Part shown: piece after piece, positions 1-64,000 of the stretch
Numbering within the stretch: the first letter of the stretch is position 1
Layout of the letters: every line of letters starts with the position of its first letter
NCBI GenBank assembly: GCA_037447605.1
Contig: CM074808.1
Location: 3,410,001-3,474,000 of the forward strand
Length of the DNA stretch: 64,000 nt
Direction of reading: 5' to 3'
Source of the DNA: Zygnema circumcarinatum SAG 698-1b
Lineage: Eukaryota > Plantae > Zygnematophyceae
Notes under the pieces: generated by a model
Database searches by the model: none
The model's input: the letters and a program-made list of their open reading frames with translations, nothing else
Told to the model about the DNA's origin: nothing
Program-made: the position numbers and the translations under genes

Positions 1-1037
1 ACTTGATAGGTCTGATAAATATTCACTGGTATATCCAAAATCTGAGTGGCATATGAAAGGTTGACCAAAATACCAGTTGCATCTGCTACGCTCAAGTTGC
101 AAATTTGCACCAATATGTCACAAAAACATCGTATCCTGGTCGCCTTCAGCTCCAGAAATCACTCCAAAACTAGAACTCCAACCTTTGACACAGAAGGCCA
201 GATCTTTTCAGTCAGTAAAGACTAACAATGCTAAGGCTCCGGGTTTCAGCCAAGATTTCCTTGTCGCACGCCAGAGTTCAATACGGTCCTCCAAAACGAG
301 CACGAGCATTGATTCACATAATGCGACATCTGCAGCGCTACGAACGCATCACCTGCCCTCCCCTCCTCCTGCCTCCCCTCCGCCCCTCTCCTCCTGAAAG
401 CAGGCAGGCTCTGTCTGGGCTTGGCAGAAACTTGGACAGTTTTGCTCATGCACACACTCGAAAAGTGGCGCTGGCGGGAAACACCGTCCGTACATTTTGT
501 CCTTGCGTACAAGCACCGTACAAAAGTTTCCATGATCCGTTTGATCAGTTGTACGAATATGTACGAAATGCACACTCCATGTCAGAAATTTGAGAAATTA
601 AGAAAGGTCGCAGAAGTACGAAACTGGCCGCATGGAACGGCCATGGCGAGGGCTGCCTGCCAGCGCGGCAGCGTGTCCCCGTCCCTGCTGGCGCCACGTG
701 GCGGCCGGCGCCCGTCTCCCTCTGCTCCCCCTCTCCCCCTCTCTCCCTCGCCCCCTTCTCCCTCTCAGCTCTGCTCCGCCATTCCCTTCCTCCCTCTTTT
801 TTGACCTAAAAGGGTTACAGCTGCTGTGAGGAAGCTTGTGGGTAGGAAGCGGAGGAGGAGAGGCTCGCTTGCGTGCGTAGTCTGTACTTGTTTTGGAGAG
901 CAGGTGGAGGGAGGGAGGGCAAGGCGGTGGAACCGTAAGGGGAGGGAAGGAGGTGGGAGGGCTCGCTTGAAAGGCAGGGAGTTTTGGAGAGGCCCAGGGA
1001 AGGGTTGCGAGGGAGTGAGGGAAAGGGTGCAAGGGCA

Positions 1038-2688
1038 ATGGCGGAGGCTGGGATATCGTCTGCTCTGCCTAAGGAAGGGACGCTCAGTGCAGAAAACTAC
1101 CGGAAGATGAAAGCGAAGGAGTGTGTGAATGGTATGTCTGAGCTCCTTCTGCATATGATGCTTGAAAGAATGAAGGGCAGGAAATGAACGAGGTGGTTCA
1201 CCATTGGCCATTTTTTGGGGTTTGTTGGTGCTTTTGGGGTTGTTTTGAGGATCTGGCAGCATTTGAAGCGCGTACTGGAATGATGCTCTCGTAGTGGAAT
1301 TTTATTAAATTGGAGCCATGCAATCAATGCAGGGACTATTGTCCATTCCATTGGTGAACTCTCGGGTTTCCGTGTTAAAGCAGAAGCTTGAAATAGTATT
1401 CACTTTGGTCCACACGTAATCTTGTCTTGTTCTCGGCGAGTTCTCTCCTCCCCTTGTAGAATTCCGAAAATGTCATGGTTCATTCCTCGCCACTTCCAGT
1501 TTCTTGATTTTGTCTAGTCAATCACAAATTTTCTCCTTTTCCTTTGTGCAAAGGTGTGGTTTCGTGGGACGTGAATAAAACGTCATGCCTGTTATGCCGG
1601 AGATTATTTTTCGTTTGTACTTGCTATTGTGTATTTACTTCTGTTCTTTAGTTTTCTTTGGTTTGTGTTCGTTTGCTAACATTTTTAAAGGGGATTGGAG
1701 GGTGCTTTATAAACAGCTGGAGTTGCTGCAGGGACGCGGGCGGCAATTATTGGAGCTATCGCCTTCGCTATTCCCACGGTAGGGATTTTTGTTTTTTCAT
1801 CCTCATCTAGGAAATGTAGTAATGTAAGATAACCTCAAACTTCACTGTACCTTTCACTGGTAGTGGAAGATTTCTGTCAAGCCTCAAACGAAGTCGAATG
1901 TTTGTCTGTCTGCACATTTTTTTCGTTATGACTAGTTTTTGGTTTTCCCCAAGTTTTCAGTGCACGCACGGGTTGGAATTTTTTACTGAATTTGAAGTGG
2001 TTTAAGCTGAATGTGGGCTAAACAGCCTATACCTGGACCTCGCTGATGAAATTAAGAAGTTGAGGATCTTATTTCTTTTTCTACTTTTTTTAAACTCCTT
2101 GACCTGTTGAACAAACAGAATACTCTTCTTGTAGATCTTTGTTAGTGCCACAACTGATGTAATTCAAGCCTGTGAATACAAAGTGTATTGCTTCATCTAG
2201 ACGTCCTCTCAAGCCTCCGAAGTAGCGACCTTTTCTAGTGGGGTGTGAATGGTCAGTTATTTACAATTGTCGGCAAAGGCAGTTCATTTCGTAATCTTCA
2301 AATTTGATCAGAGATTCGCAGATAATGTGCGGACTTCGTGACAAAGAATCGTAAAGCAGCAAAAAGTAACCCCTCTTTTTTATGCAGCTGGTGGGAGTCC
2401 GCACCATTCCATGGGCAAAGGCCAATCTCAATTACACGGCGCAGTCGCTCATCATCAGCGCAGGTGAGGACACCTCTTGGATGCGCTTTGCAAGGTTATA
2501 GAATGTCTCATAAAGCTCTCAAGTTCTGAAGTAGAGAAAAGGAGTATGTCACAGTTCCGTTTTCCCTGTTCTTTGCAGGGTCGATTGCACCCTATTTCAT
2601 TGTCTCGGAGCACACCATCATGGAATGCACAAAGGCCACTTCGTGGGCCGACATCGAGGCTAGAAGGGCTGGGAAATCCCAGGACTGA
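1038..2688 (+). CDS. ENOD93: Early nodulin-93 family protein (small membrane protein), 4 exons: 1038-1131, 1717-1778, 2388-2463, 2579-2688
   Basis: GT-AG joins are in phase and give MAEAG...KAKECVNAGVAAGTRAAIIGAIAFAIPTLVGVRTIPWAKANLNYTAQSLIISAGSIAPYFIVSEHTI...*. The PWAKANLNYTAQSLIIS and YFIV motifs match the ENOD93 family. Confidence 0.92.
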
Positions 2689-3187
2689 GCAGGACCTTTT
2701 GTTTTTGTTTGCTTCGTTCTGACGGTTTTTAGGGTCTGGAGAGCCTCCAAATGGAGGTTAAAGTTCTTAGTCCTTTTCTAAAGAAAGATGGAAAACACTG
2801 AATTAGAGTTTTTCCTCGTTTGGCCAAAAAACCTTTAGAAGTGAGTATATATGAAGCTCCATGTGACTGTACAGTCTCCACCGTCCGTTACAATCAAGTG
2901 AGATCGTTTGTTCTGCTCTCAGAGTAACAATCTCGGCATATCCAATTCAATAAATCCAATTTCTGGATTACCAATAGTGTAAGAAGTCAAAATTGATTCA
3001 TCGTCGTGTTTGGAACAAATTGCTAAATTTTCTAAAGTCGGTTTACATCTCTCTGCAAGCTGACTTGAAGCCCTCTTTTGATCGCCCCTCGAGATCTTGC
3101 AACTTGCGAAAGGGGAAGACCCCTCTTAGCTTCAGCGTTAGCTTTCGCCAGCGAAACCTGAAACCTCCAAAACCCTATTTGGTCACG

Positions 3188-5217
3188 TCACGCCGTGACC
3201 GGCACCTCCACCTGCTTCTTCAGTCTCCGCTGGGCAACGTCCCAATTGAAAATTCTGGCAATTGTAACCTGCAGACGCGGCATGAAAAAAAAGCATCACT
3301 GAACACAGATCCACAAAAAGACCCTAAATGGCGAGCCCTATAGTTAACCCTAAGATTCCCTCTGTTCACTGCATCACTTCAGCTGCAAAACAAATCGACT
3401 TCCAAATTGAAGAATCCCACCCCCAGTGGCTCTTCCCTTCTCATGCTTATTCTACGGGTCTGACAGTTGAGCTGGTGCAATGAAGAAACTTTCAACACAT
3501 AGAACGCCCTTCATGTACTCATCGAAGTCAAGTTACAGACCTCGGTAATGTTGATCTGGTCGCGCAAAAATAGGACGTCGGACTGCAAAGTTCTCAGACT
3601 GCTTTCTGCAGCTTCAGCACTGCGCAATAACAGAGCTACTGCCTGAATCACCGGAAACCCTAAAAACGTTTTGTAAGAACATGTGCATATGCAGGCCAGG
3701 AAGTGAATGACTGATGCAAAGATAGCGAAAGCGAGGCAGAAGTATTTGGCCCGATAGACTTACCTCTTCTAATGGGTATTCCAACATCACATTTGCCCCG
3801 AGCCAAAGGCCAACGGAACTCGCATCCTTCACTGCGGCTTGAGCATAGATCCCCTCCGTAACCTCAAAGTCCACTACCGTCTCCTGCAGGCAAGTACCAA
3901 TTACAGTGTATGGACACTATACTCTCAGAAATGTTTGAGCTTGAGAAAAGGTTGAGGAGGAACACTGCTCAGGGCACGTGAAACGGAGGTGTAGATCAGA
4001 ATCAAGCAGTTGATGTTCGTGATTTTGGGAGAAGGATGGGGGGAGAGAGAGGAAGGCAGAAAGAGAGACAGGGTGAGGACGGGGGGGGGGGGGAGGGGGA
4101 GAGAGGGAGAGAGAGGGAGAGAGAGGGAGAGAGAGGGAGAGAGAGCCGGTTTCCCAGATTTCGTCTACACACCTCTCCTAAGCCTGTCCTGGATAGCAAG
4201 CTTCGCACTATTTCCAATGATTTCTTGATGTCCGGCATTTTTAACTGCACAAGCGCCCATTCAAATTCCCATTCGAAAACCACAGAAGTATATGCGTACA
4301 TGATGTAAATCAATAGATTCAACTGAGGAATACGCATAAATGACATTGTTCACGCTAGAAAGCAAAAGAGACTTTCATCCCACACGTGAAATAGAACTAC
4401 ATTAAGCCAAAATATTCTTTACTATCGCAGTTCAACTGGAACTTAAACGGAAGCCCATTCACCCATATCTCAGACAGCTCGTCGTAAGGGTTACCGGGAC
4501 AATTGAAATACGTCGGACCAAACGTTTCTGTCAATCAAATATTCAATGGGCAGCCAACATAGACATACCTGAACGTCCCTTTTTTGTGCCAACAACCGAG
4601 TTTCAACGAGCTTATATTGCTGCAACCTGCAGCGCAGGAAAAACATATCTTTGGTAAATGCACATTCTGCTTAAGTGCGATAGTCAGATTTTCTCATATG
4701 CACGTGATTCAAGTCAATGTGAAAGAAATTCGCTAAACCCCAAAGCCATGGAAAATGATCGCATTAAAGTATCTTAAGAGTATAGTGTGCCCATCTAAAT
4801 CGGCCCAACAAAATAAACTTTTCCTCTGCTTCGCCTTTCAAACCACAGCCGGGTTGACCTAAAATTCATGCCAAAATGGAGTCTAGGCTTTGGAAGATAG
4901 CACCGGTAGTTTAAGGTCTCTGGCTACCTTCAAAGTTAACGTTAGGCACGTTATAGTTCAATACACCTATTTAAATACAGACGCATGCATGGATGCATGT
5001 TCGAATGCATGCTTAAAAATGCATACATGTGCGGACCATACATTGAGTTTGAACATCCTCTCTAGCTCTCAACGTACTGCTCGGTCAGTAGACGGATGAC
5101 AGAATCCGCATCTCTTCCTGCCAGAAAGCTTTCCACATTTTCTACGAATTGAGCGGTGGGAATTTCCTGCTTCTGCGAAGCCACTGAAGCTTCCACGGCC
5201 TCCGCCATGCTGGCCAT
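3188..5217 (-). CDS. PFD3: Prefoldin subunit 3 (VBP1), 6 exons: 5217-5078, 4626-4569, 4244-4173, 3883-3764, 3642-3541, 3268-3188
   Basis: Spliced protein contains [84 protein letters not shown]; all splice phases are consistent. Confidence 0.95.
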
Positions 5218-5895
5218 GGCGCCGCCTTTTTGAGTGGTTTTCAGAATCAGGGCCTCAGAGGAGTGAGGGATTCAGGAGGTGAGGATTTAGAGAGAGATGG
5301 TCAGTTTACTGGGCACGATGCAGCAAGGAGAAAAAGGAGACGAAAAATAAAAGAAAAAAAAAAGACGGGATGTGAGCAAAAATAGTGCTAGATTTGGCCA
5401 CTTTCTGTAGCAGAAATACAGCTACTTTGCGAAGATAAAAAATATTTGAAAATTTGAAGTGATATTTGTGCTGTCAGCGTGCATCACTTCCTTTCAGGGA
5501 AGCGAGCTTTCAGTGCGAAGTAGCTGCGCCCAAGAGAGGTACCGAAATGGTGATACTTACAGCCGAAATTCCGACCTGGAAATTTGCGTTCATGGACGGA
5601 AACCAAGTGTCTCCATGCGACCTGCGTGAAACGGTGGCTCTCGGTCGATCCATGCACAACAGTCCCGTTCACATCTAACGCTTCCAACATCACATAGAAT
5701 TGTGTCAAACTACTTCCACAACGGCCGAACATAGAAACGCAAGGCAAAAAAGTACGCCTCGCCCCCCTCAATCCCGAATCGGTATCCCGCTAAAGCTAAA
5801 AAACAGGCTTGACCAGCTCGTCCCCATTGACCATAATACTCATTTTAGACATATCCTCGCCACGACGGACTTGACCGAATCCTGGTGACCCTCGT

Positions 5896-6066
5896 GGCCA
5901 ATTCCCCGCCAATCCGCCAGCGCCACGTGGCAGGGTCCCGCGATCCCCCCCGGCCCGCCCCCGCCCCGCCATTCGCCCCCCGATCGCGAAAAATCAATCG
6001 CGGCGCGCAGGGCTATCCGCTCCCTCTCCCACTTCCTCTCCCTCTCCCGCCGGCGGCTATATATCC
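5896..6066 (+). promoter_or_regulatory. LHC copy A1 promoter: CCAAT motifs, palindromic G-box GCCACGTGGC (5922-5931), TATA-like CTATATA near 6058
   Basis: Motifs seen directly upstream of the ATG at 6153; G-boxes are established light-responsive elements in LHC promoters. Confidence 0.6.
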
Positions 6067-6152
6067 CTCCGCCCTCGCCTGGCTCAGCAGCCCCGCCACC
6101 TCTCCCTCTCCCTCTCCCTTCCTCGCTCTCTCTACTCCCTCATCCAGCAGCC

Positions 6153-6917
6153 ATGGCCGCCCTCGTCGCAGCACCCGTCGTGGCCGGCTCCGCGTTCGCG
6201 GGCCGCACCGCGGAGTTGGGCCAGCAGGTGGGCAGCTCCAAGGCCCGCGTGAACATGACGAGCTGGTACGGCCCCGACCGCCCGCTCTTCCTGGGCCCGC
6301 TCTCCGCCGACCCCCCCTCGTACCTCAAGGGCGAGTACCCCGGCGACTACGGCTGGGACACCGCCGGCCTCTCCGCGGACCCCGAGAGCTTCGCCAAGAA
6401 CCGCGAGCTGGAGGTCATCCACGCGCGCTGGGCCATGCTGGGAGCCCTCGGCTGCCTCACCCCCGAGCTGCTCTCCAACAACGGCGTGAAGTTCGGCGAG
6501 GCCGTGTGGTTCAAGGCCGGCGCGCAGATCTTCGCTGACGGCGGCCTGGACTACCTCGGCAACCCCAGCCTCATCCACGCGCAGAGCATCCTCGCCATCC
6601 TCGGAACGCAGGTGCTGCTCATGGGCGCCGTGGAGGCCTACCGCGTGGGAGGGGGCCCCCTGGGAGAGGTCGAGGATCCCCTGTACCCCGGCGGCAGCTT
6701 CGACCCCCTGGGTCTGGCCGACGACCCCGAGACCTTCGCCGAGTTGAAGGTGAAGGAGATCAAGAACGGGCGCCTCGCCATGTTCTCCATGTTCGGCTTC
6801 TTCGTGCAGGCCATCGTCACCGGAAAGTCTCCCCTCCAGAACTTGTCCGACCACCTTGCTGACCCCGCCGTCAACAACGCATGGGCCTATGCCACCACCT
6901 TCACTCCCGGCCAGTAA
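6153..6917 (+). CDS. LHCB: Major LHCII chlorophyll a/b-binding protein, intronless subtype A (copy A1), 254 aa, short mature N-terminus
   Basis: [61 protein letters not shown] motifs; N-terminal transit peptide. Confidence 0.98.
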
Positions 6918-9125
6918 ATATGTGGGGTAGTGATAGGTAAAGTTTCCCATGCGGGATTTAGGTTCAGGACTGAGATCGCCTTCAAATGTTCATATCTAGG
7001 CTCGATTGGAGGTGGCTCGCTTGCTAGTCGCAAGAAGGTAAATTGTATCTAGATACGTTAGGAGTACATGCGATGTTCCAATGGATTGTAGTGCGTTTGA
7101 GGACTTGCAATCAACTATGGCTTCGCTCAAAGTTGTGCCGCGTGATTTCTGTATGGAATTGCCTCGTGCTGCTTCATGCCTGCATTATGATCGATGACAT
7201 CAATTATGCAACTTTATCTCATTGTCTCCCGTGGCAAGGACATTGGGGCCCCGAAACTGTCAATGCTTCTTATTTCATCGCTGCTCTCATGTCACCTGCA
7301 TGGTGCTTGTTCTACTGCTGTCTTCAATGCTCTTTTCTGTTGATATAGATAGCTCATCAAGGTTTGCGGTACTCAGTTCATGCGAGCGATATTACATAGT
7401 GCGACAAGGGGCTATCATAGTGCGACGCGAGGCGACATCGTTGTTTTACCTATGGATAGTTGGCGAGCAATGGCGTAATCTTTCTCAATCGGAGCATTCT
7501 CTGTATTGTTAAGATTTCAATGTCAGGTTATGTCCCTTGAGCTTCTCCTTTCTCGTCGAAGATAGAAAACCGGATCTGGGCTGAAAGAAGCCCATTCCGA
7601 TGGGAATTGAGCGTGGACTGAATGCGCGAGAAAATGCAGACTCAGTACTCCGCATAATGCAGATTTTTACTTTTGTGTGACGGCTTTGGCATTTGATGAC
7701 GAGAGAATAAATGGGTGTATATTCTAGGAATATTTAAGCGTCAAAAACGGAAAAGTATCAAATATGCATCAAGAGTCGAGGACACTTCAAAAAGGCCTTA
7801 TACTAATGCGGCACGCGAAGGAAGTTGATTCTTCCTAATGTATTAGTGATATGTCGATCGACCGCATTTAGAGCTTCATACTGAAGGAGTGTATGTGGCT
7901 TCAAGAATGGCGCACGGTTGCAGGTGCTGAAGGGGGGAGGTCGAACTGGTTTTCTGTTTCTAGTCAGTGTGCAGCGGAAGCAGTTTGACTGTTATTGAGA
8001 AGTGCAGGAGTGGCTAAGCTATCATAATTTTCAAGAATAAGAGGTGGACTCTTGCGGCGACAAGCAAAAAGGGTTTATTGCGCGCCTTTCTTTCGAAGTC
8101 GATTAAAAAAAAATAACCGCAAGTCTGATGTTACTGATTGACGTGACATGTCGTGTTCACATCTAGTCATTAGTGGGGAAACCCTTGCTAAGGAAAGCAC
8201 TTATGACGATTTTAGTCGATAGTAACGAATTGAAGTGAGCATACGCCCTTCCAAAATGTTGTTTGGGCTTCTTCCAGTCAGTAAGAATCATAAGATATTG
8301 TATTATAAATACGTAGTGTACTATGAGGCGTTAACCTTTTCACGCTTCGTCATTCACCCTTCAAAGGAAACATTTTCAAACGAGAAAAAAGTGAAAAGAG
8401 AAAATGTCATGTGTCAACTCTCCCTCCCCCTCCACTCACGTCTCTCTATCCTTGGCTTTCCCTCTACCTCTCCCCCTCCCTCTCCCTCTCCCTCTCCCCT
8501 TCTCCTTCCGCCCGGCCTCCACCGTCCTCCCACCCGCCACTTCTCTTTGTGGCGTAAGGGACTGAGTTGTGGGAGAGAGTCCCGCAAAACACGAGGGCAC
8601 GTAGGACTCTTCGTGCGTTCCGAGAAATTCCCTTGGTCCGAACTTGTACCCGCGACATCGATCCAGGTATTACATCTAAAAAGTGTATCAACCGTCGCAG
8701 TTAGTGACCGCCACTGGTTCTGAGCAAATCGCAGTTTTGCACTTCCCAACGTTAAGCTCGCCAAAGTTACAGCAACAGATGGCAGACATGAATAAGAAAG
8801 GAAGCGCAGTGTCATACGCTGAAGAACATAAGAGCAAAGATATTTCCACAACTACCGTCCCCAATACTTTCCGTAATCAACGCGACTTTCGAAAACGCTG
8901 AAAAGAGAAAGGCTCCCTGACAATTCATTTAATCCACCGCTTAAAGCAGTTGGACAAAGGGGACAACCGCCATTATTCAAACGTGACAGATTTTACGCGT
9001 CTAATTTTGTACGTCCTCTAGCAACAATAGTACATATCAACATAGAACTACTCAATGCACATTCCAGGCCTGAAATGAACAATGCCAAGCGCTGCAGCAA
9101 CTTGAATTACGTTAATTCCAGCTCT

Positions 9126-9890
9126 CTACTGGCCGGGGGTGAAGGTGGTGGCGTATGCCCATGCATTGTTGACAGCGGGGTCAGCAAGGTGGTCGGACAA
9201 GTTCTGGAGGGGAGACTTTCCGGTGACGATGGCCTGCACGAAGAAGCCGAACATGGAGAACATGGCGAGGCGCCCGTTCTTGATCTCCTTCACCTTCAAC
9301 TCGGCGAAGGTCTCGGGGTCGTCGGCCAGACCCAGGGGGTCGAAGCTGCCGCCGGGGTACAGGGGATCCTCGACCTCTCCCAGGGGGCCCCCTCCCACGC
9401 GGTAGGCCTCCACGGCGCCCATGAGCAGCACCTGCGTTCCGAGGATGGCGAGGATGCTCTGCGCGTGGATGAGGCTGGGGTTGCCGAGGTAGTCCAGGCC
9501 GCCGTCAGCGAAGATCTGCGCGCCGGCCTTGAACCACACGGCCTCGCCGAACTTCACGCCGTTGTTGGAGAGCAGCTCGGGGGTGAGGCAGCCGAGGGCT
9601 CCCAGCATGGCCCAGCGCGCGTGGATGACCTCCAGCTCGCGGTTCTTGGCGAAGCTCTCGGGGTCCGCGGAGAGGCCGGCGGTGTCCCAGCCGTAGTCGC
9701 CGGGGTACTCGCCCTTGAGGTACGAGGGGGGGTCGGCGGAGAGCGGGCCCAGGAAGAGCGGGCGGTCGGGGCCGTACCAGCTCGTCATGTTCACGCGGGC
9801 CTTGGAGCTGCCCACCTGCTGGCCCAACTCCGCGGTGCGGCCCGCGAACGCGGAGCCGGCCACGACGGGTGCTGCGACGAGGGCGGCCAT
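9126..9890 (-). CDS. LHCB: Major LHCII protein, intronless subtype A (copy A2); protein identical to A1 and convergent with it
   Basis: ORF-track translation is identical to 6153..6917. Confidence 0.98.
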
Positions 9891-10136
9891 GGCTGCTGGA
9901 TGAGGGAGTAGAGAGAGCGAGGAAGGGAGAGGAGTCTGCTACTTCCCTGCAGGAGAATGGGAGAAGGAGACGGAGACTGCAAGGGACATGAATCTGCGTT
10001 GGGCGCCGGCGTGCTTTATGGGAGGGCGGGGGCGGGGGCGGAAATCGGAACCGGTAGTGCGCTCGGCGGCGGGTCTTGCCTGCGCGCGCGGACGAATGGC
10101 GAGGCGTGACCCGAGGGCGGGAGATCTTGGCGCGTG

Positions 10137-10573
10137 CCACGTGGCGGGTGCTAGCTCGCCATTCGCGGAGGGGGGATTCTCTAGCGCCGCGCGATATTGA
10201 CACGTGGGAGGGCGCGGGGAGGGGGGCGCGGAAGGAGTCCTCTGCAAGTTTGCGGGGTACTGTCAAATGAGGTCCTTGGAGGTCCGCTGGCTCTGTGTGG
10301 TGGCCACGTGGACAGTTGCGGATCTGCTCGTTTCCACCGTGGCGCTCCTGACCAAGGCAGGCCTTAGGTCGGATTGAGTAGCGCGCACATCTTCTTGTCA
10401 TTTGAGTGGATATGGATTGGATCACTGTGATGGTACTGGTTCGGATTTGTTGCCGATATCTGGTTTGAGGCGCACGAGATTTCGCAGACTTGGCTCGCGA
10501 GGCCACAAGATTGGTGACGCTTGCCACGTGGCACGTGCGTGATTGGATGTTCGCGTCCCACGTGATATCACGT
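10137..10573 (-). promoter_or_regulatory. G-box/ACGT cluster upstream of LHC copy A2 (about 7 CACGTG cores)
   Basis: CACGTG near 10138, 10201, 10304, 10525, 10532, 10559 and 10569, plus ATTGG (CCAAT) motifs. Confidence 0.6.
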
Positions 10574-11473
10574 GACATCGGTTCCAAAATAAAAAATTCA
10601 TAAGTTACATGTGCCAGTTTCACGGGGAGTGGAACTGCTCAGTTCGGATCTACGCATTCCCATGGTCGAACTCGCAGGAGGGATCCGCCGTGCGACTGGG
10701 CCTTGTTGAACTGCGGACGAGCACCATGGAGCAGCGTTGGCTCCCAGAGAGGCACTTTCACCGGCCTTCGTAACCTCAAAGCTTTTTTCGTTCAGAATTC
10801 CAAAATAACTCAGTGTTGACGTCCGAGTTGGAGGTGCAAGGAAAAGTCGTATGATTTTCTTCAAGTAGAGCCTGCAGGGACTTTTGGTTCACAGTTTGGG
10901 GAGCTCGTTTTCCTGCACCTGCCTCATCTTGTGAGACTCCAGGGCTTATTTGCGGACTCGATTTCAATGATGTGTCGAAGTTTCCGCTGCGAGCCGGCCT
11001 GCAGATCTGGAGACCTGCCCCGCTGCAGTTTCCCCATGGCCATTGTATTGAAATGACTTGCCCAACCGCGCGTGACATTTCAGAAACTAAATAAGTCTCC
11101 CCGGAATTGGTCCGGCGCAGGCTCGTCGCCAGCCCGGGCCAGGATTGGAGCTGGGACCAGGCAGGCTCGGCAGGAACCGGACTGTCAGAAAGAGCTTCAA
11201 GCCTGGTGCTCTGTACTGCGTTTCTTTGTTCCGGATATGGATGCTTGGATCGGCAGACATGGTGTTGCACCTGCTGCACGCATGTCCATGCATATCAGAT
11301 AGTCACATGCCGTATGTTGAAGGATGTGGCATTGCTTTCACGATGGCGTATGGTGTTCAGTCCAATGCAATCTGCACGTTGTTACGCAGACCTCTATCGT
11401 CCTATATGCATGTTAGTTTACTTTAACAGAATGTTTATTGCAACAAGTGCGTCTCGCAAAGTGGCAGGAAAAA

Positions 11474-12127
11474 GGAAAATGATACTGCCCCCCCCCGTTT
11501 TGGGTTATCCCGCCCCATTTTCTTCTGAAATCCCGCCCTCCCATTTTGGCTATTCCCCCCCCCCCCGCCCCCCACCCATTTTGGATATGTTGGGAGGAGA
11601 TAACCCCTCCCCTTCCCTCCCCTTCCCCGCCCTCCCCTGCCGTTTTCACCCCTCCCCTCCTCTCCCCTCCCCTCCCCTCCCCTCTCCTCCCCTCCCCTCC
11701 CCTCCCTCCTCTCCCCTTCCCTCCGCTGCCCTCCCCTCCCGTCCTCTCTCGTCCTCTCCCCTCGCCTCCCCTCCCCTCTACCCTTCTCTCCTCTGCTCTC
11801 TCCGCTGCTCTCTTTCCCCTCAGTTTTCTCTCCTCTACTCTTTCTCCTATAGTCTCTCTCTCCTCTACTCTCTCTCCTTTGCTATCTCTCTCTCTCTCTC
11901 TCCTCTGCTCTCTCTCCTCTACTCTGCTCTCTCTCTGCGAATGCGTCTTTAATGTCTTTACGGACACTGCGCTAATGTGTGAAAAGGAGAAAACAGGGGG
12001 GATGAATATCCAAAATGGGGAAGGGCGGGATACCCAAAACAGAAGGCGGTAAAGCCGAAATGGGAGGGCGGGATTTCAAAAAAAATGGGGCGGAGAACCT
12101 TAAAAGGAGGGCTAAGTATCATTTTCC
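11474..12127. mobile_element. Non-autonomous MITE (Mutator-like or hAT-like), 654 bp, about 120-bp imperfect TIRs, 8-bp TSD AGGAAAAA
   Basis: Termini GGAAAATGATACT / AGTATCATTTTCC are perfect inverted repeats. Inner TIR motifs TGAAATCCCGCCCTCCCATT and CCCATTTTGGATAT occur at both ends. AGGAAAAA lies at 11466-11473 and 12128-12135. The interior is CCCCT/CT microsatellite. Confidence 0.85.
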
Positions 12128-12725
12128 AGGAAAAAAAAAGTTGCGCATGCCAGCTTCTTGCTGTGAAAGATTTAGTCCCGCCTCGATCGATACAACATTT
12201 GTCCACGGCCGGTCTTGTTTACTTCATTGTCAGCTGCGACGTGACGCTACAGGATACAGACACACGCTGGTTGTATTCGCCAGGGAAGGCTTCAACAGAA
12301 ATTCATTCCTTTCTGGGGGTGAAGGCGGTGGTATTCCGAAGAACTGGCCTCAGTCAACAGTTTGACCAAAGTCAGCAACACAAGTTTCACCAGATCTAAG
12401 TTTTAGTGCGATATTATTGAGGGTTGTCATCATCAAGTAGGCCGACCCATCCTCTTCCAATTCACAACGATTGAGGTGAACCAATCAGTAGCAGAGTAAG
12501 AAATTCGAATTTGAGTTAAGCCATTGCTCAGACCTTTGATAAACAATCGATCAAGATTGACAGTCACGGCCTATCAGCAAATCAGAGTCCCACTCACTTT
12601 TGAGTAGAACCCAAGGCTAACGTAAACGAATACGAATAAACGAAAGTATACTATATACTTTAAATGTACACTCAGCTCTCAACCCTGTAGACTAATCCTA
12701 TGAATGGTAACAAAAAACCAGTTTC

Positions 12726-14225
12726 CTACTGGCCGGGGGTGAAGGCGGTGGCGTATGCCCAGGCGTTGTTGACAGCGGGGTCAGCAAGGTGGTCGGACAA
12801 GTTCTGGAGGGGAGACTTTCCGGTGACGATGGCCTGCACGAAGAAGCCGAACATGGAGAACATGGCGAGGCGCCCGTTCTTGATCTCCTTCACCTTCAGC
12901 TCGGCGAAGGTCTCGGGGTCGTCAGCCAGACCCAGGGGGTCGAAGCTGCCGCCGGGGTACAGGGGGTCGGTCACCTCTCCCAGGGGACCGCCGGAGACAC
13001 GGTAGCCCTCAATGGCGCCCATGAGCAGCACCTGCGTTCCGAGGATGGCGAGGATGCTCTGCGCGTGGATGAGGCTGGGGTTGCCGAGGTAGTCCAGGCC
13101 GCCGTCAGCGAAGATCTGCGCGCCGGCCTTGAACCACACGGCCTCGCCGAACTTCACGCCGTTGTTGGCAAGGAGCTCGGGGGTGAGGCAGCCGAGGGCT
13201 CCCAACATGGCCCAGCGAGCGTGGATGACCTGCAAACGACAGTTGGAAGTCAACGTCAGTTTCGCATGAGTGCTAAGTCGTGAACATTCTTTCAGTAGTA
13301 GTGTTAGAATTGGCGTCATTGAGAAAATTGACACCATTGCACCTGTCGTTTCCAACATTTGCTTGTGCGAATGTTTAATCAGTGGAAACGGCCTTTGCAC
13401 GTAAACAGCATTCTCACATCCGTCCAAGTTTCTGAAGGCACCTAAGGGTGTTCGGACTCAAAAATTAAGAGGTTGAAGTTCCCGTTCTCCCTGAACTGAC
13501 GTCTAAAGCGCAAGGCAGCGCTACTGTTCTTGGTCTTATTCCTCCAATGGTAGAATGATGAAACTGAGCATTTCACGTAAGACATCCCTCTGCACTGACC
13601 TCGAAATGTGCTACAATCAACTTCATTCTATTGCCGAGGACGCAAACAGAACCTTATTCTTGAGTCTTGACAGCCTGTAGCAGCGATGAACTTAAGCAAA
13701 CGAATTCAGACCTATCTTTTGACCAGAGCTTCAACTACTCTGCACGTCCAAGCAGCATCCGAAGTCCGAAAAGTTCCAATGCATTCGAGGAATCCGTAAC
13801 GCAGCCTGAAACATAGCATCCGACTGCCGGCACCTTACCACAATCATGAAACATGCCTCTCCGGTTGATCCCACTCTGCATAGAAACTAGGACAGAAGCA
13901 AGATCCACCGAAAGCAAGCGTAGTAAGTGCGCACCTCAAGCTCACGGTTCTTGGCGAAGCTCTCGGGGTCAGCGGAGAGGCCGGCGGTGTCCCAGCCGTA
14001 GTCTCCGGGGTACTCGCCAGTAAGGTAGGAGGGGGTCGCGGCGGAGAAGGGGCCCAGGAACTGGGGGCGGTCAGGGCCGTACCAGATGGACTCGGAGGCC
14101 TGGACCTTGGTGCGGCGCATGGTGACGCGCGCCTCATTGCTGCCGACCTGGCGAGCGAGCTCGGCGGTCTGCCCGACGAAGGTGGAAGCGGCGGTCATTG
14201 CGGGGGCGGCGACGAGGGCGGCCAT
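12726..14225 (-). CDS. LHCB: Major LHCII protein subtype B (copy B1), 264 aa, exons 14225-13935 and 13229-12726
   Basis: MRRTK N-terminal motif; 705-bp phase-0 GT-AG intron at RELE/VIH; all LHC motifs present. Confidence 0.97.
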
Positions 14226-15001
14226 GGCTGCTACTTGCAGAACCTTGAGGAAACTCTTGCAAGAGTTTGGAAGCTGAGAGGAAATTTGGAAGAGAGGAAA
14301 TTGCTGCTGGAAGAAGGCGCCTGGCCGCGTCTTTATAGGGAGGGTGGAAACTTCGCGGAAGCTGAAGTGTGACAGTAGTGACGGCCGACCGTTGGCGGGT
14401 GTGAGAGGTTTCAGGCGAGGTTCGGGCAGTAAACTGGCAGGCAAAAACTACCTTTTGAAAGTTTTGGTTTTTTTAGATCTGGCATTCTGACCGACTTTCG
14501 AACAGACCGTACGGTATTCCTTGGTTCTACAACCCCGCCCTATTGGCTGATGAGTTTCGATGTCTGCCCGTTTAAACGGGCAGAACTTCAAAACGTTTTC
14601 ACATATGCCGTCAATTATTTTGGGGTAGCGACTCTTAGCCAAACCGGCCGGCCAGGGAGCTCCCCCGCTCACCACCCGACGCGTGTCCTCCGGATCAGCC
14701 CTTCCCGGCCTCCCATTGGGCCGTCCGGATGCCGCCCAGTCAGCACGGCACGTGGCACAGCCTTGCGGCAACGCAAACTCTACGGCCAATCAGCGTGCGC
14801 AATTTCGGATTTCCAAAATCTTGGACGGACTTCGCCTCACCCACAGTCCGAGCAGCCCTCGACCGACCAATTTTTCCTTTCCAGCCGGGCAGCCTTATAA
14901 AGTGCTGGGGGGCCCTCATCAGCAAATCTATCCTTTGCAAACTTCCTTTCCAGCTTCCAAACTCCTGCAAGAGCTTCCTAAAGGTTCTGCAAGCAGCAGC
15001 C
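14226..15001. promoter_or_regulatory. Shared bidirectional intergenic region of LHC B1/B2 with paralogous 5' UTRs
   Basis: Genes are head-to-head; TATA-like TTTATA near 14332 and CTTATAAA near 14895; GGCACGTGGC near 14747; both UTRs end CAAGAG(T/C)TTCCT...GGTTCTGCAAG(T/C)AGCAGCCATG. Confidence 0.65.
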
Positions 15002-16073
15002 ATGGCCGCCCTCGTCGCCGCCCCCTCAATGACCGCCGCCTCCACCTTCGTGGGACAGACCGCCGAGCTCGCCCGCCAGGTCGGCAGCAGCGAGGCGCGC
15101 GTCACCATGCGCCGCACCAAGGTCCAGGCCCCCGAGTCCATCTGGTACGGCCCTGACCGCCCCCAGTTCCTGGGCCCCTTCTCCGCCGCGACCCCCTCCT
15201 ACCTCACCGGCGAGTACCCCGGAGACTACGGCTGGGACACCGCCGGCCTCTCCGCTGACCCCGAGAGCTTCGCCAAGAACCGCGAGCTTGAGGTGCGTTG
15301 TGGTCCTGGAACTTGTGGCTTAGTCGTGGTCTTCCTAGCATTGACGTAGGGCTGTCTCCATTTTTTATGAAGATTGGCTGGCGCCGACCTGCAGCCTTTG
15401 ATTCTTTTTTTCCGTTTTTTTTTCCCTGTCAATGAACATGAAGCTCTTCTGTAATACGCATTTTTTGGATCATAACGGTCTAGGGCGTAGATACTAGTCC
15501 TGAATGCAAAGCTTTGCACACTCTGTATTATGGCGGTTAAACTTACTACTCGGCGCTTTTTGTACGCAGGTCATCCACGCTCGCTGGGCCATGTTGGGAG
15601 CCCTCGGCTGCCTGTTCCCCGAGCTCCTTGCCAACAGCGGTGTGAAGTTCGGCGAGGCCGTGTGGTTCAAGGCCGGCGCGCAGATCTTCGCTGACGGCGG
15701 CCTGGACTACCTCGGCAACCCCAGCCTCATCCACGCGCAGAGCATCCTCGCCATCCTCGGAACGCAGGTGCTGCTCATGGGCGCCATTGAGGGCTACCGT
15801 GTCTCCGGCGGTCCCCTGGGAGAGGTGACCGACCCCCTGTACCCCGGCGGCAGCTTCGACCCCCTGGGTCTTGCTGACGACCCCGAGACCTTCGCCGAGT
15901 TGAAGGTGAAGGAGATCAAGAACGGGCGCCTCGCCATGTTCTCCATGTTCGGCTTCTTCGTGCAGGCCATCGTCACCGGAAAGTCTCCCCTCCAGAACTT
16001 GTCCGACCACCTTGCTGACCCCGCCGTCAACAACGCCTGGGCATACGCCACCGCCTTCACCCCTGGCCAGTAA
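15002..16073 (+). CDS. LHCB: Major LHCII protein subtype B (copy B2), 264 aa, exons 15002-15292 and 15570-16073
   Basis: 277-bp GT-AG intron at RELE/VIH; LHC motifs present. Confidence 0.97.
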
Positions 16074-17328
16074 AGTAGTTACTTTTATTTACTATCTGTC
16101 CATAGCATCACTTTCAGTTTAGAATCCAGCAATCTTCTGATGGGTGTACAGGCTTCATTGTTAGCCCCAAAAAGCCAATGTGATGGCCATTTTTAAGTGC
16201 CCTCCTTGGTCTAGCACTGAATTCAGATTGTTGTACGGGAAAATGTCAATAAATCAGCACTGCTCTCTCGAAGATTCCACCTCAGTGTGTATTGCCACGT
16301 GTCTTGCACCTCTGTGAGTCTGTGTCCTTGCTGAATACCGGAAATGAAGCCATTTTATCACCTAAGAAAGCACTTGCCTCTGGCCCACGGCGTAATAATC
16401 GATCTCGGAGGTGATTCATGTAGCTTTTGTGCTTCCCAGTGCAATACGCAAAGTGCACTTGGATTCAATATTTTTATAATATTGAGTAGGACTTTAGTAA
16501 GCTGTTCCCTTGTCCTTCAGGTGCCAAGCATGTTGAAGATAATTCACAAGTATGACGGAATATGTCGTTGTTTTTGTTTGATTGTGATGCTTTCAAAAAC
16601 ATCTTTTATCGCGAGTTCAATGAAATTTTCCCCTCGTATCTTTATAGTCATCCGCATACCAGAAGTTTGAACGTTAAAATGAAATGTGGAAACAAACTGA
16701 TCAGTATTCATAGAAATGCCCTCGCAAAGCGAATGAAAGCAACCCCTCGTCAGGATGCAGCAGGCGCGCTTTTTGGGCCTAAGAACTTATGAGCCCAACA
16801 GGGGAGTCCAAGAAGTTAACAGGGGACAAAGCATGTCACCAAGCATGTGAAATCTTACGAAACAAAAAGTTACTGCAAGTAATTTGCTACAAGAGTATCG
16901 CAGCATCAATGGAGAACACGTTTTGGTGTCAACGTCACAAACTTCTCCTTAAGTCTGACATGCCCTACCAAGGTAACCAAATCGAGCTTTTCACTCACAC
17001 GCCTCTTTAACCTCTCCCACTACCTCCTTCCATCCCTCCCTCCCCATCCCTCGTCCACTTGCTCTCCCCCACTTCCTCCCCCCACTACCCCTCCCCATTA
17101 CTTCTCCCCCCCCCCCCCCCCCTCACCCTCTCCTTCATCCTCTCCCAGTTCCTCCCCCCCCTGCCCCTCTTCATCTCACTCTTCGTCCCCCACCTCACCT
17201 TCCCTCCCTCTACTTCCCCCCTGAGCCCGAGCCATAGCGCCCTTCCGGGCGCCCTGGAAGCCCGGCAATGCCCGTGACTTCGGCTGCAGAAGGATCAGCA
17301 ACAAAATGCAAACACTGGCACGTTAAAA

Positions 17329-18575
17329 CCATGTTACGATGAGGTGAACAGGCGAAAATGGAAAAAAGGAAAATTGGTTACAGCAGAAAGGGCTGTTATT
17401 TTATATATTTAGACTAATGGGAGAAAGACTGCAGCATTGGAATAAAAAAACACTTGTTGCATTCACCCACATCCGAATCCCACAATTCAGCACATTAGAT
17501 ATTGCCCCTTCGATCACTCGCCAGCGTTCCCGGTGTATTGAAGTGGCAGGTCCGACCTAGTGACCAGCCAGACCGAGCTATCCAGCGAAAAAGCTTCATA
17601 CCGAACCCTGATCCGAGCAGCGACAGGCACAAACAAACAATGAAACACACTCGTTCTTCAGTTCAGCTGCAGAGCAGAGCAGCTCCCTCCACACGGCAGC
17701 AAGCAGCGGCGGCGGCGCTTTCAGGGCCCGAGAGGGCATGAGCGCCCTCGACCCTTTCATGCCTCAGCACAAAATTGAATCAGTTGTTGGGAGCCGCCGG
17801 GCTGGGAAACGATCAGAGGAGCGGACCAGACATGGATCGACATGTTAAACGGTAACGGTAAGTGAACGCTCCCTACCATTCGCGGTTCCGTGGTCCTTCA
17901 CGGTAACTACTGTCTCACACAGAACAGCGTAAGCCCCTCAGAACGGCACTAGATGCAAACGGACGCCATGGAACGAGCGTGCCTTACGGAACGCGATGGC
18001 TGTCCGTACGGTACGCCCCATTCGGGTGGGCGCGGACGGCAAGTGAGCAGTACGGTTGAGAGCTTTTGTGAAATGAGCGTGATAGGAGTACTCTGCAGCA
18101 GGCGGATTGCTAATGATACAGAGTACTCCTTTCGATATCAACTGGAGGGACGTCGCTACTTACAGCACCAGCACTGACGGTGACCAAATCGAGCCCTCAC
18201 TACCTCCTCTCTTCACCACACTCCGTTCCCCCTCCCCCTCCCTCGTTCTCTCTCTCTCTCTCGACCCCACCCCACCCCCTCCCCCCTCTTCCTCTCATTC
18301 TCCCTCCCTCCCTTCCCCTTCCCTAGATGTTCTTTCCCACCCCTCCCACTCCTCCTCCCGCTTCTTCTCCCACTCCTCCCCTCCTCCCTCTCCCTCTCCC
18401 TCCCCCCCCTCTCTCTCTCCCTCCCCTCTCTCCCTCTCCCTCTCCCTCTCCCCTCTCCCTCTCCCCTCTTCCCTCTCCCTCTCCCTCTCCCTCCCCCCCT
18501 CCCTCTCCCTCACCCTATTCCACTCCCACACCCCCTTCTCGTTCGATCATATGATGCAGTCACGAATTCTGTATG
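17329..18575 (-). repeat. Inverted copy of the repeat at 30860-31563, with an extra segment of about 425 bp (17765-18190)
   Basis: 17329-17765 is the reverse complement of 31095-31563 with long identical stretches (e.g. CCAGACCGAGCTATCCAGCGAAAAAGCTTCATACCGAACCCTGATCCGAGCAGCGACAGGC). 18540-18575 matches 30860-30895. Confidence 0.85.
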
Positions 18576-19112
18576 CCCGTCAACGCACTCTGGTGGCGAG
18601 TACTGCTTTCGTGGAGGGATCTTGGGGCCGCAGCCTGCGGTAGTTCTGTCGCAGCGCAACAGACGGGTGCGTTGTCAGCCGCGGCCGGCAGAGGGGCGCA
18701 GATTTGGCCTCATTTAAAAGGACAAAACGACGGGGATCACGACTCGCGAGTCCTTGCGGATGTGCTGACGTTTCTGTCGGTGATGCCCTTTACACACCGA
18801 TGACGTCACCAAGGATGCACTTTTGACTTTTGACCAGAGTGCGTGGCCGGCCGCGGCTTGTGGTGACGTGGTGATGCCTCACGGCGCCACGTGTCCCATC
18901 GCACGCGCCAAGGAAGGACCGGTTTCTGTGGATTCTCGTTTTGGTTTTGTGGAGCCGCCGCGATCGTCAACCCTTGCACCTTCCACAGAAACAGAACGCG
19001 TACTCCATTATAATATGGCTGCAGGTGTTGCTGAGTACTCCCTCCGTTTTTTCCGCCCCCACACGCTGCCGCCGCGGCGTCCTTTCCGCTCGGAGGATAA
19101 CTTTATGGACGG

Positions 19113-19173
19113 GACGTGACGCTATGTGACTAGACGTGACGTCAGGTGGAGTGACGTCATGGTATGATACGTC
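19113..19173. promoter_or_regulatory. Cluster of TGACG/TGACGTCA (bZIP, as-1/CRE-like) motifs just left of the Copia insertion
   Basis: TGACGTCA at 19137-19144 and 19152-19159, with further GACGTGAC copies. Confidence 0.45.
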
Positions 19174-19279
19174 GAGAGCGCGAGCGGGCGTCGGTACCGT
19201 CCGTCCGTCGGTCCGTACGCGGGGAGGAGAGTGGGCGGGGAGGCGGGTCGACCGAGGGAGCGTGGGAGGGCGAGAGGGA

Positions 19280-19594
19280 TGTTGAGAATCCGACATTCTC
19301 AGTTTTGTTGTACTATTTTGTCGTTTTCCCAGCCACGTGTACTTACACCTGGCTGTCCTTTTAGCTTGTACTTTCACTGTTAGTTTAGTTGTGCCTTTGC
19401 GGCTCTGTGCTTACACCCAGCCGCCCTTACTCAGGCTAGTTCCACACTCTTTTGTCGTGTAGCTCTAGCCGCAATGTATATAAAACAGATTAGGACATTG
19501 TACTTTTTACCACGTTAATCACACATCTGTCTTTTGTGTCAACTCTCTCTGTCCTCACTTTGATCGTACAATGTCCACTCCGTCTTTTTCAATA
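19280..19594 (+). repeat. LTR 1 (315 bp, TGTTGA...TCAATA)
   Basis: About 1-3 substitutions versus LTR2 and LTR3; followed directly by the PBS GGTTATGGGCCCAC (19595-19608). Confidence 0.97.
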
Positions 19595-22500
19595 GGTTAT
19601 GGGCCCACTCATGCCTCAAATGCGCTTGAAAAATTTGATGGGACAAAGCGGCCACATTTGGAAGTTCGAGTGCCAGCAGCTTTTGAGAAGAATCTGTGAG
19701 ATACGTAGATTCGCGGTCTAGAAGACGTCGCTTTACCCTTCCTCCGCCCCGGCCAGCGGCGCCTTGGCTGCGCTGGCCCAGCGAAGAGAGATCGCCCGAT
19801 GGACAAAAGCAGCGACAGAAGGCGTTTCTCGCACATCACACTTTCGGCGATGTGCCGATCTCATGGACCGTCCGTGGCGCCACCAATACGGCGGCGGACT
19901 CTTACGACCAATGTCGCGTCTGAACCTGGAAGTGGTCTCACAAACTCCGTTTGCGGCGTGCGCCGCTAAGCTGGCGAGAATCCTCACCGAAACCATCGCG
20001 CGACGCGCCTCTGCGACGCGTCAAATCCTTTGCTAGAGCGGTTCACAGCATTGATTCGTAGTTAAGCTGATGATGAGATCATCTGTAATCTTTTATTTTG
20101 CCCGACTCTTTCGATCCTTCATCTCGTCGTGATCTTTTGCCTCGATCCTCACTAACCGTCGGTGATCGACCGACCTTCTTTTGAGCGAGGAGGAAAAAGT
20201 TCCCGCCTCCGGATCACTCCCAGCGCATCGCGCTTTGGATCTGGTCCCGCCAAGTCTCCTGGCGCCCTCTTTGTCGGTGTGCAAGGAAACAGAGACTCAT
20301 GGAGACAAGCTATCCCGCTCACAAAAAGGAAGCGCCCGACTTTGCCGCTTGCCGTCGCGACCACCCTCCGCCCGGTAGCGCGTAAATATCGCTTGGCGGC
20401 GCCTCCGATTTAGCCTGGTCCAGTCCCAGCCCATTTATGCGACTACGTAGCCACCACTCCCTCCGTTCCTAGCTCCTTGGTCCCGCGCCCTTGCACTTAC
20501 GTACACCCTGCACCCGGCTTCCCCGGCCGGCCAACCTCCCACCCGGGTGGCGTCATGGTGCTCGGGTTGATCCGCGCCTTTTGGCCTTGGACCCTTTTAG
20601 GTATGACCCTTCTCTCCCTGACTCCACTTGGCTTATTGACTCGGGTGCCTCCCATCATCTAACTTTTCGTCGTGACTGGTTCTCTCGGCTTTCTCCCCTC
20701 CCTCTCCCCATGACCATTTTCTTAGGGGATAACCGCTCCTTGACTGCCACGCATGTCGGCCAGGTTTCCACTCTAATTGACGGCCAGCGCTTCATCATCG
20801 ATGACGTCTACCTGGTGGATGGCCTCGCGAAGAATCTGTTTTCAGTAGCCTCCATCCTCCTCCTAGGCATTTCAGCCCTTTTTAGGCCAGATGGGGTCAC
20901 TTTCTTCACCCCAGAGGCTGTAGTGGGGCACGGCCGCAAAACCGGCCGCTTGTTTTCCCTTACCTCTTTTGCAGCCTCCCTTGGGCACGCCCATGCTCAC
21001 ACCACTGACCCCCCCCTTACCTTTGCTCGGTGGCACCTCCGCTTTGGCCACCTTGCTGAAAGTAGCCTCAGAACTCTCGGACAGGGCTTAGTGTTAGGTT
21101 TAGACTCTTTCTCTACCGAAAAGTTAGACTTTTGTTCAGGCTGTATTCAAGGAAAAATGACCAGATTGCCTTTTCCCTCAAGCTCCACCCTTGTCTCTGA
21201 GCCTCTGGCACTCATTCATTCTGATGTCTGTGGCCCTATGCGTGATGTTAGCCTCGGCGGCGCATCATACTTTGTCACTTTCATTGACCAAGCGACTCAT
21301 TTTTCCCACGTTTTTCCCATCGCTCACAAGTCTGACGTTTTCTCCCGCTTCCAAGAGTTCAAAGCCCGTGCAGAGACCCTTCTCGGTCGCCGCATCAAGA
21401 CCCTTCGCACTGATAACGGCGGCGAGTTTATGTCCCGCCTTCTCGAATACCTTACTTCCGCGGCATCACCCATGGAGACTACCGGCTCCCTACACCCCGA
21501 CAAAATAGATGGCGGCGGTTTAACCGCACCATTCTGCGACATGGCTGGCTCTATGCTTCATTTGCCACCGACCTCACTGGCGCGCCGAAGGAAGCCATCT
21601 CCACGGCCACTTGCAGCCCGGAACCTTTCCCCCACCTGCTTGCCTCACAACGCCTTCGAGGGCTGGCGGGCGGCAAACTCCGTCTCCCACCCTCCGTTAT
21701 CTTTGGCTGCGGGCTGGTACAAAGATCTGCGTCAGGTCGTCACGGCAAATGGGGCATGGGCGACTGGCGGCATTTTCTTGGCTGCGAAAAACTGCGTCCA
21801 GGCCTATGCGTGTCTGGTGTTGTCGCGACAAATCAGGGTGTACTTTCAGCCAGCGGCGTAAGCATTTAATGAGGCTCCCTCGTCCAGCGCGGCTTCATTA
21901 AGCCACCGCCCGCGACCGATACACCCGCCGACTTCCTCCCCGCCGCAGCCCAATCTTGCGCCATACGATTCCCCCCCCTACGTGACCGTTGGATATCATT
22001 CCCCCCCCCCCCCCGCGACCGCTCCCCCATTGGCGCCAACATTCCTTTTGTCCCGCCCCCGGTCGCCGCTCCCCCTTCCCCTCCCTTCGGTGCCCCTGCG
22101 TCCCCCTCCCGTCGACCCCCCTCCCCCCGCCCCCCCCCCTCCCCCTCGTCCTCTCTGCTCGACCCTCCCTCTTCTGTTCAGAGGGAGCTTTCCACCTCAC
22201 CCGAGCGGACGGACCCTCCCCTCCGCCTACGGACCCCCTCCCTTTTTCCCTCGCGCCTTCTCCCGGCTACCCGACTCCCCCTCCCCGCTTCACCCGTGGC
22301 CTCCCCGCCAGCACCCGCCCCTCCGGCCTCTCCCCTCACAGTTTCCCCGGCCCACGCCCCCGCCACGGCACTCGCGATCGGCGACCCACGTGGAAAATTA
22401 TCGACACTGCCGCCCATGCCCTCCTTTCCTCCGCCATGGCCTTCATCGCCTCCTCGTCTGCCCCCCCTACTTTTGCTGCCGCCCTTCGCACCCCTGACGC

Positions 22501-24004
22501 AGCCCTCTGGAAAGCTGCCGCTGATGCTGAATTCCTCTCCCTTCAGAAAAACAACACGTGGGACCTTGTCCCCCTCCCACCCGGTCGTCGCGCCATCGGC
22601 TCTAAATGGGTATTTAAAATCAAACAAAAATCCGACGGCTCGGTTGACCGCTATAAAGCCCGTTTTGTAGCCAAGGGGTTCTCTCAGCTTGAAGGCATCG
22701 ACTTCACCGAAACTTATGCCCCGGTGGCCAAATTCACCTCCATTCGCGTCCTCCTTGCTCTCTCCGCCACCCACGATTGGGAAATTCACCCGGATGGATG
22801 TCGAAACCGCATTCCTCTCTGAGGGACCTTCAGAAACGATCTTTTATCGCCAACCCGACCGGGTATGTCACTCGGCACGAACACATAATACGCGCCTCAG
22901 CAAATCCATCTCTGACCTCCGGCGGCAAAGCACCAGCGTCTGGAACCGCACTTTGGATGCTGTCCTTCTTGCCAGCGGCTTCACTCGCATCGACGCCGAT
23001 TTCAGCATCTATCTTCGTGGCCACGGTCAGACCCTCACCATCCTTGCCGTTTACGTTGATGACCTCATTATCTGTGGTCCCTCCCTTTCCCCCATTTCGG
23101 ATGTCAAACAGCTCCTTCGCAGCCATTTTGACATGACGGACCTCGGCGAACTGCAATGGTGTCTCGGGATTCACGTCATTCGAGATCGGGCTGCTCGGAC
23201 CCTTCACCTCAGTCAGGAAAAGTATGTTTCCGATCTCCTTGACCGTTTTGGGATGGCCGCTTGCAACCCCATCTCCACCCCCCTGGACGCCCACATTCAC
23301 CTTACCTCCCTTGTGGCTGGCTCCCCCGACCCCACGGAGCATGCCACTTACCGATCCATCGTGGGATCCCTTATGTATGCAATGTTGTGTACCCGGCCGA
23401 CCTAGGCGCGGCCGTCGGGCAGCTCAGCTAATACATTCACCGCCTCTTCTACTCCTTATTGTACATGGCGTGTCGCCACCGTTACCTTGAGGGGCACCAG
23501 GCCACAGGCCTTACCTTTCTCCTCTGGCTCCCCACCCTGGGTGGCTATTGTATTCATTTGGTGATGACCCGACGCACAAGGCGTTGATTCTTACAGCTGT
23601 TGTTTTCTACAGGCGTGGCCCTTATTTCATGGTCCTCTCGGAAGCAGCCTACAGTGGCCACATCCTCCACTGAAGCAGAGTATATGGCCGCCTCCACTGC
23701 TGCCAAAGAGGCTGTTTGGCTCCGATCCCTCCTCTCCAACCTCACCTTCCCTCCCCCTCACGCTACCACCGTCTTCACGGACTCTCAAGGTGCCCTTGCC
23801 CTCATGCAAAACCCCGTGCACCATCAACGTACCAAACACATCGACATTCAGTTCCACTTCACTCGGGACAAGATTGAAGACGGCACCCTTACCTTCCTCT
23901 ACTGTCCTACCGGCAAGCAGACCGCCGATTTTCTTACCAAGGCCTTACATCGGCCGGCTTTTGAGCTTCACCGCTCTTCTGCCGGACTCCACACTTTCGA
24001 ATGA
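19571..24004 (+). pseudogene. Copia gag-pol, unit 1, broken by many frameshifts as assembled
   Basis: The ATG of [12 protein letters not shown] lies inside the LTR; pol fragments are in ORFs 20491-21861, 21989-22822, 22689-23405 and 23600-24004 (ends AGLHTFE*). Confidence 0.88.
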
Positions 24005-24011
24005 GAGGGAG

Positions 24012-24326
24012 TGTTGAGAATCCGACATTCTCAGTTTTGTCGTACTATTTTGTCGTTTTCCCAGCCACGTGTACTTACACCTGGCTGTCCTTTTAGCTTG
24101 TACTTTCACTGTTAGTTTAGTTGTGCCTTTGCGGCTCTGTGCTTACACCCAGCCGCCCTTACTCAGGCTAGTTCCACACTCTTTTGTCGTGTAGCTCTAG
24201 CCGCAATGTATATAAAACAGATTAGGACATTGTACTTTTTACCACGTTAATCACACATCTGTCTTTTGTGTCAACTCTCTCTGTCCTCACTTTGATCGTA
24301 CAATGTCCACTCCGTCTTTTTCAATA
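24012..24326 (+). repeat. LTR 2 (shared middle LTR)
   Basis: Preceded by the PPT GAGAGGGAG (24003-24011) and followed by the PBS (24327-24340). Confidence 0.97.
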
Positions 24327-27300
24327 GGTTATGGGCCCACTCATGCCTCAAATGCGCTTGAAAAATTTGATGGGACAAACTGGCACGACTGGAAGTTTCA
24401 GTGCCAGCAGCTTTTTGAGGAAGAGAATCTGTGGTCTGTCGTTACTGGTCTAGAGACCTGTCCTTTGCCACTTCCTCCATTCACGACGCTGCCGCCTTTG
24501 GCCGCACGCCGCTGGCGTAGAGATCACATTGGACAAAACGCCGCGAAGGCGCTTTCTCCCGCATCACACCTCGGGCATTCATAGCCTCATCTGGACACGC
24601 CCGCCATGGACGCCACTACCCCCACGACGCTTTGGACTCTCACCAATGCTGCATCAACCTCTAAGTGGTCTCACAAACTCCGCTTATGGGCAAGGCCTTC
24701 ACTAACTCTGCAGCAACCTCCTAAACCATGCCGACATATACCGACCGCCAAATCCTTTGCTAGACAGCTTCCCTACAGCATTGATTATGGGTGAGTTCAT
24801 GATGATGAGATCATCTGTGAATTTTGAAAGGGCTGCCCGACTTCTTTCCGTCCTCATCTCGCCCATTGATGCCGCCGACCACTAACCGCCGCCGCATCTG
24901 ACCGCATCTTCTTTTGAACGGTAGGAGGAAAAGATTCCACCCTCCGTGATCCTCCCCATCGATCCGCCGCTTTTCGATCTGGTCCTCCACCGCCTTCAAG
25001 TCTCCCCGGGCGCCTCTTTGCCTTATTGCAAGGAAATGTATTTCACGAAGCGACAATCGTTCCGCCGCCAAAAGGAGGCGCGCTACTTTTGCCAGCGCTC
25101 GCCTGCGGATTCGCTGGCTGGCGGCGCTGCAAATATCGCGCGCCCGATGGGTTCTATTCGCCTCACAACTCGATATTTTCACCCCCGCCGCCGCCCGGCC
25201 TCTACCCCGGGTGTCGCCTATGGTGCTTCCTGAGTTCGTCAATGCCTTTTTGGCCGCGACTTTTTGGGTATGACCCTTCTCTCCCTCGACTCATTCTGGC
25301 TTATTGACTCGAATGCCTCCCATCATCTAACTTTTCGTCGTGACTGGTTCTCTCGGCTCTCTCCCCTCCCTCTCCCCATGACCATTTTCTTAGGGGATAA
25401 CCGCTCCTTGACTGCCACGCATGTCGGCCAGGTTTCCACTCTAATTGACGGCCAGCGCTTCATCATCGATGACGTCTACCTGGTGGATGGCCTCGCGAAG
25501 AATCTGTTTTCAGTAGCCTCCATCCTCATCCTAGGCATTTCAGCCCTTTTTAGGCCAGATGGGGTCACTTTCTTCACCCCAGAGGCTGTAGTGGGGCACG
25601 GCCGCAAAACCGGCCGCTTGTTTTCCCTTACCTCTTTTGCAGCCTCCCTTGGGCACGCCCATGCTCACACCACTGACCCCCCCCTTACCTTTGCTCGGTG
25701 GCACCTCCGCTTTGGCCACCTTGCTGAAAGTAGCCTCAGAACTCTCGGACAGGGCTTAGTGTTAGGTTTAGACTCTTTCTCTACCGACAAGTTAGACTTT
25801 TGTTCAGGCTGTATTCAAGGAAAAATGACCAGATTGCCTTTTCCTCAAGCTCCAATTGCCTCTCAGCCTCTGCACTCATTCATTCCACGTCTGGCCCTAT
25901 GCGTTGATGTTAGCTTCTAAGGGCGATCATACTTGTCACTTTCATTGACCGTTTAATCATTTTTTCCCATCGCTTTTTCCCATCGCCACAAGTCCGGACA
26001 AGCTTTTCTCCCGCCTAAGAGCCCAAAGCCCGTGGCAGACCCTTCTCGTCACGTGATCAAGACCTTCGCAGACTGATGCTGCCAATCCAAGCGCGAGTTT
26101 TATGTCCACCGCCTTCTCCAAATACCTTCGCCACTCAGCAGATCACCCATCGTGACTACCGGGCCCCTACACCCCCAAAGAAATTTTGAGTCGCCGAAAG
26201 GCTTAACCGCTAATTCATTCTACATGGCTCGCTTCTATGCTTCCATTTTGCCGCACCTCCCTATGGCCTTCTGGCGGAAGCCATCTCCACGCCACTTACC
26301 TCGAACCTTTCCCCCACCTCCGCCTCGCCTTCACAACACTCCTACGAGGCCCCGGCATGCTAGCCTCCGCCTTCCCACCACCAGACGGGTCATGGCGGCC
26401 CGTACAAAGATTCGCCCAGTTCGGCAAATGGGGCCCGCTGGGCCAGCCGCTGCATTTTTCGCTACGCGCTTTACGCCCAGCGCCTATCAGATCTCGTGTT
26501 GTGCGACAAATCGAATTGTACTTTCGCGCGACGTCGCATTTAATGAGGCTCCTCTCGTCGCGCGGCTTCATTCGCCACCGCCCACGGCCGTACACCCGCC
26601 GACTTCCTCCCCGCCAATCCCAATCTTGCCGCATTTATCTCTTAGTACCTACGTGACCGCTGGATATCATTCTCCTCTCGCATCAGCCCCCCATTGGCCG
26701 CTAACATCATTCCTTTGTCCCCCTGGCCGCCGCTTCCCTCTTCCCTCCCTTCTGCGCGTCTCGCTGCCCTCCGCACCCTCCCTCAAGGCCTCTCAGTCTC
26801 TCTCGCTTCTACCCTCTTTCTCGCTCAGCAGGAGTTTCCACTTCACCGTAGCCTGACGCGACCCTCCTCCTCGCCTATGCATTCCCCTCCCTTTTTTCCT
26901 CGCGCTTCTCCGCCTACCTGACTCCCTCCCTCTCTTTCTTTCACCATGCTCTCCCTCGCCACCCTCGCCTCCTCGGCATCACTTCCCCTTCCGTTCCCGC
27001 CGCCTCGCCACGGGCATCTCGCGACGGCGCACTCCACGCGGAAAATTATCGACACCGCCGCCCATGCCTCCTCCGCCATGGCCTCATCGCCTCGCCCGCC
27101 TCTACTTTGCCGCCGCAGACCCCCTCGACGCTAGCCTCTTCCTCGAAAGCCGCTACCGATGCCGTAATTCCTCTCCCTTCGAAAATGAAGACGTGGACCT
27201 TGTCCCTCCCCACTCCTGGCCGTCAGCCATCGCTCTAAAATGGGTATTTAAAATCAAACAAAATCACGGCTCGTTGGACCGCTATGAAGCCTGCTTTGTA

Positions 27301-28629
27301 GCCAAGGGGTTCTCTTCAGTTTGAAGGCATCGACTTCACCAAACTTATGCCCCGTGTGGCCAAATTACCCATTCGCTGCCCTCCTTGCTCTCCGCCACCC
27401 ACCATTGGGAAATTCACCAGATGGATGTCAAAACCGCATCTCCTTACTGACCTTCAAGAAACGATCTTATACGCCAACCCGAATGTATGTCACTCCCGCA
27501 GACCGTAACACCTCTTCGGCCGCCAACAAATCTTATCTACGGCCTCCTAAGAAGCACCACGCCCGAACTCAAGACTTTGATGCCGTCTTCTTGCCGCAAT
27601 GCGCTTTCACTCGCGATCGACGCCGATTTCAGCATCTATCTTTGTGGCCACGGTCAGACCCTCACCATCCTTGCCGTTTACGTTGATGACCTCATTATCT
27701 GTGGTCCCTCCCTTTCCCCATTTCGATGTTTCAAAATGCTCTCCTCGGGGCACTCATTTTGACATGACTAATCTCTAACCGTAATGGTGTCTCGATTCAC
27801 GCCATTCGAGATCTGCTACCGACCCTTCACCTCAGAAAAGTATGCTTCCGGGACTTCCTGACCTGCTTTGGGATGGTTGCCATAACCCCCATCTCCACCC
27901 CCGACGCCTTCACATTCACCTGCATTCTCAGGGTCGGGCTCCCCCCACCCCACTGAGCATGCCACTTACCGATCCATCGTGGGATCCCTTATGTATGCAA
28001 TGTTGTGTACCCGGCCCGACCTAGCTGCCGCCGTCGGGCAGCTCAGCCAATACATTCACCGCCCCTCTTCTGCTCACTTCAGCGCTGCCAAGCGTGTCCT
28101 TCGTTACCTTCAGGGCACCAAGGCCCTGAGCCTTACCTTCTCCTCTGGCTCCCCCACCCTCGTTGGCTATTGTGACTCTGACTGGGGCAGTGACCCCGAC
28201 ACAAGGCGTTCGGTTACTGGCTCGTGTTTTTCTCTGGGCAGTGGCCGTAGTGCATGGTCCTCACGGAAGCAGCCTACAGCGGCCACAGCCTCCACTGAAG
28301 CAGAGTATATGGCCGCCTCCACTGCTGCCAAAGAGGCTGTTTGGCTCCGATCCCTCCTCTCCAACCTCACCTTTCCTCCCCCTCACGCTACCACCGTCTT
28401 CACGGACTCTCAAGGTGCCCTTGCCCTCATGCAAAACCCCGTGCACCATCAACGTACCAAACACATCGACATACAGTTCCACTTCACTCGGGACAAGATC
28501 GAAGACGGCACCCTTACCTTCCTCTACTGTCCTACCGGCAAGCAGACCGCCGATTTTCTTACCAAGGCCTTACATCGGCCGGCTTTTGAGCTTCACCGCT
28601 CTTCTGCCGGACTCCACACTTTCGAATGA
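24303..28629 (+). pseudogene. Copia gag-pol, unit 2, frameshifted as assembled
   Basis: Gag start [33 protein letters not shown]; PR/IN fragment 25264-25920; RNase H 27979-28629. Confidence 0.88.
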
Positions 28630-28636
28630 GAGGGAG

Positions 28637-28951
28637 TGTTGAGAATCCGACATTCTCAGTTTTGTCGTACTATTTTGTCGTTTTCCCAGCCACGTGTACT
28701 TACACCTGCCTGTCCTTTTAGCTTGTACTTTCACTGTTAGTTTAGTTGTGCCTTTGCGGCTCTGTGCTTACACCCAGCCGCCCTTACTCAGGCTAGTTCC
28801 ACACTCTTTTGTAGTGTAGCTCTAGCCGCAATGTATATAAAACAGATTAGGACATTGTACTTTTTACCACGTTAATCACACATCTGTCTTTTGTGTCAAC
28901 TCTCTCTGTCCTCACTTTGATCGTACAATGTCCACTCCGTCTTTTTCAATA
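28637..28951 (+). repeat. LTR 3
   Basis: Preceded by the PPT (28628-28636) and followed by the TSD AGGGA. Confidence 0.97.
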
Positions 28952-28992
28952 AGGGAGAGGGAGAGGGAGAGGGAGAGGGAGAGGGAGAGGGA

Positions 28993-29027
<35 letters not shown>

Positions 29028-29115
29028 AGTGGGAGAGGGAGAGGGAGAGGGTGAGGGTGAGGGTGAGGGAGAGGGAGAGGGAGTGGGAGAGGGAGAGGGA
29101 GAGGGAGAGGGGGGG
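28952..29115 (+). repeat. (GAGGGA/GAGGGT)n hexamer microsatellite at the Copia insertion site
   Basis: Seen directly. Confidence 0.9.
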
Positions 29116-29291
29116 TGAGGTGGCGGCTTCGTGATATCTGTCTGCCGTCTTACCAGCGAGAGAGTCGATCAGTAGCCGGGGGGATTTCAAGATAGGGCAG
29201 GAGCCTGACGAAGCTTCCCCGCTTGGGGCCGCCCCTGGGAGTATATAAGGGGCGAGGAGGAGCGGAGCAGGACGAGAGAGAGATTTTGAAG

Positions 29292-30588
29292 ATGGCCAAG
29301 TTTTCTGCCACTCTCAGTTTGGTTCTCGTGTTTGTGTGCGCGTTCAGCGGCGTTTCTTCCGCTTCTTCTTTGGAGAAAAGTCAGTTCTCGAACCACTCTC
29401 GGCACAATTATTTACCAATTTCCTTTTGTCTGACAACACAGTCGCGCTCTGGCTCTCCAGAATTTTCGTTTTTTAAAGGAGAACAATCAGTGGACTACCT
29501 TTCAAGCGCCTGATTGTTTTTAAGTTTTTGCTGCAGTGCAGAAAATTCGTTTCCAGCAAAAATGTAGTCATGCAGTCATGTTTTGCCTCTTATTAAACGG
29601 GTTAGCGGTGAAATTGGCATACGAGCTACATATTTTTTGTGTTTTTTTCCTAATAAAGTGACTTCTGACTTCTGACTGCTGTCCTTTCCTTTTTTCAGGC
29701 CAATCGTACGCGGTCAGCACGATCGCGCAAGCTTCAGTCTACGGCGCGGTCTTCGCCGGAATCGCCCCTCTTCCTTCCGGAGACTTTGTGGTGTCGGACA
29801 ACAAGCACCACCTTCTCTATATTCTGCCGGCGGGGCCGAGAGCAGGTGGATGCTTGGCCGCCTGTTCGAGGACCAAAAACGACTCGATGATTCCACTTGA
29901 ACCCTGAACATGGCGATTGCTCAGTTCATTGCAAAAAGTGGTTCTATGTCCCCACCCTCGGCTCAAGGATTGAGGAGGGCGGGACGAGGGGATAGGCTTG
30001 AAGTAGATCGCTCAGTTTGCTGCCTGCGACTGAATTGAAAGATGTGTCCTTGTTCGGAGCAGGAAAACCTATGACGGTGTTCGCCGGAAAGTCCGCGATG
30101 GCTGGTCACGTCGACGGACCCGCCGCTTCCGCCACTTTCAATAGGCCGACCTCCCTGGCAACCGATTCGAGGGGCAATATCTACATCGCTGATGTCGGCA
30201 ATTATTTGATTCGGATGTATGTGAATGCAACAGGCATGTTTCGTCCCAACACTGCAGCCCTCTTCCCATTCATTCAGTAAGCATGACTTCTGAAGTCTCC
30301 TCGCTTTTCTTTGTTTCCGTTTTGGCCTGCTCACGTTACCTGACATGTTTGCATTTTGTCGCTGATTTTTCTGCAGACGAAGTCAAGACGATTGCCGGGA
30401 CTCTAGGAAAGGCGGGCGTTGTTGACGGGCCGGGCTCGGCAGCCGTCTTCTCAAACGACATCTCCGACCTCGCGTACCTCGCGGCCTCCTGCTCCCTCCT
30501 CGTGGTTGACCGCAGCACGGGGCGGATCCGTACCATTGTGGTCGACGACGAGTGCGCAGCGCCAACCATGGCAACCAACACGATGTAG
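29292..30588 (+). CDS. Small secreted NHL-repeat protein (about 205 aa), exons 29292-29379, 29699-29845, 30063-30233, 30377-30588
   Basis: Hydrophobic signal peptide; GHVDGPAASATFNRPTSLATDSRGNIYIAD and VDGPGSAAVFSND...SCSLLVVDR match plant NHL-domain proteins. Intron 3 needs a GC donor. TATATAA near 29243. Confidence 0.85.
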
Positions 30589-30599
30589 ACAGGGCTCGG

Positions 30600-31563
30600 T
30601 TTAAACAAAGGCAGGCGTTTTAGGGTTAGCGTCTCACTGTCCTGCCGGCACATACGTTACAGCAAATGTAGTGTTAGGGAAGGATGGCATAGGACGAGGA
30701 TTGGAACTAGCACAGACAGCTGACCTGCTCGGACAGTAGTCGTGCAAATGGGAGGTGCGACATAACTGGATGATGATAAGCGGTTGGTTCGACTCCCAAG
30801 ATGATCAATAAACGATCTTCTCGCCATGCCCATGAATTGGTGCACTTGAAGCGTACATACACAATTCGTGCACTGCATCATATGAGCGAAAAGAGAAGGG
30901 GGAATAGGAATGGAATAAGGGGAGGGAGAGGCAGGGGGGGAGGAGTGGGAGAAGAAGTGGGAGTGGGAGGGTTTGGAAAGTTGTAGGGAAGGGAAGGGAG
31001 GGAGGAAGAAAAGAGAGGAAGAGCGCGGAAGGGGTGGGGTGGGGACGGGCGAGAGGAAGAGGGATGGGGAGAGGAGGGTGAACGAGAGGGAGTGGAGACA
31101 TGGGAGGGTCGAGGGCGCTCATGCCCTCTCGGGCCCTGAAAGCGCCGCTGCCGCTGCTTGCTGCCTTGTGGAGGGAGCTGCTCTGCTCTGCAGCTGGACT
31201 GAAGAAAGAGTGTGTTTCATTGTTTGTTTGTGCCTGTCGCTGCTCGGATCAGGGTTCGGTATGAAGCTTTTTCGCTGGATAGCTCGGTCTGGCTGGTCAG
31301 TAGGTCGGACCATGGTCACTAGGTCGGACCTGCCACTTCAATATACCGGGAACTCTGGCAAGTTGAAGGCGCAATATCTAATGTGCTGATTTGTGGGACT
31401 CGGATGTAGGTGAGTGCAACATGTGTTACTTATCCAATGCTGCAGTCTTTCTCCCTTCCACCCAGTAGACAACTTTAGTCTAAAATTCAAAAAGAACAGC
31501 CCTTTCTTCTGTTATATCTTTTCCTTGTTTCCAATTACCCTGTTCACTTCATCTGGACATGGT
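30600..31563 (+). repeat. Local repeat unit: block A (30600-30895), GA tract, block B (31095-31563)
   Basis: Block A recurs at 31690-31990; block B recurs inverted at 17329-17765. Confidence 0.8.
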
Positions 31564-31689
31564 GCAGCCATCTTTTCACCATCCTGACCTGAGCAAGGGG
31601 AGGAAATGTGACATTCTGCTCGACGACCAATTCCCCCCCGCATGCATTGCAATTAACACGGTCGAGATAACGCCGGCAACATCCCGGGT

Positions 31690-32110
31690 TTACTGAGGAC
31701 AGGCGTTTTAGGGCTAGCGCTCACTGTCCTTCCGGCACATAACCCTTTATTTTCCTTTTTTAAACAGCAAATCTAGGTAAGGCATAATACGACAGTTGGA
31801 ACCAGCACATATAGCTGACCTACTCGGACAATAGTCGTATAAATGGGAGGCTTTGAAGAGATATCAGTCCATGATGATGAGCATTTGATTCGACTCCAAA
31901 GATGATGAACACACCATCCCTCTCCATGCACATGCATTGGTGCACACACAATGCGTACATACAGACGTGCACAATTCATGCACTGCATCATGTAAGCGAG
32001 TGGAGTGGAGTGGGGGGAGGGGGAGTGGAGGAGGGGGAGAAGGGAGAGGGAGTGGGAGAGAAATAGGGAGAGGGAAGGGTGGGGAGGGAGAGGGAGAGGG
32101 GATGGACGAG
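31690..32110 (+). repeat. Direct, diverged copy of block A plus GA tract
   Basis: CAGGCGTTTTAGGG(T/C)TAGCG, AGCTGACCT(G/A)CTCGGACA and CAATTC(G/A)TGCACTGCATCAT are shared with 30610-30885. Confidence 0.8.
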
Positions 32111-32235
32111 AGAGGATCCCAGCGAGTCTCAGGTTACAAGGTATCACTTCCATTGAGGAAACACTCTCTGGGCATACATTGCACTGGTCAACGGCAGAGA
32201 CCGCGGGCGAGTAGAGCCCTATCCCCGTCATACAC

Positions 32236-34984
32236 TTAGAAGCGGAGCTTGGAGAAGAACCACCTGTTCTTGCCGGTCTTGAACCTCTCCTCAAGTATCT
32301 TCTTTGTTTCCTGCATCCACACTTGAAAAGAAAATCCCAAATAAAAAAGTGGACCTGCATATATTAAAACTGGCCAGCCGTAAGCAGGAACCTGTCTTCC
32401 ACAAGACCTTACCAATGTCAAGACATCACCTCCAGGGGATGTTGCCAGGTAAAGTATAACGTGACTTTCCAGAATGAAACAGCGCGAGTTGGAATACTAT
32501 TACGATGTGGGCGATATGCTGGTAGATACTTTCTTCCCTTCTACTCCGAAGGAATCACTAACTACAGCCCATGCCAGAGAATCCGGAAAAATAAGTGACA
32601 GGCATATCTAAAGGTACGATGTCCCGACTGAATACACAGTATTCGCTTCTGTAAACAGCTGCGAGATATGTCAGGAGATATTGTTACGTTGATACAGGCG
32701 TTTATTCTGTTGTCATCGTCACCAGGAATACACATTCAGACGCCAAGCTCGCTCTTACATTACGTATGTGCTATGATGTTTATCTGTTCTCGTGGGAACT
32801 CTATCTCCATATAAAGTGCAGTCGTCTCAACTACCACTAGTGTCCATTCACAGATCAGATTCGAGATGTTACAGTGTCCTGACGGATGACGGTGTCCTGT
32901 CCATCCTGACTCTTCAACGGGCCATGCCAGAATCCATAAATTCTATAATGAACTGCAAGGTTCGGCTGCTAGTTCTTTTGGCATAAACGGAGTATTCTGG
33001 ATATTCATCAAGGGCGGGATCACAAGCATTTCAGAGTACAGTTTAAAGGACGAAAATACCTTCCGAACTTCAATCTTCTTAGCTGCAGTCTCCAATTTCT
33101 CCACGGTGACGACGTTCTTCAAGTCAACGTCCAGCAGATACCTGCAGCATAGAATTTGGTCCAGCCTTTTCCTGGGTTCACTCATCATCCTCATTTCTGT
33201 CGCCCCATAACCGATCTCTAGGACGCCTTGAAATCAAGGACGCGAACGAGCTACTATCCCAGAACCACCCTGCATTCCTTTTCTCCTTACACCTCTGAAT
33301 GATGTGGTACTTATTATTGATCGCATTTTGTCGTCGTGAAGAAGAATTCTCGTACAAATTGCAATCTAATGGTACCAACCGGGAGCTTACTTGCACATGC
33401 TGAATGACGTACACGAGAACGCAAGACGAACTGGGGCATCCGCCTTTGTTTTTTAAAATTCAAGTGTGATGCTCGGACATGCAGCTTCTAACCAGAATTT
33501 GTTTCCAGTGACCAAGTTGTTAAGATGAAACCTTCCACTCGCCATATCCCTACCTTTACCAACGAATTAATAAATCTCGATTTCTCTCAACTGGTCAAGC
33601 ACAACTCCTTGTTCCTTCTCCATCAAGTGCAGAATGTGAAGGTATCAGAAATGTGAAATCGGGAAATAGATTCAAAATAATCGACTTACCTCGTAGGCAT
33701 GATGTGGTTGTAGTTCACAACCTTGATGAAGGCCTTCAGACGCGACCTCTTCGCCAGCTGCTTCTCTGTCAACTTCTTTGTCACCTGATAAAAAGCAGGA
33801 AACAAAACCCCATTCCATGAGATGGATACACAACCAGGACCCCACCTGAGCAGAACCAGCATATGTTGTCTCTTTAAGCCACAATGAAGATGCAAGAACC
33901 ACCACATATTCACACAAACCATAGTCAGTCTGCTTGTAACAATCTCGGTAACCGAGGGGAAAAAACGTGCTGAGTTTTTGGAATCTGAAAGCTTCATGAC
34001 ACTGGGGCGACAGCGTTGGTCAGTATTTAGTTTGAACTTTGTTCCTCTCTCCCACTGCCTTCTCGAACAAAACGAACTGGCGGCTTTGAGAGAGAGTATC
34101 TCAAGAACCCAAAAATCTCTTACTCAAGCCAGGATGGAGGAAGTATGCGCTTGGGCTACTGTGGGTACCAACAGAGGTTTGAAACGAAGTCGCAAGTAGC
34201 GGTACAAAACCATTTACAAATTAAGAGCTGCTCACTGTACCATATGCCCTAAATTCGAAAAATGAACTAGTTCCAGAACTCAACCCACTAAGGAAACGCA
34301 AAAAAAGGTAGGGCTTCATTCCAGCATTCACTAACCAAAGGTAATGAAGCTAAACTAGGTTTCAGTGACTCTACATCCTTCGGGAGCACTCCATCTGATT
34401 GCATGTCAGCCTAACAAATATCTATCGCTTAGGAAACTAAAAGATATTGAAACGCATGAACCCTAAGTCCTTGACCTAACGAGCCTCGAGTCCTTAACCT
34501 AATGTGGTTCTGTCTTCCCCCTCCAATAACTCGCATGCCAAAGGAAAAAACTATATGCTCCAACTTTGAACCGTATTTAAATCTTCAATATAGCCTAAAT
34601 ACATGTCCGCGATCAAGCACAGCATAACCCTAAAGTCCACACATAAACTCAATTGCAAAATTATTCTCCGTTCAGCGTAGACCAAACCTTCCCGTCCTCC
34701 TCTCTTCAAACCCTAATCCACCTCCCTTCCTAATCCTGCCCAGCCTACCCCTCCGGCCCCGCTCCCAGCGCCTGCCCCACACCATAGAATACCCTAAAAA
34801 AATATCTCAGAATCCCATATGTCATTACCTTCCTGGGGTACTTCGCAATTCCTGCCACCAAGGCATGGCCGTACTGCCTTCCCGCCGTTCCATCGTCGAA
34901 GTTCTTCACAATGACGGCCTTCCTGCCTGCATAGCGGCCTTGCAGGAGCACCACCACCTTGTTGGGCTTCAAGAACTTGACCAT
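32236..34984 (-). CDS. RPL27: 60S ribosomal protein eL27, 135 aa, exons 34984-34829, 33784-33690, 33141-33060, 32310-32236
   Basis: [32 protein letters not shown]...[19 protein letters not shown]...[15 protein letters not shown]; phases are consistent. Confidence 0.98.
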
Positions 34985-35064
34985 GGCTGCCGCCTGGGCC
35001 TCTTCTTACAGGGCGGCGCGGCAGCAGCAGGCGCAGGCGCAGAGAGAGAGAACGAGCAGGGGTA

Positions 35065-35158
35065 GGGCCTGGGCCTTACAAGGGCCCGGGCAGCGGAAAG
35101 GTTTCTCACTGCCCGGGCGAGGACGACAGGGCCAGGTCAGGAAATGAATTTAGGGTTT
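35065..35158 (-). promoter_or_regulatory. RPL27 promoter: site II-like TGGGCC (35070-35075) and telo-box AAACCCTAA (35150-35158)
   Basis: The telo-box plus site II pairing is established for plant ribosomal protein promoters. Confidence 0.7.
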
Positions 35159-35982
35159 GGACGGCAAGGAGGTAATGGACGGCTGCGATTGGGTAACTGG
35201 TTCACAGGATGGCGATCTGAGCCGTCGAAGGCACGTGCGAAAGTTCAGGCAAATGGAAAAAAATGTATATTTCCGGAGAAATTTTGCCGAATCCATCTCT
35301 CGATTTGAGAGGTTTTGCTTCTGGAAGCCCTGAACCCTCCACTTACTGTACGGAAGAGGGCGAAGAACCGTACAGTACCATGGTACAGTACTGTACTGTA
35401 CTGTAGGGGCTGCACCGTACGGTTGAGGGTGTACGAATTGTACGGGAAGTGTTCGGCCTAACGACGGAGCCGATCCAACGGTTGGCCCAGTTTTCCAATT
35501 GGCTTTTTGTGAGCTCTCAACATTCCAAGTACTGAACTACGCGTGCCTCAGACGGCATGCTCTTTTCAGATCACAGCATCAATATACATTGAAATTTAAT
35601 TTGAATACAATACAAGTTACAGAACATGCAGAAAAGCCAGCCTGAGCTTCAGCCCGAGCCTGCATTTTGCCGCCTCTCCCTCTACAGAAAGGGGACACAG
35701 TAAGCCTATTTGTACACCTCGGCGCTATCTTTCGCGCGTGAAATTTCCTAACGGAAGCCATAGAAGCTCCATGCCTTCCCGCCTTCGCAAAGGCAAGCTC
35801 CAACTCCATCCAAACTCCACACGAATTCCAAAGAACAATAAAGACTAGATGGATCTTCGACATCAATCACATCACCAGACCTCTCCCCCTTTCTCCTTAC
35901 AAGACTTGATGGACACATCATCCGCCAAGGGGCTGTCAATGGACGCATGTGTGGGTCCGTTGGTTGACCAGCTTGAGCCGGT

Positions 35983-38900
35983 TCACGAGGAATCAGAGAC
36001 TCGTTCAGCCCCCTTCTCGCCGGTCTTCCCCAGCAGACCACGGCGCTTCTTGTTGCGGGCTCTCTCCCTCTCCTCCAGCCGCCGCACTCCATTCCCCACA
36101 GTGCTCATGTAGTAAAGGCCGTGGGTCACCATTGGCGCCAACAGGTTGCCGGTCTGCTTCCATCCCAATAAACTGGTTAGTATAGCTTCCTGCTTAGCGA
36201 AGATCTGCATCCCCTGTAAACAGCTTCATTTTCCTCTCTCCTTGAGAAATCACTAGATTGATTCAATTCCTCATTCTCCTTCATAATTGAACACTTTTTC
36301 TAACCATTCAAGGACTTAAAAAGACATACCGCAAGCCACTCGAAGCCGAGGTACAGCGACAGAAGAGACTCCATCAGTGGTGAGTAGATCTTCTTCAACT
36401 TCTGATGCTCGTGCCATGCTGTACACACGGCAGCCAAAAGTCCACCCCCTCCATTTTTACTTTCAGCAGAGTTCAGAACTACCCCAGACACATACCTTCA
36501 ATACGGATTAAAACATCCAAATTTAAATACAAAAGAATCCAGGAGCTCTCAAAATCAGCACAGGATGGATGAGTCCAGACGCACAATTCATCTAGAAAAA
36601 TAGGAAGACGCAAATTTCTCAACCTGTCCCGAGGAAACAAGAGCAAAAACGTGTGTCATCCTAGCCTGATAGACGAGACTGTTCAAACCCCTCACCTTCG
36701 ACTGACTTCCGCATCTCACGTGGGTTGCCTCTGGCCACCACCACCTTCGGATCTGTCCTTCCAAAGCAAACCTTTCAATGTCAGAGAAAACCATCCCAGC
36801 AGCCCATACAAAGTCAGCCAGAAAACCGCTTCTAACAAGCTCAAAAGCTGCAGTTTCCGCCTTTTTCCAGATTTCCTCCGGCTTCACAGAGTGCAGGTTT
36901 CCCCACAGGTTTCCAAGGCAGTACTTTAATTTGGGATGATATTCCGGCATTCACCTTTTGGAGTCGAGATGACATAGAACATGGAGCCTGTGATCGCTGC
37001 CGTCAAAACCGCCGCCATGGCTTGCGAGCAGGGCCCGAAGCTGGGCAATATTCCCGTCTGATGCCAATCACCCATTCCAGAAGCAGGCGAGCAACATAGA
37101 AGGTTGGGATTAGGTCCTGTCGACTCAGTACTAGCACAGGGTACTCACATCACTACCAAACTATATGTAATACCTCCAAAAGTAAAGTTTCCATTCCACC
37201 CGTTTTCTTTCTACTCCATCCCTTTCCTTAGACTCACCAACGCAGCAATTCCGTAGGTAGTCTCATTCACGCCCCGACCGCTCATCTGCAGGGCGTGGGC
37301 CAGGCCTCCCTGCACGGCTGATCGGAAAAAGTACTCCTCCGCAACAGCGGCAGCGGTAACAATAAGGGAATACTGCATTCAAGAAGAGGACAACGTCTTG
37401 AGGATCACGTGATATTGAAAACAACAATTGCCATAGAAAACAACAGCAAAAGAAGCGTGGGCGCAGCTTTCACCAAATTTCACACCACAATATTACACCA
37501 CAATATTATCATCCGATTAGATTCATGCGACGTTTGAAGAACGAATTCGCGTGGCTGAATAGGAACTGATAGGGCATAGAGCAGCAGCTTACCTGCCACC
37601 ATGACATGCCCACAAAAAAGTCCGCCAACTCCTCATCCTCCGCATCCCTGATGGCCCTTGCAGGGGCCCAACTATCTACCACAGAGTCCTGAACATCCAT
37701 AAAGAAGAAAAGGCTAATCATTAGACCATGTTGTTCATCCGTCCCACACTTCTCTCACTGAGAGAGGTCGACAGGTAACAACCAATGCTAGGTGAGACTG
37801 CCTACAGAATAGGAAGTTATGCTACCTCACCTGATGCAAAACCAAGGAGCCAAAGATAGGGAGCAATGCATAAAGCAAGGCACTGTAGAAATCTTCCGCA
37901 TCGAGGCGAAAGCCTCCGCCGAACTCCACCCCTGCCGCATCACAGATGAACTTTCCAACAAGCGCCATTCCTCCATACATGGCTGCCACATATCATCGAA
38001 GACAAACCCAAAGTATTCAGAATATATAGTAAGCCACAAAATGGGTCAGATACACAACACTCAGGCTCCGTCAATCTACCCAACAAATGTCTACTTTCGT
38101 GTTCAAGCCCTTCATGGAGTTACGGTCCAAATGATAAGCACTTTTCTCACCCAAACTGTAGAGCAGTCTCACAGTGACGCTGAGCTGCCCTCCCACGCTC
38201 TGCGTCACGACAGTGATGTCAAATGGGCGGCTCTGGCGGGCGAGCTGTTCGGCTCCCCACTCTGATTGCTGCACCATCAAGACACAAATCCACGGCCGAC
38301 TTCAGGAGGGGAAGGGAGAGGGGTTACCAGCACGGATTCCTTGCAAAGCAAGAGAAACTCACCAGGTTGAAACTGCCGTTTCAACGAGCACATGAGAATT
38401 TCTAGTGTTTGGGACAGACAGAGTGATGATCATGGACGAGACGAAACAATGAGGGAAAAAGAGACAGCACTTGACTACCAGGAAACATTCCAAGGACTGA
38501 GAAGCTCCAGATTCTCCGTGGGTATTGGAAAAGTGACAGGCGGTCATGTAGTCAGTCCATTGTGCAACCAGGGAGACAGATTATTGTATACCAGCAGGGC
38601 GGGAAAGGTGATGTAATCATTTATATCATGAGCAGCCAGACAGGTAACCTCTCAACGCATGTGGGACTAAGAAATCGAGTAACATCCGGTAGGTGCTACA
38701 GTTCTGCAACAAAAGCATACATGGACGCCAAAGTCCTTCTTAAGAACTATTAGCAAACATGTGGACCATTATTTCTTGCAAATTGATCACCACGTTAGGG
38801 AAACAAAACTAGAGTTTGCGATCCGCCCTCAGGGCGTAAGAGACAAACAAGATAGAATTAAACATACTCCAGGATCCAGACATAGATCCGTAATGGGACA

Positions 38901-40125
38901 AGTGATGCGGACTCTGCATGGCCATAATATGTAACAACGCGGATCCTACAATCAGGCGAAGAGGGGCTAGGTCTGTGAAAAAATATGGTGAAGTGACAAC
39001 AGACGCGAAGATGGCTGGTAAACGATTCATCTCTGAATGATACTGGGTCAATTCTCAACACATCCGCAGCATCCAGGCCAAAAGCTTGTCGCTGTATCTG
39101 TTATACCATCTAGAGAGAAAGCCAGTTCACTAAAAGGAAATATCAGATGAAAACAAAGGAAAATGGACTTGCATTGAAATTTCGAACGACCGTGCGATTG
39201 AAACATTCACTTGGCAAAAAGAAGAAAAACGATGCATGTGGTGAATATGGACGAACGGGGGAAGTTTGCTTTGGAGGGTCCAAAAAGAAAGGAAAGAGCC
39301 ACTTCACAAAGATCTTATACCCGTGAGATTTCCGAGTTGGAATGAGTAAAAGTTACGCAATTTCTCGGAGAATACATCACCATTCGTGCAAATGTATGAA
39401 GATAGGTGCTTCGAAGCTTGGTAGGTACCTGTAGAACTAAAACCAAAGAATCTGCAGATTCTCTAAGCAAATAGTCTCCTCATCGACGACAGACGTTCAC
39501 TTTCGACAATCTCATCGCACTCCCGCCCCTTATGCCACCTTCAAATTATCATCGGCTATTCCAGCACTCCATGGCAGGCCTGCTGGTGGCATAAAAAACC
39601 GTATCACACCATAAAGCAGCCGCAGTGCGGACGTACCTCGAGGAGACTTTGCTGCCTGTGAAGAAGCTGCTTCGACACTTTCTTATTCTCACTCCCCCCT
39701 CCTCCCGCTCCACCGTCTCCTCTGTCTCCATCCCCGCCTGCTGCTTTCACTGCCATCCGCATACCGCTCTGGTCCTGCCTTCCGCCTGACAACACGTGGC
39801 TCCTCTCACCTCCCCACCCCTCTCCTCTCAGTCTACAGCTACTCGCTCCTGTACATGTAAACTTTTCAGCTTCCACACATCGAGTCCTCCTTGCTGTAAA
39901 CTGAAAGGCGTCTACACAACAAGTCGAGGTTTGGTCTTCCCGGATGAGCACACTGCCACCAACTGAGCGATCTTCTGGCCTCCAAACGCTTTGCTGCGTG
40001 GAGAAAAACGCGTATTGATTCATGTTTGAAGGACATGCCAAAGACACTCCCGCATCCGCACGGAAAAGATGCCCCGAAAATGCTCGGCTGGCACTTGTTC
40101 CGCTCCGGGCCGTCGCACTCGCCAT
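35983..40125 (-). CDS. BCM1: Chloroplast CPBP/CAAX-protease-like protein of the BCM1/BCM2 type; exons 40125-39637, 38268-38151, 37982-37831, 37688-37593, 37372-37238, 37057-36955, 36752-36696, 36418-36330, 36153-35983
   Basis: MYGGMALVGKFIC, ARAIRDAEDEELADFFVGMSWWQ, AEEYFFRSAVQG, KKIYSPLMESLLSLYLGFEW and NLLAPMVTHG match Arabidopsis BCM1 as recalled. The exon 1-2 junction may hide extra small exons. Confidence 0.88.
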
Positions 40126-42340
40126 GCTTCTCAGTCGCTCAGCAATATCTCTAAACTCCACTGCAATCTCCCTGCCTCCCAAAACTTACAATCACACTCG
40201 CAGCCTGCAGCACCTGCCCTTCTCTCTCCCAAAAGCGTTGCTAAACTAACACGAAGCGTACTAAAGCAGCTCCCTCCTCGATTCCTGAACACTCGCAGGC
40301 CGCAAAACCTGCTACTGCTGAGCAGAAGGAGCAAGCAGGCGCCGAGCAGCTGACCAAATTAGTAATCAGTGATCCTCCAAGCCCACAAGCAGGCCGCCCG
40401 CCCTCTTCGACCTCCAATGGTGCTCAAAGCGACGGAGGAGGAGAAAGAGAATCTGTATCTCTCTCCTGAAAGCATTTCCTCGATGAAGGCCCAAGGGAAC
40501 GCATGGACCAATCAAAGCTCTCCACGTAGGACAGTTTGCCTACGTGGCAGACACCGATTGGTCAATGTCAGGGTACGTTATACTGCAAGGCCTCCCCAGA
40601 GCCATGCGACCATCCATCCATCCAAGACCGCTACAAAAATTCCTTGCGCGTCAATTTCCATAAAAACAAAAAACATTGCTGTCGTTAGCGTGGAGCATCT
40701 CATAAATATATTACAAAAATATTCCCTCTGGAGATGGTGAAAAATACTTCAAGCCAATCAGAAACGTTTGCTGCCCGAATTTTAGACATTCCGTTCCGTG
40801 CCAAGAAAAACGGCCGCGAATTACAGAGCGAGGGTCCAGCGAGGCAGGAGTTTTGGATAGAGTGGTCCACGTGGCCTTTCCTCATTGGAGATACGGATTT
40901 CCCGCCAGCTGGACCTGCGGCGCCGTGTGAACGCCCCCTCCCAGAGCGCGGGAGGACGCGCCCTCTCCCTGCCACGCTGGCACCCGGCGGGCAACCCGAG
41001 GCCGGCCCGGGCGGCGAAAAACGACAATCGGGCAATCGCCCCGCGGGATAGCGGGGATCCGGCGGAGCCGCGGGGCGCCACGTGGCGAGTGGAGGCGCGC
41101 TGGAAGGCCGCTTTAGGACGGACAGGGAAGGGGGGACAGGGGGGTCACGTGACCCGGGTCATGCCCTTATGGCCCATTCTCATGACCCAGGGGGTCAGTC
41201 GTGACCAACATGGACCATTGGGTGGCTTTAGGATTTGCAGCATTGCATGGTAGTTAGTGGTTAACCAAAAAGTCGATTCCTGGTTTATAGTTTGCATTGT
41301 TTCTGTGGCGTAACTCAACAAGTTTTTCGTTATGTTTGGAGATTTTCCGCTTTTGGTACTTGGTTCTCGTTCAATTTACAGTAATTCGTAGTTTTAGGCC
41401 CACGCCAGAATGAGTTTTGCAAAGAGGGCGATTGGTGACAAAAACTTAGATTTTTCGTGAAGGATTGACAGTTTTGGTAGCTGCAAATTCATTTCTGATT
41501 TTGTTTTTGGCTTCACCAATTCACCCTATCCAAACTTTGCGGCGAAGTACAGATCGTTCAACATAATTCAAAGCTGAGGGGCCACCTCTGAAGACTCTCC
41601 TTTGCGAACTATCGTCGCTCATCTTCCCATGACGACAGGTCGCTTCACAAAATATGTGCATAGAGCGCACACTGATTGGAAGGTACGCACCTACAGATTG
41701 AAGGCCCAAGCAGGCTTGCCAGAGTTGTGATTGCGAAGATCGGCTAGTAAACGACCCTCAATCTGCATACACCGTCCGGTTCGCAAACAGAATCTGCATA
41801 TGTATGTGAAGTGAGAATGGTCATCTCCGGGCGTGACCACGGATCGTAACCTTGTAACCTCCCACCTGCAAGTGCTGAGAGTATGACGGAACTAAGTCTT
41901 CACGTTTCCGAGATGTATCGAGCGGACTGGACGCGCTCATCGACCATCTAATACTGCAGGTGGCTTGAGGCAAAGCTAGGGGCACTGTCCCAACTTTGTT
42001 CATACTCAGCATCAGGTGCTCTGAATCAAATTACCAAGCAGCAAACAATGCACCAGAGTTCCCACAGCAGCAAAGCGTCTATCCTGCTAGAGGGAGCATA
42101 CGGCAGCAAGGGACAGACGCAAGAGAGGCAATTTAATGTTTCGTTGACAACATTTAGCACAAAGTCGGACAATCAACCATAGTCCGAACAATTGCTCGGC
42201 ATACGGGAACACATCCAGCTGATGCCTGGGAACCAGTCATTTGGATTAATATCTTCAATGTACAAGTATGTCGCGCAGAATTAACAAAATTGACACCTAA
42301 TTACAGGCTAACGATAAAACTGCGAGCGCATTCCTTAAAT

Positions 42341-43411
42341 CTACTGACCGGGGGTGAAGGCGGTGGCGTATGCCCAGGCGTTGTTGACAGCGGGGTCAGC
42401 AAGGTGGTCGGACAAGTTCTGGAGGGGAGACTTTCCGGTGACGATGGCCTGCACGAAGAAGCCGAACATGGAGAACATGGCGAGGCGTCCGTTCTTGATC
42501 TCCTTCACCTTCAACTCGGCGAAGGTCTCGGGGTCGTCAGCCAGACCCAGGGGGTCGAAGCTGCCGCCGGGGTACAGGGGGTCGGTCACCTCTCCCAGGG
42601 GACCGCCGGAGACACGGTAGCCCTCAATGGCTCCCATGAGCAGCACCTGCGTTCCGAGGATGGCGAGGATGCTCTGCGCGTGGATGAGGCTGGGGTTGCC
42701 GAGGTAGTCCAGGCCGCCGTCAGCGAAGATCTGGGCACCGGCCTTGAACCACACGGCCTCGCCGAACTTCACACCGCTGTTGGCAAGGAGCTCGGGGAAC
42801 AGGCAGCCGAGGGCTCCCAACATGGCCCAGCGAGCGTGGATGACCTGCGTCCGAAAAGCGTTTGACCGTTAGTGAGTTTTAACCGCCATAATGCAGAGTC
42901 TGCAAAGGCTTTGCATTCAGGACTACGCCCTAGACCGTTATGATCCAAAAAATGCACATTACAAAAAGATTCATGTTCATTGACCAAGGCACTGACAAGC
43001 TGCAGGTCAGCCAATCTCTGAAGAAACCCGAGGCAGGCGTACAAATGCAAAGTTACAAACATACTTCATGCTCCAAGCCACTTGTGTCACCAGTCAGGAC
43101 AGCAAGCTCTCGCAACGCACCTCAAGCTCGCGGTTCTTGGCGAAGCTCTCGGGGTCAGCGGAGAGGCCGGCGGTGTCCCAGCCGTAGTCTCCGGGGTACT
43201 CGCCGGTGAGGTATGAGGGGGTGGCGGCGGAGAAGGGGCCCAGGAACTTGGGGCGGTCAGGGCCGTACCAGATGGACTCGGAGGCCTGGACCTTGGTGCG
43301 GCGCATGGTGACACGCGCCTCGCTGCTGCCGACCTGGCGGGCAAGCTCGGCGGTCTGCCCGACGAAAGTGGAGGCGGCGGTCATTGCGGGGGCGGCGACG
43401 AGGGCGGCCAT
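42341..43411 (-). CDS. LHCB: Major LHCII protein subtype B (copy B3), 264 aa, exons 43411-43121 and 42844-42341
   Basis: 276-bp intron homologous to the B2 intron; G-box GCCACGTGGC near 43602 upstream. Confidence 0.97.
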
Positions 43412-44669
43412 GGCTGCTGCTGCTTAAAGCTCTTGGAAAAAGATTGGAAGCTGAGAGAGTTGCTTGCAGGGTGCTCTTGCACTGCGTTGCAGTGCGCTAT
43501 TTACATTTCAGGGAGCGGATTGGACAGGCGCATGGCGCCCGGCCCCTATCTGGAATGGCGGCCGCTGATTGGCTGGGCTAATTTTGGTCGCCGCTTTGGC
43601 AGCCACGTGGCAATAATTACGCTTACGTGGCAGGCCGGTTGGAGGCTGACCCGTTGGAGAGGGCCAGCGAGGGCCGCTGATTCGCTCACGGCGTGGCCGG
43701 AAATCGAGGCGGGAAAGTCGGAGAGAGGTTCAGTCAAAAGGACGAACCAGTTTGAGCGTTCGCACGGTGTGAATGGTCAGAACGGCTCCTTGCTGGATAT
43801 TGCGACACGTTGACAACCGCGTGCCTTTACGGGTACTTTTGCGCCCAACCCAAATTTTGGAGCCGGCCGGTAAGGAATCCTAATCATATCTATGCGAGCC
43901 GGAACTCGAACCCTAATTTTGTAACCCTAACCCATGTACATTTGATGGCCTCGCCATCGTGAGATCAACGCCACCTCCACCTAATTTTTCATTACCGGTA
44001 GCCTAATTTTTATCCACATTGGCAAGGTTTTTGACGATGGTTCTGGTTTGTACCATTAGAAAAGATTGCGAATCATCATTGCCTATAACATATGGCAGAG
44101 GCTATTGCAGAAGCTAACTATAATTTGCTTGACCTGACTAGTAGTTCGGCAGATGGTCTCAGAAAGCGTGAAGCATGAGATGATACTTCAGTTTCGCCCT
44201 GTAGCCTCTCTGCTTGCCGCAACTCTCGTTCGGCTTGCAACGACATCTTCATGAAACGAGGCTTAGAAAGGCGCGAGGCCTCTTTCCAGACAACAGGAAT
44301 GGTTCGTCATGGCTGAACTGGCAGAAGGTAGCAAGAGGGGAAAGCCGAGGATTGTAGACGACGAGGGCGCATACTTCTGATGCATGTGTGATGCGGAACC
44401 TTCAGCTCCATTAGCAAGGTGGAACATGTGTTTTTATTGCACTTTGCTTCTTGTTATTTCGAGAGGGAGGAAGGGAGTAGAAAAGGGGGAGAAAGCCGAA
44501 GGGGGATGGGGGAATGGGCGAGAGGAGATCGGATAAAATCTCTGATTGCAACGAGCGCCGTCAAATAGGAATTTCAACGTAGAACAAATTGACACAAAGG
44601 AAAATGGCGAATTCAATGAAAAAAGAAAGAATCGTTCTATTATCAGATGCATTGATGCGTATCGGAGTG

Positions 44670-46198
44670 CTAATTTTTCGTTGCCGCTGCTGAGTCTGCT
44701 GCAGGAGCTGCACTGTCCATGAAGTACTCGGTCTGCCGAAGGTTCACACCATACTGCAACCCCCACCTCACCCAACATGCATGAAGAGACAATAAAAAAA
44801 CATAAAAAAGGGAAAGAAGATATGCTGTTTCAAATATTCCCAGCACTTTACTGCTATTGATGTCCTCGAACGTGCAGTGAGGGGCTAAGAGCAAAATACC
44901 TCCTTTAGAGCGCAAGCCAAATCTTCCGTACTCAATACCAACCTCCTATCCTGCCAAGCACAAAAACAAATATATATATATATATATATATAACAAAACC
45001 ATAGGTCAAATTAAAGTGAAATCTCAGCTGACATCTGCGTGCCTCCTTTCCGTTCCTCCTCTCGCACCACTGTCTCACCCTCCATCTCTACTTCCTCCCC
45101 CTTCCCTCGTTCGCTCTCACTCTCCCTCCTCCTTTCGCCTTCAAAAAGTGGAGTAAAGAGAACCAACCTGAGTTCGAGTATTCTTATCTTTCGTTGCCGT
45201 CGACTGCCTTATTCTGCAGTACCTGGAAACCCCCTCACCCAACCCTAACCTCTCAATTGCGAAAGCTCCACTTTGAAAGAGAAAGACAGCCGCTTTAGGG
45301 TTAAGGTGCTTTTTTAAGTTTAAATCAGCTCGCACCAGGAGTCACGGCTACGAAACTTCAGCGGACTCACAATTCACCAGAAACGACAAGAAAAAAAAAT
45401 GAAATCCCGAGCGGCGTGCACTATGTCATTGCATTCTAAACTGATGAGCGCATAATTCTACAATTGAAAAAATCATCATCGTGCCTCAGTACTCACTGCA
45501 ACGAGTCGCTTGCAATTTCTCCAATGAACTTTTGAGCAGCTAGCGAAATGAGGCGGGTGCTGCTTCAACCAACCGCACATTCCCTACTGTCAATACTAAT
45601 GGTTGTGAATGCTTCAAGCAGGCGTTCATGCCCCGGCAAATGGGCGTGAGAGCAGAGGGAGAGGGAGTGAGAGCAGAGGGAGAGGGAGTGAAAGCGTAAT
45701 AGTGTAAGACAGGCCGAGAGTGGTGGAATGCATAGAGGGGAAGGAGAGAGGGCATAAAAGACGCGACGGAAAGGAGAGGGGAATAAAGTGGAGAAGCCTG
45801 ATAGGGACCAGACGTGCGTATTGACGGTGAAGAGTAACTGAAAAAATTAAAGAAGAGCGAGAGAAGCGAGCTAGAGGGGCTGCAATTCCTCACACGCGCT
45901 TGTCAGGACAGCTGAAGCCGCTGCGCGCCAAGCAATCCTCCGTCAGCTCGTCGGGAATCTGCTTGTCATTCCACAGGGAGACAATAAGTCACCTCTGCGC
46001 TCTCTTCACCGCCCTCTCTCCCTCTCACACACTCGTCTCCCCCGTCCTCCCAAAGCTAGTCCCTTTCCAAACTCTAACCCTAATTGAACAGGCGCAGGAC
46101 ACGTTCGGCGAATATCCACTCTTCAAAGCAGCCCTTACCGTTGGCGCGTAATCCTCCAGCGACGCCACGAACTCCTCCGGCGTCATACCTCCCTCCAT
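44670..46198 (-). CDS. TAF10: TFIID subunit 10, exons 46198-46139, 45958-45894, 45559-45497, 45222-45168, 44950-44900, 44753-44670
   Basis: EEFVASLEDYAPTIPDELTEDCLARSGFSCPDKRVTRLISLAAQKFIGEIASDSLQYC...RLVLSTEDLACALKEYGVNLRQTEYF; phases are consistent. Confidence 0.93.
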
Positions 46199-46869
46199 GG
46201 CCGCACCTCCTCCCTCTCTCCCTTACGGCGCCCTCTCCCTCATCTCCCGCGCAGAAAAGTCAAATCTGCCCTCCCTCCATCCCTCCCTCTCTGGCAGGCT
46301 CCATGTTCGCAGATCAGTCGGAAGGTAGCCCATATCGGACGTGTATTCGATACGGATCGGTTTATCAAATTGTGTCACCTGACTCACCTCCATACATTAC
46401 GAAATGTGCTCGATATCAGCGGGTAGATATCGACTGGCGATATTATCAGTGGATTACGAATTGGCGAGATATATCGAGAAACTAGAATAATTTCTTAAAA
46501 TCGCACCACAGGTGTTGTAGTGGACATTTGGCATGTCTTTCAAAATGTATTTATTCAAAAATGGACAAATTTCACAAATAAGCATTGCAAGAATGTGTGC
46601 TGCACAGTAGCTTTTGCTCAAGGCTTTGTTTTATCACCACGCTGTATTACAAAATGTTTCCTTCCTATACTCTTAACTTACCCATGTGGGTGAGAAATAT
46701 GTTAAAAATCACACAACTCTGTGATGCTAAACTACCGTCTACAGCCGCGCGCCACGTGGCCAATCTCGACGCCCCAAGGACGATTTGAGAGCAACCATCC
46801 AAAGAAGCAACACGCCTCCTAATCCCTGTCCCTCTACAGCCTCATGAATGCAGGCACATCCACTCCCTT

Positions 46870-46940
46870 CCGTCAGGAAAAAATTAGAGTGTTTTTCGTA
46901 TTCGTCCACGGGAAACTCACGAAAAGGTTTCATCATGCGG
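46870..46940 (-). ncRNA. Box C/D snoRNA with a D-box guide complementary to 18S rRNA GAAAAAAUUAGAGUGUU
   Basis: C box ATGATGA (46936-46930), D box CTGA (46876-46873), CCG/CGG terminal stem; 17-nt antisense (46877-46893) abuts the D box. Confidence 0.85.
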
Positions 46941-47181
46941 CACTAGTAAGAAAAATTCAAGTCAGCTTCTACAGAGCACTCGCAGACGCTGATCGGGCCT
47001 GACATCCGTCGCAATCGCTGACGGTCAAAACAGTCATTGCAAGGGCAAACTGCTTCCAAAGACATAGAGACCTTCACCCTTGAGACAAAGCCTCCTTTCT
47101 CACCATGAAACCGACACACTCACGCATCTCTAGTCGCAACAGACCTCCACCCGCAGCAACGCTCATGACATGAGCTACACA

Positions 47182-47259
47182 TGTCCATCAGAATTAGCAT
47201 GATAAGCCTCATGTTCCCGAAGGAATCAGTTGGAGCTCGTTGTTTATCATCATTGGACA
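47182..47259 (-). ncRNA. Box C/D snoRNA, snR53/snoR53Y-like guide CATGCTAAT (copy 1)
   Basis: C ATGATGA (47253-47247), D' CTGA (47229-47226), D CTGA (47191-47188), 6-bp stem TGTCCA/TGGACA. Confidence 0.8.
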
Positions 47260-47313
47260 CGTTCACATATGTGACGAAAACTGCAACACTTTGAAGGACA
47301 TGAGTGGCATGTC

Positions 47314-47391
47314 TCCGTCAGAATTAGCATGGTGTGTGAGATTCATATCCCAAAAGGAATCGCTTGAAGATCATAGTCAGTCATCATTGGA
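47314..47391 (-). ncRNA. Box C/D snoRNA, tandem paralogue with guide CCATGCTAAT (copy 2)
   Basis: C ATGATGA (47387-47381), D CTGA (47321-47318), TCC/GGA stem; same guide as copy 1. Confidence 0.8.
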
Positions 47392-48623
47392 TATGCTCAC
47401 AGGAACAGGCTAGTCATACTCACACACCTCAATACAGGTGATGCCAGGCACGCAGAAAGTAGTTTTATCTACGCTGCCCACATGATGTGAGAATCATCCC
47501 ATGATTGACATGAGGGTTTTTCCGAGCCACGCAGAATTGTACAGCTTTGAAAATGACATGCAAGACATAGCCAAGCGCTCAGTTCAAGAAGTCGTTTTTT
47601 CTGCTGTGCTCACACGATGCAAAGACCATAACAAACGCCATTTGGCATCTCTCCATAGCACACTTCTCTATCTTCAAACCTTCCCGGGTGGTGCGAATAC
47701 CCTTAACCAGTTCAACAAAGTGCCAGCGCTCAAGCCAAGGAGTCATGTGAAGCGAAAAGAAGTCACATCCATCAGGCGGTACACCTTCATTGAACTTTCC
47801 ACAACAGCCCTAAAACAGGCTCTTCAATGTAAGATAAACAAAAAGCATCAGCAGGTACCCAGCAGAACTAGGTCGAGTTGTCAGAAGACACTTATTTATG
47901 GCAGAAGGAGATTTTCCCAAATTCACCATATTTCAGAATGCTATGCACCCACCCTGAAGTAATAAAGCATCATAGGGAAAACCACAGACTTCCGCCTTCG
48001 GTGAATGTAATGATATTATACACATACAATAGCTGTGAATTCCGAACAATTTGATTTACAATAGAAGAAGGCTGCAGCAGACTTTCAACTCCTCTCCTCT
48101 TCGCCCTCTCATCTCCGCAAAAGCACTTGAACAGGCAGTCCCAGCCGTCAGGATAAGGTCAAGCCATCGCTTAGGAAAATCTGCCAAACAAAACAACAGA
48201 TGAAATGTCACCGTCTGGGCTTCCTTGAACGAACTGGAAGTAAGATTTCATCAGCAAACAACGGAACAGAACTGGTCTGCAATATCTGAGAAAAAGTCAA
48301 TTCAACATATCTTGGCTCCGATTAAGAAATTCAACCATTTATTTTTTCGCTTCATTGGCGCGAGCCTCAGAAGCGCGGATAAGTTTCTCGTCATAGCCAA
48401 AGCGATATCATAAAACACCATCCAACAATTCACGAAACGTCGATTCAATTTGAGTCACTAAAGCCTGGAGTATCAAAGAAACTGAATACAAGCCTTGGCA
48501 TGGCTTAGACTGACTAAGTTTGGACACGGGAATCAGGCTGGCACCTAGCCAAGACATGAGCAGGAAACAAGGATAATCACATCAGCGACCAAACTTGCTC
48601 GACTAAGCATGTCACAAGGATAC

Positions 48624-48710
48624 AGAGCTCAGGCAATGCGATCCAGTTTCTCGATCACTGAACATCAGTAGCAGAACTGGCATGAACTGGTTAAAGCTCA
48701 TCATAGCTCT
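48624..48710 (-). ncRNA. U38: Box C/D snoRNA, U38/SNORD38 (yeast snR61)-like
   Basis: AGAGC/GCTCT stem, C ATGATGA, D' and D CTGA; GCCAGTTCTGCTA-CTGA is complementary to LSU rRNA AGCAGAACUGGC, as in SNORD38. Confidence 0.88.
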
Positions 48711-49060
48711 GTTCCAAAACCTTTCTTTCAATCCTCCAACTACACAGAATGGGCGTATAAAAAGACATCAGGCAGAGATAGCAAATTTACAGAGACATCA
48801 ATGACACGAAAGAAAAGAAAGAAAAGATGTTCAGGTTGCAGTGGCATAACAAAAATAGGAACATCCAACGCACTTACCCAAATCTCGCGCTGCATCAAGA
48901 TATGCCGAATCCAAGCAAACAGTAGAGTATGAAGCTCTCACATCTGCCTGCAGGTTCAGGTTTCACATGCTGTTAAGCTCGCCAGCACGAAGTTCAATGT
49001 GGCTTCAAGGTTTAAGCATATCAAGCGCAATTGTAACAAAAGGACAACTTCCAGACAGCT

Positions 49061-49217
49061 GATTGTAGCCACCCCATTCGAGGTCATGACAAACAGGGAA
49101 TCGCCAGATCCCGGAGTAGGAGTGACATTCACTCTAGCCTGCCCCCAAAACGCTCTCCAGCCATTGCCAGGTGTTTCAAGTCCGGCCGCTACGGCGCTCT
49201 GCCAAAGGTGCAGGCAA
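49061..49217 (-). ncRNA. Candidate H/ACA snoRNA; 3' pocket complementary to 18S UUCGA-UU-CCGGAG
   Basis: Two hairpins (GCCTGC/GCAGGC; GTCACTCC/GGGGTGGC), ACA 3 nt from the end, pocket 15 nt from ACA; the H box AGAGTGA is non-canonical. Confidence 0.55.
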
Positions 49218-49587
49218 ATTTTCGTAGTCGCTGCAAGTAGAAAATAACATCCACATAATGCAACTTCATGCAGTCTAGTCAAGTAGACTAAGTGAAAACC
49301 TCACCTCCCTTCGCTACTCAGAGGACATCCTTTCTAACGGGAAAACCACTTGCCGTCGAACAACAGACGGAATTGGTAGTTCCCATTACAATCATGTATC
49401 GGGCGCTATTTCCACTTCCATCAGATAGAGATCAACTACCTGCAGCAAACGAAAGGGCTATCGCATGGAATAAGCGGACAGTAAAGCAGTTAAAATTCAG
49501 ATCCAGAACCACTAGACTCCATAAGTGCACACCAGAGTTGGAGAATATCTAGTCTAAGCCAAATCATAAATTTGTTGCAACAAAAAT

Positions 49588-49730
49588 ACATGTACAGCAA
49601 GTGATTGTTAAAAAACTCATCCAGGTTATTAACCTGTACTCATAACTGCCCACTTGCCGGTGTACTCTTGCAGTCAGCCATTCAACGCATGCGCAATGAG
49701 TGGCGCAGAGTTGTACACACGGGACTGCAT
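49588..49730 (-). ncRNA. H/ACA snoRNA; 5' pocket targets 18S CCCUU[U]GUACACAC (U70/SNORA70-like site)
   Basis: Hairpin 1 GCAGTC/GACTGC with upper stems CAAC/GTTG and TGCGC/GCGCA; H box AGAGTA (49668-49663); hairpin 2 GCAAGTG/CACTTGC; ACA at 49593-49591; pocket 14 nt from the H box. Confidence 0.8.
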
Positions 49731-50300
49731 AAACAATCACTTAGAGAAGCCACCCACTTCTGCGTGAAAGTGACTATACTCATCCAAAACAAGCCTGACT
49801 GAACTGATGAACAATACACACACTATGGAGGAATATAAGGGTCGTTTTGTCTAACCCACTTGACTATCCTGCATGCACGTTACCAAAATAGCCATACCAA
49901 AGCTGCGAGACATGCCAGATCCCAATCATCAAATCAAGAGGCAGGTACCTGCATCAACAATCATCACATACACACCTCATCTCCTTTTCAGCTTCCAGCC
50001 TGCTGGGAGGCTGCAGCCGAACAGCCCACCAAGAAGCCAGCTCCATCTCCATGCCTGGCTAGGCTTTGCCAAGAATTCCTTCGGCAATCACCTACTGCAT
50101 CCACCACTTCTACGGCTTCACTTTCTTCTTTCCTTCCTGCAGTCAAAAGAGCTTGCCATCCCTTGCTTTATGTTCCAAGGTGCTGCAGCCAGCCAACCTG
50201 CCTCCAGCCGAAATTGCGGCGGCTCGCAGACTTTAAATTCTCCATATGGTGTCGACCATCCTGAAGCTGCTGCAGCAGGGTTCAGATCGAAGCTAAACAA

Positions 50301-50438
50301 CTACAGCTACAGCTACAGCCAAAGATACAGCCACAGCTACAGCCACAGCTTTTGCCATAGCTTATGATACAGCCACAGCTACAGCTTTTGCTACAGCTAC
50401 AGCGTGTGCTACAGCCGCAGATACAGCCACAGCTACAG
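50301..50438. repeat. Degenerate (ACAGCT/ACAGCC)n hexamer repeat
   Basis: Seen directly. Confidence 0.9.
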
Positions 50439-50899
50439 TGTCCTGGTATCGGCGTACCGAGCATATCGGTCAACGAGCGACTTCGCATACGCAATGCGAC
50501 GCGCGCCATTGGTCCATTCGACTGTGCGATGTCGCATGGCGGCCCCTCTCCCCCTACCTCTCTCTCTCCCTCGCGCAGCCCCGCATCGCTTTCTCTGACC
50601 GGCTCCCTCCCCATTGTCACTTGGCAGCTCCCTCTCTCTCTCGTCCCTTCTCTCCCCTCTGAGAGTGAGGGAGAAAGCCTGCCGTGAGAGGAGCAAAAGG
50701 GAGAGGTTGCTTTCTGTGTGTGCAGTGGTTACGAACAAAATATGTGCAAAAATGCAAGTTCTCAAGCACAGTCCCAACAAGCCACAAAAATACGATAGGC
50801 TTGTCACGACCTACAAAACCCAGAATTTTATTATAAGATAAGGGTCATGCCTGTACATAGCCACCGTGATGCAACCCTAACCCTAATTTTTCAGCCCCC

Positions 50900-50909
50900 N
50901 NNNNNNNNN
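50900..50909. other. Assembly gap (10 N) beside a poly-C run
   Basis: N run. Confidence 1.
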
Positions 50910-51148
50910 CCCCCCCCCCCCCCCCCCCCCCCCTCAACTTTAAAGGTTTCGAAACCAATCGAAGCAGTGGCGCTAAACCAAAAGCAGAAAATTGCACTCC
51001 CAATGGCTGTAGGAATTTATGCAGCTCACCCTCCCCATCCCATCTCCCATCTCCCATCCATGGTTGACCTAAATCCCCACCTCCACATATGGAGAGGAGC
51101 TTGACAGAATTGCGTCAATTATTCCCAGCCTTCTTCAATTTCCCCTTC

Positions 51149-51513
51149 CTATTTATGCCTGAGCCAAACCATTTCCAGCAGCAGTTGCCCCTGCTTCGCT
51201 TGGTTCAGCTGAAACACATCTCGTATTCGTTGGTTGTCAATCACGTCCTTCAGTTTGACCTCCACGTAGCCCAGCAGACGCCTCGTAGTCGTCAACAGAG
51301 TGATGGCGTCGTCGTGATGCCAAATTTCAACTCTCATTTTCGAATGAATCGGCGGTACACCAAACAAAAACTCAAACTCCTCATCCCACTGAGGATTGGT
51401 CATGTGCTGCACCACCTGCACAACAACCACCTCTCCTTTCCAACAGCCGTGAATTTCCAAAATGGATACGTTTCCGCGAAAGACCCAACAGGCATGCCCC
51501 TCCNNNNNNNNNN

Positions 51514-51544
<31 letters not shown>

Positions 51545-54500
51545 AACATGCCATAAAGAACAGCAGGCAGAAAAACCACACTCACCCTTGTTTTTCGAAC
51601 ATCGGAGCCTATAAAAATTTTGCAGAACGTCCGAATGTTTCCGTCTTTGTACGGCTCCAAGTTCATGCCTCTCCTAACAAAGACCTCCAGAAGTCCTGAC
51701 TCCACTCCCTGCGACGGCTGGGTAGAGAGAGCAGCTTTGGGCCCCCCTCCGGGAGGTCTGAGAGGCTCTTCAGACTGATCCTGAAAGAGCCGGAAAGTCA
51801 CTTCCAGCTCGAGCAGCCCCACATTGGTGATTTTGGAGAGCCTCCCTTTCGACCTCAGCTGCAGAGTCAGTCTCTGCATCAACCCGAAAAAGGAGAAAGG
51901 TTTTGGGATTCAGGGTACGAGGGATGCCGGAGCTTCAGATTTCATCGTTTTACAGGTGTTGAAGTTATTATGTTTGGGGGAAAAAACCCACCTTTGTATC
52001 GTTTGGTTGAAGGGTGTTCACTGCCAAGGAAGCAGTGCCCAACAGGCTGTCGCGGAACACTGCATCATAGTCCATGACCTGCATAACCTCGTACATGTGA
52101 AATACTGCATCCATGACATCATTTTGACCATCCATGACATCACCCTATATAGTCAACAACAATATTCAGAAACTCTTACAACAACTGGGCAGATGTTAAG
52201 CCTTTGTACTTTGTATTCCTTGGAATGTCTTCCTTACACCTGAACGGACTACGAAACAAACAGCATACGAATCCATGGATCGCCAGCACACTTCAAACTT
52301 TGAAAACCTCAAACTCCCCCACTTTGGGCTTACCCTGATTTGCAGCACATCTTTAGCAGGATCGTCGACTGCAAGCATGAGCTGCTCGCTCCAATATGGG
52401 TTACATGTGGACTCTTTGCTTGTGGTCCGTGCCGTTCGATTGTCATCCATAAATACCTGAAAGGGAGAATCAGATCATGAGACCTAAGGTCCTAGAACAC
52501 TTAGGAAAATAAAATATTTACAAAATCCTCCGATAACTTCCAAACCTTGAGAAGGTAGCTACTAAGCTTTCTAAGTTCTGGGATGCTCCATTTGATATTG
52601 TGAAAGAGCATATGTGCCCAACCGTACATTTAGGTAGTCGAAAAAAACTGTTTGAGAATTTTGAGAAAGTTTAGAGAACAGGTGTCCTGGAGCTGTCAGT
52701 TCAGACAAACGGATTGAAAAAGTCTTTCTCGCTTTGTTCCCAACTCAAATCTCAATCTTTCTCCTTCCATCACTAATTTCAGTGTCCTCTCGTATTCCTC
52801 TATCTCCCTCCCCCTACCTTTTTGCCCCTTTCCGCTCTCCTATGCTTTCTCTAACATGTCCAAGCTGAAGCAATACTTTAGAGATAAGGAAATTTCTTTG
52901 TAAATCCTGCAACTTCCGCTTGACTAGGGACATATTGAACCGAAGAAATGTCTCTCGACTTGGACATCCCCTTTTGCGTTCTTGACTTAGTTGTTTCTCA
53001 AGACATTGTCTCATTCATGGCTTCCGAGCAGTTACAAAATTTAACACTTGCCTGAGTTTTCCCACAGCGAGAAATGGACGTGAATGCAAAGATGCATACA
53101 GATGCCGAAGCCGATTGAAACATCGCTGAACCGACCGACCCACATGTTTCCAAACCTCCTTCAAAACTTTAACCTTTTGCATGGGAAAAAGGAAGGCGTC
53201 GAAAAGCACCTTCACGTAGGGTGCTGGAAGTCCGATCCCTTGGTAGGTGAGCCCCTGTGCGCGCACTACAAGCAGGGCCACAGTCCCGACCGCGTGTCGC
53301 GTCCCCTCGAGAGCCTCGTGCTGAAGGGGGAACAGAAAGTGGCGGGGCCATAGAAACCAGTCCGCCAGAATGCCGTGAACGATGCTCAGCACAAAGGGCT
53401 TAAGGCGAGGGATCATGAGGAGGTCAACGCCGCCAAGAGCCGTCACCTTAGCATCCACATAAGGCTGCACAGAGACAGGGAGGGGAGGGAGGAGGGAAGG
53501 GGCAGGGAGGGGAGGGAGGAGGAAAAGGGTGAGGGAGGGAGGCAGGGAGGGGAGGGAGGAGGGAGGGAGGGAGGGAGGGAGGAGGGAGGGAGGGAGGGAG
53601 GGAGGGAGGGAGGGAGGAGGGAGGGAGGGAGGGGAGGGAGGGAGGGAGGGAGGGAGGGAGGGAGGGAGGGAGGGAGGGAGGGAGGGAGGGAGGGAGGGAG
53701 GGAGGGAGGGAGGGAGGGAGGGAGGGAGGGAGGGAGGGAGGGAAGGAGGGAGGGAGGGAGGAGGGAGGGAGGGAGGGAGGGAGGGAGGGAGGGAGGGAGG
53801 GAGGGAGGGAGGGAGGGGAGGGAGGGAGGGAGGGGAGGGAGGGAGGAGGGAGGGAGGGAGGGAGGGAGGGAGGGAGGGAGGGAGGGAGGGAGGGAGGAGG
53901 GAGGGAGGGAGGGAGGGAGGGAGGGAGGGAGGGAGGGAGGGAGGAGGGAGGGAGGGAGGGAGGGAGGGAGGGAGGGAGGGAGGGAGGGAGGGAGGGAGGG
54001 AGGGAGGGAGGGAGGGAGGGAGGGAGGGAGGGAGGAGGGAGGGAGGGAGGAGGAGGAGGGAGGGAGGGAGGGAGGGAGGGAGGGAGGGAGGGAGGGAGGG
54101 AGGGAGGGAGGGAGGAGGGAGGAGGGAGGGAGGGAGGGAGGGAGGGAGGGAGGAGGGAGGGAGGGAGGGAGGGAGGGAGGGAGGGAGGGAGGAGGGAGGG
54201 AGAGGGAGGAGGGAGGAGGAGGAGGGAGGGGGAGAGAGAGAGAGGGAGAGAGGGAGAGAGGGAGAGAGGGAGAGGGAGAGGGAGAGAGGGAGAGAGGGAG
54301 AGAGGGAGAGAGGGAGAGAAGGAGAGGGAGAGAGGGAGAGAGGGAGAGGGAGAGAGGGAGAGGGAGAGAGGGAGAGAGGGAGAGAGGGAGAGAGGGAGAG
54401 AGGGAGAGAGGGAGAGAGGGAGAGAGAGGGAGAGAGGGAGAGAGGGAGAGAGGGAGAGAGAGGGAGAGAGGGAGAGAGGGAGAGAGAGAAAGAGGGAGAG

Positions 54501-57097
54501 AGGGAGAGAGGGAGAGGGAGAGAGGGAGAGGGAGAGAGGGAGAGAGGGAGAGAGGGAGAGAGGGAGAGAAGGAGAGAGGGAGAGAGGGAGAGAGGGAGAG
54601 AGGGAGAGAGGGAGAGAGGGAGAGAGGGAGAGAGGGAGAGGGAGAGAGGGAGAGGGAGAGGGAGAGAGGGAGAGGGAGAGAGAGAGAGAGAGAGAGAAAA
54701 AGGAGAGGGAGAGAGGGAAAGAGCCGTTGCTGCGAGTGAGAGAGAGAAAGAGGGAGAGCAGGGCGAGGGAGGGTCAAGATTGGAAAGTTCGTCCAAACTT
54801 GAAGGTGAATGCGTACACGCGTACCTTGTCCATGAGTGAGACTCTCACTCCTGCGAAGCAAGGAAACTGCGCAGTGAGGGGCGTGAAAGTAATTCGACAT
54901 AGTCCCGTTACATGCACTTCAGAAATTTGTGCCACGGTGACTCCGCCAAACGCTCCCACTTCACATACGAGACTTGCATTGGTGGCAAACTTGACAGTCG
55001 TCTCAATGATGCACTCGTCTCCCAGCGTTTCCACTGCCTACAGCACTACAGCAGTGCACACCGCTTTGAGTGGTGGGATGACAATGGCTCAGCAGGCTAA
55101 TCATAGTGCATAGATTTTGTCGACTAAGGCAGCTACTGCTCGCTAGTAACACCTTTAGCTGGATTCATAAAGTCACTCAGAGCAGTCAGCTCTCATCTTG
55201 AGACCGATAAAAGCTTGCAATAGAGCTTTCTAAATCTGGCGGACATTGAGCATGCGTCAGGGTCTATCACAACAAGGACTACCAAATGTTTTTCATGTTT
55301 AGCACGACAAAGACTTGAAGATGAGGTAATAAGAGCTATCAATTCACAAGCGTCCTAATTGCTGAAATACGGGTTTCCAGCATGCTCTATGTCACCCAGT
55401 CGCTCACATTTCTTGATAAACTCTCTACAATGAAGTGCCCCCTTACAATATAGATGAGTACAATCAATTGAAAGCACCAAAACTTGGCTCAGCAATTTTC
55501 TACTCATTATCGGAGTGCATTAAAATGTTGAACTGAAAGAGTGCACCAAAAAGGAGTATGCAATGTAAGGAGATTGCCTTTTCCAATGCAACGTGTATAG
55601 GTTCCTTACGTTCGATACATCTGCGGACATCACAGCAAAAGCAGTGAATTCTACATCTCAAGTTCAGGGAGGGGACTTTCACAACGAGGAGAGAGAAACT
55701 GATGTGAAAGAACGGCGAGAAGGACGCACCTTTACCGAGTCAAATGTTGGTGGAAAGTTTCCGAGTGACATGCTGCAGAACTTCACACTCATACCGCACT
55801 CCACAAACTTCTCCTTTACAAACTGGTTGTACATGATTACAGAAAGGAGAACAAAAAACGAAAAACCGTGGCAGAAAGCCATCAATCTGCTGTTTGCTCT
55901 GGAACAATAATAGTGCTCAGGAGCACAGTACGTAGAGAACTCAGTAAATTTCATGCAAGGCAGCCAGCTGAACTGCTAACCTGCACTTTTAGAAAAGCTA
56001 TTCGAAAAGTCTGATTATTTTATTCTACTCGGCAAAATTTCATAACATGTAAAAGCGATGAGTGGTTGTTCTTAAACTGTTCTGCAGATTGAGGTTTCTA
56101 GTCCTTACAGGCCAAACGTTCTTCTTGAACACGTCAACAGCTGCCACGTTGATGTGAGGCCAAGCCTCGGCTAACATGGTATTGATCCAGCCCACCCTTT
56201 CGAGCCCCGGACTCTTCACCCATTCAGGCACATGCTGAAGCAGACGATGCAGCGTTTCCTCATCAGAAATGTCAGCAATTCTTGTCACCTGACAAGTTCC
56301 ACAAGGGGAAGGGCTATTTTAGCTTTTCAGGCTATCTACAAGCACAGCGTTAGCGAATCGTCTGTTTAGAGAAATATTTTGATTATCCCACCAGGCAGTC
56401 CATGAACGTAAAAATCCTAACTAACGTGAGTTGTTCAGTATTGAGAAACAGCATTCAAGGCAACTCTTACATGTCTCTTTTCATTTGTTCCCCTGAGAAA
56501 CAACAGATCATTAGGTAAAGGGTCTTGCAGTTAGCCTAAAGGCTTGCTGGAGGGAAACCTGAGAAATGCATTAAAAGACACATAGTATAAAGCGCGCAAA
56601 CTTAAAACAAGTTCGCTGCGCTTTCCAAATCCAGCTGAAAACTAGCAGATTACCTCTGGCACTTGGATTTCCAAACTTCTCCGCATGCTCAGCACAAGTG
56701 AAGCTGCAGCGAGGCCTGCCCCTATCCCTATTCCATACCCAACGACCTCCACTACAAGCTTCAGAACAAGCTTCCCAACAACTTGCAGCCACCTGATTCC
56801 ACCTCTCCTCCCTTCTTCCCTCTCTTCTCGACCGTCCCTCCTCATGGAAATGGCTCCACCTGCTCCGCTGTACCCAACCCCTGTCTGAATCCGGAAGCCC
56901 TTTCCGGTTCCTCCACTCGAAGCCCACCCATGAGGTCCCGCCATTCCGACCACCCCTCCTCCTCCTTCTCCTCCTCCACCTCCTCCTCCCACTGTCGTAA
57001 TGTCGGGGCCCGAAGGACCAAACCTCCCTCGTCTCTGCTGAATCTCATGCTTCCTCCTTTCCTCTGACTTGCCGCTCCCCCTCCCCAGGGGGGCCAA
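51149..57097 (-). CDS. SYT: Plant synaptotagmin (TM-SMP-C2-C2), about 647 aa; exons 57097-56654, 56288-56109, 55822-55736, 55037-54825, 53464-53210, 52456-52334, 52078-51992, 51873-51586, 51415-51149
   Basis: [14 protein letters not shown]; [28 protein letters not shown]; C2 motifs [27 protein letters not shown]. The start codon is uncertain. Confidence 0.88.
51504..51513. other. Assembly gap (10 N) beside a poly-C run, inside the last SYT intron
   Basis: N run. Confidence 1.
53477..54723 (+). repeat. 1.25-kb polypurine tract: (GGGA)n to about 54230, then (GAGAGG/GAGAGAGG)n, in a SYT intron
   Basis: No pyrimidine seen on the + strand from 53544 to 54723. Confidence 0.97.
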
Positions 57098-58577
57098 AGG
57101 GGGAGGATTTCCAGCCAGCCAGCCGTCTACTTGTGCACGGGGGCAACCCTAATCCTACTCTCTATCCTCCCTCCCCATGCTGTTTCAGCGCCAACCCAAT
57201 AAACAATTCGTCCCTTCCTTCCTCGCTCTCTCCACCCCTCCTCCCACCCTCCCTCCCTCCCTCCCACCTTTCCTCTCTCCCTCCCTACCCCCTCACTCTC
57301 TCCCTCTCCCTATCTCATGGATTCGAGCTGCATCCAGCCATCCATGGCACCTGCACCCGCGACGCCCCCCGTGCAAAACGGCCATGCTCACAACGCGCTG
57401 ACACGCAGAAATTTGGACAACTTTTCAGAACAAATTTCAGAAGGTGTCCCCTGTCACCTCCGTACATTACCGTACCAAAAAAGTACGAAAATGTACGAAC
57501 TGTGAAGGACGGTTACATGACGTCCAGCAAAATAAGTGTAACTTTAACTGAAACTGGAACTACAGAGCTCATGTGTCGTCATTGAGAGGCCAGGGGCTAG
57601 AGGCTGGAGGCTGGAGGCTGGCTTTCATGGGGTCCTCTGTGAGCGATTCTTCGTGGTTCTCCATGTTGTTGCTTGTTATCCATGTACATTTGATGGCATG
57701 GCAATCGTGAGACCAATGCAAATTTCACTTCTTTTCGAATATACAAGGGAAGAGCAAACAAACAAATTAAAGTCTAGCCACAAAGCCGCCCGAAGCTGCA
57801 CTGCTATCGTAGTGGTCGACTACCCCCCGAATCCCGCCGGCCTCTCCACCAGCTTCAAGTTGGTTCGCACATGTGGATACCTTCAAAAGGATTCGTCAGA
57901 AACTTTGAGTAGGGCTGGGTTTTTCAGCGTTGCAAAGTAACTGGGAACCAATTTGAAACATGAGAAACGCATCCTAAGTAAAGGCCGCGGTCGTCCAGTA
58001 CAACACATTGTAGCGAGAGGAACCAAAACCTTCGTTTCTGTTTCGTGGCTTTGCTGAAGACGAGGACGGAAATCCTGAATTAGCGTATTGCGGCTGCTAT
58101 GAGAGGTACAAGCCAACTGTTTCTTGGCACGTTTTTTACAGTAGTCGCGGCAGTATTCCCAACCGATTACCATCACAGGGGAGGCAACAAACGTTGGACA
58201 GAAAAAACCCGCAATCGATTGGAATTGGAGGAAAATGAGAAAGGTACAACCAAGGAGTGAAACCCTAAAAAACCTCTCACCACGTTAACCTCGTCTGCCC
58301 TACCGACCGACCAAACCTTCCAACCTTCCCCTATGTTCTAGTTGACACAAATAAGCAATACGAAGGCCTAAGATTCACATGCCGCATGCTTACGCATGTA
58401 CTATGTAACATAATACGAAACTGAACGGCTGCAAGGAAACAAAGGTCACTACCGTTTCAGCTAACAAAATTGGGTCTGATTGTGTGGATGAAAGTTTCAA
58501 CAGAACCAAGCGTCTGTTGCAGCTCACCTTAGGCTGTGCCTGCCCAAGCACAGACTATATTCCCTGATCTGAAACAC

Positions 58578-61427
58578 TTAGGCTGTGAAAGTGGGGGGCG
58601 TAGTTTCAGGAGTGAAGTATTCACGGACTTCATCAGCCGAGCAAAAGCGCACCTGTCCAACCATGCCATAAATGCCGTGAAGACCGATACCCGCCGTTGC
58701 TTTAATAAGGATATCATGAAAGGTATCCTTCTGCTTAGCTTGTCTGCAAAGCAACAAACATTATAGGAGCAACGGAAGGACGAGCAAAATGGACTGAGAT
58801 AAATGAGAGAAGAAAGTACCAGTTTTGAGTATTTTTTTAGCATCGGTTTCACCAACGTCCAACCCGCTTGAAATATCGGAGGGGCGTCCACAAAGAGCAC
58901 CTCTCCGAGTCTCTTTGGGTAATAATTGAAGAACAAGTCAATCTGCTCAAGTCATATAGTCATGAAACTTGGAACAGAATAATCAGAAATGGAATTAGGC
59001 AGCTTCACTAAGATAATTCTCCCGGTTGGGTTATTCCTCAGCACCCACTAGTAATCGCTTGAACATCATCCGTTTTGAGTGATGCATGAAAGTTAAAAAT
59101 AGTTCGCTTTTGGAACTTACAAAAAAGTGCACAAACTTCCAGTCGGTGTTTTTGGATGTGAAGCCTCGAAGATCGAATATTCCCAAAATCTTGTCATGAT
59201 TGGGTGGCAGCCTCTGAATGGCCTGCTCAAGGAGATATACACATAGTCGAAAAGTCGGGCCAGGATCATCCTGGCCATGCAAACCCACCCTTTGTCAGAG
59301 GAGGAAGTGAAAGGACACTCGCGATTCTTCCTACAGCTCCAATACATAAAGTTGTCAGAATGTTCTGAGATGTTTCAGGGCCTTCATTGGCCTCCATTTG
59401 CGTGATGATCTTTGAATGATCCTTGAAGTGTCCCTTCAGTCGTTCTGGAGGTTTAACGTGAATTGGTTGGTGTTCGTTTATCTGTCCTTTGGGCACTGGA
59501 AATCTTCGACGGTCCGAATTTAGAGATGCTTGGCTGTCCGCGAGCACCTTTGCAAAATGGAGAGCGGCATTGACGATGATGACGGGTCGCCCTGTCCGGT
59601 CAGGATGCGAGGTCAGATATGCGGTGCGGGTCTCGCTGGCCACCTCGGCTATAACCTCTACCTGCAACTCCGATCGCCATTGCTGCCAGCGTTCTGTCCA
59701 GTCAAGGAAAACACTGACAAGCAGATACTCTACGAATCATGGAAACCCAAGTGCAGGAGGAAGTAAAGGAAATATGCCTCCATCTGCTGCTCTAACACGG
59801 GGGCACTACTTTGACGAGGCAAAGACGACAAGTATGGAAAGATTAGAGAGAGGAGAAGCAGTACAGACATTGTCATGTGTTCCTTGCATTAGGAATCGAA
59901 AGCGCAGAGTGGGACACACGACTTCTGCTGCATGCACCGAACAGAAGCAGCAGAGGGACCGAGACCGAAAGGCTGAGGATGGGCTTCCCTAGTAACCTCC
60001 TTGTCAAAAACAACGTAGTTTGTTTTTGTCCCAAAATTGACTCATTCAGGGCACGCATATGTGCAGGATTAGGAAGATTTGCTCCGGATACAATCGCCTT
60101 TGCCACCTTTGTGACTGCATCATCGACTTTGAATTTCCGGTCCTTCAAAAACCAAAGGAGGAGGGCCTCATCATCTCGGCCGTGGAGACCAACGGGAAGG
60201 TCAGCATGTGCTGTTGCCAGCTGTACCTTCATTTCCTCCACCAGCTGGCAACACCAACCGTGCCACATCAAACCACATATGGTAAAGACGCTCAGTTCAT
60301 ATTCGTGTATTGCAAGTTCGAACAGCTCTTTCAGTTACAGGGGTGCTCAGATGATCTACCAAAATCGTGTTTGCTACCTAAGATTGCGTCAAGATTATCC
60401 ACTCCCCTTTGCAGGAGGAAGTCTTTGTCTTCCTATTTCGAGGTTTCAGAATCAAGCAGATTTACCTTCTGCTGTTCTTCCACAGATGGCAGCTGTACAG
60501 CAACTTGTGCTGCCATAGCCCTTGTGTACGTCCTCCGCCGCGGTTGCAAGCTATGCTTAATCGGCAGCTGTCGTCGCCCTGCTTTGCCACATGTTTCAAT
60601 CATAGCAACGCTCAATTGAGAACGTCAACTGCTTCTCCGCTAGTCAGTGGACTCATTCACTATAACACTACATTTTGTGGCGTAGATATTCCTTAAAAAA
60701 TAGACCTTCCTGACCTGGCAGCCTAATGCGTAGTAGGCTTCAAGTACATGCTGTTCAAAGTTGTAGGTGGGAAGAAGAGAAAGGAGCGAGTGTAAGCAAC
60801 TGAAGAGGCTGAAGGAGGAAAGGGAACAACACTAAGAAAGAGGGAAATGAATGAAAGAGGACAGAACGAAAAACAGAGCTGGATGAGTAAAAAATGAGAG
60901 AGATAGAGAGCAGAGAAAAATATGTTGCAGGAGCAAGGGACGAGAGCGAAATGGAGAGATACGAAGAACTGAATGAGAGAAAACACCGCAAGGCAGCAAA
61001 ACGACGCAGAAATAGAAATAAGAGGGAGGGAGATAGAAGCATAATGCTGAGCGAAGAGAGGAGACAGCCAGAAGCAGCTCAACATCACAGTGCTTCTACC
61101 AATGAGCTGCAACCAGCTGGCGCTCTGCTTAACTAGTCACTAATGTAGCAAACTCCTTGAAGATTCTCGGCCTCTTGAATGAGCTACGACTGGTACCATG
61201 GCGCAGCAGAAAAATGAAACGACAAAGGAAAGGAATGAAATAAAACTGCCGTAAAAAAGAAACTGCATTCCGGAAGCTCCCAAAGTCACACCTTCAAAGC
61301 CGCCATGCAGGCCAGCTGCAAGAGAAAGGGCCTCCCCTGAACGCCGGGAGCAGCCATGCGCCGCCAGCGGTCCAGCAAGGGCACCATAAGATGCTATGCC
61401 GGTAGGGAGAACAGCCATGGCCGCCAT
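58578..61427 (-). CDS. CPSFL1: Chloroplast Sec14/CRAL-TRIO protein of the CPSFL1 type; exons include 60244-60092, 59682-59548, 59270-59121, 58942-58820, 58652-58578; the 5' exon junction is uncertain
   Basis: [55 protein letters not shown] and [13 protein letters not shown] match Arabidopsis CPSFL1 as recalled; transit-peptide-like exon 1. Confidence 0.88.
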
Positions 61428-61899
61428 GGCTGGCTGAGCTCTCGTCCGGACTCGTTCCGAGACGGCCGCTTCAGCTTGCTTGCAAAATGGTTGAACTGTT
61501 CAACTTTCTGCGCAATCTGCGGATAAGGTAAAGGTCAGCCTACAAAGTTGAACCGTTCGTTCTGTCAAAAGTTTCCTTCGGGCTATCGGTGCAATTGACC
61601 AAAAAGTGCGATCTCTCATGGCGATTGGCCGCTCAGTGGAATTTTTCTTTTCCGGGCAACAAATTACAATACTATAATAAAATTTGTTTTCAATTTTAGG
61701 TATATCATAGATCCACCTGAATTGATATGGATCTAAGTTGTAGAATCAGATTTGCTCTACGGGTTCATCGGAAGAATCGGCGGAGATGTTAGCACGTGTA
61801 CAAATTGACTTCGATTGGCCGAGGTTTGGGCTCGATCGACATGGATGGATGGATGGCCCAATTGCTTTTGGCGCTTCAAGGATGAAATACGATACGGGG

Positions 61900-62106
61900 A
61901 TATATCGCCTGTATTAGGCCAGTATTTCGAATATATCGTATATCGATCCAGTACTAAGTATATTGCGTGTGAGTCAGTACTGGGTGTATATCGCCTGTAT
62001 CGAGTCAGTACAAAGAACATATCGTATGTATCGATTTAGTACTGATAATACATCGCCTGTATCGAGTCAGTACTGAGTACATATCGCATATATCGAGTCA
62101 GTACGG
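61900..62106. repeat. About 7 copies of a 29-31-bp tandem unit (consensus ATATCGCCTGTATCGAGTCAGTACTG...)
   Basis: Units read directly in the divergent CPSFL1/dehydrogenase intergenic region. Confidence 0.85.
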
Positions 62107-62292
62107 AGGCCAACCGTACTTTCTGCATTCCACAACAAATCGCGCCATGCCGACTTGGTTTTTCCAATCAGTGATTGACACGTGTACCGACTAGTCCACC
62201 CTATGACTGCCACGTGTTTTCCGCTTGACATGAGCCAATCTCTGCCTGCCACGTGACTGCCCTTTTTTCCTGCTGGTGAGGTCGAGGCAGCC

Positions 62293-64000
62293 ATGGCGGC
62301 AGGGTTGCTCTTGCAAGAGCTCTTGCTGAAGGTTGAAGGAGGCGCGTCTGTTCCATGGAGGCCACTGCTGAAAAGTGAGTTGATCCCTTCTCGTCCGTCC
62401 ACTTCTCCTCCCGCAGATTCCTGGCAGCCATGGCATTCCGGGAGGTGCTGTTGTGTTCTTGCTTGACGGTAGCATGTGCATGCAGGAAGAGATACGTGCA
62501 GTGGCAATATAGGAAGTAAATCATATCGCGTTATTTTTATTCATTTTTCTGATTCGTATGCAAAGATTCGTGGACAGACCGAAGGTGGCAGTGCTTGGGC
62601 TTGGTATCCTCGGTTGCGCTATCGCCCTTCGCCTGCAAAGCCATGGCTTCTCCGTCTCTGGATGGACGCGCAGTTCCACACGACAGCATCATCTGAGCAC
62701 CCTCGGCCTTCAGGCACGTACGTCCGTCATCTGGAAATTGCAGGAGTTCCTGCAACTTATGATCACCGATAAAAAAAAAGTCAAAGTCAAGTCAAGCACT
62801 TTCCTTTCTTTCCCTTGTCTTGGCTTTTTTTTGCTTCAAAGTTGCTCTTTTTTTTTTTTGGATGGTTTTTTTGGCTTTCTTGCGGCAGATGAAGGGCAGT
62901 GTGGAGAAAGCTGTAGCTGCTGCCGACGTTGTGCTACTTCTGCTCCCTGACTACCAATCTATTCAAGATGCCCTTATCGGTTCTCCTGCTGCAGGATTCC
63001 TCAAAGGAAAATCGGTATGACATTCGTGAGGTTTATAGGAGATAGCATTTTCGCTATTAAGGCTTGTACATTTGGCGTGTTCGTTCATGTTTCAATTTTG
63101 GCTCATCTGGACAGGTTAGATTTACCAGCTAGGTTTTTTTCTTCAATGGGTTTTACCTGCATGTATAATGGGTCTTACTTGCACTCGTTTGCAAGCAGAG
63201 ATACCTTCCTGTCATCAGCCCTTCTTTTTTCTCTTTTTCAAAACATACCGTGTTTTTAAAAAAATATCTTCACCTCAAGCTTAATCACATTAGCACGAGA
63301 GAGTATTGAGTATGTGCAAGAGCGACGAAGTGAGATTGGAGTTCTTCTGCACTGTGCAGGTCCTGCAAATGGGAACCATCAGCTCTCATCAGAGCCGAAC
63401 ACTTGCCAGTGAGATTGAAAAACGGGGTGGGCTGTATGTCGAAGCTCCTGTAAGGACTATAAACTTGACTCATATTTTTTGGCAGGGTGAACAGTGGAGC
63501 ACTGGGTGGCCAAAAATGAGGAAATGCCTCCCGATGTTCTTATTGCATGATGTCCTATCATTCCTTAACAGGTACAAGGATCCCAAGGAGAGGCCAGCAA
63601 AGGTATTCTGCAGATTATGGTGGGGGCTCACCATATGCCCACTGAGAGCAGCAGCATAGGGCAGGTCCTGGCTACACTTGGGCAGCAGCGCATTCACGTC
63701 GGCCCTGTTGGGTCTGCAGCTGCTGTGAGCTTTCGTTGAAACCCTATATTTTGAAGGGAGATCCAGATGCAGGTGACTGATGTTGTGAATGAGCTTGAGT
63801 CACGAGGATTTATGCAATTATCGAGGGGGGGTCAGGGGTCTTAGAGAGCTTTAAATTTGCAGTCGCATTGCCATTGAAGAGTGGAGACGGCCAAGTGCTA
63901 GAGGGTTGATAAGGGATAGGGGAAGGCATGGAAGGGCAGCTCAAGCTGGCCATGAACCATATTCTGGCTGCGGAGACCATTGCGTTTTCAGGCTCTTTGG
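62293..64000 (+). CDS. NAD(P)-dependent beta-hydroxyacid dehydrogenase (3-hydroxyisobutyrate DH / glyoxylate reductase family), partial; exons 62293-62444, 62566-62713, 62889-63014, 63360-63449, 63572-63724, 63940 to window end
   Basis: KVAVLGLGILG Rossmann motif, ADVVLLLLPD, QMGTIS, YVEAPVQGS, GSAAALKLAMNH with the catalytic Lys; intron 2 has a GC donor. Confidence 0.88.

Follow-up and report, generated by a model that had tools for sequence, protein, structure and literature searches.

What becomes of a major LHCII when its own gene encodes almost none of the N-terminal tail? This tail, which is mostly unresolved in solved structures, serves as the handle for state transitions and has been implicated in grana stacking. 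The question is raised by a cluster of LHCII genes in a 64,000-nucleotide stretch of DNA from Zygnema circumcarinatum SAG 698-1b (contig CM074808.1; hereafter the window, in whose coordinates all positions are given), where two genes, A1 and A2, lack both an intron and most of the tail that are present in three others, B1, B2, and B3. A first-pass annotation of this DNA had proposed that A is a major LHCII isoform that is probably non-phosphorylatable, possibly a retrocopy, and equipped with G-box-rich promoters of its own.

A1 (6153 to 6917, + strand) and A2 (9126 to 9890, - strand) are convergent, intronless coding sequences of the LHCBM type, A1 being identified from its open reading frame, Pfam and PDB matches, and contigs, and A2 from an open reading frame whose 254-aa, tail-less translation is identical to that of A1. 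The paralogues B1 (exons 14225-13935 and 13229-12726, - strand; span 12726 to 14225), B2 (15002-15292 and 15570-16073, + strand; span 15002 to 16073), and B3 (43411-43121 and 42844-42341, - strand; span 42341 to 43411) each carry a tail with RRTKVQ and a single GT-AG intron between the ELE codons and the VIH codons; B1 and B2 are arranged head-to-head. (For alignment, dN/dS, and trees, the B exons were joined in silico.) That A is truly intronless, as first annotated, is borne out by the unbroken reading frame and by contigs 6231-6367 and 6380-6467, which cross the deletion junction and the place of the B intron with 0 mismatches. The alignment likewise upholds the reported difference in the tail: two residues precede WYGPDR in A versus 11 in B1-B3, and the nine that are missing include RRT. 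At the codon level, A has the specific junction AAC ATG ACG AGC TGG TAC (N-M-T-S-W-Y; 6252 to 6269 on the + strand in A1, and as an identical sequence at 9774 to 9791 on the - strand in A2), where B has nine extra codons including CGC CGC ACC (RRT). One position of the B tail, just ahead of ESI-WYGPDR, varies, being S or P among B1-B3. The ARVxM cleavage context is common to A and B, and the predicted mature N-terminus is M-TS-W in A versus M-RRTK in B, so that the basic-basic-Thr arrangement is absent from A.

Outside the tail, the mature parts of A and B are 95% identical, and several lines of evidence place A among the major LHCII proteins, as had been proposed, and here with the Lhcb1/2/LHCBM type. 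Pfam PF00504 (Chloroa_b-bind) matches A with an E of 6.5e-51, Lhcb1, Lhcb2, and LHCBM chains in the PDB match it at 408-436 bits, and it aligns without an indel to the Lhcb1 of spinach (1RWT) and pea (2BHW). Residues W16, Y17, R21, Y44, E65, H68, R70, Q131, E139, E180, K182, N183, R185, Q197, and H212 are kept (numbered as in the spinach LHCII structure), and every side-chain ligand of chlorophyll and lipid (phosphatidylglycerol) that was checked is conserved. Also intact in the alignment is WYGPDR, which is given as the trimerisation motif in a passage of PMC5505961 that cites Hobe 1995. Because the pigment-binding body is intact, A is expected from its sequence to fold, to bind chlorophylls, and to take its place in LHCII trimers.

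Clade placement agrees with this assignment. In the LHC phylogeny, A and B group together with support of 97/93, inside an Lhcb1/2/LHCBM clade supported at 95/86. The short tail of A does resemble the four residues found in Lhcb3, and an AU test in which A and Lhcb3 were constrained to one side of a branch did not reject that arrangement (p 0.31); A might, then, be this alga's orthologue of Lhcb3, or of Lhcb9. The tail is a resemblance only, however, and a weak AU result is what one would anticipate if, on an unresolved backbone, the Lhcb3 stem is free to join beside the window clade. None of the nine Lhcb3-diagnostic columns is matched by A, in line with the lack of Lhcb3 signatures noted at first; mean identity is 75.7% to Lhcb3-type proteins against 85.3% to Lhcb1/2/LHCBM; Lhcb3 chains in the PDB score 362-369 bits versus 408-436; and the Lhcb3 clade, supported at 100/99, excludes A. 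The signature columns contradict A as Lhcb3, and with its 95% identity to B and a His at the Chl a603 site A is unlikely to be Lhcb9, so that orthology to either is scarcely credible. Another candidate, an older split between A and B masked by concerted evolution, was rejected: 2 sites speak for it and 21 for species-specific clades, leaving a hint only. RVNM and RVGGGP are common to A and the Mesotaenium protein P0072, and RVTM and RVSGGP to B and P0062.

Proteins with which A can usefully be compared are nevertheless known. Lhcb3, the third subunit of land-plant LHCII, which is enriched in M-trimers, is an LHCII that forms trimers, as A is expected to, and like A it has only a very short stretch ahead of WYGPDR and no STN7 phospho-Thr (PMC12852261). 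A, however, has neither NRALE nor the Tyr inserted in YFDP, nor the loop changes at about mature positions 144-152; its tail has two residues whereas the Lhcb3-type tails among the retrieved sequences have four (GNEL, SADY, or GADY); and it groups with its RRT-bearing neighbours, as a recent lineage-specific derivative rather than an old subfamily such as Lhcb3. Lhcb3-type proteins were seen in Mesotaenium, and the Zygnema lineage appears to hold them as well as A. The RRpT isoforms Lhcb2, LhcbM1, and Lhcbm2 have the same protein body as A, but RRT, the remaining tail, and the intron are gone in A. Short-tailed LHCII forms also occur in trebouxiophytes (for example Chlorella ohadii, Micractinium, and Coccomyxa); their precursors, about 241-254 aa long, run ...RQVTRA(S/A)(V/A/I)E-(F/W)YGPDR and so leave little or no tail, and little or no state transition has been reported for C. 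ohadii (PMC12789144). Unlike A, these proteins form a separate chlorophyte clade, mostly have FYGPDR, and possess another transit-peptide end; their short tail and that of A are of independent origin. Among about 120 streptophyte LHCII relatives with a readable tail, not one has a tail as short as that of A, and an exact-sequence look-up found no record of the A protein. The closest relatives of A in the protein database are only about 83% identical over the full length, and for this reason little can be concluded about close relatives from the lack of A-type orthologues there. A metagenome scan for M-x-x-WYG(P/A)DR gave no A-like protein among the matches listed (at least 120 stretches), of which one was an LHC, a chlorophyte-like sequence (L029, ...KSKVMAEWYGPDR).

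The suggestion of a processed retrocopy, here a B-type mRNA copied in close to the parent gene and provided with new promoters, draws on the missing intron and could also appeal to the Ty1/copia reverse-transcriptase fragments at 20491-23405 of the window. Yet within 900 nt after either A stop codon there is neither an A-run of at least 7 nor a poly(A) remnant, no A 3'UTR is similar to any B 3'UTR, the 5'UTRs of A and B differ except in their last 7 nt, and the A genes lie 3-8 kb from B genes, in the same LHCII cluster rather than away from the parent. In addition, synonymous divergence varies from one part of the gene to another, a pattern that gene conversion would produce. Intron loss by recombination with cDNA, or a deletion in a tandem duplicate, accounts for the same facts; a tandem duplicate that then lost its intron is no worse a fit, and the retrocopy proposal, which is unsupported, seems quite unlikely. 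Instead, the A genes would derive from an LHCBM gene of the same cluster that carried RRT: in this algal lineage that gene would have been duplicated, and the copy would have lost its intron and had its tail shortened in frame.

The two A genes lie in an inverted repeat, found in a repeat search of the window, whose 815-nt arms are 99% complementary. The left arm (6111 to 6925) contains 42 nt of the 5'UTR end, the A1 coding sequence, and 8 nt after it; its partner (9118 to 9932) holds A2. A1 and A2 differ by six synonymous and no non-synonymous changes, all six within the last 50 nt of the coding sequence. Since the sequences flanking the arms are unrelated to each other, the repeat looks more like a tract of gene conversion than like a duplication of very recent date, and the two copies would have been held alike by gene conversion together with purifying selection. 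Between A and B, dN/dS is about 0.2 (dS 0.27-0.31, dN 0.06). These comparisons bear on a further alternative, in which A is a redundant LHCII copy that adds antenna dosage, the deletion of its tail being effectively neutral and without a regulatory role. LHCBM families are species-specific and partly homogenised, with variable tails (PMC2323573), as is also the case in the sequences compared here; the Mesotaenium protein P0072 is likewise without RRT, having the tail AKGASSSG; and knock-outs of Lhcb3 are mild (PMC12789144). On the other hand, two copies with identical proteins and synonymous differences only have been retained, with a very high codon bias (GC3 0.93), the amino-acid change since the A/B split falls mostly on the A branch of the tree (0.053, versus about 0 on B), and a tail this short is not shared by any of the about 120 streptophyte relatives with a readable tail. 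Redundancy is, in our judgement, rather unlikely.

Both A genes are transcribed, with high apparent depth, where the RNA nature of the main runs, X15 and X16, is deduced from their coverage. This coverage is limited to 5928-7731 and 8388-10191, depth being zero in the bins between the genes (7732-8387), and because it is confined to gene regions the two runs were treated as RNA; X15-X18 as a group carry no RNA label and may stem from the assembly project. The A junction is spanned with 0 differences by contig 6249-6367 at a depth of 13,596 in X15 and by contig 6231-6367 at a depth of 4,316 in X16, although contig depth gives no ranking of A against B expression. The 3'UTRs, being unique sequence, separate the two copies. 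That of A1 (6918 to 7663, + strand) is covered by contigs 6852-6992, 6963-7131, 7062-7618, and 7102-7663; depth drops after about 7075-7130 and is zero from 7732, so the main A1 transcript probably ends at about 7075-7130, with a minor longer form. That of A2 (8513 to 9125, - strand) is covered by contigs 8557-9067 and 8513-9040 of X15/X16 and by contig 8861-9195 of X1, a run from another study, and contigs 9038-9188 and 9011-9194 link it to the A2 coding sequence with 0 mismatches. Upstream, a TATATA box (6058 to 6063, + strand) lies 95 nt before the A1 start codon. The description of the promoters as G-box-rich suits A2, which has three G-boxes (CACGTG) within 600 bp (-253, -316, and -420, at 10138, 10201, and 10305; region 10138 to 10310) and four more at 10525-10574, but not A1, whose sole G-box (-229; 5924 to 5929) matches the single one of each B gene.

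What the lost tail would have done is indicated by work on other LHCII proteins. The pattern recognised by STN7 is basic/basic/Thr/x/basic, and a single R2E substitution abolishes the PSI-LHCII complex and cripples Lhcb2 (PMC12852261); docking of RRpT to PsaL/PsaH is known from maize, Chlamydomonas, Physcomitrium, and Ostreococcus (PMC12661317). [quoted passage not shown] The trimmed Lhcb1/Lhcb2 of low-light pea and of a tobacco-henbane cybrid are tail-less, as A is, and these trimmed proteins stay in thylakoids; trimming takes off the leading basic residues together with the Thr, and in the cybrid the truncated Lhcb1/2 accompanies loss of state transitions (PMC7069969, PMC6602992). There the truncation is post-translational, whereas that of A is gene-encoded and more complete. 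In A, the tail would consist of two residues (Thr-Ser) between the predicted cleavage Met and WYGPDR. The protein lacks the RRT that is recognised by STN7/Stt7 and that, when phosphorylated, plugs into the PsaL/PsaH pocket of photosystem I, as well as the basic residues thought to aid membrane stacking. There are good grounds to infer from the sequence that A loses canonical STN7/Stt7 phosphorylation and docking to photosystem I, and, as originally suggested, A can reasonably be regarded as non-phosphorylatable at the canonical site. With RRT lost and the body intact, A most likely serves as an antenna subunit that is constitutively non-mobile and remains at photosystem II; its presence in mixed trimers would mean fewer tails able to be phosphorylated and to dock. 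A Chlamydomonas LHCBM without RRT can stand in for LhcbM1 at photosystem I (PMC12661317), so some association with photosystem I may persist where RRT is lost.

It could also be argued that A is still a kinase substrate, with Thr-Ser or another stromal residue being phosphorylated by Stt7/STN7 or STN8. Thr36 and Ser37 remain directly before WYGPDR, and K30 and R32 lie only slightly ahead of them; cleavage of the transit peptide at a more upstream site would leave Lys and Arg near Thr36, and the N-terminus could read K-A-R-V-N-M-T-S. The ACG codon of A may even descend from the Thr3 codon ACC of B, and the phosphosites of algal LHCBM are diverse (PMC12661317). Against this, A and B have kept the same cleavage context, the single R2E substitution is already crippling where A has no basic-basic-Thr at all, and a Thr so close (two residues) to the structured WYGPDR segment would hardly be in a position to reach the PsaL/PsaH pocket. 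Such phosphorylation is improbable. Taken together, these observations make it probable that A is a functional, expressed, tail-less LHCII of the LHCBM type, lineage-specific, non-mobile, and bound to photosystem II.

A is a real, expressed, lineage-specific tail-less LHCII that repeats a design known from Lhcb3 and some green-algal antennae; it is isoform-level variation on a well-known theme and not a new kind of protein or a new system. As A shows, short-tailed LHCII arose more than once. This streptophyte alga stands close to land-plant ancestry, and the A/B pair makes the role of the tail comparable within it: an RRT-bearing B and a nearly tail-less A, so alike outside the tail, provide in one organism a clean comparison of tail function. 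More tentatively, it is possible that a gene-encoded tail-less LHCII, independently evolved, defines a permanently photosystem II-bound, non-phosphorylatable pool or tunes stacking. If this is true, the mobile share of the antenna would be set by the ratio of A to B expression, and the locus would be a natural experiment on the role of the LHCII tail.

The window holds five major LHCII genes, of which A1 (6153-6917, forward strand) and A2 (9126-9890, reverse strand) are uninterrupted 254-codon open reading frames with identical products, placed tail to tail inside an 815-nt inverted repeat (6111-6925 and 9118-9932; 99%). The paralogues B1 (14225-13935 and 13229-12726, reverse), B2 (15002-15292 and 15570-16073, forward) and B3 (43411-43121 and 42844-42341, reverse) each encode 264 amino acids and have a single GT-AG intron, which interrupts the coding sequence after ...NRELE and before VIHARW.... 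In the protein alignment, the N-terminal reading is ...[16 protein letters not shown] for A and ...[15 protein letters not shown](S/P)ESI-WYGPDR for B. The tail that separates the predicted end of the transit peptide from the WYGPDR trimerisation motif (PMC5505961) thus has 2 residues in A and 11 in B, exactly the contrast described in the first-pass annotation. M|RRTK is present in B and absent from A, and WYGPDR is kept in A. At the junction the codons are ATG ACG AGC TGG in A and ATG CGC CGC ACC AAG GTC CAG GCC (T/C)CC GAG TCC ATC TGG in B, and comparison of these codons reveals no single clean deletion that would account for turning the B tail into the A tail.

The A protein has a Pfam chlorophyll a/b-binding domain (E 6.5e-51), aligns with the spinach and pea Lhcb1 structures without any indel, and scores 408-436 bits against Lhcb1, Lhcb2 and LHCBM PDB chains. 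Both A and B conserve W16/Y17/R21 for trimerisation, Y44/K182 for phosphatidylglycerol binding, and every side-chain chlorophyll ligand checked (E65, H68, Q131, E139, E180, N183, Q197 and H212, with R70/R185); residues are numbered as in the spinach LHCII structure. A-B divergence is 0.27-0.31 for dS and about 0.06 for dN, and GC3 is 0.93.

A1 and A2 are both real and expressed, since contigs assembled from public sequencing runs, which make up the transcription evidence, span the A junction and each unique 3'UTR. In X15 and X16, two runs from one study, depth reaches tens of thousands over both A gene bodies and is zero over 5600-5927, 7732-8387 and 10192-10500. DNA would not produce such zero-flanked, gene-body-limited depth, and from this coverage pattern the two runs, neither of which is listed as RNA in its record, are taken to be RNA. 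The A-specific junction (6252-6269) is crossed without difference by contigs 6249-6367 (depth 13,596) and 6231-6367 (depth 4,316), depths that provide no basis for ranking A against B expression, and contig 6380-6467 runs through the place in A1 equivalent to the B intron. The unique 3'UTR of A1 is tied to its coding sequence by contigs 6852-6992 and 7062-7618, and that of A2 by 9038-9188 and 8557-9067; X1, a run from another study, covers 8861-9195.

Each of the five genes has at least one CACGTG G-box within 600 bp upstream, and the window contains 34 such sites where its base composition predicts about 16. The earlier description of the A promoters as G-box-rich holds for A2, which has three within 600 bp and a cluster of four at 10525-10569, and fails for A1, which has one (5924). 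The A2 cluster is unusually dense, with four CACGTG in about 50 bp (10525-10574) some 640-680 bp upstream. B3 has one upstream G-box, and the head-to-head genes B1 and B2 have one in common (14749), in a 776-bp divergent promoter (14226-15001) with TATAAAG-like boxes at each side. Long CT-rich (CTCCCT-like) tracts, located at 6017-6139 in and around the A1 5'UTR, at 8415-8544 beyond the A2 3'UTR, and further downstream at 11550-11930, draw numerous partial matches from contigs and give rise to spurious joints in the layout of the reads.

A and B1-B3 group together (support 97/93) within the Lhcb1/Lhcb2/LHCBM clade (95/86) in the maximum-likelihood tree built from mature cores, and all 18 Lhcb3-type sequences fall in a separate clade (100/99); in a broader tree, the window LHCII genes adjoin those of Mesotaenium endlicherianum. 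In an AU test, a topology that puts A and Lhcb3 on the same side of a branch was not rejected (p 0.31), a result attributed to lack of resolution in the LHCBM backbone, where the Lhcb3 stem is free to join next to the window clade. The Lhcb3 signatures were therefore tested directly, using nine diagnostic columns whose state occurs in at least 80% of Lhcb3-type rows and in no more than 10% of those of Lhcb1/2/LHCBM, among them NRALE, loop changes near mature position 144-152, and the additional Tyr in YFDP. Neither A nor B matches any of the nine. Mean identity of A is 75.7% to Lhcb3-type sequences and 85.3% to Lhcb1/2/LHCBM, and A scores 362-369 bits against PDB Lhcb3 chains, which give 399-403 with the Lhcb3-like P0127. 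A is thus not an Lhcb3. The Lhcb3 clade itself takes in P0214 (Mesotaenium endlicherianum ME000159S01602, a zygnematophyte genome model with NYGPDR in place of WYGPDR) and the EukProt algal transcripts P0182 and P0201; the origin of Lhcb3 has been placed with land plants (PMC2323573, PMC12661317).

Among about 120 streptophyte LHCII relatives with a readable tail, no Lhcb1/2/LHCBM tail is shorter than 8 residues, a length seen for instance in Mesotaenium P0072 (AKGASSSG), where RRT is likewise missing. Lhcb3-type proteins, which carry NRALE and the YFDP insertion, have 4-residue tails (GNEL, SADY, GADY) compared with the 2 residues of A, and in trebouxiophyte chlorophyte precursors (...RQVTRASVE-(F/W)YGPDR) the tail is small or absent. 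Because of these forms, tail-less LHCII is a design already known, and A is an independent, more extreme case in a streptophyte alga. An A-type orthologue was found neither in the databases, where the closest entry is about 83% over full length, nor among the metagenome matches listed. Mesotaenium endlicherianum pairs the RRT-less LHCBM P0072 (RVNM-AKGASSSG-WYG) with the basic-tailed P0062 (RVTM-RSKASS...), and RVNM and RVGGGP are common to A and P0072. Two sites, against 21, give a weak hint that the A/B split may be older than the tree shows.

The missing intron is the sole basis for the suggestion, made in the first-pass annotation, that A is possibly a retrocopy. Against it, there is no A-run of at least 7 in the 900 nt that follow each A stop codon, the five 3'UTRs show no similarity in any pairing, the A and B 5'UTRs have just the last 7 nt in common, and A is located 3-8 kb from B1/B2. 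Retrocopying is thus not supported, and a tandem duplicate that later lost its intron is no less likely an origin than retroposition. Ty1/copia-type retrotransposon fragments (20491-23405, forward) have open reading frames with Pol_BBD, gag_pre-integrase, integrase core and RVT_2 domains. A-B synonymous divergence is uneven, at 0.41-0.59 over the part corresponding to B exon 1 versus 0.18-0.24 over the exon 2 part, and some stretches lack any difference, which suggests that gene conversion is still under way. Within the A pair, the first 716 nt of coding sequence and the last 42 nt of 5'UTR are identical, six synonymous differences all lie in the final 50 nt of the coding sequence, and the flanks are unrelated; this pattern points to an older duplicate carrying a gene-conversion tract, with the protein unchanged. 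A is a lineage-specific variant.

Published work ascribes three functions to the tail. The target of STN7 is a basic/basic/Thr/x/basic N-terminus; the PSI-LHCII complex is lost when Lhcb2 carries R2E, and Lhcb3, without that Thr, is not an STN7 substrate (PMC12852261). Phosphorylated RRpT inserts in the PsaL/PsaH pocket in maize, Chlamydomonas, Physcomitrium and Ostreococcus, and in Chlamydomonas an LHCBM without RRT can stand in at PSI (PMC12661317). The stromal gap is bridged by basic N-terminal loops, which in pea are trimmed under low light (PMC7069969), and in a cybrid with truncated Lhcb1/2, state transitions are lost alongside (PMC6602992). Because RRT is found in B and not in A, and WYGPDR is kept, A would be expected to enter LHCII trimers, to escape phosphorylation at the canonical site and to be unable to anchor the trimer to PSI; Thr36/Ser37 of A might still be modified. 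Taken together, sequence and literature support, as an inference, the core of the earlier reading, a major LHCII isoform lacking RRT and tail, and the A:B ratio could determine the amount of mobile antenna.
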